This document shows, piece after piece, positions 1 through 64,000 of a stretch of DNA of 64,000 nucleotides. The translations under genes were made by a program, and so were the position numbers. Within the stretch, counting starts at the first letter, position 1. Each line of letters begins with the position of its first letter. Location of the stretch: positions 32,001 through 96,000 of the forward strand of contig CAVSGP010000004.1 in assembly GCA_963727505.1 (NCBI GenBank), in the 5' to 3' direction. A model generated the notes under the pieces. That model searched no databases, was not told the origin of the DNA, and was given only the letters and a program-made list of their open reading frames with translations. This DNA comes from an uncultured Trueperaceae bacterium. Its GTDB lineage: Bacteria; Deinococcota; Deinococci; Deinococcales; Trueperaceae.

Positions 1-1333
1 TGAGGCCGTACATGGTGGCGTTGCCGAGCTCGAGCGCGTGATCGAAGTCGCGCGCCTTCATCACCGACACCACCGGCCCGAAGATCTCCTCGCAGGCGAT
101 GGTCGCGCTCTGCGGCACGTCGGCGAACACGGTCGGCTGGATGTAGTACCCCTTGCCCTCGGCCGCGCCGCCCCCGAGCACCAGGCGTGCCTCCTGCTTG
201 CCGGTGTCGATGTACGCCAGGATCTTGTCGTACTGCTTCTTGTTGATCACGGCGGCCACGTCGGCGTTCTGCTCGGCCGGCCCCACCCGGAGCGCGCGTG
301 CGCGCTCGAGGAACTTCTCCAGCAGTTCGTCGTACACGGCCTCGACGACGATGAGGCGGCTCATGGCCGAGCACTTCTGGCCCTGGAACCCGAACGCGCC
401 GGCGACGGCGGCGTCCGCGGCGAGGTCCAGGTCCGCGGTCTCGTCGACGATCATCGCGTCCTTGCCGCCCATCTCGGTGAACACCCTCTTGAGCCAGTTC
501 TGCCCCGGATGCACCTTGGCGGCGCGCTCGTTGATGCGCATGCCGGTCGCCACCGACCCGGTGAAGTTGATGAAGCGGGTACGAGGATCATCGACAAGGG
601 CGTCACCGAGATCGGCATCCTCGCCGGTCAGGAGGTTGATCACGCCCGGCGGGAAGCCGGCCTCGTCGACGCACTCCATGAACTTCTGCGCGATGATCGG
701 CGTCGAAGGTGACGGCTTGAGGATGACGGTGTTGCCCACGACCACCGGGCCGACGGTGGTGCCGACCAGGATCGCGAGCAGGAAGTTCCAGGGGGGGATG
801 ACCACGCCCACCCCGAGAGCCCTCAAGTGGCTGGTGTTCTCCTCGCCGGGATGGTCGTAGGTGGGGAGCGGGCCCGCCAGCTTCAACGACTGCCGCGCGT
901 AGTACTCGCAGAAGTCGATGGCTTCCGCCACGTCGGCGATGGCCTCGAGGTAGTTCTTGCCCGCCTCGAAGACCTCCCAGGCGGCCAGCTCGTCGCGGCG
1001 TCGACGCAGCACGGCGGCAAGCTTCACCAGCGTGCGTGCGCGATGCGCCATCGGCAACCGTGACCAGGTCTTGAAGGCCTCCTGAGCGGCCGACATGGCG
1101 CGCTCGATCTCGGGGCCCTTCCCCTTGGCGCTGCGGCCCACGACGCGGTCCGGATCGCAGGGATCGACGGAGGTGAGGTACTCCCCGGTGTCGACGCGCT
1201 CGCCGCCGATCACGAGCGGGTAGTCACGCCCGAGCTGGGAGCGCACCGTGTCCAACGTGCGCTCGAACGCCTGACGGGTGGCGGCGTCGGAGAAGTCCAG
1301 GTAGGGTTCGGTCTCGTAGGGTTCGAACAACAT
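1..1333 (-). CDS. pruA: L-glutamate gamma-semialdehyde (P5C) dehydrogenase, 3' end outside window
   Basis: Not in the ORF track. Manual translation from ATG 1333 (SD AAGGAG) gives MLFEPYETEPYLDFSD..., with aldehyde dehydrogenase motifs EMGGKD and GFQGQKCSA. Follows proline dehydrogenase. Confidence 0.92.
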   Translation of the reverse strand, partial: MLFEPYETEPYLDFSDAATRQAFERTLDTVRSQLGRDYPLVIGGERVDTGEYLTSVDPCDPDRVVGRSAKGKGPEIERAMSAAQEAFKTWSRLPMAHRARTLVKLAAVLRRRRDELAAWEVFEAGKNYLEAIADVAEAIDFCEYYARQSLKLAGPLPTYDHPGEENTSHLRALGVGVVIPPWNFLLAILVGTTVGPVVVGNTVILKPSPSTPIIAQKFMECVDEAGFPPGVINLLTGEDADLGDALVDDPRTRFINFTGSVATGMRINERAAKVHPGQNWLKRVFTEMGGKDAMIVDETADLDLAADAAVAGAFGFQGQKCSAMSRLIVVEAVYDELLEKFLERARALRVGPAEQNADVAAVINKKQYDKILAYIDTGKQEARLVLGGGAAEGKGYYIQPTVFADVPQSATIACEEIFGPVVSVMKARDFDHALELGNATMYGL

Positions 1334-1365
1334 TGCGGTGTACTCCTTGTCTGGATGCCCTGGGC

Positions 1366-2295
1366 TCAGCCCGCGATGCCGCGTAGCACGAACGCGAGGT
1401 TGGCGGGGCGTTCGGCGAGGCGGCGACTGAAGTAACCGTACCAGTCCTCCCCGAACGGCACGTACACCCGGAGCGGGTGCCCTTCGCGGACGAGCCGGTC
1501 CTGCAGATTCGGCTTCACCCCGTACAGGAGCTGGAACTCGTAGCGCGCGCGGTCGAGGCCCGCACCTCGCACGAAGGCCGCGACCTCGCCGAGGATCCTC
1601 TCGTCGTGGGTGCCCACGTTCACCTTGCCGCCGACCTCCAGGGCGCGGTAGGTGAGCTCGCGGTAGGCGCGCTCGACGTCCGCCTTGCCCTGGTAAGCGA
1701 CCTCCCTCGGCTCGTTGTACGCCCCTTTCACGATGCGCAGGTCGGGCGCAGGGGAGAGCGCCAGGAGGCGCTCCAGGTCGTCGGGGGTGCGGTAGAGGTA
1801 GCTCTGCAAGACGGTCGAGACGTCCTGCCGTCCCGCGGCCCAGAGCCGTTCGAACAGCGTCAGGGTGGCGTCGACGTAGCTGCTGCTCTCCATGTCCAGG
1901 CACAGGTGCCCGCCGTGGCGCGCCGCTGCCTCGGCGAGACCGGTCGCCAGCTCGAAAGCGAGATCGGCATCGATGCCGAGCCCGAGCTGGGTGGGCTTGG
2001 CGCTGAAGTAGGGCTCGAGCCCGAAGCCGGCTGCGGCCTCGAGCGCGGCCAGGATCCGGGCGGCTGCCTGCCGGGCGGCCGCCTCGTCGCTCACGAACTC
2101 GCCGAGAACGTCGAGGACGATGCCCTTGCCGGAGCTCTCGATCGCTCGCAGGTGGGGCAGGGCGGACTCCAGCGATTCGCCTGCGACGAAACGCCCCACG
2201 CCCAGCCGCCACCCGGCCCGGGTGATGAAGCCGCGTACCAGCGGAGCGTCCGACACCGCCAGCATGGTGCGGCGGTAGACACCGTCGAGGGTCAC
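1366..2295 (-). CDS. Monofunctional proline dehydrogenase
   Basis: Motifs RFVAGE, DMES, RIVKGAY, FQLLYG and YVPFGEDWYGYFSRRLAERPAN. Start trimmed to GTG 2295 (~309 aa). Confidence 0.92.
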   Translation of the reverse strand: MTLDGVYRRTMLAVSDAPLVRGFITRAGWRLGVGRFVAGESLESALPHLRAIESSGKGIVLDVLGEFVSDEAAARQAAARILAALEAAAGFGLEPYFSAKPTQLGLGIDADLAFELATGLAEAAARHGGHLCLDMESSSYVDATLTLFERLWAAGRQDVSTVLQSYLYRTPDDLERLLALSPAPDLRIVKGAYNEPREVAYQGKADVERAYRELTYRALEVGGKVNVGTHDERILGEVAAFVRGAGLDRARYEFQLLYGVKPNLQDRLVREGHPLRVYVPFGEDWYGYFSRRLAERPANLAFVLRGIAG

Positions 2296-2417
2296 GATCG
2301 GCCTCGCTTCAAGGAGGAAGAAAACGGTCGTCCGTTCACGCGTCACTGTACCGCCGCCCGCCCCGGCATCGATCCTGCTCCAGAGCACCTTGCGTACTCG
2401 CCGGGGAAGGACACACG

Positions 2418-2446
2418 TTGACAGGGCCGGGCCGTCGCCGTAGGGT
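2418..2446 (+). promoter_or_regulatory. Sigma70-type promoter of the liv operon
   Basis: TTGACA-17 bp-TAGGGT upstream of the binding-protein gene. Confidence 0.65.
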
Positions 2447-2566
2447 ACCGCTGTTGTTCCAAGTCGGTTCTTGTGCTCGCCCGTGGGGGCGACAGGTTCG
2501 TTCATGGGGGTGGCTCGATGCCGCCCGCTCTCGGCGGCGCAGAGCCGAGGGGGAATGGGAGGATGC

Positions 2567-3709
2567 ATGTCCAGGAAGTTGATCGTTTCGGTCCTGGTAG
2601 CGCTGACATTGGCGTTCGCGGCGAGCGCCGTGTTCGCCGCCGATCCCATCGTGATCGGCGTGCAGGCGCCGATCACGGGCCAGTACGCCAACGAAGGGCA
2701 GGGCATCGACAAGGGCGTCAAGTTGATCGCCAAGCAGATCAACGACCAGGGCGGCTTGCTGGGCCGTACGATCGAAGTCAAGACCTGCGACGACGGCGGC
2801 CAGGCGTCGCAGGCCGCCATCTGTGCCCGTCAACTCGTCAACGACGGTGTTCTCGCAGTGATCGGCACCTACACCAGCGGCGCCGCGCTGGCGGCCGAGC
2901 CTATCTACGCCCGGGCCAACGTCATCCAGACCTCGGACGGCACCAGCGACCAGCTGACTGCGGGCGGATACAAGACCTTCTTCCGCAACGCCCCGCCCAA
3001 CAGCGCGGAGGCGAAGTTCACGGCCGCGTACCTGGTGAACGGCAAGAAGTTCCAGCGCATCGCCGTGCTGGCCGACCACTCCAGCTTCGCCAAGGGGCTC
3101 TCCGATGCGGTCGTCCAGGCCGTCAAGGACGATGGCGGCAACCTCGTGTACACGGGCTTCATCACTGCCGGATCGCAGGACTACACGGCGGTGCTCACCA
3201 AGATCAAGTCGGTGAACCCGGACGTGCTCTACTTCTCCGGCTACTACCCCGACGGCGGGCTCATCCGCGCCCAGATGAAGCAGCTCGACATGGGCGCTAC
3301 GTTCGTCGGTGGCGACGCCAACCAGAACGTTGCGTTCGCCAAGATCGCCGGGAACGCCGCTCAGGGCGCGATCATCATCAACGTGCCCTCGCCCGACAAC
3401 CTGCCCTATCCCGAAGCCAAGCAGTTCCTGGCCGACTACAAGGCGGCCTACGGGCAGGAGCCGCCCAGCATCTACACCCTCACGAACGCCGACGGCTTCC
3501 GTGCCGTGATCGCCGCGGTGAAGGCCACGCAGAGCACCGACCCAGCGAAGCTCATCGACTGGTTGCACAACCTGAAGGACTTCCAGGGACTGACCGGGAC
3601 GTTCTCGTGGGACAAGACCGGGGAGCGCATCGGCAGCCCGTTCACGGCGTTCGAGATCCAGGCCGACGGTTCGTACAAGATCGTCTATCCGGAGTCGGCC
3701 ACGCAGTAA
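2567..3709 (+). CDS. livK: Branched-chain amino acid ABC transporter substrate-binding protein
   Basis: Signal peptide MSRKLIVSVLVALTLAFAASAVFA, SD GGGAGG, LIV-BP-like sequence, upstream of livHMGF. Confidence 0.85.
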   Translation: MSRKLIVSVLVALTLAFAASAVFAADPIVIGVQAPITGQYANEGQGIDKGVKLIAKQINDQGGLLGRTIEVKTCDDGGQASQAAICARQLVNDGVLAVIGTYTSGAALAAEPIYARANVIQTSDGTSDQLTAGGYKTFFRNAPPNSAEAKFTAAYLVNGKKFQRIAVLADHSSFAKGLSDAVVQAVKDDGGNLVYTGFITAGSQDYTAVLTKIKSVNPDVLYFSGYYPDGGLIRAQMKQLDMGATFVGGDANQNVAFAKIAGNAAQGAIIINVPSPDNLPYPEAKQFLADYKAAYGQEPPSIYTLTNADGFRAVIAAVKATQSTDPAKLIDWLHNLKDFQGLTGTFSWDKTGERIGSPFTAFEIQADGSYKIVYPESATQ

Positions 3710-3747
3710 TGGCCGGCCTGCGTCCGCGGCGCGGGCGCTAGGGCTCC

Positions 3748-4650
3748 ATGGACGTCGTCCTGCAGCAATTCATCAACGGTGTGACCGTGGGCGGTTTCTA
3801 CGCACTGATCGCCCTCGGTTACACCATGGTCTATGGGGTGTTGAAGCTCATCAACTTCGCGCACGGCGACCTGAGCATCCTGGCGGCCTTCATCGGGTTG
3901 ACGGTCCTGACCAGCGGCATCGGCGGCGCCAACGCCGGCGCCCTCTTGCTGGCCGCGGCCTTCATCGTGGCCGCGGTCGCCGTCGGCATCGCGGGCGCCG
4001 TGCTGGAGTTCACGGCGTACCGCCCCCTGCGCAAGGCACCCAGATTGTCCGCGGTGGTGTCGGCGCTGGGCGCGTCGATGCTGATCGAGAACGGCATCAT
4101 GTTGATCTGGGGCCCGGAGGTCAAGGTGTTCCCGGCGAACCTCCTGCCGGATCTCAAGTGGAAGATCGGGAGCGCGTCGATCAGCTTCGTGCAGGTGGTG
4201 ATCATCCTGGGCTCGCTGCTGCTCATGGCCGGCCTGTACTTCTACGTGCATCACACCCGCTTCGGCACCGCCATCCGGGCCGCCGCGATCGATCAGGACG
4301 CCGCCAGGCTCATGGGCATCAATGTCAACCGGGTGATCGCCAGCGTGTTCGTGGTCGGCCCGGCACTGGGCGCGGTGGGCGGCCTGTTCATCGGCCTGTA
4401 CTACCGTGAGGCCTACTTCAACATGGGCTGGATCTACGGCCTGAACGCCTTCATCGCCGCGATCATCGGGGGCATCGGGAACATCCCGGGCGCCATGCTC
4501 GGCGGCCTGCTACTGGGGCTGTTCAACGCCTTCGCGGCGGGCTACGTCTCCAGCTCCTGGCAGGAGGCCATCACCTTCGCGCTGCTCATCGCCATCCTGC
4601 TGGTGCGGCCTACCGGCATCCTGGGCGAGCGCGTGGCGGAGAAGGTATGA
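3748..4650 (+). CDS. livH: Branched-chain amino acid ABC transporter permease
   Basis: YALIALGYTMVYGVLKLINFAHGD; GGIGNIPGAMLGG. Confidence 0.92.
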   Translation: MDVVLQQFINGVTVGGFYALIALGYTMVYGVLKLINFAHGDLSILAAFIGLTVLTSGIGGANAGALLLAAAFIVAAVAVGIAGAVLEFTAYRPLRKAPRLSAVVSALGASMLIENGIMLIWGPEVKVFPANLLPDLKWKIGSASISFVQVVIILGSLLLMAGLYFYVHHTRFGTAIRAAAIDQDAARLMGINVNRVIASVFVVGPALGAVGGLFIGLYYREAYFNMGWIYGLNAFIAAIIGGIGNIPGAMLGGLLLGLFNAFAAGYVSSSWQEAITFALLIAILLVRPTGILGERVAEKV

Positions 4651-4688
4651 GCGCGCCCGTGTCCGCCGGCCCGGGGAACTCCTAGCTC

Positions 4689-5629
4689 ATGGTCGCTCCT
4701 CGATCGACAGCGCTCGGCCGGGCGCGACGCGCGCTCGGACCGCTTCTCTGGCTGCTCGGCCTGCTGGTGCCTGTCCTGCTGAACGGTAGCTGGATCAGCA
4801 TCCTGGCGATCTTCGCGATCTACGCCGTGGTCGCGTTGTCGCAGGACATCGTGCTGGGGCGCGCCGGCATGTACGACATGGGACACGCGGTGTACTTCGG
4901 GGTGGGCGCGTACGTCACCGCCATCCTCAACACTCGGCTCGGCTGGCCGATCTTCGCCACCTGGCCGGTCGCCATCGTGGTGGCGGCGTTGGTCGGGGTC
5001 GTGCTTTCGGCCCCAATCGTGAGGCTCCGCGGCGACTATTTGCTGGTCGCCACCATCGGCTTCAACATCATCTTCGTGCTGGCCCTCGGGAACAACGTTG
5101 GTGACGTCACCGGCGGCCCCGACGGCATCTTCGGGGTCGGCGTGCCCCATCTCTTCGGAACGGCGCTTTCCAGCCAGGGTGCACTGTTCTACCTGGACTG
5201 GCTGGCGCTGGCGGCCGTGCTGCTGCTCATGCGCAACCTCGAGCGCTCGCGGATCGGGCGCGTGTTCCGCTATCTCAAGGAGGACGAGCTCGCCGCCACC
5301 ACATTGGGGGTCAACGCCCGCTATTACAAGATCCTGGCGTTCGCGATCGGCGCAGGCGTGGCCGGAGCCGCGGGAACGCTGTTCGCCGTCCAGCTCGCCA
5401 GCGTGAGCCCGGGATCGTTCGTGTTCACCGAATCGGTGACGCTCTTCGCCATCGTGCTCGTCGGTGGCCAGGCGTCCATCCCCGGCGTGCTGCTGGGGAC
5501 GGTGCTGATGTTCGTGGTGCCGCAGGTGTTCCGCGGGCTGGCGCAGTACCGCTACCTCGTCTTCGGCTTCGCGATGATCGTGGTGATGGTGTTGCGGCCC
5601 CAGGGGATCTGGCCCCGCGGGAGGGCACG

Positions 5630-5633
<4 letters not shown>
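4689..5633 (+). CDS. livM: Branched-chain amino acid ABC transporter permease
   Basis: RLRGDYL, TGGPDGI and RPQGI motifs. Confidence 0.9.
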
Positions 5634-7134
<1,501 letters not shown>

Positions 7135-7288
7135 ACGGCCGCCGACGGGGACTGCTTCGGGGCCGCCGCAACCCTCCTTGCAGCCCTCCCCGAGGCGAGT
7201 AAAACTTCGAACAGTGACTCCAGGGCGCACTTGCTACCCTTCCATTGACGGTCCCAGGAAGCGTTGGGGGCGGGGCCAAGAGGTCCTG

Positions 7289-7354
7289 ATGACGATAACG
7301 TTCAACCCTACTCAGACGGTTTTGGGCGCGCTCCCTCGAGAGGCGCGCGGGTGA
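7289..7354 (+). CDS. Putative 21-aa upstream ORF (MTITFNPTQTVLGALPREARG)
   Basis: SD AAGAGG 5 nt before ATG; its TGA overlaps the next gene's GTG (GTGA). Confidence 0.35.
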   Translation: MTITFNPTQTVLGALPREARG

Positions 7355-7926
7355 AACTCTTCTTCGTCCGACACGGTGAGCCGGATTGGAACCTGGTAGA
7401 GATGCGCGGCGCCCGAGGCTGGGCCAAGGACTTCGCTCCGCTCACGCCACTGGGCCGGTTGCAGATCGACACCATCACCGGAGACTTCCGCTTGCAGGAG
7501 GCCGACGCCATCCTGTGCAGCACCTTCACGCGGGCGCTGGAGTCGGGAGCGCTGCTCAGTCGCGCCCTGAACAAGCCGCTGTTCGTCGAGTACGACCTGC
7601 ATGAGTGGCTCCCCCAGAAGGACCCTCTCGCCGACGTGGACGAGCATCTCCTCGAACGCGCCCAGCAGACGCTCTCCGGCACGCGGCCCGAGGATCCCTC
7701 CGCGCCCTGGGAGAGCCTCCATGAGGTCCGCGACCGCGTGCTCACGGTGCTGAAGCGCTACCGTCGGTTCGAGAGCGTCGTGGTCGTCACGCACGGCGTC
7801 GTCATCGGCAGCCTGGTGGGGATGCGGCGGCTGGTGGACCACGCCGAGATCGTGCCCTTCGAGATCGATCTCGAGCACCCCGGACCCGCCCCGACGGTTG
7901 CCGACCACACCGTTCCCACCCACTGA
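7351..7926 (+). CDS. Histidine phosphatase family protein
   Basis: RHGE motif at the N-terminus and VVTHG motif; start at GTG 7351. Confidence 0.88.
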   Translation: MKLFFVRHGEPDWNLVEMRGARGWAKDFAPLTPLGRLQIDTITGDFRLQEADAILCSTFTRALESGALLSRALNKPLFVEYDLHEWLPQKDPLADVDEHLLERAQQTLSGTRPEDPSAPWESLHEVRDRVLTVLKRYRRFESVVVVTHGVVIGSLVGMRRLVDHAEIVPFEIDLEHPGPAPTVADHTVPTH

Positions 7927-7982
7927 GCCAGGGCCGTCCGGGACCCGCCCCAAGCTGCGGTTGCGCGCGCTATCCTGGCGCG

Positions 7983-8594
7983 GTGACGCGCACACCGTTC
8001 ACCATCCTGGAGGGGCCCCTGGTGCGGCTGCGGCCGCTTGAAGAGCGCGACGTGGAGCCGCTCACCGCGATCGCCCTGGCGCACCCTCACGAATACCGGC
8101 TGACCTCGACGCCGGCAACGCCCGAGCAGGCCGAGGCGTACTTCGCGCGCGCCTTCCGTGAGATGGCGGAGGGAACGTCGCTGGTGGCGGCAGTCGAGGA
8201 GCAGCCCTCGGGCCGGCTGCTGGGCAGCACACGGCTGACCGAGATCGACCCGCGCCACCGGCGCTGCGAGCTGGGCTACACCTGGTACCGGCCCGACGTT
8301 TTCAACAGCGGCGTGAACGTCGACTGCAAGCGCCTCATGCTGGGACATGCCTTCGATACGCTCGACCTGATCCGCGTCCAGATCCACACCGACATCCGTA
8401 ACGTGCGCTCTCAACGGGCCATTCGTGCCCTCGGTGCGCGCTACGAAGGCGTGTTGCGACGCCATATGATCGCCAAGGACGGAGAGATCCGCGACACCAT
8501 GGTCTTCGCGGTCACCGACGAGGACTGGCCTCACGTCCGGACGCGGCTCGACGATCGCCTGGCCCGGCGCCTGCAGGGCCCCGCGCGCGCCTGA
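7983..8594 (+). CDS. GNAT family (RimJ/RimL-like) N-acetyltransferase
   Basis: ELGYTW, NVRSQRAIRALGARYEGVLR; leaderless -10 TATCCT at 7971-7976. Confidence 0.88.
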   Translation: MTRTPFTILEGPLVRLRPLEERDVEPLTAIALAHPHEYRLTSTPATPEQAEAYFARAFREMAEGTSLVAAVEEQPSGRLLGSTRLTEIDPRHRRCELGYTWYRPDVFNSGVNVDCKRLMLGHAFDTLDLIRVQIHTDIRNVRSQRAIRALGARYEGVLRRHMIAKDGEIRDTMVFAVTDEDWPHVRTRLDDRLARRLQGPARA

Positions 8595-8606
8595 ACATGG
8601 GCGAAG

Positions 8607-9317
8607 TCAGCGCACGCCGTGCAGGATCTCGGCCAGCGCTTCCGCGTCGGTGATGAACACCTCTTTGGGTCGCGTCTCGATGACACCTTCCGCCTCGAGC
8701 GCCTTGAGGGCGCGCGTGACGGTCTCGCGGCTGGTGCCGGCCAGACTCGCAAGCTCCTGATGGGTGAGGCGCACCAACGCGCGCTGCTCGTCGATCTCCA
8801 CCACCCCTCCCCGGTAGAGCCTGAGCAACACGTACGCCACGCGCCCCTGTGCGTCCTTGTACGAGAGGATCTGCGACTCGTCGTCCATGCCACGAAGCCG
8901 GCTCGCCAGGGTGGTCGTGAGGTTGAGGCTGATGGCAGGGTAGTCGGCCAGCAACTTCCGGAAATCGTCGTTGAACAGGAGGTAGGAGGTGACCTCGTTG
9001 AGCGTCAGGGCGGTTGCGCTGCGCGTCGACTCTCCCAGCAGCGCCATCTCTCCGAAGAACTCGGGGGGCTGCAGGATCGCCAGCGTCTTCTCGTGACCGC
9101 CGAGGTCGATCTTCGAGAGTTTCACCTGCCCGGCACGCAGGATGTAGAGGGCTTCGCCCTTGTCGCCTTCCTGGAAGACCGTGATGCCCGCTTCGTAAAC
9201 GCGGCGCCGCACCGCAGTCGCCGCGATCGCGAGGGCGCGGTCGGGTGCGCCGCGGAACAGCGGTACGTCGCGTAGGAAGGCCATCAAGACCTCCGAACCG
9301 TTCTCGTCTACAGCCAT
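8607..9317 (-). CDS. Crp/Fnr family transcriptional regulator
   Basis: cNMP pocket GEMALL...RSATA; HTH LTHQELASLAGTSRETVTR; start ATG 9317 with SD GGAGG. Confidence 0.92.
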   Translation of the reverse strand: MAVDENGSEVLMAFLRDVPLFRGAPDRALAIAATAVRRRVYEAGITVFQEGDKGEALYILRAGQVKLSKIDLGGHEKTLAILQPPEFFGEMALLGESTRSATALTLNEVTSYLLFNDDFRKLLADYPAISLNLTTTLASRLRGMDDESQILSYKDAQGRVAYVLLRLYRGGVVEIDEQRALVRLTHQELASLAGTSRETVTRALKALEAEGVIETRPKEVFITDAEALAEILHGVR

Positions 9318-9444
9318 CGATCCCTCCGGTGCCGCCGACCCATCACGCGTGCGCGGACGGGTCGCAGTTTCCGTGCCGGCGTGCGCGCCGGTTTCCAGGC
9401 GCGGGCGCCCTCGTGACCTACAAACCGTACCGTATAGTACCCCC

Positions 9445-10125
9445 GTGTCCGCCGTGCTGGAATGCCGCGCGCTGACCCGACGGTACCCAGGCCCCAACGG
9501 CGGTGTCGAGGTGCTGAGTGGGGCGAGCCTGCGTGTCGACCCCGGCGAGGTGGTCGCCGTGCTCGGTCCCAGCGGATCGGGCAAGAGCACCCTCATCCAC
9601 CTGCTGGCCGGCCTCGACCAGTCCGACGCCGGCGAGGTGTGGTGGGGCGATCTGGCGGTCCACGAGCGCAGGCCGCAAGCGCTGGCGACGCAGCGCGCGC
9701 GGACGCTGGGGCTGGTCTTCCAGAACCACTATCTGTTGAAGGACCTGAGTCTGCTCGAGAACGTCATGCTCCCCGGCCGCATCCTGGGAGAGGTGGACGA
9801 GGCCCGTGCTCGTGCGCTGCTGGCGCGCGTCGGGCTCGAGGCGAGGCAGGGAGCCGTGCCGGGACGGGTCTCGGGCGGCGAGCGCCAGCGCGCGGCTGTG
9901 GCCCGTGCCCTGGCGCTGAGACCGCGGCTGTTGCTCGCCGACGAGCCCACCGGAAGCCTCGACCGCAAGAACGCACGTGCCGTGTTCGAGCTGCTGCTGG
10001 AGTTGGCACGCGAGCGCGACGCCGCGGTCGTGATGGTGACCCACGACGAGGAGCTGGTGCGCTCGGTCGAGCGCCGCTACCGTCTGGCGGGCGGTCGACT
10101 CGAGCCGGTCTCTGCAACCGGTTGA
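9445..10125 (+). CDS. LolD-like ABC transporter ATP-binding protein
   Basis: GPSGSGKST, SGGERQR, ADEPTGSLD, VTHD; GTG 6 nt after TATAGT. Confidence 0.88.
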   Translation: MSAVLECRALTRRYPGPNGGVEVLSGASLRVDPGEVVAVLGPSGSGKSTLIHLLAGLDQSDAGEVWWGDLAVHERRPQALATQRARTLGLVFQNHYLLKDLSLLENVMLPGRILGEVDEARARALLARVGLEARQGAVPGRVSGGERQRAAVARALALRPRLLLADEPTGSLDRKNARAVFELLLELARERDAAVVMVTHDEELVRSVERRYRLAGGRLEPVSATG

Positions 10126-10267
10126 GATCCTTCTGCGACGGCGCCTCGGCCCGAAATGCCAAGCGAAATGCTAAGATCGCGCCAACGCAGGCAAGAACGC
10201 GTCGTCCTAAAAGTTGATCCGAGGGGACGGGCGGCCTGTAACAACACGACCTACTTAGGAGGTGGGT

Positions 10268-11845
10268 ATGAAGAGATTGGCCATGTTGGTGGCTGTGGCT
10301 CTGCTGACCCTAGCCGGGTTCGCGGGCGCCCAGACCCTTGTGTACGGCGAGAGCGGCCTTCCGGTATCGCTCGATCTTCCCCAGGACGGCAACTCCCTGT
10401 CGGTGCAATACCAGATCGCCCAGCCGCTGGTCGGGTTCAAGCCGTCGAGCTCCGAGGTCATGCCGCTGCTGGCCACGAGCTGGGAGGCGAACGCCGACGC
10501 CACGCAGTGGACGTTCCACCTGCGCCAGGGCGTGCAGTTCACCGACGGCACACCGTTCAACGCCGAAGCGGTGAAGTTCAACTTCGACCGCTGGAACCAC
10601 CGCGACAACCCGTACGCCTTCGCGGACCAGAAGAACTTCGCGGCCTGGACGTACATCTTCGCGGCGTTCTACGGCGAGCAGGGCTACCTGCTGGAGAAGG
10701 TCGAGGTCCTCGACGACTCCACCGTGCGCTTCGACCTGACCTCGCCGGTCGGCTTCTTCCCGGCCCTGGTCGCGTCGAGCTACTTCGGCATCCATAGCCC
10801 CGCGGCCATCAAGAAGGCGGGCGTGGATTACGGCACGCCCGGTGTGGGCGCGGTCGGCACGGGCCCCTTCAAGTTCCAGGAGTGGGTGCAGGGCGACCAC
10901 GTGACGCTGGTGCGCAACGACGCCTACTGGGGTGACAACGCCAAGGTCGAACGCATCGTGTTCCGCGGCATCGAATCGGCAGCCACGCGTCTCGCCGAAC
11001 TGGAGGCGGGCACGCTGGACATCGCGGTCAACCTGTCACCCGACGATCTCAAGGCGGTGGAGGGCAACTCCGACCTCAAGCGGGCAACGGCTTCGGCCAA
11101 CCTGAGCGTGGGCTACGTCGGCATCCATCAGGCCAACAAGCCCTTCGACGACGTGCGCGTACGTCAGGCGGTCGCGCTGGCGATCGACCAGAAGACCATC
11201 GTCGACGCGTTCTGGAGCGGCCTGGGAACGCCGGCCGCCGAGTTCATCCCGCCGGGCCTGATCGGCCGCGCCAACTTCGAGCCGTACGCCTACGACCCGG
11301 CCAAGGCCAAGGAACTCCTCAAGGAGGCCGGCTACCCGAACGGCTTCAAGACGGAGTTCTGGTACATGCCGGTGTCGCGGCCGTACTTCCCCTCGCCCAA
11401 GGACATCGCCGAGGCGGTGGCCGGCTACCTGTCGCAGGTAGGCATCCAGGCGGAACTCCATACCGAGGACTGGGGCATCTACCTCAAGGACTACGACGAG
11501 GGCAAGTTCCCCATGTACATGCTGGGCTGGAGCGCCGATTACGCTGACCCCAACAACTTCATCTTCACGTTCTTCAGCCCCACCGAGATCAAGAACGGTT
11601 TCGGCTGGACCGGAACGAGCGCGGACGAAGTGGTCAAGCTCCTCAGCGACGCGCGTCAGGCAGCCAGTGAGACCGAGCGCGTGACCTACTACAAGCAGGC
11701 CGACAAGATCATCTACGATCAGGTCCCGGCCATGCCGATGGTCTACCCGACCACGCTGAACGCCACCCGCGCCAATATCGACGGGTTCCTTCCGAACCCG
11801 CTCGGCACGACGAGCATCCAGCTCAACGAGGTCACCAAGAACTAA
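10268..11845 (+). CDS. Peptide ABC transporter substrate-binding protein (family 5)
   Basis: Signal peptide, GTGPFKF, AYDPAKAKELLKEAG, WYMPVSRPY; SD AGGAGG. Confidence 0.9.
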   Translation: MKRLAMLVAVALLTLAGFAGAQTLVYGESGLPVSLDLPQDGNSLSVQYQIAQPLVGFKPSSSEVMPLLATSWEANADATQWTFHLRQGVQFTDGTPFNAEAVKFNFDRWNHRDNPYAFADQKNFAAWTYIFAAFYGEQGYLLEKVEVLDDSTVRFDLTSPVGFFPALVASSYFGIHSPAAIKKAGVDYGTPGVGAVGTGPFKFQEWVQGDHVTLVRNDAYWGDNAKVERIVFRGIESAATRLAELEAGTLDIAVNLSPDDLKAVEGNSDLKRATASANLSVGYVGIHQANKPFDDVRVRQAVALAIDQKTIVDAFWSGLGTPAAEFIPPGLIGRANFEPYAYDPAKAKELLKEAGYPNGFKTEFWYMPVSRPYFPSPKDIAEAVAGYLSQVGIQAELHTEDWGIYLKDYDEGKFPMYMLGWSADYADPNNFIFTFFSPTEIKNGFGWTGTSADEVVKLLSDARQAASETERVTYYKQADKIIYDQVPAMPMVYPTTLNATRANIDGFLPNPLGTTSIQLNEVTKN

Positions 11846-11851
11846 GGTCCC

Positions 11852-11883
11852 CGTGGTCGGGCCGCTTCCGCGGCCCGACCACG
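11852..11883 (+). terminator. Intercistronic 14-bp stem-loop after the binding-protein gene (mRNA stabiliser or partial terminator)
   Basis: CGTGGTCGGGCCGC-TTCC-GCGGCCCGACCACG, no U-tract. Confidence 0.6.
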
Positions 11884-11911
11884 CCCTCTCTGACGACAGG
11901 TATCGAATCGC

Positions 11912-12964
11912 GTGTTCTCCTATTTTCTCCGCAGGTTCCTTGGACTCCTCCCCGTCTTGTTCGGGGTGAGCCTCCTGGTGTTCACCATCCCCCGCGTCAT
12001 CGGAAGCGACCCGGCCCGCATCATGCTGGGCGAACGGGCGTCCCCCGAGTCGTACCAGCGCCTGCGCCTCGAGTTGGGGCTCGACGTCCCCTACTTCATC
12101 AATTTCAAGGAGGCCCGCACCAAGGGGATCGCGGGGCTCCTCGATGCGCAGTACCCCAACTTCGTCGGCCGCGCCCTTCAGGGGAACCTGGGCAAGTCGA
12201 TCTTCAGCCGGATCCCGGTCGTCAGCAGCCTCGAGCACTTCTTCCCGGCTACCTTCGAGCTCACCATCGTGGCCATGTTCTTCGCCGTGGTGCTAGGGGT
12301 GCCGTTGGGTATCGTCGCGGCGCTCAATCGCGGGACCGTCCTGGACACCGCGGTCATGTTCGTGGCGCTGGCCGGCGTGTCGTTCCCGGTGTTCTGGCTG
12401 GGGATCATCATGATCTACGTGTTCGCGGTGGGGCTCGGGTGGCTCCCGCCCTCCGGCCGGCTGTCACCGACCATGGTGTTCCACTCCACCAGCGGCTTCT
12501 ACGTGCTCGACTCGATCGTCCAGGGGCGGTGGGACGTTTTTTGGAACGCCATCAAGCACCTGGTCCTCCCCGGCATCGCGCTGGGGACGATCCCGCTGGC
12601 GATCATCGTGCGCATGACGCGCAGCAGCATGCTGGAGGTGCTGGGCCAGGACTACATCCGAACCGCCCGCGCCAAGGGCGTCGAACGGCGCGTCGTGGTC
12701 AACAAGCACGCGCTCCGCAACGCCATGCTCCCGGTCATCACGGTCATCGGGTTGAGTTTCGGTCAGCTCCTGTCCGGCGCCATCCTCACCGAGACCGTCT
12801 TCGCCTGGCCGGGCATCGGGCGCTTCGTCTACGACGCCATCTCGTCGCGCGACTACCCGATCATCCAGGGGGGCATCCTGTTCATCGCCACGATGTTCGT
12901 CATCGTCAACATGTTCGTCGATTTCTCCTACGCCTTCATCGACCCGAGGATCCAGTACACATGA
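11912..12964 (+). CDS. Peptide ABC transporter permease (DppB/OppB type)
   Basis: DYIRTARAKG, HALRNA, ETVFAWPGIG. Confidence 0.92.
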   Translation: MFSYFLRRFLGLLPVLFGVSLLVFTIPRVIGSDPARIMLGERASPESYQRLRLELGLDVPYFINFKEARTKGIAGLLDAQYPNFVGRALQGNLGKSIFSRIPVVSSLEHFFPATFELTIVAMFFAVVLGVPLGIVAALNRGTVLDTAVMFVALAGVSFPVFWLGIIMIYVFAVGLGWLPPSGRLSPTMVFHSTSGFYVLDSIVQGRWDVFWNAIKHLVLPGIALGTIPLAIIVRMTRSSMLEVLGQDYIRTARAKGVERRVVVNKHALRNAMLPVITVIGLSFGQLLSGAILTETVFAWPGIGRFVYDAISSRDYPIIQGGILFIATMFVIVNMFVDFSYAFIDPRIQYT

Positions 12965-12977
12965 GCGGGGGCGCAGC

Positions 12978-13910
12978 GTGACCACACCCTCCGCCACCCT
13001 GGGCCGCGAGGACCATGTCGAGGGCCGTTCGCTCCTCCAAGACGCGACGCGACGCTTCCGCCGACACCCCACCGGCGTGACCGGCATGGCGATCATCGTG
13101 TTCTTCGTGGCCGTCACCATCCTCGCGCCGGTCCTGCGGCCGGTCGATCCTCTGAGGATCAACCTGCGCGACCGCATGCTGCCGCCCACCTGGACGATGA
13201 GCTCGCAAGAGCTCGAGCAGAAGAACCTGAACCGCTGGTCCTACCCGTTCGGGACCGACGTGCAGGGCCGCGACATGCTTGTGAGGGTGCTCTACGGTGG
13301 CCGTATCAGCCTCCGCGTCGGCCTCGAGGCCGTGGCCATGGCGGCCCTGGTGGGCACTGTGCTGGGCCTCATGGCAGGCTACTTCGGGGGTTGGCTCGAC
13401 ACCTTCATCGTCTGGTTCGTCGACATCCTGCTGGCGTTCCCCGGCATCCTGCTGGCCATCGCCATCGTGGCGGCACTGGGCCAGAGCCTGCTCAACGCGC
13501 TGATCGCCATCAGCATCACATACGTACCGGTCTATATCCGCATCGTCCGGTCGGTGACGCTGAGCCTGCGAGAGTCGGAGTACGTGCAGGCGGCGCGCGC
13601 GCTGGGTTCCCGCTCGGGGCGGATCATCGTTGCCCACGTGCTTCCCAACGGTCTGTCGCCGCTGATGGTGCAGCTCACCCTGTCGATCGGGACCGCCATC
13701 CTCGACGTCGCCGCGCTCGGCTTCCTGGGCCTCGGTGCGCGCCCCCCGACGCCCGAATGGGGGGCGATGATCTCCGACGGGTTCGGGCGTTTCCGGATCG
13801 CACCCTGGCTGTCGATCGTGCCGGGCATCGCCATCTTCTTCTCGGTCGTCGGCTTCAACCTTCTCGGCGACGCCATCCGGGACGTGCTCGACCCGCGCTT
13901 GAAGAACTAA
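12978..13910 (+). CDS. Peptide ABC transporter permease (DppC/OppC type)
   Basis: FGTDVQGRD, EYVQAARALG, PEWGAMI, NLLGDAIRDVLDPR. Confidence 0.92.
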   Translation: MTTPSATLGREDHVEGRSLLQDATRRFRRHPTGVTGMAIIVFFVAVTILAPVLRPVDPLRINLRDRMLPPTWTMSSQELEQKNLNRWSYPFGTDVQGRDMLVRVLYGGRISLRVGLEAVAMAALVGTVLGLMAGYFGGWLDTFIVWFVDILLAFPGILLAIAIVAALGQSLLNALIAISITYVPVYIRIVRSVTLSLRESEYVQAARALGSRSGRIIVAHVLPNGLSPLMVQLTLSIGTAILDVAALGFLGLGARPPTPEWGAMISDGFGRFRIAPWLSIVPGIAIFFSVVGFNLLGDAIRDVLDPRLKN

Positions 13911-13977
13911 CCGTCATCGCGCGTAACGCGCGATGACGCGCCTTGTGGGCGGCGCCAGCGGGAACGTAAGCTGGGCC

Positions 13978-15330
13978 ATGCCGGAGCTCCCAACGGGTCT
14001 GCGTAGCGACCAGATCGACACCTCGCGGGCGGTGCGCGAGCAGCATGGTCGCGGCGAGTCGTTCAGCGAGACCGCGCTCCCCGACGCGGTGCTCTTCCCG
14101 GAGAGCGCCGCGGAGGTGGCGCGCATCGTGCGGTTCTCTGCCGAGCACGGCATCCCGCTGACGCCGGTGGGGGCCAACTCCAGCCTCGAGGGACATACGG
14201 TCCCGCTCTCCGGCGGCTTCTCGGTCGATATGACCCGCATGGACCGCATCCTGGAGCTGCGTCCCGAGGACTTCCTGGCCGTCGTGGAGCCGGGCGTGGG
14301 TTACCGCAGCCTCAACGAGCGCGCGCGTCACAGCGGGATCTTCTTCCCGATCGATCCCGGGGCGCACGCCACCCTGGGAGGGATGGTGTCCACCAACGCC
14401 TCGGGTACCATGGCGGTTCGCTACGGCGTCACCGGTGACTACGTATTGGGCCTGCAGGTCGTGACCGCCGACGGCGCCGTGGTGCGCGTGGGCAACCGCG
14501 CGCGCAAGAGCTCGGCGGGGTACGACCTGTGCAGGCTCTTCACGGGCGCCGAGGGGACGCTGGGGATCATCACCGAGATCACCCTGCGCCTGGTCGGGCT
14601 GCCGGAGGCGGCTTCGGCGGCGCGCGTGCCGTTCCCGGACGCTGAGCATGCCACGCGGTACGTCACCCGACTCATCCAGTCGGGCGTGCCCGTGGCCCGC
14701 TGCGAGATCATCGACGCACGCAGCGTCCGTGCCGTGAACGCTTACGCCGGAACGGACTATCCGGAGCAGATGACGGTCTTCCTGGAGTTCCATGGCAACC
14801 CTGCCGGCGTCGCGGCCGACGCCGCGCTCGCCCAGGACCTCGCCGCAAACGCCGGTGCGCTCGGCTTCGAGGCCGCCAGCGAGGCCTCCGAGCGCGAACG
14901 GCTGTGGGAAGCGCGGCACAAGACCTTCTACGCCACCGTGGCCGACAATCCGGGCAAACGCAGCATCGTCACCGACGTGGCCGTGCCGATCGCGTCGCTC
15001 CCTGCGGCGGTGAGCGAGGCGCTCGCGGACTGCGACCGCGAGCGCCTCGCCGCCTACCTGGTAGGGCACGTGGGCGACGGCAACTTCCACCTCGCTATCT
15101 TCTTCGGGGACGACGATGCCGAGCGCCTCCGTGCCGAGGACGTCACGCACCGGATGGTCCGGCGTGCCCTGGCGGTGGGTGGCACCTGCACCGGCGAGCA
15201 CGGGGTGGGGGCGCGCAAGCTCCGCTACATGCAGGAAGAGCACGGCGACGCGCTCGGCTTGATGCGGCGCATCAAGCGTACGCTCGACCCTGCCGGGATC
15301 ATGAATCCCGGGAAGAAGATCCCGGACTGA
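13978..15330 (+). CDS. FAD-linked oxidase (GlcD / D-lactate dehydrogenase-like)
   Basis: GAEGTLGIITE, HVGDGNFH, GEHGVG, DPAGIMNPGK. Start 13978 preferred (TAAGCT 5 nt upstream); 13933 possible. Confidence 0.88.
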   Translation: MPELPTGLRSDQIDTSRAVREQHGRGESFSETALPDAVLFPESAAEVARIVRFSAEHGIPLTPVGANSSLEGHTVPLSGGFSVDMTRMDRILELRPEDFLAVVEPGVGYRSLNERARHSGIFFPIDPGAHATLGGMVSTNASGTMAVRYGVTGDYVLGLQVVTADGAVVRVGNRARKSSAGYDLCRLFTGAEGTLGIITEITLRLVGLPEAASAARVPFPDAEHATRYVTRLIQSGVPVARCEIIDARSVRAVNAYAGTDYPEQMTVFLEFHGNPAGVAADAALAQDLAANAGALGFEAASEASERERLWEARHKTFYATVADNPGKRSIVTDVAVPIASLPAAVSEALADCDRERLAAYLVGHVGDGNFHLAIFFGDDDAERLRAEDVTHRMVRRALAVGGTCTGEHGVGARKLRYMQEEHGDALGLMRRIKRTLDPAGIMNPGKKIPD

Positions 15331-15931
15331 CCTCCGTGTCGCCGCTCTCTCCCGTGTTGCTGCCGTTCATGGGACGGAAGCGCAGCATCCAGTGCCGGAT
15401 CAGGGGGCGGAGCCGGTTGAGCAGGTAGAGCGACGGGATCAACAGGATCAGTGCCAGCCACAACACCGTGTCCGAGACGAGGACGGCGCTGCCCAGCCAG
15501 GCGCTGCCGATCAACCATGGGGTCCGGGCGATCATGGCGGCGATCCACAGCTCGGTGAGGGGAAGCGAAGTGAGGCCGGAGAGCAGCACCACGAAATCCA
15601 GGTTGAGCAGGAAATAGAGCACTCCCCAGACCGCCACCGAGCGGATGCCGAGGAGCTCCTCCCACTCGTCCAGCGCCTCGCGACGGACCAGCAGCGCCAA
15701 CAGCGGCCGGCCGATCCTGCGTGCCAGCAACAGACCGACCAGGGCGCCCAGGCCCAGGCCGAAGATGCCGTAGACCACGGCGGCGAAGAAGCCGAAGGCC
15801 TTGCCCCCCAACGCGCCGACCAGCGGCGTGGGGATGAACGGGAGGAGGGCGGTGACCAGGAACGACGCAACGTAGTAGAGAGGCGCGAGCCAGCCGGCGT
15901 CGTTGATAAAGTGCGAGAGGGCTTCGGTCAT
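15299..15931 (-). CDS. TVP38/TMEM64 (VTT/DedA-like) membrane protein
   Basis: Hydrophobic, with PFIPTPLVGALGGKAFG and ARRIGRP patterns; start uncertain (15931 or 15946). Confidence 0.75.
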   Translation of the reverse strand: MTEALSHFINDAGWLAPLYYVASFLVTALLPFIPTPLVGALGGKAFGFFAAVVYGIFGLGLGALVGLLLARRIGRPLLALLVRREALDEWEELLGIRSVAVWGVLYFLLNLDFVVLLSGLTSLPLTELWIAAMIARTPWLIGSAWLGSAVLVSDTVLWLALILLIPSLYLLNRLRPLIRHWMLRFRPMNGSNTGESGDTEVSPGSSSRDS

Positions 15932-16037
15932 CGGGTCGCGTCCCATCGTACGGCCAAAACCGCCCTCGAGGCATCGCGCGTGACCGGTCGGACGGCGAAC
16001 GCCGGCCGGGAATCCGGGGCTCGAGGAGGAGAGTGAC

Positions 16038-17075
16038 ATGGCAGGCGGCGACATCTACCCTTTGAGGCTCGACATCCGCTACAGTCGGCGGCTCTGGGGC
16101 GGCGACAGGCTGCCGGAGTTCCTGGCGCTGCCCGCCACCGAACCGGGCGCCGAGCCCGTCGGGGAAGGTTGGCTCGTGTACGCGGAGAACGAGGTCCTGA
16201 ACGGCCGCTTCGCCGGGCGCAGCCTGCAGGACGTTGCCGGCACCCTGGGCGTACGGTTGCTGGGGACCGCCAGCGCCGCGCGCTACGGCGACAAGGTGCC
16301 GTTGCTCGCGAAGTTCATCGACGCGGCCGATCGGCTCTCGGTGCAGGTGCATCCGGACGACGCGTACGCCCTGACCCATGAGGCCGCCACCGGACATCTG
16401 GGGAAGAGCGAAGCCTGGTACGTGCTGGAAGCCGCCCCTGACGCGCACGTGCTGTGGGGCTTCCGCGAGGACGTGGACGCCGAACGCGTCCGCGCCGCGG
16501 TCCTCGACGGCTCGCTTCCCGAGCTCATGAACCGCGTGCCCGTCGCGCCCGGCATGGTCATCTACAATCCCGCGGGCACCGTGCACGCCATCGGAAAGGG
16601 CATCCTGCTGTTCGAGATCCAGCAGTCGAGCGACCTCACCTACCGGTTGTTCGACTACTTGCGGCGTGACAGCGCGGGCCAGCAGCGCGAGCTCCATCTC
16701 GAGCGTGCGCTCCAAGTGGCCTCCTTGCGTGGCGGCAACCGCGCGCGGCGCAAGCCGGTGCCGCTGGACGAAGGCTGGCGCCGGCTCGTCGGCTGCGAGC
16801 ACTTCGTGATGGACGCCGTCGATCTCGATGGAGGCGTGCGTGCGGGCAGGACCGATCCCAGCAGCCTGCAGATCCTGGTGGTGACCCGTGGCGGAGCCAC
16901 GCTGCACTGGTCGGGCGGCGAGGAGCGGCTCACCCGCGGCGGCGCCATCGTGTTGCCTGCCTCGCTCGGCCGTTACCGGCTCCAGGGCGAGGGGGAGGCG
17001 CTCCGCTGCGCGGTGGCGCCGCCCGACGCATCCTCTGCGCCGAGCGGGCAGCGCGTCGAAGGGGAGGGTGAGTGA
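16038..17075 (+). CDS. manA: Class I mannose-6-phosphate isomerase
   Basis: LSVQVHPDD, GKSEAWY, PAGTVHAIG, EIQQSSDLTYRLFDY. Confidence 0.92.
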   Translation: MAGGDIYPLRLDIRYSRRLWGGDRLPEFLALPATEPGAEPVGEGWLVYAENEVLNGRFAGRSLQDVAGTLGVRLLGTASAARYGDKVPLLAKFIDAADRLSVQVHPDDAYALTHEAATGHLGKSEAWYVLEAAPDAHVLWGFREDVDAERVRAAVLDGSLPELMNRVPVAPGMVIYNPAGTVHAIGKGILLFEIQQSSDLTYRLFDYLRRDSAGQQRELHLERALQVASLRGGNRARRKPVPLDEGWRRLVGCEHFVMDAVDLDGGVRAGRTDPSSLQILVVTRGGATLHWSGGEERLTRGGAIVLPASLGRYRLQGEGEALRCAVAPPDASSAPSGQRVEGEGE

Positions 17076-18919
17076 GCGCTCCAGCGAAGACACCGACCGG
17101 GGGACGTCCGCGCGGTGCCCTCGCGCGTCTGGTAGCGTTGCTCGCGCCCTATCGGGGCCGGGTGTTGGCGCTGTCGGCGGTGATCGCTGTTGGCGCGCTG
17201 GTGGCGCAGCTCGCACCCCAGTTCGCGCGTATCGTCATCGACGTGGCCATCCCCAAGGGGCAGGCGCGTATCTTCCTGCTGCTGGCGCTGGCGATGGCAG
17301 CCTTCTATGTGCTGCGCGAGGCCCTGGCGTTCGTCTCGATGTACTTCAGCTACGCGCTCACCCAGCGCGTCATCCACGACCTGCGGACCACGGCGTACGC
17401 CCATCTGTTGCACCTGCCGATGGCGCGCTTCACCAGGGAGCGATCCGGTTCGCTGGTCGCGCGCGTCGTATCCGACGTCAACGCCCTCGAATCCATGATC
17501 CAGGCCGGTGCCTCGCGCATCCTGGGCCGGTTGTTCGGCATCCTGGTGGTGCTGGCGATCCTGTTCGCGATGAACTGGCTGCTGGCGCTGGTCTGCCTGG
17601 TACTGGTAGGGGCGATGGCCCTCATCACGTTGCGCTTCCAGGAGCCGTTGCGCCGCTTGTCGCGCCGCATCCGATCCCAGGTCGGCGAGTTGACCGCCGT
17701 CGCCAGCGAGGCGATCCAGAACGCAGGCGTGGTGAAGCTCTTCACCGCCGAGGGCGAGGAGCTGGGCCGCTTCCGCGAGGCGAGCGAAGGCTACCGGGCG
17801 TTCGGCATGGCGCGCCGCTGGCAGTCGGGCATGATGCAGGCGGGGGTCGGCCTCAGCTCGGGGCTGGGGACGGGCGCGCTGCTGCTGGTGGGTGGTTGGC
17901 TGATCGTGCTCAAGCAGACGGGGGCGCCGATGCCGCTGGGAGCTGCCTCGCTCAGCACCGGGGAGCTCACGGCTTTCCTGCTCTACGTCAGTGAGCTGGT
18001 GACCCCGGTGGTGTTCGTGCTCAACTTCAACAACCAGCTCCAGGCGGGGGCCGCGGCCTTGGAGCGGATCGACGAGCTGCTGGCCGAAGCACCGGAACGG
18101 GGCGGCGTCGAGCGCCCTGCCACGAAGGGCGACGTGCGCTTCGAAGGCGTCCGCTTCGCCTATCCGGGGTCCGACGCCCGCGCGCTCGACGGCTTCGATC
18201 TCGAAGTGAAGGCCGGATCGACCGTTGCCCTGGTCGGCCCCTCGGGGGCAGGGAAGAGCACCGTGGTCAAGCTTCTCGGTAGGTTGTACGACCCGCAAGC
18301 GGGTGTGGTGCGCGTCGGCGGCCGCGACCTGCGCGAGCTCGAGCTGGACGCCCTCCGTGGCGCGCTTGCCGTCGTGCCCCAGGACCCCACGCTCTTCTCG
18401 GGCAGCGTCCGCGACAACATCCGCTACGCCAGGCCGGACGCGGATGATGCCTCGGTCACCGGCGCGGCGCGCATGGCCAACGCCCTGTCCTTCATCGAGG
18501 CCCTGCCGCGGGGCCTCGACACCGAAGTGGGGGAGCGTGGCGTGAAGCTCTCCGGAGGCCAGAAGCAACGCATCGCCATCGCACGGGCCCTGCTCCGGGG
18601 CGCCACGCTGCTGGTGCTGGACGAGGCCACTTCCAGCCTCGACAGCGAGTCGGAGTCCGTGATCCAGGACGCACTGTCCGGTCTCTTCGCCGGCGACCGC
18701 GACATCACGAGCATCGTCATCGCCCACCGGCTGTCCACCGTGCGCGACGCCGACCGGATCGCCGTGGTCGATGCCGGGCGCGTGGTCGAGCAGGGGCGGC
18801 ACGAGACGCTGCTGCGCCGCGGAGGCCTCTATGCTCGGCTCCACGCCATCCAGCAGGAGGGGGCCCGTCGGAACGTCGGCCTCGCGGAGGGGGCGGATGC
18901 CGTCACCTCGCGCGAGTGA
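17072..18919 (+). CDS. ABC exporter, fused permease/ATPase (MsbA-like)
   Basis: N-terminal TM domain; GPSGAGKST, LSGGQKQR, LDEATSSLD, IAHRLSTV. Confidence 0.92.
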   Translation: MSAPAKTPTGGRPRGALARLVALLAPYRGRVLALSAVIAVGALVAQLAPQFARIVIDVAIPKGQARIFLLLALAMAAFYVLREALAFVSMYFSYALTQRVIHDLRTTAYAHLLHLPMARFTRERSGSLVARVVSDVNALESMIQAGASRILGRLFGILVVLAILFAMNWLLALVCLVLVGAMALITLRFQEPLRRLSRRIRSQVGELTAVASEAIQNAGVVKLFTAEGEELGRFREASEGYRAFGMARRWQSGMMQAGVGLSSGLGTGALLLVGGWLIVLKQTGAPMPLGAASLSTGELTAFLLYVSELVTPVVFVLNFNNQLQAGAAALERIDELLAEAPERGGVERPATKGDVRFEGVRFAYPGSDARALDGFDLEVKAGSTVALVGPSGAGKSTVVKLLGRLYDPQAGVVRVGGRDLRELELDALRGALAVVPQDPTLFSGSVRDNIRYARPDADDASVTGAARMANALSFIEALPRGLDTEVGERGVKLSGGQKQRIAIARALLRGATLLVLDEATSSLDSESESVIQDALSGLFAGDRDITSIVIAHRLSTVRDADRIAVVDAGRVVEQGRHETLLRRGGLYARLHAIQQEGARRNVGLAEGADAVTSRE

Positions 18920-19006
18920 CCGGGCCGCCACGGCCGGGTGCATCGCTCGGACCGCGCGCAGCCCGGTCCCCGTGTCGGCTCGAGCGGCTCACGAACGTCG
19001 AGGCGC

Positions 19007-19633
19007 GTGAACCACGCGCGCCCTACTCTCCTCCGGGTGGCGCTCGGCTCGGGCAACCCCGCCAAGCGGCGGGGCGTCGAGGCCGCGCTCGGCAAGGTGC
19101 AACCGTACGTGCAGGCCGAGGTCGTATGCTTCGAGGTTCCCTCCGGCGTGCGCGACCAGCCGTGGGGCGACGAGGAGACGCTGCGGGGAGCTGAGAACCG
19201 CGCGGCCGCGGCGCTGGGGCAGATGCGCGCGTCCGAGGCGCCGGTCGACCCGCCAGCCGCGGACCCGCCAGCCACCGACACCGGCGGCCTCGGCGCCATC
19301 GCCATCGGCATCGAAGGCGGGTTGGCGCGAGCGGGCTCTACGGTATGGAGCTTCTCGTGGGCCGTGGCGCTCCACGCCGACGGTTCCCGCGGGGCGGCCC
19401 GCAGCGCCGCGTTCGCGCTGCCACCGCGTGTCACGGGGCTGCTCGAGACGGGCATCGAGCTCGGTGACGCCATCGACCGGGTGTTCGCTGTGCACGGGAG
19501 CAAGCGGGCGGACGGTGCCGTCGGGCTGCTCACTTCCGGCGCCCTCGATCGAGCCGGCCTCTACGCCCAGGTCGTCGTGCTGGCGCTCATGCCGCTGCTA
19601 CGCCGCGATCTCTTCGTCGACGGGCCCGCCTGA
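19007..19633 (+). CDS. yjjX: Inosine/xanthosine triphosphatase (DUF84)
   Basis: GSGNPAK, SGVRDQP, GAENRA, GIEGG, ELGDAID, GAVGLLT; start uncertain (19007 or 19037). Confidence 0.85.
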   Translation: MNHARPTLLRVALGSGNPAKRRGVEAALGKVQPYVQAEVVCFEVPSGVRDQPWGDEETLRGAENRAAAALGQMRASEAPVDPPAADPPATDTGGLGAIAIGIEGGLARAGSTVWSFSWAVALHADGSRGAARSAAFALPPRVTGLLETGIELGDAIDRVFAVHGSKRADGAVGLLTSGALDRAGLYAQVVVLALMPLLRRDLFVDGPA

Positions 19634-19738
19634 CGGCCCGCGGCGGGCCCACCGCGGGCCCGTGGTGTCCACGCGAACGGCCGCCGGACGAGATGTCCGG
19701 CGGCCGTTCGATCACGGGTCTGTCGGAACGCGGCCTGC

Positions 19739-22129
<2,391 letters not shown>

Positions 22130-22236
22130 GCCTCAGTAAACCCCGCCGGCCGCCTCGGGCTCCGTAAGGTGGCTGACGACCCACGGGCGCGGCGCGGCGG
22201 ACCGCTGTGCGCTCCGTCGACGCGCCGCGGCGGTTC

Positions 22237-23613
22237 TCAGCGCCGGTACGTCTGGCCGGGCTCCGGGATGGTGACGCGCCGCCCGCGCTCGCGCAGGTCG
22301 GCCGAGAAGGCGTCCATGACGTCGCTCTCGCCGTGCACCAGGAACACCTCGGCGTCGCCGCTGCCAGCCAGCCAGTGGAGAAGGTCGTCGTGATCGCCGT
22401 GGGCGGAGAACCCGTTGATGGTGTGGATCCGGGCCTTCACCCTGATCTCATCGCCGTAGATGTGCACGCGCTTGGCCCCTCCGACCAGGGCGCGACCGAG
22501 GGTGCCGGACGCCTGGTAGCCCACCACGACCACGCTCGCGTCCTCACGCCAGAGGTTGTGCTTGAGGTGATGAAGGATGCGGCCGCCGGTCATCATGCCC
22601 GACCCGGCCAGGATGATGGCGCCCCCGGTGATGTCGTTGATCGCCTTGGACGCTTCGCTATCGACGGTGAACTCCAGCGTCGGCGGCGCGAACGGATCCC
22701 GCCCCTCGGCCAGCACGGCCTTGACCTCGTCGCGGAACTCGTTCTCGCCGTTCTCGTAGAACCTCGTCATGCGCGTGGCCATGGGGGAGTCGAGGAAGAC
22801 GCGCGCATCGGGAAGGGCGCCGCGCTCCATCAAACGACGGATCTCGTAGAGGACCGCCTGGCTCCGTTCGAGCGCGAACGTCGGGATCAGCACGTTTCCG
22901 CCGCGCGAGAGCGAGCTCGACAGGACCTCCGCGAACTCGGCCTCGGTGGCGGCGCGGCTCCGGTGGTTGCGCTCGGCGTAGGTGGACTCGATCAGCACCA
23001 GATCGCAGGCCCGCGCCGGCTCGGCCGGGGCCTGCAGCGCGCTCTCGCGGTTGCCGAGGTCGCCGGAGAAGGCCACACGCACGCTGCCGTCCTCGAGCTC
23101 GAGCGTGGCGCTGCCGAGGACGTGTCCGGCCGGACGGAAACGTGCCCGCACCTTCGGCGCGACCTCCAGAGGCTCCTCCATCTCGACAGGACGGAAGCGC
23201 TCGAGCGTGCGGTCCACTTCGCGGTCGCCGTAGAGCGGGGGCTGCACCTCGTCCTCGCGGCCGGCCCGGGTCGCCTTGCGCAGCGTCCGCCGGTAGTCCT
23301 CCTCCTGCAGCTTGGCGGCGTCACGCAGGATGACCTCGGCGATGTCGCGCGTCGACCGCGTGGCGAAGATGGGCCCGCGGTATCCCTGTGCGATCAGCAA
23401 CGGCAGGCGACCGACGTGATCGAGGTGGCCGTGGCTGACGCAAACGGCGTCGAGCTCCTGGGGGTCGAAGGGGAAGGGCTCGCGATTGCGAGCCGACAGG
23501 TTGGCGCCGCCCTGGAAGAGCCCGCAGTCGAGAAGCACGCTGGCGTCGTCGAAACGGAGGTGGTGACAGCTGCCGGTCACGGTGCGGGCCGCGCCCGCGC
23601 TCAAGATCTCCAT
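22237..23613 (-). CDS. MBL-fold beta-CASP ribonuclease-like protein
   Basis: VTGSCH, SHGHLDHVG, AGHVLGS, SGDLG, ESTY, FSAHGD. Confidence 0.9.
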   Translation of the reverse strand: MEILSAGAARTVTGSCHHLRFDDASVLLDCGLFQGGANLSARNREPFPFDPQELDAVCVSHGHLDHVGRLPLLIAQGYRGPIFATRSTRDIAEVILRDAAKLQEEDYRRTLRKATRAGREDEVQPPLYGDREVDRTLERFRPVEMEEPLEVAPKVRARFRPAGHVLGSATLELEDGSVRVAFSGDLGNRESALQAPAEPARACDLVLIESTYAERNHRSRAATEAEFAEVLSSSLSRGGNVLIPTFALERSQAVLYEIRRLMERGALPDARVFLDSPMATRMTRFYENGENEFRDEVKAVLAEGRDPFAPPTLEFTVDSEASKAINDITGGAIILAGSGMMTGGRILHHLKHNLWREDASVVVVGYQASGTLGRALVGGAKRVHIYGDEIRVKARIHTINGFSAHGDHDDLLHWLAGSGDAEVFLVHGESDVMDAFSADLRERGRRVTIPEPGQTYRR

Positions 23614-23692
23614 GGGTCCTCGCCGCCTTCCGCACCCCGGAGGGTGTCGTCCCTATATACTACCGGCGACGCACCGTTCGTCGGAGATTCCC

Positions 23693-24226
23693 GTGTTGGC
23701 CATCGATGCCGTGCATCCCTACGCGACCGTCAGGATCGCTTCACCGGCCGACCTGACGGCCGTGCGAGACGTGGCGTTGACGACGTGGCACGCCACCTAT
23801 GACGGCATTCTCAGCAAACCGACGATCGACGCCTTCCTCCGCCGCGCCTACAGCGACTACCGCATCCTGGCTGCCGTCAACGACGGAGGCCTGTGGGTCC
23901 TGGAGGAAGATGGCCGGGTGGTGGCCTACGAGCGTCTGAGCATGCGCGGTGACGTCGGCTACGTCGGTGCCATCTACGTGCTCCCCGAAGTGCAGCGCCA
24001 CGGTCACGGCCGGCGCCTGCTGGAGACGGCGCGCCCCTGGTTCGCCGCCCGCGGGGCCCAGGAGATCCGCCTCACGGTCGCCGAGCACAATGACGCGGCG
24101 CGCGGCTTCTACCGCCACCTCGGCTTCCAGGAGCGCGAGGCGGTGCACACGCACCTGCTCGGCGAGCCACTGGAAGAGCGCGTGTGCGTCCTGCCCCTGC
24201 TTCAGCCCTACCTGTTCGGCTCCTGA
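23693..24226 (+). CDS. GNAT family N-acetyltransferase
   Basis: IYVLPEVQRHGHGRRLL, NDAARGFYRHLGF; start GTG 23693 with SD GGAG. Confidence 0.85.
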   Translation: MLAIDAVHPYATVRIASPADLTAVRDVALTTWHATYDGILSKPTIDAFLRRAYSDYRILAAVNDGGLWVLEEDGRVVAYERLSMRGDVGYVGAIYVLPEVQRHGHGRRLLETARPWFAARGAQEIRLTVAEHNDAARGFYRHLGFQEREAVHTHLLGEPLEERVCVLPLLQPYLFGS

Positions 24227-24236
24227 GCCCTGCACT

Positions 24237-25142
24237 TCACGACGAGGTGCGCCGCCACGTGAGCGCACCGGCCTCGAGGCGGACGTCCACCCGCCCCTGT
24301 TCACGCAGGTAGCTCAGGTAGGCCGAGATCGTGCAGAGGTTGAGGTGGTAGCGGGGGAGATCGGTCAACTCGATGCCCAGCGCCTCGCAGGCGCCGGCCA
24401 GCACCGCTTCCGTGCCCGCGCCCTCGCACGCCTGCTCCACGGCCTCGGCGGCGGCACCGATGGCCGCTCGGTTGGCGTCGGCGGATCTCCCGAGGTCCTC
24501 GCTGGGGTCGCCGTGACCCGGTAGCGCCAGGCGCGCGCCGCTGTCCCTCACGGTCTCGAGGGCGGCGAGCTGGCCGGCGATGTCCTGACCGAACGGCAGG
24601 GCGTACCGGTCGAGCACGCTGTCGCCGAAGAAGGCGTCGGCCGCCAGCAGGACGTCGTCGACGCGCAGCGCGATCTGGCGGTGGGCGTGCCCCGAGGTAT
24701 CGATCACCTCGATCGGCACACCTGCGAGCTCGAGAGGACCCGGCTCGAGCTCGACGTTCACGGGCGACGGCTCGGCTTGGAGCCACTTCGAGGTGAGCTC
24801 CCTCGGCGGCCGTGCGCCGTGGAAGAGGTACACCGGCTCGAGGTACGGCGCTCGCATGATGCTCGCCTCGAACGGGGGCGCGTAGACGGTGATCTCCGGG
24901 AACTGACGCAACAGGTAGGCGTTTCCGCCGAAGTGGTCGGCGTGCGCATGGGTGTTCACGATGGCGGTGGGGGTGACGCCGAGCGCCTCGCAGGCCTTGC
25001 GCACGTTACGGCCGTATTCCTTGTCCTGACCGCTGTCGACGATCACCGCCCGGTCGCCGTCGCCGAGGACCAGGGCGCAGTTGACTCCACCGGGCAGATA
25101 GACCACCCGTTCCGACAAGGGCAAGGGGTCGTTCCGTGCCAC
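24237..25142 (-). CDS. MBL-fold metallo-hydrolase
   Basis: THAHADHFGG, GH, D, PGHG motifs. Confidence 0.88.
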   Translation of the reverse strand: MARNDPLPLSERVVYLPGGVNCALVLGDGDRAVIVDSGQDKEYGRNVRKACEALGVTPTAIVNTHAHADHFGGNAYLLRQFPEITVYAPPFEASIMRAPYLEPVYLFHGARPPRELTSKWLQAEPSPVNVELEPGPLELAGVPIEVIDTSGHAHRQIALRVDDVLLAADAFFGDSVLDRYALPFGQDIAGQLAALETVRDSGARLALPGHGDPSEDLGRSADANRAAIGAAAEAVEQACEGAGTEAVLAGACEALGIELTDLPRYHLNLCTISAYLSYLREQGRVDVRLEAGALTWRRTSS

Positions 25143-25180
25143 ACCGCCTCCTCTCCCGCATGCGCGCCGCCGGCCGGCGC

Positions 25181-26476
25181 TCAGGACGATCCGGCCATCG
25201 TACTACCGCTCTCGCCGGGAACGTCCCCGCTCCGGTCGGCGCGCCTCAGACGGGCGATGTAGAAGCCGTCGAGCCCGTCCTCGGGAAGAACGTAGATGCC
25301 GGCGCCTGCCGGCACATGGGAGACGGGGCACGTCACGCTCTCGCTGCGGTAGTCGGCATGCCGCTCCAGGAAGGCCCGGATCTGCACCTCACCCTCCGTG
25401 TCGGTCAGCGAACACACCGCATACACCAGGCGTCCCCCCGGCGCGGTCAACGCGGCGGCGGTGTCGAGCATGGCGCGCTGGCGGGCCGCAGCCCGGTCCA
25501 CGTCCTGCGGGGCGAGCCTCAGCTTGATCTCGGGATGCCCTCGAAGGGTGCCGGTACCGGTGCAGGGCGCGTCGAGCAGCACGGCCTCGGCGGCCGGTTG
25601 CCCGACGGGCTGCGTGAGGTCGGCGGTGAGGTGCTCGGCCTCGAAACCGAGCCGCGCAAGGTTGCTCCTGCGCGCGGCCTCCTTGCGGGGATCGACATCG
25701 ACCGCTGTGACGGCGGCGCCAGCGGCCGCCAGTTGGGCGGTCTTGATGCCGTTACCAGCGGCCAGGTCCAGCACGCGCTCGCCGCGCCGCACCTCCAGCG
25801 CCAGCACCGGAAGCGAGGATGCTGGGTTCTGGGGTTGCACCAGTCCGTCTCGGAAGGCGCGCAGGCGGTCGAGCGGCAGCGGGGCGCGCACCCGCAGGGT
25901 GCCCTCGATGGGTCCCGGACGGACATCGCAGCCGTCGGCCGCCAGGCTCGCCGCGGCGCGCTCGTCGTAGCTCCGAAGCCACATCGGTCCCGGCTCCAAC
26001 ATGGCGCGTGCCGCCCGTTCGGCGGCTTCGGGGCCGACCGCGGCCTCGAAGCGCTCTGCGAGCCAGGCCGGCACGATCCGTCGCAGCTCGTCCGCTCCGC
26101 GCGGCGCCTCCACGCGACGCAACACGGCGTTGGCGAGTCCGGCGAGCTTGGGCTCGTCGGACTTGACCGCTTCCACCCAGGCGTGCACGGCCGCATGTCG
26201 GGGCGTACCCCGGACCAGCAGGTCGTAGGTGCCCAGGCGCAGAGCGGCCCGCGTCCGCTCGGGCAGCCGCTCCGGAGCGCGCAGGCGCGGCGCCAGCGCG
26301 GCGTCGACCCAGTCCAGCCGCCGCAGCGTGCCGTAGCTCAGATCGGTGACGAACGACCGGTCCATGCCCTCCAGGTCGGAGGCGTCGAGGGCGCTGCGCA
26401 GCGTGGGCGCAAGGAAAGCGCCGCGCAGAACGCGGCGCAGGATGTCGATGGCGAGGATGCGGGCCTGGGTGTGCAA
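25181..26476 (-). CDS. rsmB: RsmB/Sun family m5C RNA methyltransferase with NusB-like domain
   Basis: DLAAGNGIKT, LDAPCTGTGTLRGHPE, YAVCS, DGFYIA. Confidence 0.88.
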   Translation of the reverse strand: MHTQARILAIDILRRVLRGAFLAPTLRSALDASDLEGMDRSFVTDLSYGTLRRLDWVDAALAPRLRAPERLPERTRAALRLGTYDLLVRGTPRHAAVHAWVEAVKSDEPKLAGLANAVLRRVEAPRGADELRRIVPAWLAERFEAAVGPEAAERAARAMLEPGPMWLRSYDERAAASLAADGCDVRPGPIEGTLRVRAPLPLDRLRAFRDGLVQPQNPASSLPVLALEVRRGERVLDLAAGNGIKTAQLAAAGAAVTAVDVDPRKEAARRSNLARLGFEAEHLTADLTQPVGQPAAEAVLLDAPCTGTGTLRGHPEIKLRLAPQDVDRAAARQRAMLDTAAALTAPGGRLVYAVCSLTDTEGEVQIRAFLERHADYRSESVTCPVSHVPAGAGIYVLPEDGLDGFYIARLRRADRSGDVPGESGSTMAGSS

Positions 26477-26506
26477 CGAGGGACCCCGTGTGCCCGGCGG
26501 GGCCGG

Positions 26507-27190
26507 CTAGCGCCGGGCGGCGCCGAGGAAGTAGAGCAGGTAGGCGATGGAGGTGGCGGCCGCGGCAACGTAGGTCATGGCGGCGGCAGTGAGCACCTTC
26601 CGGGCTCCCCCCTGGTCCTGTGCGGTGACGAGGCCGAGGCGCTGGAGCTGCCCGAGGGCGCGGCGGCTGGCGTCGAACTCGACCGGCAGCGTCACCAGGT
26701 GGAAGACCACCGCGGCCCCGAACAGCACGATGCCGACCGTGAGAAGTGGTTTCCCGGCGACGCCGAGCAGCAGGCCGAAGAAGGCCAGCATCGGGCCGAA
26801 CTGGCTACCGATGTTGGCGGCGGGAAGGATGGCCGTACGCCACGACAGCGGAGCGAAGGACCGCGCATGCTGGATGGCGTGCCCCGTTTCGTGGGCCGCC
26901 ACCGCCATGCCGGCCACGCTGGCGCTGCGGAAGTTGTCGGCCGAGAGGCGGACCACCTTCTTGGACGGGTCGTAGTGGTCGGTGAGCTGCCCCTGCACGG
27001 CCTCGACCTTCACGTCGCCGATGCCGTTGGCCTCCAAGATGGCGCGCGCCACTTCGGCGCCGCTCAGCCCGGCGGTGTTGGCACGCTTCATCCAGGTCCC
27101 GTAGGTGCTCTTGAGCCAGCCCTGGATGGCGAGCGACGCGATGAACGCCACGATGCCGATGAGGTAATATCCGTAGAAGCCGAAGACCAT
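26507..27190 (-). CDS. Membrane neutral zinc metallopeptidase (YugP family)
   Basis: LTDHYDP, AAHETGHAIQ, TLPVEFDAS, AAAMTYVA. Confidence 0.92.
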   Translation of the reverse strand: MVFGFYGYYLIGIVAFIASLAIQGWLKSTYGTWMKRANTAGLSGAEVARAILEANGIGDVKVEAVQGQLTDHYDPSKKVVRLSADNFRSASVAGMAVAAHETGHAIQHARSFAPLSWRTAILPAANIGSQFGPMLAFFGLLLGVAGKPLLTVGIVLFGAAVVFHLVTLPVEFDASRRALGQLQRLGLVTAQDQGGARKVLTAAAMTYVAAAATSIAYLLYFLGAARR

Positions 27191-27273
27191 AGCCCCTTCT
27201 CGTCCTCCTTGCACGGCCACAGCGGCCGGAATGCGATCGAACCATAGGGCGCGCCTCAAGAACGACGCGCCGA

Positions 27274-27294
27274 CTTGAGCTAAGTATACTCAGG
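27274..27294. promoter_or_regulatory. HAIR-like (HspR) operator overlapping a TATACT -10 box
   Basis: CTTGAGC-N7-ACTCAGG versus consensus CTTGAGT-N7-ACTCAAG. Confidence 0.65.
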
Positions 27295-27389
27295 TTCTAT
27301 GAGAAGGCATGACAAGCCAGGGCACGGTCGGGCGTCGTGCGGCCGGCCGGCCTCGGCGGGCGGTCGCTCGCTGCGCGACCGCGCCGAGC

Positions 27390-27665
27390 TCAGGGCCTGG
27401 CGACCTCCATGGACACCACCGCGAAACGTACCGCCGTGCGTTCCTCGTTCTGAAGCTCGAGCTTGACGAACGACGGCCACGTGCGCAGGTCCAGGCCCTC
27501 CGCCTCGATGTACGAGCGTGCGATCGCGATCGCCTTCACGGCCTGGTTCACAGCATGAGGACCGATCGCTTGGACCTCGACTTCCCCCTCGTTGCGAAGG
27601 AGCGCGGCGATGGCCCCGGCGACCGAGTTGGGTCGCGACGATCCGGAGACGCGTAGGACTTCGAT
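27390..27665 (-). CDS. spoVS: Stage V sporulation protein S family protein, ATC start codon
   Basis: Manual translation (M)EVLRVSGSSRPNSVAGAIAALLRNEGEVEVQAIGPHAVNQAVKAIAIARSY... (91 aa); AGGAGG 6 nt upstream of ATC; absent from the ORF track. Confidence 0.9.
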   Translation of the reverse strand: MEVLRVSGSSRPNSVAGAIAALLRNEGEVEVQAIGPHAVNQAVKAIAIARSYIEAEGLDLRTWPSFVKLELQNEERTAVRFAVVSMEVARP

Positions 27666-27860
27666 GGTGGACCTCCTGGGGTTCCCGTCTCGGTCGAGTC
27701 ACCCCCATCCGGACCTCGATCACAACGGATGGGCTCCCAGTGGCTCGCCCTTCGACGACGTGCGTGACTCCTTCTGTTTCCCTTCCTGGCTCGGTTCGAG
27801 TCCCTCTAGTGTGCGGCATGGGAGGCGCGCCTCGCAAGCGCAAGCGCCACGTCGCCATCC

Positions 27861-27890
27861 TTGACACTCGGGCGGGCCGCTCCGTATACT
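27861..27890 (+). promoter_or_regulatory. Sigma70-type promoter of the ilv-leu operon
   Basis: TTGACA-18 bp-TATACT. Confidence 0.8.
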
Positions 27891-27898
27891 CCCCCCCA

Positions 27899-27970
27899 AT
27901 GACGAGCGCCCCCTATCCGGATGCGATGATCCACGACCTACAGCTAGGTCCAGGGGGCTCTACGGTTTAG
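27899..27970 (+). CDS. Putative ilv leader peptide MTSAPYPDAMIHDLQLGPGGSTV
   Basis: ATG 8 nt after the -10 box; ATC, CTA, CTA and GTT codons; followed by a terminator. Confidence 0.5.
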   Translation: MTSAPYPDAMIHDLQLGPGGSTV

Positions 27971-27991
27971 ACGCTTCGGCTGAGAGCCTGT

Positions 27992-28031
27992 GGCCCCGCC
28001 TCCTTCGGAAAGGCGGGGCCTTTTTCGTTTT
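27992..28031 (+). terminator. Intrinsic terminator (attenuator) upstream of ilvB
   Basis: GGCCCCGCCT-loop-AGGCGGGGCC followed by TTTTTCGTTTT. Confidence 0.85.
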
Positions 28032-28070
28032 CGACGCGACGGCAACACGAGAGATGAGGTAGGAGGAGCC

Positions 28071-29777
28071 ATGAATGGTGCAGAAGCCCTGTTGAAGGCG
28101 TTGGAGCGCCACGGTGTGGACACCGTCTTCGGCCACCCCGGAGGCGCGATCCTGCCGGTCTACGATGCCCTCTACGATTCGCCGATCAAGCACGTCCTGG
28201 TGCGTCACGAGCAGGCGGGCGCCCACGCCGCCGACGCCTACTACCGGGCCTCGGGCCGGGTCGGGGTGTGCTTCGCGACCAGCGGACCGGGGGCGACCAA
28301 CCTCGTCACCGGCCTGGCCACCGCGCAGATGGACTCCTCGGCCGTGGTGGCCGTGACCGGGAACGTGGCGACCGCGCTCATCGGTACGGACGCCTTCCAG
28401 GAGGCCGACGTCTACGGCATCACCGGTCCCGTGACCAAGCACAACTATCTGGTCAAGAATGTCGACGACATCCCGCGGGTGGTGGCCGAGGCCTTCCACA
28501 TCGCGTCCACCGGCCGGCCCGGGCCGGTCCTGATCGACCTCCCCAAGGATGTGCAGCAGGCCGAGTTCCACGGCACCTTCGACGTCGAGGTCGACCTGCC
28601 CGGTTACCGTCCGACGGTGACGGGGCACGCCAAGCAGGTTCGCAAGGCGGCCGAGGCCATCCGCGCAGCCAGACGCCCCGTGATGATGGTCGGCGGTGGC
28701 GGCCAGGTGGCTTCGGAGGAGGTCATGGCCTTCGCGCGCAAGACGGGGATCCCGGTCATCACGACCCTGATGGGCATCGGTGCGTACCCCGCTGGCGAGC
28801 GGCAGGCGCTGGGCATGCCCGGCATGCACGGAACGGTGACGGCGAACCGCGCCATCACCCACTGTGACCTCATCCTGGGAACGGGTCTGCGGTTCGACGA
28901 CCGGGTCACCGGCAAGATCAGCCGCTTCGCCCCCAACGCCACCGTGGTCCACGTCGACATCGATCCGGCCGAGATCTCGAAGCTGGTGAAGGCGCACGTG
29001 CCCGTGGTGGGGGACCTTCGCGAAGTGCTCCCCAGGCTTGCCGAGGCGCTCGAGCGCCTGGAGATCGACGACTGGTGGGCGCAACTCGAGGAGTGGAAGG
29101 GGATGTACCCCGAGCGCTACAAGACCACTCAGCCGCTGGTGTCGCAGGAGGTGATCCAGCTCCTGCGCCGGGCCACGGGCGGCGAGTGCGTCGTCGCAAC
29201 CGAGGTGGGGCAGCACCAGATGTTCGCCGCGCGGCTGTTCCCGACCACGCGACCGCGCACCTTCATCACGTCGGGAGGTCTCGGCACCATGGGCTTCGGC
29301 CTTCCCGCCGCCATCGGAGCGGCCTTCGCGCGCCCCGGCGAACAGGTGGTCCTGATCGCCGGCGACGGCAGCGTGCAGATGAACATCCAGGAGCTCGCGA
29401 CGCTCTACAAGCACCAGCTTCCCGTGGTGGTGGCCATTCTCAACAACGGCGTCCTCGGCATGGTCCGGCAATGGCAGGAGATGTTCAGCGCCAAGCGCTA
29501 CAGCGAGATCTACCTGGCAGACTCCAACCCGGACTTCGCCAAACTGGCGGAGGCTTACGGGATCGACGGGTACAACGTCTTCGACCGCGAGACGGCGGCC
29601 GAGGTCGTGCCCCGGGTTCTCGCCAAGGGCAAGCCGGCGGTCATCAACTTCTTCGTCTACGAGGCCGAGAAGGTCTTCCCGATGATCCCTGCGGGGGCCG
29701 GCGTGGACGAGATGATCGTCGGAGATCAGGAGCCCGACGGCACGCCCTCCAACGACCCGTCGGAGGTGCCCGCGTGA
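28071..29777 (+). CDS. ilvB: Acetolactate synthase large subunit
   Basis: GHPGGAILP, RHEQ, TSGPGATN, GDGS...NN; ATG 28071 with SD AGGAGG. Confidence 0.97.
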   Translation: MNGAEALLKALERHGVDTVFGHPGGAILPVYDALYDSPIKHVLVRHEQAGAHAADAYYRASGRVGVCFATSGPGATNLVTGLATAQMDSSAVVAVTGNVATALIGTDAFQEADVYGITGPVTKHNYLVKNVDDIPRVVAEAFHIASTGRPGPVLIDLPKDVQQAEFHGTFDVEVDLPGYRPTVTGHAKQVRKAAEAIRAARRPVMMVGGGGQVASEEVMAFARKTGIPVITTLMGIGAYPAGERQALGMPGMHGTVTANRAITHCDLILGTGLRFDDRVTGKISRFAPNATVVHVDIDPAEISKLVKAHVPVVGDLREVLPRLAEALERLEIDDWWAQLEEWKGMYPERYKTTQPLVSQEVIQLLRRATGGECVVATEVGQHQMFAARLFPTTRPRTFITSGGLGTMGFGLPAAIGAAFARPGEQVVLIAGDGSVQMNIQELATLYKHQLPVVVAILNNGVLGMVRQWQEMFSAKRYSEIYLADSNPDFAKLAEAYGIDGYNVFDRETAAEVVPRVLAKGKPAVINFFVYEAEKVFPMIPAGAGVDEMIVGDQEPDGTPSNDPSEVPA

Positions 29778-30304
29778 GTGCCGCTCGCCACGTGATGAGC
29801 GTGACCGTGCGCGACCGTCCCGGCGTGCTGGTCCGCATCGCCGGGCTCTTCGCCAGGCGCGGCTTCAACATCGAGTCGTTGTCGGTGGCGCAGTCCGAGG
29901 AACCGGGCGTCAGCCGGACCACCTTCGTCGTCAACGGCGAGGACTCCGTCCTGGAGCAGGTCCAGAAGCAGCTCCAGAAGCTGATCGATGTCATCAAGGT
30001 GATGGACCACAGCCAGGCGAAGTTCGTCGACCGCGAGCTGATGCTCATCAAGGTCGCGGTGCGCACCCCCGAGGACCGGGTGGAGATCCGCCAGATCGCG
30101 CAGGACTTCCGCGCCCGCATCGTCGACGTGGCCCGCCACGCGCTCGTCTTCGAAGTCACCGGGGACGAGGGCAAGATGAACGCCTTCATCGCCCAGATGC
30201 GCGACTTCGGGATCGTCGAGCTCATCCGCACCGGTCGCGTGGCGCTGCCGCGCAGCGAGTCCGACCCCGAGCGACTACCCTCGGTCCGGTCTCGAGCCGC
30301 CTGA
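29774..30304 (+). CDS. ilvN: Acetolactate synthase small subunit
   Basis: PGVLVRIAGLFARRGFNIESL, RELMLIKV; GTG overlaps the ilvB stop. Confidence 0.95.
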   Translation: MSAARHVMSVTVRDRPGVLVRIAGLFARRGFNIESLSVAQSEEPGVSRTTFVVNGEDSVLEQVQKQLQKLIDVIKVMDHSQAKFVDRELMLIKVAVRTPEDRVEIRQIAQDFRARIVDVARHALVFEVTGDEGKMNAFIAQMRDFGIVELIRTGRVALPRSESDPERLPSVRSRAA

Positions 30305-30439
30305 GCTCGCCGCTTCCGTATCCACCGGCAGCCGGGCGCCAGACCCGGACACCCCCACCGTGCGCCGGTTCGCCGCACCGCGGTCCCCGACGGTCCGTGC
30401 GTAACCGAGCAACCCTCGAACGAAGGAGATCCCCTCAGC

Positions 30440-31441
30440 ATGGCGACCATCTACTACGACGACGACGCGAACCTCGAGCACCTCAGCGGCCAGACCATCG
30501 CCGTGATCGGCTACGGCTCCCAGGGGCATGCCCACGCCCTCAACGCCAAGGAGTCCGGCCTGGACGTGGTGGTCGGGCTGCGAAAGGGCTCGGCGTCCTG
30601 GCAGCAGGCGGAGAAGGCGGGCCTCAAGGTGATGGACGTCGACGCCGCCGCCGAGGCCGGTGACCTGGTGATGGTGTTGCTCCCGGACGAGGTCCAGGGC
30701 GCCGTCTACCGCGAGCAGATCGCCCCGCACCTGCACGACGGGAATGCCTTGTTGTTCGCGCACGGCTTCAACATCCACTTCCACCAGGTACAGCCGCCGG
30801 CCGGCGTCGACGTCTTCATGATCGCTCCGAAGGGACCGGGGCACCTGGTGCGCCGGGTGTACACCGAGGGGGCAGGGGTGCCCTGCCTGGTCGCCATCCA
30901 CCAGGACGCCTCCGGCACCGCCATGCAGCGGGCGCTGGCGTATGCCAAGGCCATCGGGGGTACGCGTGGAGGCGTGCTGGAAACGACCTTCAAGGAGGAG
31001 ACCGAGACCGATCTGTTCGGCGAGCAGTCGGTGCTGTGCGGCGGCGTGACGTCGCTGATGGAGGCGGGGTTCGAGACCCTGGTCGACGCGGGGTATCAGC
31101 CCGAGATCGCCTACTTCGAGTGCGTGCACGAGATGAAGCTGATCGTGGACCTGATCTACGAAGGTGGCTTCGAACGGATGCGCTACAGCATCTCCAACAC
31201 GGCCGAGTACGGCGACTACCTGACCGGCCCCAGGATCGTGACCGACGACACGCGTGAAGAGATGAAGCGTGTGCTGCGCGATATCCAGACCGGTTCGTTC
31301 GCTCGTGAGTTCCTGCTGGAGAACCAGGTGGGACAGCCGCGCTTGAAGGCGCAGCGTCGCGCGACGGGGGAGACGCTGGTGTCGCAGGTGGGACGCAAGC
31401 TCCGCAAGATGATGCCGTTCATCGCGAAGGGCAACGCCTGA
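30440..31441 (+). CDS. ilvC: Ketol-acid reductoisomerase
   Basis: [25 protein letters not shown]. Confidence 0.97.
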
Positions 31442-31490
31442 CCCGGCGGCCGACGGCGCGACCGGGACGTAGGAGAGAGAGTCGATCGAC

Positions 31491-33050
31491 ATGGCCCACA
31501 TCAAGATCTTCGACACCACGCTGCGCGACGGCGAGCAGTCGCCGGGCGTCGCGCTCAACACCAAGGAGAAGGTCGAGATCGCGCGCCAACTGGCGCGTCT
31601 CGGCGTGGACGTGATCGAAGCGGGGTTCCCGATCGCGTCGGAGGGGGACTTCCAGTCGGTGCGCGAGATCGCGCGGGCCATCCAGGGAGAGGACGAGCGC
31701 GTGGTCGTCGCCGGCCTGGCGAGAGCCTCCAAAGGCGACATCGAGCGCGCTGCCCAGGCCGTCGAGGGAGCCGCCCGCCCGCGGATCCACACCTTCATCG
31801 CGACCAGCCCCATCCACATGGAGAAGAAGCTGAAGCTCACGGCCGACCAGGTGGTCGAGCGGGCGATCGAAGCCGTGCGCTTGGCCAAGAGCTACGTCGA
31901 TGACGTGGAGTTCAGCGCCGAGGACGCCGGCCGGAGCGACCGTGCCTTCCTGGTGCGCATCTTCACCGAGGCCATCAGGGCCGGGGCCACGACGATCAAC
32001 GTGCCCGATACCGTCGGATACATGATGCCCTGGGAGTACGGCTCCCTCATCCAGCATCTGCGTGAGCATGTCCCCGGGATCGAAAACGTGGACATCAGCG
32101 TGCATTGCCACGACGACCTCGGATGCGCCGTGATCAACAGTCTCGCCGGAGTCCAGAACGGCGCCACGCAGGTCGAGTGCACCGTCAATGGCATCGGAGA
32201 GCGCGCCGGGAACGCTTCCCTGGAAGAGGTCGTGATGGCGCTGGAAACGCGCAAGGACTTCTGGAAGCACACCACCTCCATCGATACCACCGAGATCTAC
32301 CGCTCCTCGAAGCTGGTGTCGGGGCTGACGGGCATGCTGGTGCCGCCCAACAAAGCGGTCGTCGGAGACAACGCCTTCGCGCACGAGGCCGGAATCCATC
32401 AGGACGGCGTCATCAAGGCGCTCGAGACCTACGAGATCATGCACGCCGAGACCGTCGGCCGGCACGCCGGCGTCCTGGTCATGGGCAAGCACTCGGGCCG
32501 GCGTGCTTTCCGTCAGAACCTCGCGGAGCTCGGCTACGAGGGCCTCTCGGACGACGACGTGAACGTGCTGTTCCGGCGCTTCAAGGATCTGTGCGACCGC
32601 AAGAGCCACGTCACCAGCGAGGACATCCGTGCGCTGGTGGATGCCGAGACCACGCGCGTCCCGGAGACCTACCAGCTCCTGGCGGTGCAGTTCCAATCGG
32701 GCACCGGCATGACGCCGGTGGCCACGGTGCGGCTCAAGACCGACACCGGCATCTACGAGGAGGCGTCGACCGGCGACGGCCCGGTAGATGCGGTCTACCA
32801 CGCCATCGAGCGCGCCACGCAGCTCCCGCTGGAGCTCTCCAGCTACGAGATCCGCAGCGTAGGCGCAGGCAAGGACGCCATGGGCGAGGTGACGATCCGA
32901 GTGCAGAGCGACGGTCGCACGGTGCACGGGCGCGGGCTCTCCACCGACGTGGTCGAAGCCTCGGCCCAGGCCTACGTCGATGTGCTGAACAAGCTGGCAG
33001 CGGGGGTGGGACGCCGGACGGATGCCAGCGAGGAGATGACGGCGCCATGA
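31491..33050 (+). CDS. leuA: 2-isopropylmalate synthase
   Basis: [34 protein letters not shown]. Confidence 0.96.
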
Positions 33051-33119
33051 CGAAGGCCGGACAGTCGAGCGGCCGTAGCGACCCGGGCGGCCTCCGCTAG
33101 GGGCGGTGGGAGGCGAGAC

Positions 33120-34763
<1,644 letters not shown>

Positions 34764-34911
34764 GCGGGGCCCGGTTGTATAACCATGCTCTCGCGGCGGC
34801 CCGCCCCTTGTCGTAGGCACCGTCGTTCCGTAACCTCGCGCAGGGCGGCGGCTTCGCTTCAAAATCGCCGCATGCCGCGCGCCGACGGTATCGAGCGCGT
34901 GGCCTGCTTCG

Positions 34912-34940
34912 TTGACAGCGTTGCTCGTGAACGGTATCAT
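34912..34940 (+). promoter_or_regulatory. Sigma70-type promoter of gltB
   Basis: TTGACA-17 bp-TATCAT. Confidence 0.8.
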
Positions 34941-35185
34941 TTGCACCGAGGCCGCTCTCGAAGCGGCCGGTCTTGTAAGGAGTTGCCGCGTCCTGCAAGG
35001 CCTTGATACCTGGCGGCCAGCGTGAGGAACCCGTTGATCAAGTTGCTGATGCGAATGCCGGGGGCGGCACCCGAGGACTAGCACCTCGAGGAGCCCTGAT
35101 CCATGCGCGCCGGGCCGCGTTTCCGCAGGCGCGTCATCCGTTTTCTACAGACCGCCACGACCCTCGTCCCCCACGGGAGGATGCG

Positions 35186-38100
35186 ATGCACCAGTACTCC
35201 GACGTCTCGACCCTGGCCTGGCCCCGTGAGCGCGACGCTTGCGGCGTCGGCTTCATCGCCGACATGGGCGGCCGAAGGAGCCATGACGTCCTGGCGTACT
35301 CCCTGCAGGCGCTGCACAATCTGGCGCACCGCGGCGCGGTCAGCGCCGACGGCAAGACGGGCGACGGCGCAGGCGTGCTCACCCAGATCCCACACCGCCT
35401 GTTCCGGCGTGAACTCGAGTCCCGCGGCATCTTCCTGGAACGCGACCGTGATCTTGCGGTGGGCGTGTTCTTCGTGGCGAACGACGCACCTTACAAGAAG
35501 ATCTACGCCCTGGTGCGCGACGAGATCGCGCGCAGCCCACTGAAGACGCTGCTGTGGCGCGACCCGCCGCACGACGACAGCGCGCTGGGAGAGCAGGCGC
35601 GGACGCGCCTGCCGATCCTGCGCCAGGTGTTGCTGGGCAAACCCGAGTGGCTCAGCGACGACGGCTTCGAGCGCCAGCTCTACCTGACCCGCAAGCGCAT
35701 CGAGCACCGCCTCCGGGAGGCCGGCCTCGGACGCGCCTACATCCCGTCGTTCTCGAGCAGGACCATCAGCTACAAGGGGCTGATGGTGGCCGACCAGCTT
35801 CCCAAGTTCTATCTCGACCTGGCCGACCCCGATTTCGACACCGCGATCTCGGTCTTCCATCAGCGCTACAGCACCAACACCATGCCGCGCTGGTCCCTCG
35901 CCCAGCCTTTCCGGTTCCTCGCGCACAACGGCGAGATCAACACCCTGCAGGGCAACGTCAACTTCATGCGGGCGCGCGAGCCCATGATGTCGAGTTACCT
36001 GTGGGGTCCCGAGGTGCGCGATCTGCTGCCCATCATCGAGCCCGGGGGGAGCGACTCCGCGGCGCTCGATAACGCACTCGAGCTACTGGCGCTCTCCGGG
36101 CGCGACCTGCTGCACAGCCTGATGATGCTGGTCCCGCAGGCCTACGAACAGGACGCCGCGATCAGCGACGAGCTGCGCGGCTTCTACGACTACCACGGCA
36201 CCCTCATGGAGCCCTGGGACGGCCCGGCCGCTCTCGCGCTTACCGACGGGCGCTACGCGGTGGCAGGGTTGGACCGCAACGGCCTCCGCCCTCAGCGCTA
36301 CTGGATCCGCCGCGACGGCCTCGTGGTGGTGGGGTCGGAGGCGGGCGTGCTGCCGATGGACGAGGCCGACATCGTCGAGAAGGGACGCCTGGGGCCGGGC
36401 AGGTTGCTTGCGGTCGATACCATCGAGGGCAAGCTTCTGCGCGACGAGGAAATCAAGGCCCGCTACGGTCGCAGGCAGCCCTACCGAGAGTGGGTGGAAC
36501 GCTACGGCGTCCCGTTGCAGCGCGTCGAAGAGCCCCTCGACGGGCGCCCCTGGGACGAGGCGGAGCTCGTCAGGACCCAGAAGACGTTCGGCTACTCCAG
36601 CGAAGATTACGACCGCATCTTCCAGCCCATGTGCTTCGAAGCGTCGATCCCGGTCGGATCGATGGGGGACGACACCCCGCTGGCGGTGCTGTCCGAGCAG
36701 CCCCAGCAGATCTACCGCTACTTCAAGCAGCGCTTCGCACAGGTGACCAACCCGCCCATCGACCCCTTGCGCGAGCGCCTGGTGATGTCGCTCAAGACGG
36801 TCGTCGGCCCGCGCTCCAGCGTCCTCGAGCAGGAGCCGGAGGCGACCCGCGTGATGCGCTTCGAGAGCCCCATCGTGGACGCCGCCACGCTGCGCTACCT
36901 CCGGCAGCAGCAGCAGTTCGGGACGGCCACGCTGCAGACGCGCTTCCGGGTGAGCGATGGGCCCGAGGGGCTCGAACGGACCCTCGAGGACCTCGCCGAC
37001 CAGGCGCAGGAGCAGGTGGAAGCGGGCGTGAGCGTGCTGGTGCTCTCGGACCGCGACATCGACGGGGAGTGGGCGCCGGTCCCTATGCTGCTGGCCGTCG
37101 GCGCGGTGCACCACCGCCTCCTTCTGGTCGGGCGACGGACCAAGGCCGCCATCGTGTGCGAGACCGGCGAGCCACGCGAGGACCATCACTACGCCGCGCT
37201 CATCGGCTACGGCGCCGCCTTGATCCACCCCTATCTGGCTTTCGCGACGGCCCGCCACGCGGCCGTGAGCGCCAAGCACCGCGAACCCATCGACGGCGAC
37301 CTTGCGGTCGAGAACTACGTCAAGGCGGTGGAGAAGGGCCTGCTGAAGGTCATGTCGAAGATGGGCATCTCGACCACCGCGAGCTACCGCGGGGCGCAGA
37401 TCTTCGAAGCCGTCGGCGTCCATCGCGACGTCATCGAGCGCTACTTCTACGGCACGCCCGGGCGGGTCGGAGGGGCCACGCTCGAGACCTTCGGCACCGA
37501 CGTACTGCGCTTCCACGCCGGGGCCTTCGGTGAGGACGAGGGTCTGGCCGACCGGGGGATCTACCGCTTCCGCAAGGCGGGCGAGTACCACGCCTTCCAT
37601 CCGCTGGTGTTCAAGTCCCTGCACAAGGCGGTGCGCAACAGCGACTTCGATGCCTACCAGGAGTTCGCGCGTCAGGTCGCCGAGCGTCCGCCCACCAGCC
37701 TGCGGGATCTGCTCGACGTTGGGCCGCTGGGCGCGGCCGTCCCGCTCGACGAGGTCGAGCCGGCCGAGGCGATCGTCCGGCGCTTCACCACCCAGGCGAT
37801 GAGCCACGGGTCGGTATCGCGCGAAGCGCACCAGACGCTCGCCATCGCCATGAACCGCCTGCAGGGGAAGAGCAACTCGGGGGAGGGGGGTGAGGATCCG
37901 GTCCGCTTCCAACCCTACGAGCGGGACATGCCCGAACTGAGCGAGGCGCCCGACTGGCATCCGCACGCCGGCGACTGGGCCAACAGCGCCATCAAACAGG
38001 TCGCCTCGGGACGTTTCGGAGTGACGCCGAGCTACCTTGCCAGCGCCCAGGAGATCGAGATCAAGATGGCGCAGGGCTCCAAGCCCGGCGAGGGCGGCCA

Positions 38101-39760
38101 GATCCCCGGCAAGAAGGTCTCCGAGGAGATCGCACGCATCCGCCACGCGGTGCCGGGCGTCACCCTCATCAGTCCGCCGCCCCACCACGACATCTACTCC
38201 ATCGAAGACCTGGCGCAACTCATCTATGACGTCAAACGCGTCAACCGACGCGCCCGGGTCGGCGTCAAGCTGGTGTCGACCGCCGGCGTGGGCACGATCG
38301 CTGCCGGCGTTGCCAAGGGCTACGCCGACAACATCCAGATCAGTGGCTTCGACGGCGGCACGGGCGCCAGCCCGCTGTCGAGCGTCAAGCACGCCGGCGT
38401 TCCCTGGGAGCTGGGGCTCGCCGAGACGCAGCAGGTGCTCGTCGAGAACGATCTCCGGGGTCGCGTGACGCTACGCGTAGACGGCGGCATGAAGACGGGC
38501 CGGGACGTCGTCGTGGCGGCCCTGCTGGGGGCCGAGGAGTACGGATTCGGAACCGCCGCGCTGGTCGCCGCAGGGTGCGCCATGATCCGCCAGTGCCACC
38601 TGAACACCTGCCCCGTCGGCGTGGCCACCCAGGACCCCGAGTTGCGCAAGCGCTACCAGGGCGAGCCGGAACACGTCGTCCGTTTCTTCCTGTACATCGC
38701 GCAACAGGTCCGCATGATGCTGGCAGGGCTGGGAGCGAGGAGCCTGGACGAGCTGGTGGGACGCGTGGACCTCTTGCAGGCCCGTGAGGTCGTCCTGGCC
38801 AAGAACGTGACTCTCGACCTCTCGGACGTCCTGCGCGATCCCGATCCCGGCGGCAGCAAGGCGCGCCGCAGCCAGCAGCGTCACAACGACCGCCCGGAGA
38901 AGGTGTCGCCGCTCGACGAGCGGTTGTGGCTGGACGCGCAGGCGGCCGTCGAGCGCGCGGAGCCGGTGCGCCTCAGCTACAGCATCCACAATGGGGAGCG
39001 CAGTGTAGGCGCGCGTGTGTCGGGGGAGATCGCCCGCCTGTACGGGGAATCCGGGCTGGCGCCGGGTATGGTGCGCGTGGCGTTCCAGGGCGCGGCCGGG
39101 CAGAGTTTCGGGGCGTTCGCCAACCACGGCATGCACCTGCGGCTGGTGGGCGAGGCGCAAGACTACGTCGGCAAGGGCATGGCCGGCGGCGAGATCGCGG
39201 TGCTGCCCCCGCCGGGCACCACGCGCGCGCCCAACGGCAACGTGATCGTGGGCAACACGGTGCTCTACGGCGCCACCGGGGGCAGTCTGTACGCGGCCGG
39301 CAAGGCGGGCGAGCGCCTTTGCGTGCGCAACTCGGGGGCGCGGGCGGTGGTCGAGGGTTGTGGCGACCACGGCTGCGAGTACATGACGAGCGGGGTCGCC
39401 GTGGTGCTCGGACGCACCGGCCGAAACTTCGGTGCGGGCATGTCCGGCGGCATCGCGTTCGTGTTCGATGAGGACGGCACCTTCGCGGAGCGCACCAATC
39501 CCGGCATGGTGCGGGTGGTGGAGTTGACCGGCTCGGTCGACGAGGCGCTCTTGAAGGCGCTGATCGAGCGCCACGTGGCCCTCACCGGCTCACCCCTGGC
39601 CCAGGCTCTGCTCGAAGGCTGGTCGGATGCGCACACCCGCTTCGTGAAGGTGGAGCCGCACCCCTCACTCGAGGACGCGACGGCTCGCGAACAGCGTGGC
39701 CCACAACTGGAGGAAGAGTTGCTGGCGCAGGTCAGGGCGGATGCCGCCGCGTACGCCTGA
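35186..39760 (+). CDS. gltB: Glutamate synthase large subunit
   Basis: RDACGVGF, HQRYSTNT, QVASGRFGV, KPGEGGQ, CHLNTCPVG; ATG 35186 with SD GGGAGG. Confidence 0.97.
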   Translation: MHQYSDVSTLAWPRERDACGVGFIADMGGRRSHDVLAYSLQALHNLAHRGAVSADGKTGDGAGVLTQIPHRLFRRELESRGIFLERDRDLAVGVFFVANDAPYKKIYALVRDEIARSPLKTLLWRDPPHDDSALGEQARTRLPILRQVLLGKPEWLSDDGFERQLYLTRKRIEHRLREAGLGRAYIPSFSSRTISYKGLMVADQLPKFYLDLADPDFDTAISVFHQRYSTNTMPRWSLAQPFRFLAHNGEINTLQGNVNFMRAREPMMSSYLWGPEVRDLLPIIEPGGSDSAALDNALELLALSGRDLLHSLMMLVPQAYEQDAAISDELRGFYDYHGTLMEPWDGPAALALTDGRYAVAGLDRNGLRPQRYWIRRDGLVVVGSEAGVLPMDEADIVEKGRLGPGRLLAVDTIEGKLLRDEEIKARYGRRQPYREWVERYGVPLQRVEEPLDGRPWDEAELVRTQKTFGYSSEDYDRIFQPMCFEASIPVGSMGDDTPLAVLSEQPQQIYRYFKQRFAQVTNPPIDPLRERLVMSLKTVVGPRSSVLEQEPEATRVMRFESPIVDAATLRYLRQQQQFGTATLQTRFRVSDGPEGLERTLEDLADQAQEQVEAGVSVLVLSDRDIDGEWAPVPMLLAVGAVHHRLLLVGRRTKAAIVCETGEPREDHHYAALIGYGAALIHPYLAFATARHAAVSAKHREPIDGDLAVENYVKAVEKGLLKVMSKMGISTTASYRGAQIFEAVGVHRDVIERYFYGTPGRVGGATLETFGTDVLRFHAGAFGEDEGLADRGIYRFRKAGEYHAFHPLVFKSLHKAVRNSDFDAYQEFARQVAERPPTSLRDLLDVGPLGAAVPLDEVEPAEAIVRRFTTQAMSHGSVSREAHQTLAIAMNRLQGKSNSGEGGEDPVRFQPYERDMPELSEAPDWHPHAGDWANSAIKQVASGRFGVTPSYLASAQEIEIKMAQGSKPGEGGQIPGKKVSEEIARIRHAVPGVTLISPPPHHDIYSIEDLAQLIYDVKRVNRRARVGVKLVSTAGVGTIAAGVAKGYADNIQISGFDGGTGASPLSSVKHAGVPWELGLAETQQVLVENDLRGRVTLRVDGGMKTGRDVVVAALLGAEEYGFGTAALVAAGCAMIRQCHLNTCPVGVATQDPELRKRYQGEPEHVVRFFLYIAQQVRMMLAGLGARSLDELVGRVDLLQAREVVLAKNVTLDLSDVLRDPDPGGSKARRSQQRHNDRPEKVSPLDERLWLDAQAAVERAEPVRLSYSIHNGERSVGARVSGEIARLYGESGLAPGMVRVAFQGAAGQSFGAFANHGMHLRLVGEAQDYVGKGMAGGEIAVLPPPGTTRAPNGNVIVGNTVLYGATGGSLYAAGKAGERLCVRNSGARAVVEGCGDHGCEYMTSGVAVVLGRTGRNFGAGMSGGIAFVFDEDGTFAERTNPGMVRVVELTGSVDEALLKALIERHVALTGSPLAQALLEGWSDAHTRFVKVEPHPSLEDATAREQRGPQLEEELLAQVRADAAAYA

Positions 39761-39781
39761 GGCCGTGCGGCGCGCCCCGCG

Positions 39782-41635
39782 TCAGCGGTAGGCGGCCACC
39801 GTGCCGTCGAGGGCTGCCACCACCACGCCGTCGCCTACGGGCAGAGGGCTCGCCTGCACGGCGCTGCTCCCGACGCGGTCGCGGAACAACAGCTGCCCTC
39901 CGCGGGCGTCGAAGCACAGCAGCTCGCCGCCCTCGGTGCCGAGGTAGAGCGTGCCGGATGCGAGCATGGGAGCGGCGGTGACGGCCGCTGGCAGGTCACG
40001 CACCCATACGTCGTCGCCCGTCTTCAGCGATAGACAGTGCAGTCGGCGGCCCCAGGAGACGGCATAGACCCGCTGGTTCCAGATCAGCGGCGTCGCCCAC
40101 AGCTCCCCTTCGAGGTCGAACGTCCAGATCGTGTCGTGGCGGGCGAGATCGAAGGCATGCAGCGCCCCGCTGCGCTCGGGGATCAGCAGCACGCCCTCGG
40201 CGGCGGACAGCGTTGCGACCACCGGCCCGACCTCCACCTTGAAGCTCGGCGAGCCGTCGTCGGCCCGGACGGCATGCAGCCAACCGTCCTCGGTGGCGAA
40301 CAACAGGAGCCCGCGGTGCACGGTGGGCGGCGTCGCCGCGGCCGAACCGGCATCGTAGTGCCAGCGTTCGCTGCCGTCGAGTTCCCAGGCGCCGGCGCCC
40401 ACCTTCCGATCGGTGACCAGCAGGGCGTCGCCCAGCGGGAGCACCCCCACCACGTCGGCATCGTCCTGCCGCCACAGCGTTTCGCCGCGGGGCCAGGCGA
40501 TGGCGTGCACCGCACCGTCCCGGCTCACCACCAGGATGCGGTCACCCGCGAACGCGGGCGGCTGGCTGACCTCGTCGCGCAGCTCGAAGGTCGCCTGCAC
40601 CCCGCCGTCGGCGGGCCTCAGCACGGCCAGGGCGTCGCTGCGCTGCCCGACCAGCACGAAGCCGCCCGCGGCGGCGATGCCGGCGGGCCACTGCGGACCT
40701 TCCTCGAGCTTCCGGACCCACTGGCGTGCCAGTCCGGTCGCCGAGGCCGGTCCCCGTGGGTAGAGGCCGCGACGGCCGGGGCCGCCGAGCGCCACATGGG
40801 TGGCGCGCTCGCGCAGGCTGGCCAGGACCGAGCGCAGCGCGTCGGCTACCGCGAAACCGGAGAGCGGGCGCTGATCGGGGTCCTTCTGGAGAAGGCCGGC
40901 GATGAGGCGCGAGAGCGGTTCCGGCACCTGGGCGTTGAGCTCGGCGGCCGGGGTAGGGGCCCCGTAGACGTGCTGGTAGAGGACGGCCTGATCGTTATCG
41001 GCGTCGAACGGGGCGGACCCCGTCACCGTGCGGTAGAGCACCGCACCGAAGGCGTAGAGGTCGGTAGCCGCGCCGGTCGCGTCGCCGGTGGCCTGCTCCG
41101 GGGCCATGTACTGTGGCGTGCCAAGGGTGAACCCGGTACGCGTCAACTCACGAGAGGTCTCGGTGAGCTGCACCAGCCCGAAGTCCATCACCTTGGGGTG
41201 TCCCTGCTGGGTGAGAAGGATGTTGCGGGGCGTCAGGTCGCGGTGCACCATGCCGAGCCGGTGCACGTACCCGAGGGCCTCGGCGACCGTGATGGCGGCG
41301 CGGAACAGACGCTCGAGCGCTTCGGGATCGGCTTCCATGGGACCCAGGTCGGTGACAGGACCGCCTTCGATGAGCTCCATGGCGAAGTACACGTGCTCAC
41401 CCAGCCCGAGGTCGTAGATGCTGACGATGCCGGGATGGTTCAGCCTGGCCAGGGCGCGGATCTCACGCCGGAAACGTTCGCTGTCGGTGTCGGTGAGGTG
41501 GGGGCGTAGGACCTTGAGCGCCACCGCCCGTTCGAGGTGTCGGTCGCGGGCCCGGAACACCTGGGCCATGCCCCCAGCGCCGAGGACACCCAGGATGTCG
41601 TAGCGGTTGTCGACGACGTCGCCGGTCTGGAACAT
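39782..41635 (-). CDS. Hanks-type Ser/Thr kinase with C-terminal PQQ/BamB-like beta-propeller (RqkA-like)
   Basis: GAGGMA, VALK, HRDLTPRN, DFG, APE; repeated beta-propeller W motifs; no TM segment. Confidence 0.9.
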   Translation of the reverse strand: MFQTGDVVDNRYDILGVLGAGGMAQVFRARDRHLERAVALKVLRPHLTDTDSERFRREIRALARLNHPGIVSIYDLGLGEHVYFAMELIEGGPVTDLGPMEADPEALERLFRAAITVAEALGYVHRLGMVHRDLTPRNILLTQQGHPKVMDFGLVQLTETSRELTRTGFTLGTPQYMAPEQATGDATGAATDLYAFGAVLYRTVTGSAPFDADNDQAVLYQHVYGAPTPAAELNAQVPEPLSRLIAGLLQKDPDQRPLSGFAVADALRSVLASLRERATHVALGGPGRRGLYPRGPASATGLARQWVRKLEEGPQWPAGIAAAGGFVLVGQRSDALAVLRPADGGVQATFELRDEVSQPPAFAGDRILVVSRDGAVHAIAWPRGETLWRQDDADVVGVLPLGDALLVTDRKVGAGAWELDGSERWHYDAGSAAATPPTVHRGLLLFATEDGWLHAVRADDGSPSFKVEVGPVVATLSAAEGVLLIPERSGALHAFDLARHDTIWTFDLEGELWATPLIWNQRVYAVSWGRRLHCLSLKTGDDVWVRDLPAAVTAAPMLASGTLYLGTEGGELLCFDARGGQLLFRDRVGSSAVQASPLPVGDGVVVAALDGTVAAYR

Positions 41636-41650
41636 CGGAGCGCGCCGCGC

Positions 41651-41860
41651 TCAGTGCTCTTCGAGCGTCTTGAGCAGCTCGGGGTCGATCCGGCCCTCCT
41701 CGACGGCCCGGTTCAACATCTCGATGCCTAAGCGCACGACCTCCGACTTGGACACGAGGCGCTCCGGGTTCGAGAGCTGGTAGGCCGTCTTCGTGAGCAG
41801 GGAGTCCTGGGCCTCGGTGATGACGACCTGCAGTCGCTTGCTTTTCTCCCGCTTGGGCAC
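41651..41860 (-). CDS. Small ribbon-helix-helix-like DNA-binding protein
   Basis: KRLQVVI strand and SKSEVVRLGI helix; GTG 41860 with SD GAGAGGA; 15 nt upstream of the kinase. Confidence 0.7.
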   Translation of the reverse strand: MPKREKSKRLQVVITEAQDSLLTKTAYQLSNPERLVSKSEVVRLGIEMLNRAVEEGRIDPELLKTLEEH

Positions 41861-41880
41861 GGCGCTCCTCTCCATGCGTA

Positions 41881-41995
41881 TGCTTGTGGCAAGCAACTAT
41901 AGCATCCGACGCATTTTCTTGACAATGTTGCTGTACCAGCCTAGACTACGAGTGCGACGGATGTGTAACTTGCACATGATGTGGCAAATCTCACA
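41881..41995. promoter_or_regulatory. Divergent promoters with overlapping -35 boxes and operator palindromes
   Basis: + strand TTGACA(41919)-17-TAGACT; - strand TTGTCA-18-TATAGT; palindromes at 41881-41895, 41961-41977 and 41980-41995. Confidence 0.7.
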
Positions 41996-42028
41996 CGGGC
42001 CGGAAGGGACGCCGGGCGAGGGGCTGGG

Positions 42029-43342
42029 ATGACCGACGACAACGACCTCCTGATCATCCACGGCGGTAAGCCCCTGTCGGGCGATCTCCGGGTGTTCAGC
42101 GCGAAGAACTCGGCCCTCTACCTGATGCTCGCGTCGCTCCTCACCGACGAGCCCGTGGTGCTGGAGGACGTACCGCGCCTCAGCGACGTACTCGTCACCG
42201 AGGAGATCCTTCGCCACGTGGGCGTCGAGACGCGTTGGGAGGGCAGGGACCTGCACCTCCACGCGCGCACCATCAGCACCTGCCATGCACCCTACAGCCT
42301 CGTCAGCAAGATGCGCGCCAGCTTCGTCGCCATGGGGGCGCTACTGGCCCGTTGCGGTGAGGCCCGCATCCCGATGCCGGGCGGCTGCGCCTTCGGCCCC
42401 AGGCCGGTGGACCGCCACATCCAGGCGTTCCGCGACCTGGGCGTCCACGTCGACGAGGACGAAGGAGACTTCGTGGCGCGTCGCGTCGGGCCACTCGGGG
42501 ATCACGTGAGCTTCGAGGTCTCGACCGTCGGCGGCACCCAGAACGTCCTGCTGGCGGCGGCGCTGTCGGGCCGTGACGTGGTGATCGAGAATGCCGCGCT
42601 CGAGCCCGAGGTGCCCGATCTGGCCCGCATGCTGACCGCGATGGGAGCGTCGGTCGAAGGGGCGGGGACGTCGGTACTCCGTGTTCACGGCGCCGAGCGT
42701 CTGCATGGCGTCCGGTACCGCCCCATCCCGGATCGTATCGAGGCCGGCACCTACCTGCTGGCGGCCGCAGCGAGTCGCGGACGGGCGCGTCTGCAGAACG
42801 TCCGGGCAGACCACCTGGACGCCACGCTCGAGGCGCTCTCCCGCACCGGCGTGCGCATCGACACCGGCCCGGACGGGGTAGGCATCGACGCGACCGGGCA
42901 GCTCGAGCCGACCGACATCGTCGCAAGGCCCTTCCCGGGCCTTCCCACCGACCTGCAGGCGCCCTTCGGCGCCTTCCTGGCCACGATCGAAGGCAGCAGC
43001 ACGGTGCGCGATGAGATCTACCCCTACCGTTACACGCACATCGAAGCGCTCGCCAAGACGGGCGCCCGCATGGTGCTCGACGACCGGGTCCTCAGCATCG
43101 AGGGCGGTCCGCTGGTGGGTGCGACCATGCACGCAGCCGACATCCGCGCGGGCGGTGCACTCATCGTCGCGGCCCTGGCTGCGCGTGGGCGCTCCGAGAT
43201 CAGCGGGGTGGGCTTCATCGACCGTGGCTACGAGGACGTCGCCGGTCGCCTGGCCCGTCTCGGTGCCGAGGTCGTGCGCGCGGGCAGCGAGGGAGCACCC
43301 GGTGTGCCCGAGCTGTTCGTTACCGGTACCTACGGCCGCTGA
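42029..43342 (+). CDS. murA: UDP-N-acetylglucosamine 1-carboxyvinyltransferase
   Basis: AKNS, KMRAS, PGGCAFGPRPVD, PDRIEAGT, PTDLQ, IDRGYE. Confidence 0.95.
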   Translation: MTDDNDLLIIHGGKPLSGDLRVFSAKNSALYLMLASLLTDEPVVLEDVPRLSDVLVTEEILRHVGVETRWEGRDLHLHARTISTCHAPYSLVSKMRASFVAMGALLARCGEARIPMPGGCAFGPRPVDRHIQAFRDLGVHVDEDEGDFVARRVGPLGDHVSFEVSTVGGTQNVLLAAALSGRDVVIENAALEPEVPDLARMLTAMGASVEGAGTSVLRVHGAERLHGVRYRPIPDRIEAGTYLLAAAASRGRARLQNVRADHLDATLEALSRTGVRIDTGPDGVGIDATGQLEPTDIVARPFPGLPTDLQAPFGAFLATIEGSSTVRDEIYPYRYTHIEALAKTGARMVLDDRVLSIEGGPLVGATMHAADIRAGGALIVAALAARGRSEISGVGFIDRGYEDVAGRLARLGAEVVRAGSEGAPGVPELFVTGTYGR

Positions 43343-43357
43343 CCGGCTGGCCGGACC

Positions 43358-44917
43358 TCAACCGACCCTCACCTTGAGCCGGTGGTAGCCGGTCGACCCG
43401 TCGGGTAGCGGCTGGCTCTTGTCGGATGTCTGCAGCGCACCGGTCCCGTCGACCGCCCGCACCAGCACGTCGTACTCGCCCGGATCGGTCTGCCATTCGA
43501 AGCCCCAGAGCGTCCAGGAGAAGGCGTTGTCGGCCGGACGCAGGGTGGCCTGCTGCCAGCTCGCTCCGCCATCGACGGAGACGTCGATGCGGCGGACGCC
43601 GCGCAACCCCGCGAAAGCGATCCCTCCGATCGCCGCGTCGCTCCCCAGCACGGTCGCGGTGGGGGTGTCGATCCTGCTCATGGTGTGCACGACCGCAGTC
43701 TGGCTCCAGCCGCGCTGCTCCCAGTAGCCGGTGTAATCGTGGTCGACGACCTCGACGTCCATCAGCCACTTGACGCTCTTCATGCCGTAGATACCGGGCG
43801 CCAGCACCCGCGCAGGGAAACCGTGACCGCGCACCAGCGGCTCGCCGTCCTGCAGGTAGGCGACCATGGTGCCGTCGCGACCGGCGACCTCGAGCGGGAA
43901 GGAGTCGGAATAGTTGTCAGCGGCGCGCAGGATCACGTGCGAGGCACCCGACTGAACCCCCGCCATCTCCAGCAGGTCGGTCATCGGAACGCCGGTCCAC
44001 ATGCTGTTACCGACGAGGTGACCTCCGACCTCGTTCGAGATGCAGATGAGGGTCGTGCTCCGCGTCACCGAAGGCAGTGCCTTGAGATCCTCCAGGCCCA
44101 GCTCGAGCGGGTGATCCACCAGTCCGTGGAGCTTGAGCCGCCAGCGTGAGGCGTCGACGCGCGGATCGGAGAAGTTCTTCGACACCACGTAGTGGTCGCC
44201 GACCGGCGTGATGACGGGACCGAGCCCCCGGATCCGGCCCAGCAGACCCTCCAACTGCGCCGCGGCGCGGGCGAGCGCACCGAGCGCCAACCGTGCCGTT
44301 CCCAGCCCAACGGCCAGGACCAGCAGACCGCGAGCGCTGCGGCCGAGCGCTTCGCGGCGGCCCGGATCGTGCTCCGCATCGTGTTCCGGTCCGCGGGCGG
44401 CGGCCCGCCCGCGCGCGATCAGCAGCACCACGCCGTACACGGCGCCGAAGGCGGCCGCCCACAGGTGGGTGGGCAGCGGTCGGTAGAAGTAGTTGGTCGG
44501 GCTCGCGCCGAACGCACCGAGCCCTTCCAGCGGGAGCAGGACCAGCCCGACCAACGCGGGGGTGGCGAGAACGGGAACGACGACGCGCCACGGGCGCGGC
44601 AGCCGCGTCAAGGGCACGGCCAGGGCGGTCCAGGAGAGCACGTACGCCAGCGCCATCGTCCCGAACAGGGCGTACTTGGCGTAGTGGTCGAGGCCGTAGG
44701 GGAGGCTGTGGATGATGTTGAAGACGGCGGGAACGCCGAGCAGGTGGCCGGTCAGGTCGAACAGCATGTCGATCGGGGTGCGGGCACCGATCAGCAGGCG
44801 GCTCGCCACCATGGCCACGCCGGAGAGCAGCGCCGCGGCGCCACCGACCGCCAGTCGATGCCGGACAGAGACTACTCTCGTCGGCTTGGTGGTGAGCGGA
44901 TCGTTACCCGGTTCCAT
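43358..44917 (-). CDS. Membrane-anchored molybdopterin oxidoreductase (sulfite oxidase family)
   Basis: N-terminal TM helices; TLICISNEVGG, HGFPAR, GMKSVKW, GYWEQRGW. Confidence 0.88.
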   Translation of the reverse strand: MEPGNDPLTTKPTRVVSVRHRLAVGGAAALLSGVAMVASRLLIGARTPIDMLFDLTGHLLGVPAVFNIIHSLPYGLDHYAKYALFGTMALAYVLSWTALAVPLTRLPRPWRVVVPVLATPALVGLVLLPLEGLGAFGASPTNYFYRPLPTHLWAAAFGAVYGVVLLIARGRAAARGPEHDAEHDPGRREALGRSARGLLVLAVGLGTARLALGALARAAAQLEGLLGRIRGLGPVITPVGDHYVVSKNFSDPRVDASRWRLKLHGLVDHPLELGLEDLKALPSVTRSTTLICISNEVGGHLVGNSMWTGVPMTDLLEMAGVQSGASHVILRAADNYSDSFPLEVAGRDGTMVAYLQDGEPLVRGHGFPARVLAPGIYGMKSVKWLMDVEVVDHDYTGYWEQRGWSQTAVVHTMSRIDTPTATVLGSDAAIGGIAFAGLRGVRRIDVSVDGGASWQQATLRPADNAFSWTLWGFEWQTDPGEYDVLVRAVDGTGALQTSDKSQPLPDGSTGYHRLKVRVG

Positions 44918-45123
44918 GCCCCGGTATAGCGCGAACGAAGGGGCGAGTCTTCACGCTCCCGTCACGGCGCCGTCCAGAACCCCGGCCCCGCGGGCCCGGC
45001 GTGGCCGCCGAAGCATCGCGCGTTGGGGCGTGATGGGCGGCTCCACGACGGGCGCCTCCACGACGACTCGGCCGGGCGTGGAAGGCCGGCGGCCGATGGA
45101 CAAGGACGCAAGGGCCGGTCCGA

Positions 45124-46515
45124 TCATTCGCGACGCTCGTCGGGAGCCGTCTTCCCGTCCTGGACGCTCCCATCCTCCTGAGCATGATCTTCCCGGGCAT
45201 CGTCCTTCTGGGCACGGTCCTTCTGGGCACGGTCCGTCCCGCCCTCTGGAGCGTTGTCGGAAGCGTCCTTCGGCACCTCGCTCGGGGCGTCACGCCGCGC
45301 CGACATCGCCTCCTCGGTCGCGGCCACGTCGGAGCCCCCGACCGCAGCGTCACGCGCGAGGTCGCCCGAAGCGCTTGCCGGCGTCTCCTGCGAAGCGGCA
45401 CGCTGAGCACCGGCCGAACTGGTGGCCTCCGCCCCCGGGCCTTGCGCAGCCTCGTCGGCATGCACGACCGGCGCGTCGTCGGCACGGACGCTATCGGTAG
45501 AGGCTTCGGTAGCGGTCGCAGAGGTCGTCTCCGAGGCGTTCTCCATAGCAGTCTCGGTGGAGCCCGCCATGGCGCGGTCGACGCTCTCTTCGGCGTCGGG
45601 CCACAGCGCCGCCTCCTCCTCGTCGTCGAGGAAGCGCCCGTGAATCTCCTTCGGAACGCTTGCGTCCACGCCGCGGCTCGGATCGTCGGATCCGAGGGAC
45701 GGAGGGTCGAGCGCCGCGGCGTCGGCGTCCGTCGTGGCCGCACGGCCGGTACGCGGCCGTTCGGGGGCGCGTACCCGGCGCCGCAGGACCAGGCCCGCGG
45801 CCGCCGTGATCAGCCCGAGCACCATCAGCACGAGCCAACCGACGCCATACAACGGGGAGCGGTAGGGGGAGAGCACTCCGCTGTCGATCTCGCGAAGCTG
45901 CGCACGCTGGCTCGACGCGAGCAGATCGACGACCGGCACCTGTTGGGACGCACTGGAGAACGCCCACGGCGACACGCCGGAGGTGAGCGGCCGCCATCCA
46001 TCCTTCGTGAACGGATCGTAGACGCCTGTCAGGGCGTAGAGATCGGCTCTAGGCGGCCGCGGGATGCCGGTATGCAGGGTGACGGCGTTGCCCTGCACCT
46101 CGACGGTCACCGGGAGGCGCGGCCAGCTCGCAGGCGAGCCCTGGGATTGCGCCTCGACCGCGTAGGCCTCGTCCCCGGTGGCGCGAAGCGCGATCTCCCA
46201 ACCGTGCTTGGGAGGCATCGCCATGGACGACCCGGGAAGGAGCTCCTGCGCTCCGCCCGGCGCCGTGTCGAGGTAGACCTCGATGATGGGATTGGAGAAG
46301 CCGTTGGGGAGCATTCCGGCATTCGACAGGGAGCCGAGCTGCACCCGCACGGTCAGTTTCGGGTCGCTCGTCAACGTCACCGATTGCAGGTCGAAATCGG
46401 CCGTGTTGGCGTACACGGGTGCGGTGGGCGGCGCCAGCGTGCCGTCGCCGACCGCGTCACCGGCGGGGTCCTGCAGTTGCAGCGCTGCAACGGCGAGCAC
46501 GAGGAGGTGGATCAT
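45124..46515 (-). CDS. DOMON-like (glucodextranase-type) domain membrane protein with acidic disordered tail
   Basis: DPAGDAVGDG, NGFSNPIIEVYLD; one TM helix; low-complexity C-terminus. Confidence 0.65.
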   Translation of the reverse strand: MIHLLVLAVAALQLQDPAGDAVGDGTLAPPTAPVYANTADFDLQSVTLTSDPKLTVRVQLGSLSNAGMLPNGFSNPIIEVYLDTAPGGAQELLPGSSMAMPPKHGWEIALRATGDEAYAVEAQSQGSPASWPRLPVTVEVQGNAVTLHTGIPRPPRADLYALTGVYDPFTKDGWRPLTSGVSPWAFSSASQQVPVVDLLASSQRAQLREIDSGVLSPYRSPLYGVGWLVLMVLGLITAAAGLVLRRRVRAPERPRTGRAATTDADAAALDPPSLGSDDPSRGVDASVPKEIHGRFLDDEEEAALWPDAEESVDRAMAGSTETAMENASETTSATATEASTDSVRADDAPVVHADEAAQGPGAEATSSAGAQRAASQETPASASGDLARDAAVGGSDVAATEEAMSARRDAPSEVPKDASDNAPEGGTDRAQKDRAQKDDAREDHAQEDGSVQDGKTAPDERRE

Positions 46516-47852
46516 GGTCGCAGACCTGCCTTTCGTGTGGCCGCGCGGTCTCGGGCGAGTTCGACGAGCCAGGCCGCCAATCGCTCACTGTCGTGCTGCG
46601 CGACCGGACCGATGCCCAGCAGCGGTAGGTGGCTCACCTCCACGCCGATCTCGCCGAACCGCCCCAGCGAGGCGCCGACAACGGCAGCCCCTTCGGCGCG
46701 ATAGGCCTCGACGCGCGCCTCGTCGACGGGCGTGCTGTTGAGGACCACGAGGTCGGGCAGGCGACCGAGGTGACGCGCCAGCGCGTCGACGTGGGCGTAG
46801 GCGTCGAAGCCGTCGGTCTCCCCGGCCTCGGTCATGATGTTGCAGACGTAGACGATCGCCGTGGCGCTGCTCTGCAACGCCTCGCGAACGGCAGGCACGA
46901 GGATGGGGGGGAGCGTGCTGGTGAAGAGGCTTCCGGGGCCGAGCACCACGAGATCGGCCCGTTGCAGAGCGGCCACCACCTCCGGAACGGCCTCGGCCGC
47001 GTCCGGCTCGAGCGCGACCGACCGCGCCGGGCCCGCGCACTCCCGCACGCGGCTCTCGCCTCGGATGACCTGCCCGTCGGCCTTCGTCACCAGCAGCGTC
47101 ACCGGTCGGCCGGTGACGGGGTAGACCGCGCCGGAGAGGTTGAGCAGCCGGTTGAGCACACGGATGGCCTGCCCGAAATCCCCTTGCACCTCCGTCAGCG
47201 TCGCGATGAAGAGATTCCCGAAGGTGTGGCCCATGAGTTCCTCACCCCGCGTGAAGCGGTACTGGAGGAGCTGGCTCACCTCCAACTCGTTGTCGCTCAG
47301 GGCGGCCAGGCAGTCGGTGAGGTCGCCCGGCGGGGGCATGTCGAACGCCGCCCGCAACCGTCCGGAGGAGCCGCCGTCGTCGCTCACGGTCACCACCGCG
47401 GTGAGGTTGGAGGTGTAGTCGCGCAGGCCACGCAGCAGGTTGCTGAGCCCGCTGCCGCCGCCGAGTGCGACGATGCGCGGCCCTCGTGCCAGCGACAGGC
47501 GGCGGTGGAGCAGCACGGCGGCCTGGTTCGGGCTGGGCATCCAGTTCGACAGCAGCGAGCGGTTGAGCCGGCCCACGGCGATCACGGCGACGAGTACGCC
47601 GAGCACGACCAGTGCCACCGACAAGTATCCCCCGCTGGCGCGCCAGGTGCCGCTGACGAGCACGTGTTCGATCGGGCTCGATAGCTCGCGTCTGCGTCCG
47701 TTCAGTGTCCACAACACCGCGCCGATCACGCCGAGCACCAACAGCAACGCCCCCAGCACCGCCAGCACCACATGTCGCTTGACCCCCATGCCCGGGGTGA
47801 GCCAGAAGCGCCACGTCAACACGGTGGCGAGGCGGTCGCGCAGACGCCTCAC
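46512..47852 (-). CDS. yvcK: YvcK/GlmR family protein with N-terminal TM segments
   Basis: GGGSGL, VTVSDDGGSSG, PPGD, GHTFGNL, GPGSLFTS, NIMTEAGET. Confidence 0.92.
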   Translation of the reverse strand: MRRLRDRLATVLTWRFWLTPGMGVKRHVVLAVLGALLLVLGVIGAVLWTLNGRRRELSSPIEHVLVSGTWRASGGYLSVALVVLGVLVAVIAVGRLNRSLLSNWMPSPNQAAVLLHRRLSLARGPRIVALGGGSGLSNLLRGLRDYTSNLTAVVTVSDDGGSSGRLRAAFDMPPPGDLTDCLAALSDNELEVSQLLQYRFTRGEELMGHTFGNLFIATLTEVQGDFGQAIRVLNRLLNLSGAVYPVTGRPVTLLVTKADGQVIRGESRVRECAGPARSVALEPDAAEAVPEVVAALQRADLVVLGPGSLFTSTLPPILVPAVREALQSSATAIVYVCNIMTEAGETDGFDAYAHVDALARHLGRLPDLVVLNSTPVDEARVEAYRAEGAAVVGASLGRFGEIGVEVSHLPLLGIGPVAQHDSERLAAWLVELARDRAATRKAGLRP

Positions 47853-48700
47853 ACGTGCTCCCGAAGGGCTTCCTCGAGGTCACGGTGCTGGGCTCGGGTG
47901 CGGAACGTGTCGGCGAGGTCGTGGGTGAGCCGTTCGGCCACGGCCACGGAGCGGTGTTGCCCGCCGGTGCAACCGATGGCGACGCTGTAGCTCGATCGCC
48001 CCTCGGCGCGGGCGCCGACGGCCAACGCGCGGATCAGCTCCCTGAGGCGGGTGTAGAGCTCGAGCGAGGTCGGCGTGAACACGAACGACTGGACCTCCGG
48101 CGCCGTGCCGGGCAGGGGCTTGAGCGCGGGGTCGTAGTACGGGTTGGGGAGCGCGCGGACATCGAGGACGGAGTCGACATCGGTGGGAACGCCGCGCTTG
48201 TAGCCGAAGGAGAGAACACGGAGCAGGAAGTCGCCTTCGGCGCCGAAGCGGTCCCACAGATCCTGCGTAAGGTCCCGCGCGGACGTGGCGGTGGTGTCGA
48301 TGACCACGTCGGCCAACGACCGCATCCCCTCCAGGGCGCGTCGCTCCTGCGCCAGATCGGCCGTGAGCGTGCCCTCGGCGAGAGGGTGCGTGCGGCGGGT
48401 GAAGTTGTAGCGCCGAACCAACGACGGATCGCTGGCGTCGAGGAACACCACCGTCACCGACAGCCCGTGGCCACGCAGCGCCGCAAGGGCGGCGGGAGCC
48501 GCCGCCAGGAAGGCGCGTGTGCGGATGTCGACCCCGATCGCGATGGCACTCTCGTTGCCGCTCGCGGCCCGCACCAGCCCCTCCCACAGGGCGGGGGGGA
48601 GGTTGTCCACGGTGTAGAAGCCGATGTCCTCCAGCGCGTGCAGCGCCGTCGTCTTGCCCGACCCGCTGAGACCGGTGAGGACGACGAGTCGTCCGCTCAC
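47849..48700 (-). CDS. rapZ: RapZ/YvcJ P-loop protein
   Basis: GLSGSGKT, DNLP, SFGYKRG, DVRALPNP, IGCTGGQHRSV; start GTG 48700. Confidence 0.93.
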   Translation of the reverse strand: MSGRLVVLTGLSGSGKTTALHALEDIGFYTVDNLPPALWEGLVRAASGNESAIAIGVDIRTRAFLAAAPAALAALRGHGLSVTVVFLDASDPSLVRRYNFTRRTHPLAEGTLTADLAQERRALEGMRSLADVVIDTTATSARDLTQDLWDRFGAEGDFLLRVLSFGYKRGVPTDVDSVLDVRALPNPYYDPALKPLPGTAPEVQSFVFTPTSLELYTRLRELIRALAVGARAEGRSSYSVAIGCTGGQHRSVAVAERLTHDLADTFRTRAQHRDLEEALREHV

Positions 48701-49416
48701 GGGCTCCCGCCGTCGGCGAGGCGCAACGAACGGGGCGTGAAGCTGCACGCCACCACTTCGCCCGCGCGCTCGACGATGGCTGCCTTGCCGGCGTGCCCGA
48801 TGAGCGTGCCGGGGCACAGCAAACGGGTACCGCCCGGCAACTCCTCGGCGGCCCACGTCACGTCCCCGGGATGCGCCGACACGAACACCGCGCTGCTGGC
48901 GACCGCCGTGATGGGGCGAGCGCTGCCGTCCTGCACGACGACCCAGCGTGAGCCATCGAACACCAGGTCGGCGCTGCGCCCCGCGACCCGGACATGGAAC
49001 GTCGGCAGCCCGTCGCCGGCATCGACCCTGTTCCAGGTTGCCGGCTTCAGGAAGCCGACCTCCTCACGGACGCAACGATCCACTCTGGCCCCAGGCGAGA
49101 TCGGCGCCGGAACGGCCTGCTCGGTGACATGCGTGGTCAACGCCGTCGCGGCGGCCTGAGCCGCCGCGCGGTCGCTGTAGCAGCCGACCCGAACGCGTAC
49201 GAACTGCTTGCCGTCGTTCATGGCGAACTCGTCGTAGGCGTCGAAGCCGAGGTTCTTCAGCTGAGCGACGACGGTATCGGCCTGGCGCAGATCGCGCAGC
49301 GCCACGGTCTGCACCGTCCAGGAGCCCCCCTGCGCGAAGGCCGCGCTCGCCAGCCATGCGGTCAGCGCGGTAGCGATGGCCAACACGACCGTACGGCGTC
49401 CAGGTACAGGTCGCAC
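48697..49416 (-). CDS. Exported SPOR-domain protein
   Basis: Signal peptide; WTVQTVA...RVRVG...AAA SPOR-like pattern. Confidence 0.65.
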   Translation of the reverse strand: MRPVPGRRTVVLAIATALTAWLASAAFAQGGSWTVQTVALRDLRQADTVVAQLKNLGFDAYDEFAMNDGKQFVRVRVGCYSDRAAAQAAATALTTHVTEQAVPAPISPGARVDRCVREEVGFLKPATWNRVDAGDGLPTFHVRVAGRSADLVFDGSRWVVVQDGSARPITAVASSAVFVSAHPGDVTWAAEELPGGTRLLCPGTLIGHAGKAAIVERAGEVVACSFTPRSLRLADGGSP

Positions 49417-49417
49417 G

Positions 49418-50047
49418 CTAGGCCTCCACCGCGCCCGCGGCCAGGCGGGCGAAATTGGCCAGCACCGTCAGCCCCACGTCCTGGCTCTTCTCGGGATGGA
49501 ACTGCGTGGCGTGCAGGGCGCCGCGGGAGATGGCGCTCTTGAAGCGGACGGGGCCGTAGCGGGTGAGCGCGCCCGGCACCTCGAGATGCTCGAAGTCCAC
49601 GTAGTAGGAGTGCGCGAAGTAGACGAAGGCGTCGTCGGGGATGCCTCGCAGCAGAGCCGGCTCGCGGTGCCGCCGGATCTGGTTCCAACCCATGTGCGGA
49701 ACGCTCACGCCCTCGGCAGGGAAGCGCCGGGCAGTGCCGGGGAGCAGCCCCAGGCCCGGCACGCCGGGCGCCTCCTCCGACGCCTCGAGCAGCAGTTGCA
49801 GCCCCACGCAGATCCCGAGGAACGGGCGCCCTGCGTGCACGTGCTCGCGCACGAGCGGTTCGAACCCCGACGCCCGGAACGCGGTCATCACCTGTCCGAA
49901 ATGCCCCTGGCCGGGGAGGACCAGCACATCCGCGCCGGCGGCGAGGCGGGGATCGTCGTGGCGCTCCACAGCCAGGCCCGTCCACTGCAACGCGCGCTCG
50001 ACGCTGTGGAGGTTACCGGCGCCATAGTCGATCAGAACGGTTCGCAT
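49418..50047 (-). CDS. hisH: Imidazole glycerol phosphate synthase glutaminase subunit
   Basis: DYGAGNL, GICVG, PHMGWN, QFHPEKS. Confidence 0.96.
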   Translation of the reverse strand: MRTVLIDYGAGNLHSVERALQWTGLAVERHDDPRLAAGADVLVLPGQGHFGQVMTAFRASGFEPLVREHVHAGRPFLGICVGLQLLLEASEEAPGVPGLGLLPGTARRFPAEGVSVPHMGWNQIRRHREPALLRGIPDDAFVYFAHSYYVDFEHLEVPGALTRYGPVRFKSAISRGALHATQFHPEKSQDVGLTVLANFARLAAGAVEA

Positions 50048-50049
50048 GC

Positions 50050-50631
50050 TCAGAGGCTTCCCTTCGTCGATGGGACGCCGTCGCGCGTCACGCGGGTGGC
50101 CGCGTGGAGCGCGCGGGCGAAGGCCTTCATGATGGCTTCCACCACGTGGTGGGTCTCCTCACCGGCGAGCACACGCACGTGCATCGTGGCGCCGGCGTGG
50201 TTGACGAAACCCCGCAAGAACTCCCGCAGGTGGTAGGCGTTGAAGCCTGCGGCATCGCCGACGAAGCCGGCCGGCTCGAAGACCAGGGTCGGCCGGCCGG
50301 ACAGATCGAGCACCACGTGCGCGAGGGTTTCGTCCATGGGGACGAAGGCATCGGCGTAGCGTTCGATGCCGGCGCGGTCGCCCAGCGCCTGTGCCACCGC
50401 CTGGCCCAGCGTGATGCCGCAGTCCTCCACCAGGTGGTGCACGTCGACGTGAAGGTCCCCTTGCGCGGCGATCTCGAGGTTCAGCCGGCCGTGACGGAGG
50501 AGCTGGTCGAGCATGTGATCGAAGAAGCCGTGCCCGGTGTCGGCGCGGCCGCCGGAGTTGCCATCGAGATCGAGGGCCACGCGCACCGTCGTCTCGCCGG
50601 TGATCCGCTCGATGTCGCCCTTCCTAGCCAC
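50050..50631 (-). CDS. hisB: Imidazoleglycerol-phosphate dehydratase
   Basis: DHML, HHLVED, PMDE, HHVVEA, PSTKG. Confidence 0.96.
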   Translation of the reverse strand: MARKGDIERITGETTVRVALDLDGNSGGRADTGHGFFDHMLDQLLRHGRLNLEIAAQGDLHVDVHHLVEDCGITLGQAVAQALGDRAGIERYADAFVPMDETLAHVVLDLSGRPTLVFEPAGFVGDAAGFNAYHLREFLRGFVNHAGATMHVRVLAGEETHHVVEAIMKAFARALHAATRVTRDGVPSTKGSL

Positions 50632-51694
50632 CGACGACCTCCGCCCGCAGCACGGTCTGCAGTGTCTCGAGGAAGGCGTCGGTCTCGGCAGGCGCGCCGG
50701 CGGTCACCCGCAGGCAACCCTCGAGCCCCGCCAGATGGTCCTGGCGCCGGACCGCGATGTCACGCTCCAGGAGCCCCCGGTACACGGCATCCGCGTCGGG
50801 TACGCGGAACAGCACGAAGTTCGTTCTCGACGGCATCGGTTCCACCTCCGGCAGCAACGCCAGCCCGGCGAGCAGCCGCTCACGCTCGCTTCTAGCCTGG
50901 ATGACGCGTTCCTCGACGTACTCCGGGTGCTGCAGCGCCGCCATGGCCACCGCGGCCTGGAGCGAGGAGAGCGAGAACGGCAGCAGGCCCTTGCGCACGT
51001 CCGCCGCCAGATCCGGGCTCATGAGGGCGTATCCGATCCTCGCGCCCGCCAGGCCGAAAGCCTTGCTGAAGGTGCGGAGTGAGATCGCTTGCGGGTGAGC
51101 GGCGACCAGGTCGCGATGGTCGGTGCCAGCGAACTCACCGTAAGCCTCGTCGAGCACGACCAGCCAGTCCTCGCCTCCGGCCTCGAGCACGGCCGTCAGC
51201 TCCTGGAGAGGGTGCACGTTGCCGGTCGGCGCCGCCGGATTCGGAAGGAAGGCGATCCCGCGGCGCCCGGCCATGGCACCCCGCAGGCCGTCGACGGGAA
51301 GGGCGAAGCCAGCGCCCTCGAGCGGCACCTCGATCAGCTCCGCCGCCAGCAGGCGGGCCTGCATACCGTAGACCGCGAACGTCGGCGTCACCGTGAGCAC
51401 GCTCTGCCCGATGCCGGCAACGATGACCAGCGCCTGGAGGAGCACGTTGGAGCCGTTGCTGACGACCACGCCGTCGGGATCCCAGTCGTGGCGGGCGGCG
51501 ATGGCTTCCTCGAGCGTCCGCGGATGCAGTTCCGGGTAGCGGTGCCAGGCCGCGCTCCGCAGCCGCTCGAGCGCCGCCTCGCGCACCACCTCCGGAAGAT
51601 CGGAGGGACCCTCGTTCTGGTCCAGCTTGACCGATGAGGTCCTCGGCGTGTAGTGGTAGCGCGCCAGGGCGCGCACGCTGGCCCGGATGCTCAT
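50624..51694 (-). CDS. hisC: Histidinol-phosphate aminotransferase
   Basis: DEAY, RTFSKAFGLAGARIGY; leaderless TAGCAT -10. Confidence 0.93.
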   Translation of the reverse strand: MSIRASVRALARYHYTPRTSSVKLDQNEGPSDLPEVVREAALERLRSAAWHRYPELHPRTLEEAIAARHDWDPDGVVVSNGSNVLLQALVIVAGIGQSVLTVTPTFAVYGMQARLLAAELIEVPLEGAGFALPVDGLRGAMAGRRGIAFLPNPAAPTGNVHPLQELTAVLEAGGEDWLVVLDEAYGEFAGTDHRDLVAAHPQAISLRTFSKAFGLAGARIGYALMSPDLAADVRKGLLPFSLSSLQAAVAMAALQHPEYVEERVIQARSERERLLAGLALLPEVEPMPSRTNFVLFRVPDADAVYRGLLERDIAVRRQDHLAGLEGCLRVTAGAPAETDAFLETLQTVLRAEVVGG

Positions 51695-51722
51695 GGCGTC
51701 ATGCTAGCGCAAGAGGGCGAGG

Positions 51723-53858
51723 TTACTGCGCCCCGGCCTTCTGTTGCGCCTGCTGACGCACCTGGGCCACGGTCGACTTGAGGTTGGGATCGAGCTTGAC
51801 CGCCTGGTCGAACTCGCCGATGGCGTCCTTGTAGCGGCCCAGCCCGTAGTACGTGAGTCCCATGTTCAGGTGCGCCTGGGCGTTGTCGGGATTGGCCTTC
51901 AGCGCCTTGTCGAGCTGCTCCAGTGCGAGGTCGAAGCGGCCCAGCTGGAGGTGAGCGTACCCGAGGTCGTTGAGCACGATGTCGCTCTCCGGGAAGGCCT
52001 TCAGCGCTGCCTGGTAGTTGTCGACCGCGGAGCGCGGATCGCCGGTGAGCTGCTGCGCATAGCCCTCGAAGAAGGCGGTCAGCCCGTTATCGTCGAGCTT
52101 GCGCGAGCGTTGGAAGGCCTGGACGGCCGTCGCGTAGTCCTGCACCTCGAGGGCGTAGAGTCCCTGCTGGAAGGCGGCGCCCGCGTCCGCGCTGAAGGTG
52201 ATCTGTTGACCGCCGGTGAGCTGGCGCTGTTGCTTCAGGAAGCTGAGCCCACGCTCGGCGATCGCCAGGTTCGGCTGCGCCTGCAGGGCCTTCTGGAGCT
52301 CGGCCTGCGCCTGGTCGAACTTGCCGACGCGCCCGAGCGCGAGGCCGTAGTAGGCCAGAGTCTGGGCGCTCGGCTTGGCGCCGCTGGCGTTGACGAGGGG
52401 TTCGAGAAGGCCGAGCGCTGCTTCGGCCCGACCGGCGGCCAGATAGATCCCGGCCAGATCGCTCTCGGCGCTCGCCCCGGTGCCGTTCACGCTCTCGAAA
52501 GTCTGACGCGCCGTATCCAGCTTGCCTTGCCGCGCCTGCGCCACCGTCAACAGGTTGGCGATCCCCCCATCCTTGGGGTTAGCGGTATGGAGCGGCGCCA
52601 GCACGCCTTCGGCGCCGCTGTAGTCGCCCTGTCGCACGAGCAGCTCCCCTTCGGCCGCCTTGAGCAGGGTGGAGTCGGGGTAGGCCTTCTCGCCCTGGCG
52701 AACCAGCGCCAGCGCGCCGTCGGTGACGTCGGCGGGAAGGAGCCTCGCCAGCGCGTACAGCCCGGCAGACGCAGCCATCGGGTCCTGAACGGTCTGCTGC
52801 AGGTAGGCCAGCGCCCCCTTGTCGTCGCCCACCTTGAGCACCTGCTGCACGACCGCGCGCTGGAGCGCAAGGGACTCCGGTAGCGAGCTCCCGGCGTTGC
52901 GCAACGTCTGCAGGGCACGCTGGTCGCTGCTCTGTAGGCTGGCGAGCTGTAGGTAGGCGTCGACCATGCGCGGGTAGGCGCGGATGGCGGCCTGAAGGTT
53001 CTGCGTCGCCTTGGTCGTGTCGCTCTCGGTCCGCGCCAGGCCGGTCAGGGCGACCGCGTTGGCGGGGTTGAGGTCGAGCGCCTTCTGGAACGCGGCCATC
53101 GCCTGCTGGTTCTGGTTGTCTGCCTGCAGAACGACGCCCAGCACCACCTGCGCCTCGACGTCGTCCGGCTGCGCCTTCACAGCCTGCTGAGCGATCGTCA
53201 CGCCGGTCTTGGCGTCGCCGGCGAGCGCCAGCAGGCGCGCGTACTCCGCCTTGACCCAGGCCGAATCGGGATCGAGCTGCATGGCCGTCTTGAGATCGTC
53301 GGGCTTGGTACCGGGGAGACGGGAGGCCGCCAGCGCCACGGGTGCCAGGCTGGGAAGCGACGGAGTCTGCGCTGCGGCCGCGTCGATCCGGTTGAGCACG
53401 GTCGCGCCGAGATCCGGGCGCAGTGCCTGCGCGACGGTCTTGGCCGCGGCGCGGGCCAGCGTGGCCGGGTGTCCGTCGGTGGTCTGGGCGCTCAGCGTCT
53501 GCTGCTGCCCACCCTGGTCGAGCGTCATGGTGACGCTCACGGTAGCCCCGCTACCGTTCACCTTGCCCTGAACGACGGCGTCGGCACCGAACAGCGAACG
53601 CACCGTCGTCAGCGGGTCCTTGCCCGCCTGCCGCGCCTTCTGCATGACCAACGCCACGTCGCCGACGGCGGGAACGTAGACGTTCGGGATCTCGTTGATC
53701 GAACGCTGGAGTGCGGTCGGCAGCCCCAGCTGGTACGTGGATGCGGCGGTGCTGGCGTCGAAGGGCATCACCACCACGCGGGTGGGCGTGGACTGCGCGA
53801 AAGCAGCAGCCGAAACCGCCACGACGAGCGGCAGGAGAAAGCGTAGGGACCTGATCAT
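51723..53858 (-). CDS. Exported tetratricopeptide repeat protein
   Basis: Signal peptide, N-terminal VVVMPFD domain, many TPR repeats. Confidence 0.85.
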   Translation of the reverse strand: MIRSLRFLLPLVVAVSAAAFAQSTPTRVVVMPFDASTAASTYQLGLPTALQRSINEIPNVYVPAVGDVALVMQKARQAGKDPLTTVRSLFGADAVVQGKVNGSGATVSVTMTLDQGGQQQTLSAQTTDGHPATLARAAAKTVAQALRPDLGATVLNRIDAAAAQTPSLPSLAPVALAASRLPGTKPDDLKTAMQLDPDSAWVKAEYARLLALAGDAKTGVTIAQQAVKAQPDDVEAQVVLGVVLQADNQNQQAMAAFQKALDLNPANAVALTGLARTESDTTKATQNLQAAIRAYPRMVDAYLQLASLQSSDQRALQTLRNAGSSLPESLALQRAVVQQVLKVGDDKGALAYLQQTVQDPMAASAGLYALARLLPADVTDGALALVRQGEKAYPDSTLLKAAEGELLVRQGDYSGAEGVLAPLHTANPKDGGIANLLTVAQARQGKLDTARQTFESVNGTGASAESDLAGIYLAAGRAEAALGLLEPLVNASGAKPSAQTLAYYGLALGRVGKFDQAQAELQKALQAQPNLAIAERGLSFLKQQRQLTGGQQITFSADAGAAFQQGLYALEVQDYATAVQAFQRSRKLDDNGLTAFFEGYAQQLTGDPRSAVDNYQAALKAFPESDIVLNDLGYAHLQLGRFDLALEQLDKALKANPDNAQAHLNMGLTYYGLGRYKDAIGEFDQAVKLDPNLKSTVAQVRQQAQQKAGAQ

Positions 53859-53892
53859 CAGGGGGGAGGATACCACCAGGGGGGTGAGAAGC

Positions 53893-54303
53893 CTAAGGCC
53901 CGCCGTCACCGGCCTTCAGACGGAAACCGAGAGGCAGGAGGTCCGCCACCGAGAGCACCTCGCAGCGGCCGGCGTCGTTCACCAGATAGACGGTGGCATC
54001 AGGCGCGAACTCGAACAGCACCTGGCGGCAGGCCCCGCACGGGCTGGCCGGCGGATCGGCCTCCGTGTACACCACCAGCTCCCCGAAGTGGCGGCCGCCA
54101 CGGGTCACCAGCGCCTGCACCGCAGACTGCTCGGCGCAGCGTGACAGCCCGAAGCTGGCGTTCTCCACGTTGCTCCCCGCGATGACGTCGCCGTCGTCGG
54201 CGCGCAAGGCGGCGCCGACCCGGAAGCCCGAGTAGGGGGCGTAGGCGTTGGTGTGCGCCCGGCGCGCCGCGGCGAGCAGGTCCTCCGGCGGTGTGCGTGT
54301 CAA
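53893..54303 (-). CDS. cdd: Cytidine deaminase
   Basis: APYS, NVENAS, CAE, PCGACRQ; TTG start 54303. Confidence 0.94.
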   Translation of the reverse strand: MTRTPPEDLLAAARRAHTNAYAPYSGFRVGAALRADDGDVIAGSNVENASFGLSRCAEQSAVQALVTRGGRHFGELVVYTEADPPASPCGACRQVLFEFAPDATVYLVNDAGRCEVLSVADLLPLGFRLKAGDGGP

Positions 54304-54671
54304 TGGAACACCCCCAGTCGTACCAGCAGCGGCGGCCCCAGAACGGCCAGTCCCACCAGCAGAGCACAGACCGATGCGATCAGCACCGCGCCGGCGGCCA
54401 TGTCCTTGGACGCCTTCGCCAGCTCGGCGTGACCGGGGGAGGCGAGATCGACCACGCTCTCCAGGGCGCTGTTGAAGAGCTCGGCCGTGAGGACCAGCCC
54501 TGCCGCCAACAAGACGGGCACCAGCGGTGCCCCCAGCCACCACGCCAGCGCCAGGGCGACCACCCCGACGCTCAGCTCGATGCGGAGGTTGGCTTCACGC
54601 CGTAGCGCACGCCACACTCCGCGCCCGGCGTGCCCGAAGGCCGCGGGCAAGCTCGAGCTCGAACGCCTCAC
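54300..54671 (-). CDS. dgkA: Diacylglycerol/undecaprenol kinase family protein
   Basis: ELFNSALESVVD, AKASKDMAAGAV; start GTG 54671. Confidence 0.9.
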   Translation of the reverse strand: MRRSSSSLPAAFGHAGRGVWRALRREANLRIELSVGVVALALAWWLGAPLVPVLLAAGLVLTAELFNSALESVVDLASPGHAELAKASKDMAAGAVLIASVCALLVGLAVLGPPLLVRLGVFH

Positions 54672-55126
54672 GTCCCTACCTCGGGCGCCGCGTCGTTGCC
54701 GGCCAGCTTCAGGATCCGGCGTTCGGCGGCCCGGAACGGCTGCCATGCGGCCTCGGACGTGTGGTCGAAGCCGCGCAGGTGCGTGAGCCCGTGGGCGGCC
54801 AGCACCAGCACTTCCTGCTCGAGCCCGACCCCCAGCTCGACGGCTTGCCGCGCCGCGGTATCGAGGCTGATGAAGATGTCGCCCAGGTGGGGCACGGCCG
54901 GGAAGCCGTCGTCATCCGGTTCGACGGTCGGGTAGGAGAGCACGTCGGTAGGCGCGTCGACCCCGCGGTCGCGGGCGTTGCGTTCGTGCATGGCCACGTC
55001 ACCGATCAGGACCACGGTGAGGTCCCGTCCCTCCGATCCCAGCTCCGCCAGCAGCGCGCTCAGGGCGCGCTCCAGGCGGTCAACCGGTCGGTAGTGCTGC
55101 GTCTCGTCGAGGATCTCCACTGCCAC
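54668..55126 (-). CDS. ybeY: rRNA maturation RNase YbeY
   Basis: PTDVLSY, LGDIFIS, HGLTHLRGFDH; start GTG 55126. Confidence 0.94.
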   Translation of the reverse strand: MAVEILDETQHYRPVDRLERALSALLAELGSEGRDLTVVLIGDVAMHERNARDRGVDAPTDVLSYPTVEPDDDGFPAVPHLGDIFISLDTAARQAVELGVGLEQEVLVLAAHGLTHLRGFDHTSEAAWQPFRAAERRILKLAGNDAAPEVGT

Positions 55127-57044
55127 GGCGAAGCGACTTGACCTCCTCCGGGGAAGGATAGCTGATGCGGCGGTGAAGGATCGCCGTGAGCATGCGCTCG
55201 AAGGTGTTGGCGATGATCTCCAGGTCATGGAAGTTCAGCGCGCTCTCGGAAAGCTGCTCGTCCTGCAGGCGCTGGTCGAACAACCGGTCGATCATCGCAC
55301 GGATGCTCGACTGGCTCGGCTCGGTCAGCGTGCGAGACGCCGATTCGACGGTGTCGGCCAGCATCAACACGGCCGTCTCCTTGGAGTGCGGCTTGGGGCC
55401 GGAGTAGCGGAAGTTCAACTCGTCGATGTTGGACGCATCCTCGAGCGCGCGCTTGTAGAAGTAGCTCAGCACGGTGGTGCCGTGATGCTCCGCGACGTAG
55501 GGGGCGAGCTCGCGCGGCATCTTGAACTCGCGCAGCAGCTCGAGCCCGTCGCGCACGTGGCTGGTGATGATCAGGTAGCTGAGGTGGGGGCTGACGTGGT
55601 CGTGAGGATTCTCGCCGCTGAACTGGTTCTCGACGAAGAAGTGCGGCCGACGCATCTTGCCGACGTCGTGATAGAGCGCACCCACCCGCGCCTGCAGGGC
55701 GTTGCCACCGACGTTCTGCACCGCCTGCTCGACCAGGTTGCTGATGATCAGGCTGTGCTGATAGGTGCCCGGCGCCTCGATGAGCAGGCGCTGCAGCAGC
55801 GGGCTGGTCGGGCTGGAGAGCTCGAGCAGCCGGTAATCGGTCAGGAACCCGAACCCGCTCTCGGCCAGCGGCAGCAGCCCCAGGGCGGTGATGCCCGCGA
55901 GCACCCCCCCGGCCAGCATGAACAGGGCTCCCAGCGCGGTGCCACCGGCGGTCATGCCGCCCCCGACCAGCACCAGCACCACCATCGTGGCCCCGCTGGC
56001 GAGTCCGCCGATGGTTCCGGCCAGCAGCAGCGCCACGCGGCTGCGCACCGTGAGCACCAGCAGGCACGCCACCACTGAGCCGATCAACGTGCCGCCCAAC
56101 ACGAACATCGGCGCCAGCGGCGCCAGCAGTCCCACCGCCAACGCCATCCACACCGCCCACATCAGCCCCGCGGTCTCGGAGATGAGGACCGCCACCACCA
56201 GCGGCACCAACAGGCCGAACAAGAAGTTCCCCGAAGCCAGCAACGCCAGCCGCTGGACCGCCACCACCGCCAGGGTCAGCACCACCAGGAACGTGAGCTG
56301 TGACATGGAGAGACCGGGCGCCAGGCTACGCCGCGCATACAGCAACGGGGCGCTCAGAAGCAGCGCCAGCAGGAACGAACCCAGCAGGATCCAGAAGGTG
56401 CCCTTGAGCTGCGCCGTACGGGCGCTGTACAACCCGAGCGCCTCCAGCACCCGCAGGTTGTCCTCGGTGAGCGTGCTTCCCTCGCGCACGATGATCTGAC
56501 CGGCGCGCAGCGACTGCATCACCGGCTGCACGGCCGAGGCCGCGGCGTCGCGTGCCGCCTCGGTGAGCTTGGCGTCCGGCACCGACGTGGCCACCAGGTA
56601 ACGCTGCAACAGCAGCCGCACGCCACGCTGGCGGTCCGGCGGCGCCTTCTGCACGGCCTGTTCGACCAGGGAAGGGATCTCCGTGTCCTTGACCCCGTTG
56701 GGGTCGCCGTAGGCGTTGACGATGAAGTCCACCACGTCGGGGGGCAGACTCGATGAGGTGACGGCGCTCGTGACGAGGTTCTGCAGCTCGGCGTCGCTGG
56801 TGTAGACGGCGCCGATCTGGGCCCGGGCCGCCTGCCGCTCGCGCTCGGTGGCGATGCGGTCGATCACCTGAGTGTCGACGGGCGCGACGAAGGTCTGCGG
56901 GCTCACCTCGCCGGCACGCAACGCCGAGGCGCCGCGACCGCCGTAGACGCTGAAGAGCAGCGCGGTGAGGGCCGCCACGGACAGCGCGAACAACAGCCAT
57001 AGCCGCGCGTCGCGTCGACGCGGGCGTCTAGGTCTGCTGCTCAT
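55080..57044 (-). CDS. 7TM-HD phosphohydrolase (PgpH/YqfF-like, putative c-di-AMP phosphodiesterase)
   Basis: Extracellular domain plus TM bundle; APGTYQHS, YHDVGK, EHHGT, MLAD. Confidence 0.88.
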   Translation of the reverse strand: MSSRPRRPRRRDARLWLLFALSVAALTALLFSVYGGRGASALRAGEVSPQTFVAPVDTQVIDRIATERERQAARAQIGAVYTSDAELQNLVTSAVTSSSLPPDVVDFIVNAYGDPNGVKDTEIPSLVEQAVQKAPPDRQRGVRLLLQRYLVATSVPDAKLTEAARDAAASAVQPVMQSLRAGQIIVREGSTLTEDNLRVLEALGLYSARTAQLKGTFWILLGSFLLALLLSAPLLYARRSLAPGLSMSQLTFLVVLTLAVVAVQRLALLASGNFLFGLLVPLVVAVLISETAGLMWAVWMALAVGLLAPLAPMFVLGGTLIGSVVACLLVLTVRSRVALLLAGTIGGLASGATMVVLVLVGGGMTAGGTALGALFMLAGGVLAGITALGLLPLAESGFGFLTDYRLLELSSPTSPLLQRLLIEAPGTYQHSLIISNLVEQAVQNVGGNALQARVGALYHDVGKMRRPHFFVENQFSGENPHDHVSPHLSYLIITSHVRDGLELLREFKMPRELAPYVAEHHGTTVLSYFYKRALEDASNIDELNFRYSGPKPHSKETAVLMLADTVESASRTLTEPSQSSIRAMIDRLFDQRLQDEQLSESALNFHDLEIIANTFERMLTAILHRRISYPSPEEVKSLRRGSGDPRRDAALPTG

Positions 57045-57993
57045 AGGCCAGGATGATCTGCGCGACCAACGGATGGCGAACCACGTCAGCCTTGCTGAAG
57101 GTGATGAAGGCGATCCCTTCGATGCCCTGCAGGATCGACTCGGCGGTCGACAGGCCGCTCCTGACGCCGCCTGGCAGGTCGGTCTGGGTGGTGTCGCCGG
57201 TGACGACGACCTTGCTGTTGAAACCCATGCGCGTCAGGAACATCTTCATCTGCTCGGCGGTGGTGTTCTGCGCTTCGTCGAGGATGATGAAAGCGTCGTT
57301 GAGGGTGCGCCCGCGCATGAAGGCGAGCGGCGCCACCTCGATGGTGCCGAGCTCGAGGAGCTTCTCGACCCGGTCGGCCGGTAGCATGTCGTACAGGGCG
57401 TCGTACAGCGGGCGGAGGTAGGGGTCGATCTTGGCCTGCAGGTCACCCGGAAGGAAGCCGAGACGCTCACCGGCCTCCACGGCTGGGCGGGTCAGGATGA
57501 TGCGCTTCACCCGACGATGGGTGAGCGCCTCCACCGCCATGGCCACGGCCAGGTAGGTCTTACCGGTGCCGGCCGGTCCGCTGCCGAACACGATCGGGTT
57601 GTCGTGGATAGCGGCGACGTAGCGCCGCTGACCCGCCGTCTTGGGCTTGGCGCGGCCGGGCAGGTGCGGCTCCTCCGGAGGGGGCTCGGTTGCGGGGGGA
57701 CGGTCACGGAGGCGCTCGAGATCGCTGTACTCGAGCTCGGTCAGCGAGACCCCCCCACCGCTGCGGATGGTGTCGATCAGCGAGCGGAAGGTCCGCGCTG
57801 CTTCCTCGACGTCCGCCTCCTCGCCCGTCAGGCGCAACTCGTCGCCGCGCGCGACCACAGTCGCGCTCAGTCGCGTCCTTAGGAGTCGGAGGTTCTCGTC
57901 GTTCTGCCCGAAGAGGGACAGCGCCTCCGCCGGGCTCCGGAGCTTCAGCGTGACCGAGGTCGCGATGGTACCCTCCCGCGCCGACGTTTCCAT
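57028..57993 (-). CDS. phoH: PhoH family ATPase
   Basis: GPAGTGKT, RPAVEAGE, GFLPGD, MRGRT, DEAQN. Confidence 0.95.
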   Translation of the reverse strand: METSAREGTIATSVTLKLRSPAEALSLFGQNDENLRLLRTRLSATVVARGDELRLTGEEADVEEAARTFRSLIDTIRSGGGVSLTELEYSDLERLRDRPPATEPPPEEPHLPGRAKPKTAGQRRYVAAIHDNPIVFGSGPAGTGKTYLAVAMAVEALTHRRVKRIILTRPAVEAGERLGFLPGDLQAKIDPYLRPLYDALYDMLPADRVEKLLELGTIEVAPLAFMRGRTLNDAFIILDEAQNTTAEQMKMFLTRMGFNSKVVVTGDTTQTDLPGGVRSGLSTAESILQGIEGIAFITFSKADVVRHPLVAQIILAYEQQT

Positions 57994-58796
57994 GCCGGCT
58001 CGTCCAGGATCTCGTGCCAGATCAGGCCGCTCACGATGGACTCGCGGTCGAAGCGAAGCCTCCCCACGCCCACCAGTCTAGCGCCGTCGCGGCCTGCGCG
58101 TCGTCGCGCGTGGGCGGGCATCGCGTCGGGGCGCCGTGCCCCGTCGGACGACGCAGGCGGACGACGCTCCCGCTGACGGGCCCTCGAGGGCGCATCACCC
58201 GCGGCAGTCCGCGTTCGCAACTCGGCCTCGCCCGCCGTCTCCCTGCCCGCGCGAGGATCCGACGTCGGGGGCATGCCTTCGCGCCCCAGCCCTGGTCCGG
58301 CACGCTGCACGTCCCCGGGGCCGACGAGTCCCTTCTCGAACGGGTCATCCGGGACCAGCCGACCCTGCCCGGAGGGCCGCGGCTGGCCCCCGAACGGGTC
58401 CTCCGGGACCATCGACCGACCCTGCGTGGTGGGCCGCGGTTGTCCCCGGAAGGGGTCCTCCGGCACCATCGTCCGCCGCCGGTCGGCGGGCGCCAGGGGC
58501 TCGAAGGGATCCTCGGATACCAGCGTGCGCCCCTGTGCGGGCCGGGTCGAGGCCTCGGCCGTTGCCCGCTCGCGCGCTTCGCGCACCCGCCTCTGCGCCT
58601 CCGCCACCCACTCCGGAAGGTCTCCCTGCCCGCGGGGTGGCACCTGCTCGGCGGGGGAGCCGTCCGGCGCGGGAGGCCGGGTGGGGCCCTGCCGACTCGT
58701 GGGCGGCCGATTGCGCTCGCGCAGCACGCGCGACACCAGCGGCAACACGATGAACACCACCACGAACAGCAAGGTCAGCAGGGTGTCGAAGCTCAC
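57945..58796 (-). CDS. Membrane-anchored, mostly disordered YqfB-like protein
   Basis: N-terminal TM, internal DPF repeats, C-terminal [12 protein letters not shown] motif; lies between floA and phoH. Confidence 0.65.
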
Positions 58797-59773
58797 GACT
58801 CCTCGTCGCCCTCCAGGCCGGCAGCACGGCCGATGCTTCCCCGCATGCTGGTGTCGGACTGGATGTTCTGCAGGTTGTAGTAGTCCATCACGCCCAGATT
58901 GCCCTTCTGGAAGGCCTCGGCGATGGCCCGGGGCACCTCGGCCTCGGCCTCGACCACTTTGGCGCGCATGGCGGACACCTGCGCGCGGTTCTCTTGCTCG
59001 GCTGCTACGGCCATGGCGCGCCGCTCCTCGGCCTTCGCCTGCGCGACCCGCTTGTCGGCCTCCGCCTGGTCGGTCTGCAGCTGGGCTCCGATGTTGCGTC
59101 CCACGTTCACGTCGGCGATGTCGATCGACAGGATCTCGAAGGCGGTGCCGGAGTCGAGGCCCTTGGCCAGCACGGCTTTCGAGATGGTGTCGGGGTTCTC
59201 CAGAGTGTCCTTGAAGCTCTTGGTCGAGCCGATGGAGGAGACGATGCCCTCACCTACGCGAGCGATGATGGTCTCCTCGCCGGCGCCACCGACCAGGCGC
59301 TCGAGGTTCGCCCGCACCGTGATGCGCGCCGTGGCGATGAGCTCGATGCCGTCCTTGGCGACGGCGCTGACGTTGGGGGTCTGGATGACACGTGGGTTGA
59401 CGGAAACCTTGACGGCGTCCAACACGTCACGGCCTGCAAGGTCGATGGCCGCCGCCCGGTCGAACGGAAGGTGGATGCGTGCCTTGTCGGCCGCGATGAG
59501 GGCGTCGACGACCCGATCGACGTTGCCGCCGGCGAGGTAGTGCGCCTCCAGTTGGTTCTGCTCCACCTCGATACCCGCCTTGTCCGCCTTGATGAGCGGC
59601 AGGATGATCCGGTTGGGTGGCACCCTTCGCAGCTTCATGGCCACCAGGCTCGGGAGTCCGACCTGGACACCGGCCGCGATCGCCGAGATCCACAGCCCGA
59701 TCGGAACGACCGAGAACAGGATCAGGAAGAAGAGGACGATGGCGCCCGCGATGATCAGCAGGGTGTAGCTCAT
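58793..59773 (-). CDS. floA: Flotillin-like protein FloA (YqfA)
   Basis: [44 protein letters not shown] 59773. Confidence 0.95.
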
Positions 59774-59825
59774 AACACCTCCAAGGTGGGGGAACGCACG
59801 GGATCGGCGGGGTCGCCGTCCCGGG

Positions 59826-61196
59826 TCAGGCTTCTTGCACGTCGCCCGTTTCGGGCTCGACGGCGCGGACCGTGACACGCATGCCCTCGACATGCAACAC
59901 GGTCAATCTGCTTCCGACAGGGATGTAGTCGCCCTCGCTCACGACATCGACGCGTTCCGTGTCGAAACGCGCCACGCCTGCGGGCCGCAGGTCGGACACC
60001 GCGATGCCCTCACGTCCAGCCAGGTAGGCGCGGTCGGCGCTGCCGGGGGGACCCACGGTCGATGGCGAGGGGGGATTGGTGATCCGGGCGGTGAGCCGGA
60101 ACGCAGCGGCGATCCTGCTGTGCGGCAGGACCCACAACAGGGCCGCCACCAGCACGCCGCCGAACAGCGCGCTGTACCCCAGCACGGTCGCGGCGGAGCC
60201 CTGGAAGATCCGCACGATGGCGACGATCACCGCGGCGATCCCGAGCACGCCTGCCACCCCGAAACCGGGGATCACCAGCACCTCGGCGGCGAGAAGCAAT
60301 ACGCCGGCAACGATCAGGAGGATGTCCAGTGGACCGGCCGGGGTAGCAACGAAGGCGCCGGTGGCCAGCAGCACCAGCGCCACCAGCCCCAACCCTCCGA
60401 AGACCCCGAAACCGGGTGTGAAGATCTCGATGAGCAGGCCGCCAACACCGATCACCAGCAGTGCGGCGGCCGCGATGGGCGTCGTCAGGGCACCCGCGAG
60501 GCGTTCGCTCAGGTTCGGCCCCATGCGGGTGACGGCCGCGCCGCCGTAGCCCCACTGCTGCAGAGCGTCGCGCACGCTGCTCGCCTGGATGTTGGCGATG
60601 TTGTTGTCCACGGCCTCCTTGGCCGTGAGCGTGACAAGCTCCTTGTCGGTCGCGATGCCCGGGATGGACACGGACGGGTCGACCATCCCCTCGGCGACCT
60701 GGGCATTGCGCCCCCTCGCCTCGGCAACGCTCCGGAACTCGCCGCGCATGGCGGAGTTGTACTTCTCGTTGACGGGTTTGGCGCCGGTAGGGGTAGGCGT
60801 GATCGGGAGAGCGGCCCCGATCGAGGAGCCCGGCAACATGGCCAGCTTCTCGGCGCTCATGGCGATGAGCGCGCCGGCGCTGAAGGCGTTCTGCGCCACC
60901 GCCAGCGTGGGCACCTGGGCGTCGTTGAGCACGGCGTCGACGATCGACTGCATGGCCGTGATCCGTCCGCCGGGGGTATCGAGGTAGAACAGCAGCGCCA
61001 GGGGTTGGTCGCGGTTGGCCCGCGTGATGCGGGCCTTGACGAATTGCGCCGTTGCCGGCGTGATCTCGCCTTCGATGGGCACGAGCCAGACACTGTTTCC
61101 CCCCGCCTGCGCGCGACCGACCGCGCCGGTCGCCATCAGCGCGAAGGTAACGGCCAGGACGAGGGCGAGCCGGGTCGGCCAGGAGGCTGTCCTCAC
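59826..61196 (-). CDS. nfeD: Long NfeD family membrane-bound serine protease
   Basis: [26 protein letters not shown] plus OB fold; leaderless TACACT. Confidence 0.9.
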
Positions 61197-61281
61197 AACA
61201 CCAGTGTAGCACGCACCCCGGCCCGGCGAAGGACCGGGATGCGCCCTACAGTACTGTCCTGGACGCTGTTCCCGCGGATCG

Positions 61282-63090
61282 TCAATCGAGCCCGGGTGCG
61301 GCCGCGTGGTCGTTGCTCGTGCGAAGCGTCAGCACGGGAACGAACATCGTCACCAGGAACCCCAGCACGACGACCAGCAGCAAGTCGCGGTAGACGTGGG
61401 TCACCGCCGTGGCGAAGGCCTGCTTGATGCTGGTGGTGACCTGGGCGGCCACCGACTTTGCCTGCTGCTGGAACTGGTCGTGCAGCTGGGCAAGGAAGCT
61501 CGTCTCGGCCTGCTGGCTGCGCATGGCCTGGGTCGCGCCCAGCGTCACCATCGCTTTGGCGGCTCCCGGCATGGGACTGGCGGCCACGACCTGTTGGACC
61601 TTCGCCACATCCCCGGCGCGCACGGCGTCCGCGATGGCCTGGTACTCCTGGTCGAAGGCCTTGGTGATGCCCGTCTGGACCTGGTCGAGTCCCTGTGCGC
61701 CGACCTGGCTCCCGGCGCCGAACGACGAGGGATCCATGCCTGCGGGCGCCTGCATGGCGCTGAAGGAGGCCGTGAGGCTGGTGGCCAGCACCGTCCCCAT
61801 CACCGCAGCGCCCACCGTGCCGCCGATCTGCCGGAAGAACTGCGATGCGCTGGTGGCCTGCCCGACCCGCCGCACGTCGACGGCGTTCTGGATCGCCAAC
61901 GTGTACAGCGGCATCGACGGGCCCACCCCCAGGCCCGCGATCACCATGTAGATGGTGACGCGCCAATAGGGGACGTCCGGGCCCATGCGCGAGAGCAGCA
62001 GGATGCCCACGAACAGGATTGCGGCGCCGAGCAGCATCAGCAGCCGGTAGCGGCCCATGGCGGACACGAGCTGACCGCTCACCACCGCTCCGAACACCAG
62101 CCCCAGCGACAACGGGATGAGGCTGATGCCGGCGCGGGTGGCGGACACGCCGACCACGTTCACCATGAACAGCGGCAGGAAGATGATGAGCGACAGGAAC
62201 GCAGCGCCGAGGAAGAACAGCGCCAGGTTCGAAGTGGAGAACACGCGGTTACGGAACAGCGACAGGTCGAGGATGGGATTGGCCGAGGTCAGGGAGCGCA
62301 GCACGAACCCGACCAGGAGCGCCGTGCCACCGATCAAGAGGCCCAGCGTCACGGGGCCACCCCAGGGGTAGGTGGTCTTGTCGAGCTGCAGGGCCAGCAC
62401 GATCGGGACCAGGCCGAGCACCAACAGCGCGGCCCCCAGGATGTCCATCGCCTTGTGGTCGGCCGACGGCTTCAGGGGCGGCATGCGCCGCAGCAGGAAC
62501 CACAGCGCGATCGCCCCGGTCGGCACGTTGACGTAGAACACCCAGCGCCAGCCTTCCACGCCGGGGATGATCCCTCCCGCGTAGTCGGTGAGAAGGCCAC
62601 CCAGCCACGGGCCGATGACGCTGGCGATCCCGAACGTCGCCCCCACCAGACCCTGATAGCGACCGCGCACGTTGGGGGGGAACAGGTCGGCGATGATGAT
62701 GAACGCCATGGAGAACAGGCCGGCTCCGCCGATCCCCTGCAAACCGCGCATGATGATGAGCTGGCTCATGCCGTCGCCCAGCAGCGGCAGCTTCCCGAAC
62801 TCCCCGGCCAGGCCGGAGAGGAACGATCCGAGCAGGAAGGTCGACACCGAGAAGATCTCGATCGACTTGCGGGACACGGTGTCGGCCAGCTTGCCGTAGA
62901 TCGGCACCAACGCCGTCGATGCCAGCAAGTAGGCGGTGGCGACCCAGGCGTAGCGCTTGATGCCGTTGAGATCCTCGACGATGCGAGGGAGAGCGGTCGC
63001 CACGATGGTCTGATCGAGAGCGCCCAGGAACAGGGCCAGCAGGATGCCGATCAGGATGAGGGTGCGGTCACGGGATGAGGTCACGGTCAT
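61282..63090 (-). CDS. MDR family MFS transporter (14-TMS DHA2)
   Basis: LDQTIVATALP, GKLAD, RGLQGIGG, WRWVFYVNVP, FFRQIGG. Confidence 0.93.
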   Translation of the reverse strand: MTVTSSRDRTLILIGILLALFLGALDQTIVATALPRIVEDLNGIKRYAWVATAYLLASTALVPIYGKLADTVSRKSIEIFSVSTFLLGSFLSGLAGEFGKLPLLGDGMSQLIIMRGLQGIGGAGLFSMAFIIIADLFPPNVRGRYQGLVGATFGIASVIGPWLGGLLTDYAGGIIPGVEGWRWVFYVNVPTGAIALWFLLRRMPPLKPSADHKAMDILGAALLVLGLVPIVLALQLDKTTYPWGGPVTLGLLIGGTALLVGFVLRSLTSANPILDLSLFRNRVFSTSNLALFFLGAAFLSLIIFLPLFMVNVVGVSATRAGISLIPLSLGLVFGAVVSGQLVSAMGRYRLLMLLGAAILFVGILLLSRMGPDVPYWRVTIYMVIAGLGVGPSMPLYTLAIQNAVDVRRVGQATSASQFFRQIGGTVGAAVMGTVLATSLTASFSAMQAPAGMDPSSFGAGSQVGAQGLDQVQTGITKAFDQEYQAIADAVRAGDVAKVQQVVAASPMPGAAKAMVTLGATQAMRSQQAETSFLAQLHDQFQQQAKSVAAQVTTSIKQAFATAVTHVYRDLLLVVVLGFLVTMFVPVLTLRTSNDHAAAPGLD

Positions 63091-63524
63091 GCGCTGCGGT
63101 CCTTTGCGAGGGTCTCGAGGGTGTCGAGGAAGGTGTCGAGCGCGGCGGTGTCGAGGATGCCGAGGAAGGCTTCGGTCTCGGCCGCCATGGTCGCTCCGGC
63201 GCGCTCCAGGCGCTCGGTGCCGGCTCTGGTGAGGCTCAGGACGCGGCGCCGCGCGTCACGCGGGTCGAGGCGGCGCCGGATCAGGCGCTGCTTCTCGAGA
63301 GCGTCCAGCCGTCTGGAGATGGCGTGAGGTGGCATCTCCAGGGCGGCCGCGATCTCGGTGGGGGAGAGGTCGCTGGAAGCGATACGGTCGAGCAGGAAGA
63401 AGTCGCCCATCTCGAGCCCGTGGCGCTCCTTCAAGACGGGGCCCGTGTGACGAAAGATGCGCTGCCTCACGGCCCAGAAGCCGTAGAGGAAGCGTCGCGT
63501 GGGTCCGGTCTGCAGTATTTGCAC
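63087..63524 (-). CDS. MarR family transcriptional regulator
   Basis: ISRRLDALEKQRLI, DPRDARR, LTRAG; overlaps the MFS start. Confidence 0.9.
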   Translation of the reverse strand: MQILQTGPTRRFLYGFWAVRQRIFRHTGPVLKERHGLEMGDFFLLDRIASSDLSPTEIAAALEMPPHAISRRLDALEKQRLIRRRLDPRDARRRVLSLTRAGTERLERAGATMAAETEAFLGILDTAALDTFLDTLETLAKDRSA

Positions 63525-63534
63525 CCTGCAACTA
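63516..63534. promoter_or_regulatory. Putative MarR operator over the marR start codon
   Basis: TATTTGCA-CCC-TGCAACTA inverted repeat, 1 mismatch. Confidence 0.6.
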
Positions 63535-63599
63535 TCTCAGCTCGTATACCTCGACACTGTAGCGCGGGCATCACTCCCGTCGAAGGGGCCCTCGGCAGT

Positions 63600-63627
63600 C
63601 GTGCGCCCCGCCGAAGCGGGGCGCACG
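63600..63627 (-). terminator. Stem-loop downstream of tRNA-Trp
   Basis: CGTGCGCCCCGC-CGAA-GCGGGGCGCACG (UUCG loop on the minus strand). Confidence 0.7.
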
Positions 63628-63635
63628 GTGCTGCA

Positions 63636-63711
63636 TGGCGGGCGCAGGAGGACTTGAACCCCCGACCTACGGTTTTGGAGACCGCCGCTCTGCCAACTGA
63701 GCTATACGCCC
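63636..63711 (-). tRNA. tRNA-Trp (CCA)
   Basis: 76-nt cloverleaf GGGCGTA...CTCCAAA...TTCAAGT...TGCGCCC-G-CCA; promoter TTGGCA-17-TATACT at 63726-63754. Confidence 0.97.
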
Positions 63712-63885
63712 AAGAGCGAGTACGGAGTATACCAGCCCGCGCCGGCCCTGCCAACCGCGTCCTGCCAACCGCGGTGCCCGGCGCCGGCGCCCTGCCGATC
63801 GCCCGTCGCCCGGGATGGCGAACCGCCCCCGGGTCGCGTGCTATAACGACCGCAACGGGCATGGGGCCCGCGTTAGGAGCGCAGC

Positions 63886-64000
63886 ATGGAGGCAGTGGCA
63901 CGTCCGGAGGCCGGCACCGATGAACCGAGCTTGAGCGTCAGCCCGACGGCGGCCGTCAAGGCGGCAGCATTGCTCGAGCAGAACGGCAACCCCGAGGCAG
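63886..64000 (+). CDS. Partial CDS, possibly HesB/IscA family Fe-S assembly protein
   Basis: MEAVARPEAGTDEPSLSVSPTAAVKAAALLEQNGNPEA resembles IscA N-termini; truncated before the diagnostic GGCSG. Confidence 0.5.
   Translation, partial: MEAVARPEAGTDEPSLSVSPTAAVKAAALLEQNGNPEA

Follow-up and report, generated by a model that had tools for sequence, protein, structure and literature searches.

The spoVS gene of an uncultured Trueperaceae bacterium is intact and has, after a strong ribosome-binding site, ATC in the position of the start codon. In the window, the whole 64,000-nt stretch of DNA analysed here, the coding sequence lies on the minus strand at 27390..27665 and runs from ATC (27663..27665) to a TGA that ends at 27390, encoding 91 amino acids. 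The Shine-Dalgarno (SD) sequence AGGAGGT occupies 27671..27677, with AGGAGG at 27677-27672 separated from the ATC at 27665-27663 by the 6-nt spacer TCCACC. An in-frame TGA (27699..27701, minus) closes the frame 12 codons upstream, ATG, GTG and TTG are absent from the 11 codons in between, and the first GTG within the gene stands at codon 39 (27549..27551, minus), where a start would cost 38 of the 91 residues (42%). The Pfam family PF04232 covers residues 2-83 (profile positions 1-82 of 83, E 4e-36, 123 bits against a gathering cut-off of 24), and PDB entry 2eh1, the T. thermophilus SpoVS, matches at E 4e-34. A sequence-only reading of this DNA had described the 91-residue SpoVS frame with AGGAGG 6 nt before ATC, the TGA 12 codons upstream with no canonical start between, and an internal GTG whose use would remove about 40% of the protein; sequence and Pfam match bear out all three. 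The gene was found in a single copy in the source genome, and it shows what characterizes infC, an ATH codon at initiation distance from the SD with no usable canonical start.

The start codon was then compared across the family by a pattern search that is blind to C-initial codons and that matched 105 of 128 genomes, leaving 23 without a match. ATC was found in 81, ATA in 8, ATG in 15, GTG in 1 and ATT in none, so that ATC or ATA stands at the spoVS start in 89 of the 105 matched genomes and in 29 of 31 genera; these counts include the unpublished ATC genome G219, without which they become 88/104 genomes and 28/30 genera, and they are drawn from kin and are not independent events. In the initial sample, spoVS was present in 33 of 37 family genomes (ATC 27, ATA 4, ATG 1, GTG 1); a GGAGG-like core precedes the first codon by 6-7 nt at 31 of the 33 loci, and at 13 of the 31 ATH loci the frame contains no upstream canonical codon at all. 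ATG fills the genera g41 (10 genomes) and g2 (4 genomes), occurs in one g10 genome, and is not seen in 28 of 31 genera. Identity to the window is 92% over residues 2-38, as against 46% at fourfold-degenerate sites (27 loci), which places these residues under purifying selection; the internal GTG is moreover present in only 7 of 28 loci, so the part before the first GTG is translated. The codon class at the start is itself conserved across the clade beyond silent-site conservation (89/105 genomes versus 46% fourfold identity). GAA is the second codon in 87 of the 89 ATH matches, compared with 13% of Glu codons in genome G000, an excess to be expected beside a real start. In a FastTree tree of 30 loci, built from spoVS and its neighbours and rooted on two loci of the sister family f3 with no topology test, ATC is basal in the family, three separate tips carry ATA, and the ATG of g2 falls inside (support 0.94). 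Selection likely keeps the weak start, because ATC/ATA persists across 29 genera. One genome, G013, holds two spoVS copies that start with ATA, together with a divergent homologue that starts with ATG (L044, L057, L059).

That the gene does not start at ATC at all, owing to assembly error, decay to a pseudogene, RNA editing, a start farther upstream or a start at the internal GTG, is extremely improbable. The notion draws on the public gene calls, most of which extend or truncate SpoVS: of 120 database relatives, 70 have Ile at position 1 with an upstream extension, 29 begin with Met there, and a 53-residue form that starts at the internal GTG is present in public collections. The extensions, however, are unrelated among themselves, and one locus (L016) has a stop one codon upstream of the start. 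ATG in place of ATC, proposed earlier as the sign of an assembly error, did not turn up in the contigs of sequencing runs. Nearly identical contigs from the DNA runs of two studies (X1, X2, X4) cover position 27663 with no other letter among the matches listed, the differences of the X1 and X2 contigs being accounted for elsewhere, and the same holds for contigs from RNA libraries (three runs, X18-X20, from two studies), which come from relatives, may include DNA and show the presence of ATC only. Nor do relatives all carry ATG, the other outcome that had been named as fatal, given the 89 of 105 genomes above. Assembly error, pseudogene and editing were rejected on the evidence of the run contigs, the conservation in the family and the purifying selection on residues 2-38. 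The earlier description of the gene as hidden stands insofar as some gene callers miss or misplace it and falls insofar as NCBI records already give Met there: protein NLG09466.1 has Met at the ATC position, and WP_013176723.1 (Truepera radiovictrix SpoVS) begins at the same position. The start is thus already implicit in GenBank, though we found no remark on it in the literature. A literature search that covered largely the main texts of freely available papers returned no paper describing such a start for spoVS or hflX; the supplement of PMC2830850 (Table S5, 49 candidates) could bear on the novelty of both.

Beyond the family, an order-level search of 363 genomes took in the sister families f2-f5. 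The spoVS start is GTG in 21 of 21 cases in f3, and among 67 cases in f4 it is GTG in 65, TTG in 1 and ATG in 1. The 53 matches from 125 f2 genomes searched comprise GTG 24, TTG 13, ATG 2, ATC 1 and 13 others that are probably extended forms, and f5, which the pattern search missed, has ATG at 6 of 6 loci read. Four of the five families (the Trueperaceae, f2, f3 and f4), with GTG, TTG or ATH dominant, thus avoid ATG at spoVS; of the 38 SD-led GTG starts in G000, by comparison, 13 correspond to ATG in G032, a genome of another genus. Five f2 genomes have GTC at the spoVS start position, but none of the five has GGAG at a distance of 3-12 nt, and GTC is not claimed as a start. Scanning GTDB for SpoVS loci that open on ATH gave at least 118 loci, at least 57 of them of the family type (58 including L138) and at least 61 others. 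All 57 listed family-type loci carry an SD-like motif, and most of the 61 listed non-family matches were set aside as ordinary extensions with an upstream ATG or GTG. One Actinomycetota genome has ATC and no canonical codon in frame, amid relatives whose 28 matches include ATG 21, GTG 4, TTG 1 and one unclear case; one Bacillota genome starts one of its three full spoVS copies with ATA; and a group of Bacilli has ATA in 4 of 24 matches, but there an ATG lies within the SD-like motif, three codons upstream. These weak cases suggest that ATH starts arose repeatedly, and separately in an Actinomycetota genome and in Bacillota; ATG stands at most of the Actinomycetota and Bacillota loci read. An ATT in Ruminococcus was discarded as a singleton (ATG 15 and GTG 1 among the 16 of 18 relative loci parsed). 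At L240 (G086, a relative in the Actinomycetota group), spoVS has no in-frame ATG, GTG or TTG, and a CTG lies 6 nt after AGGAGG.

Which other genes share such starts was examined in a pairwise screen of G000 against 2.4 Mb (74%) of G032, covering 1,130 gene pairs and requiring conserved N-termini. A shared canonical column was recovered for 467 pairs, 159 of them with an SD in both genomes, alongside six ATH/ATH and five CTG/CTG columns with an SD in both. By inspection, the credible shared non-canonical starts are infC ATA, spoVS ATC, hflX ATC and rpsL CTG; the remaining ATH and CTG columns appear to be internal or antisense or have a canonical codon alongside. Earlier, stricter versions had missed infC, hflX or rpsL, so the sensitivity of the screen is limited, and the final version recovered all four. 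Relaxed ATH initiation throughout the genome can be dismissed: SD-led ATC near coding starts in G000 is not enriched (11/1,163 sites, 0.9%, with most codons at 1-2%), and three credible ATH genes emerged from the 1,130 pairs. A tie between spoVS and initiation fidelity gains indirect support from this comparison of genomes, because the other shared non-canonical starts found are those of infC, hflX and rpsL. The four-gene set is small and would need to be read as drawn from 74% of one other genome and from genes with conserved N-termini. A single-genome candidate also appeared outside the window, at G000:C4:969862-970140 on the minus strand, as a 92-codon frame with GGAGGTG, 9 nt and ATA and no nearby canonical start.

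The hflX start (TIGR03156) is ATH at 33 of 33 family loci read, the best 30 comprising ATC 18, ATA 11 and ATT 1, with three more. Elsewhere it is ATA or ATC at 4 of 4 f2 loci, ACG at 3 and ATA at 1 in f5, ATT at 2 and ATG at 2 in f3, and TTG or GTG at 5 of 5 in f4; four of the five families retain a non-canonical hflX start. The hflX gene at L268:1501 (G000:C4:660448, plus strand, outside the window) has ATC behind AAGGAG. At two other loci, L278 and L291, hflX has no SD and instead a TAGACT or TACACT box 5-6 nt before ATC or ATA, an arrangement that could reflect leaderless mRNAs whose first codon is non-canonical; in L291 there is in addition a GTG two codons upstream. The start of infC is ATA in G000, and an apparent GTA occupies the position where other families have ATA at 6 of 6 f5 loci (L183, L194, L197, L199, L201, L202).

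We favour, with a probability of roughly 0.6, the reading that the weak ATC is selected and leaves SpoVS capped and exposed to IF3, its level rising with those of IF3 (infC) and HflX when IF3 proofreading slackens or proofreading 30S subunits are short. On this model the 30S subunit would be held over the ATC by SD pairing and loaded more readily because of the A-rich second codon, and IF3 would determine what share of the ATC complexes goes forward, such that SpoVS would normally be scarce and would rise together with IF3 and the ribosome-splitting GTPase HflX. Initiation on the ATC by fMet-tRNA is close to certain in our judgement, output is presumably below that from ATG, and IF3 would reject the ATC complexes by analogy with infC. 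According to PMC5499595, IF3 accepts AUG, GUG and UUG as canonical and rejects other codons, giving infC autoregulation, and in S. aureus the starts AUU and AUA yield roughly 10% of the output from AUG (PMC13009471). Against a role for IF3, AUA was in vitro an equal competitor to AUG and was cut by only 20-25% by excess IF3 (PMC5499595, with AUC not among the codons tested). Against it, too, stand the ATG starts of g41, g2, one g10 genome, f5 and most Bacillota and Actinomycetota loci read, so a weak start is not needed everywhere. A feedback loop through the neighbouring rsmB gene is not supported by PMC3643588, in which RsmB loss had no effect on initiation from most codons, so this neighbour gives no direct loop.

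Two further explanations share the premise that ATC is the start. The selected ATC might do no more than limit the dose of a nucleic-acid-binding protein made from a strong promoter and ribosome-binding site, its sensitivity to IF3 being incidental; we regard this as rather unlikely. The graded series of GTG, TTG and ATC/ATA across families fits tuning of a level, GTG and TTG are among the codons that IF3 accepts as canonical (PMC5499595), and the AUU of S. aureus cvfC1 lowered output with no medium-dependent effect (PMC13009471), but a simple cap leaves aside that the other three genes with such starts are all translation genes and that in four of the five families the hflX start is non-canonical too. 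Improbable to a greater degree is a nearly neutral origin, in which the strong SD and A-rich context let ATC initiate well enough for it to persist by drift and codon bias. Although ATG has replaced ATC in at least three family lineages and AUA can equal AUG in vitro (PMC5499595), ATG is one substitution away and yet missing from 28 of 31 genera with silent sites near saturation, ATT occurs in 0 of the 89 ATH matches, and SD-led ATC shows no genome-wide enrichment. Selection for a start that is both weak and exposed to IF3 remains our preferred explanation.

Upstream of spoVS, a putative promoter (TTGCG, 18 nt, CACACT; 27808..27837, minus) is suggested by TTGC and ATGCCGCACACT, which are invariant in 10 of 10 genus members, and would imply a leader of about 135 nt in the source genus; a consensus promoter scan did not pick it. 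A second SD-like motif, AGGAG followed by conserved ACG/GTC bases (27745-27775, minus), precedes the spoVS start by about 105 nt; all 10 genus members keep it, and no canonical start follows it. A riboswitch or structured cis-regulatory leader was considered and rejected: the covariation term across 10 genus members was -0.05 kcal/mol with no conserved covarying structure, Rfam gave no leader match at gathering score (only iscRS, E 0.15, 18.8 bits versus 40, inside the gene), and on visual inspection the leaders of different genera do not look alike. A near-consensus promoter (TTGACA-18-TATACT, 27861-27890, plus), placed back to back with that of spoVS, faces ilvB and is followed by a terminator-like hairpin at 28003-28018; together, these elements may form an attenuator region.

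To our knowledge, conserved non-canonical starts have been recognized in just a handful of bacterial genes. In infC, the best-studied case, the non-canonical start marks a regulatory loop. The infC start (AUU, AUC or AUA; PMC5499595, PMC2830850) resembles that of spoVS in placing ATH at fixed spacing behind a strong SD and in its conservation across a clade. The two differ in that IF3 acts on initiation, whereas SpoVS is known for no such action and the feedback loop is that of infC, and in that the spoVS ATH is largely confined to one family, its sister families using GTG, TTG or ATG. For Deinococcus-Thermus, infC ATA and rpsL CTG have been described (PMC2830850), and Baudet et al. (PMC2830850) reported dnaA ATC, rpsL CTG and Deide_03051 CTG in Deinococcus, in the same phylum and, for dnaA, with the same codon as spoVS. 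The rpsL CTG is common to G000 and G032 as well, whereas the parallel with dnaA drawn in the sequence-only reading fails here, both genomes having ATG at the matching dnaA position. In S. aureus, ccpN (AUA) and cvfC1 (AUU) combine, like spoVS, a conserved non-canonical start and a strong SD with a small or regulatory protein; their starts were shown by Ribo-Ret and reporters, while that of spoVS is predicted from sequence (PMC13009471). The main text of PMC2830850 mentions neither spoVS nor Truepera, and that of PMC13009471 does not mention spoVS.

The window protein is a full-length member of the SpoVS family PF04232 with a matching modelled fold (PDB 2eh1, 2ek0; PMC2732212, PMC11621453), and its start sets it apart from members read outside the order, which mostly begin with ATG. 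A single-sequence model (pLDDT 71) matched 2eh1 at Z 8.5 (rmsd 2.5, 72 aligned) and Alba proteins more weakly (Z about 5.3; Alba 1nh9, Z 5.3), in keeping with the Alba-like fold assigned earlier. A fold search returned SpoVS- and Alba-type matches; IF3-C was not among the best 50 listed, which excludes nothing. An NCBIfam search gave no family for SpoVS. We know of no molecular function assigned to SpoVS since 1995. PMC11621453 places SpoVS in the Alba superfamily and reports that IF3-C has a topology in common with it yet no similarity at the profile level, and DNA binding has been proposed (PMC2732212). The literature consulted casts SpoVS as a DNA-binding regulator and is silent on start codons, with nothing in PMC8510167 on the identity of the spoVS start.

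Two genes lie downstream of spoVS in most loci of the order. One encodes a putative neutral zinc metallopeptidase (PF04298; 26507..27259, minus, in the window) and has this place in members of all five families; the other encodes an rsmB-type 16S rRNA methyltransferase with a NusB domain (25181..26476, minus) and abuts the spoVS stop in three f4 loci. Across 57 loci of Actinomycetota and Bacillota, the neighbours include RNase Y (6), YmdB (5), a radical-SAM UPF0004 enzyme (18) that we take to be of the MiaB type, and seryl-tRNA synthetase (4), with a PHP protein (23) and a HATPase protein (21) also recurring. We tentatively suggest, while thinking it on balance doubtful, that infC, hflX, rpsL and spoVS form a minimal start-codon regulon that reads the status of IF3 and free 30S subunits, and that SpoVS is an RNA-binding factor of the ribosome or RNA metabolism and not a DNA-binding sporulation regulator. 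Such a reading would fit the neighbours, with rsmB in the order and RNase Y, YmdB, the MiaB-type enzyme and seryl-tRNA synthetase in other phyla.

Gene callers limited to ATG, GTG and TTG give SpoVS a wrong N-terminus in most family members or a 42% cut. The spoVS and hflX genes add two further conserved non-canonical starts, each kept across the family or most of the order, and the company that SpoVS keeps, with IF3, HflX and S12, is a directly testable lead towards a role in RNA or ribosome biology.
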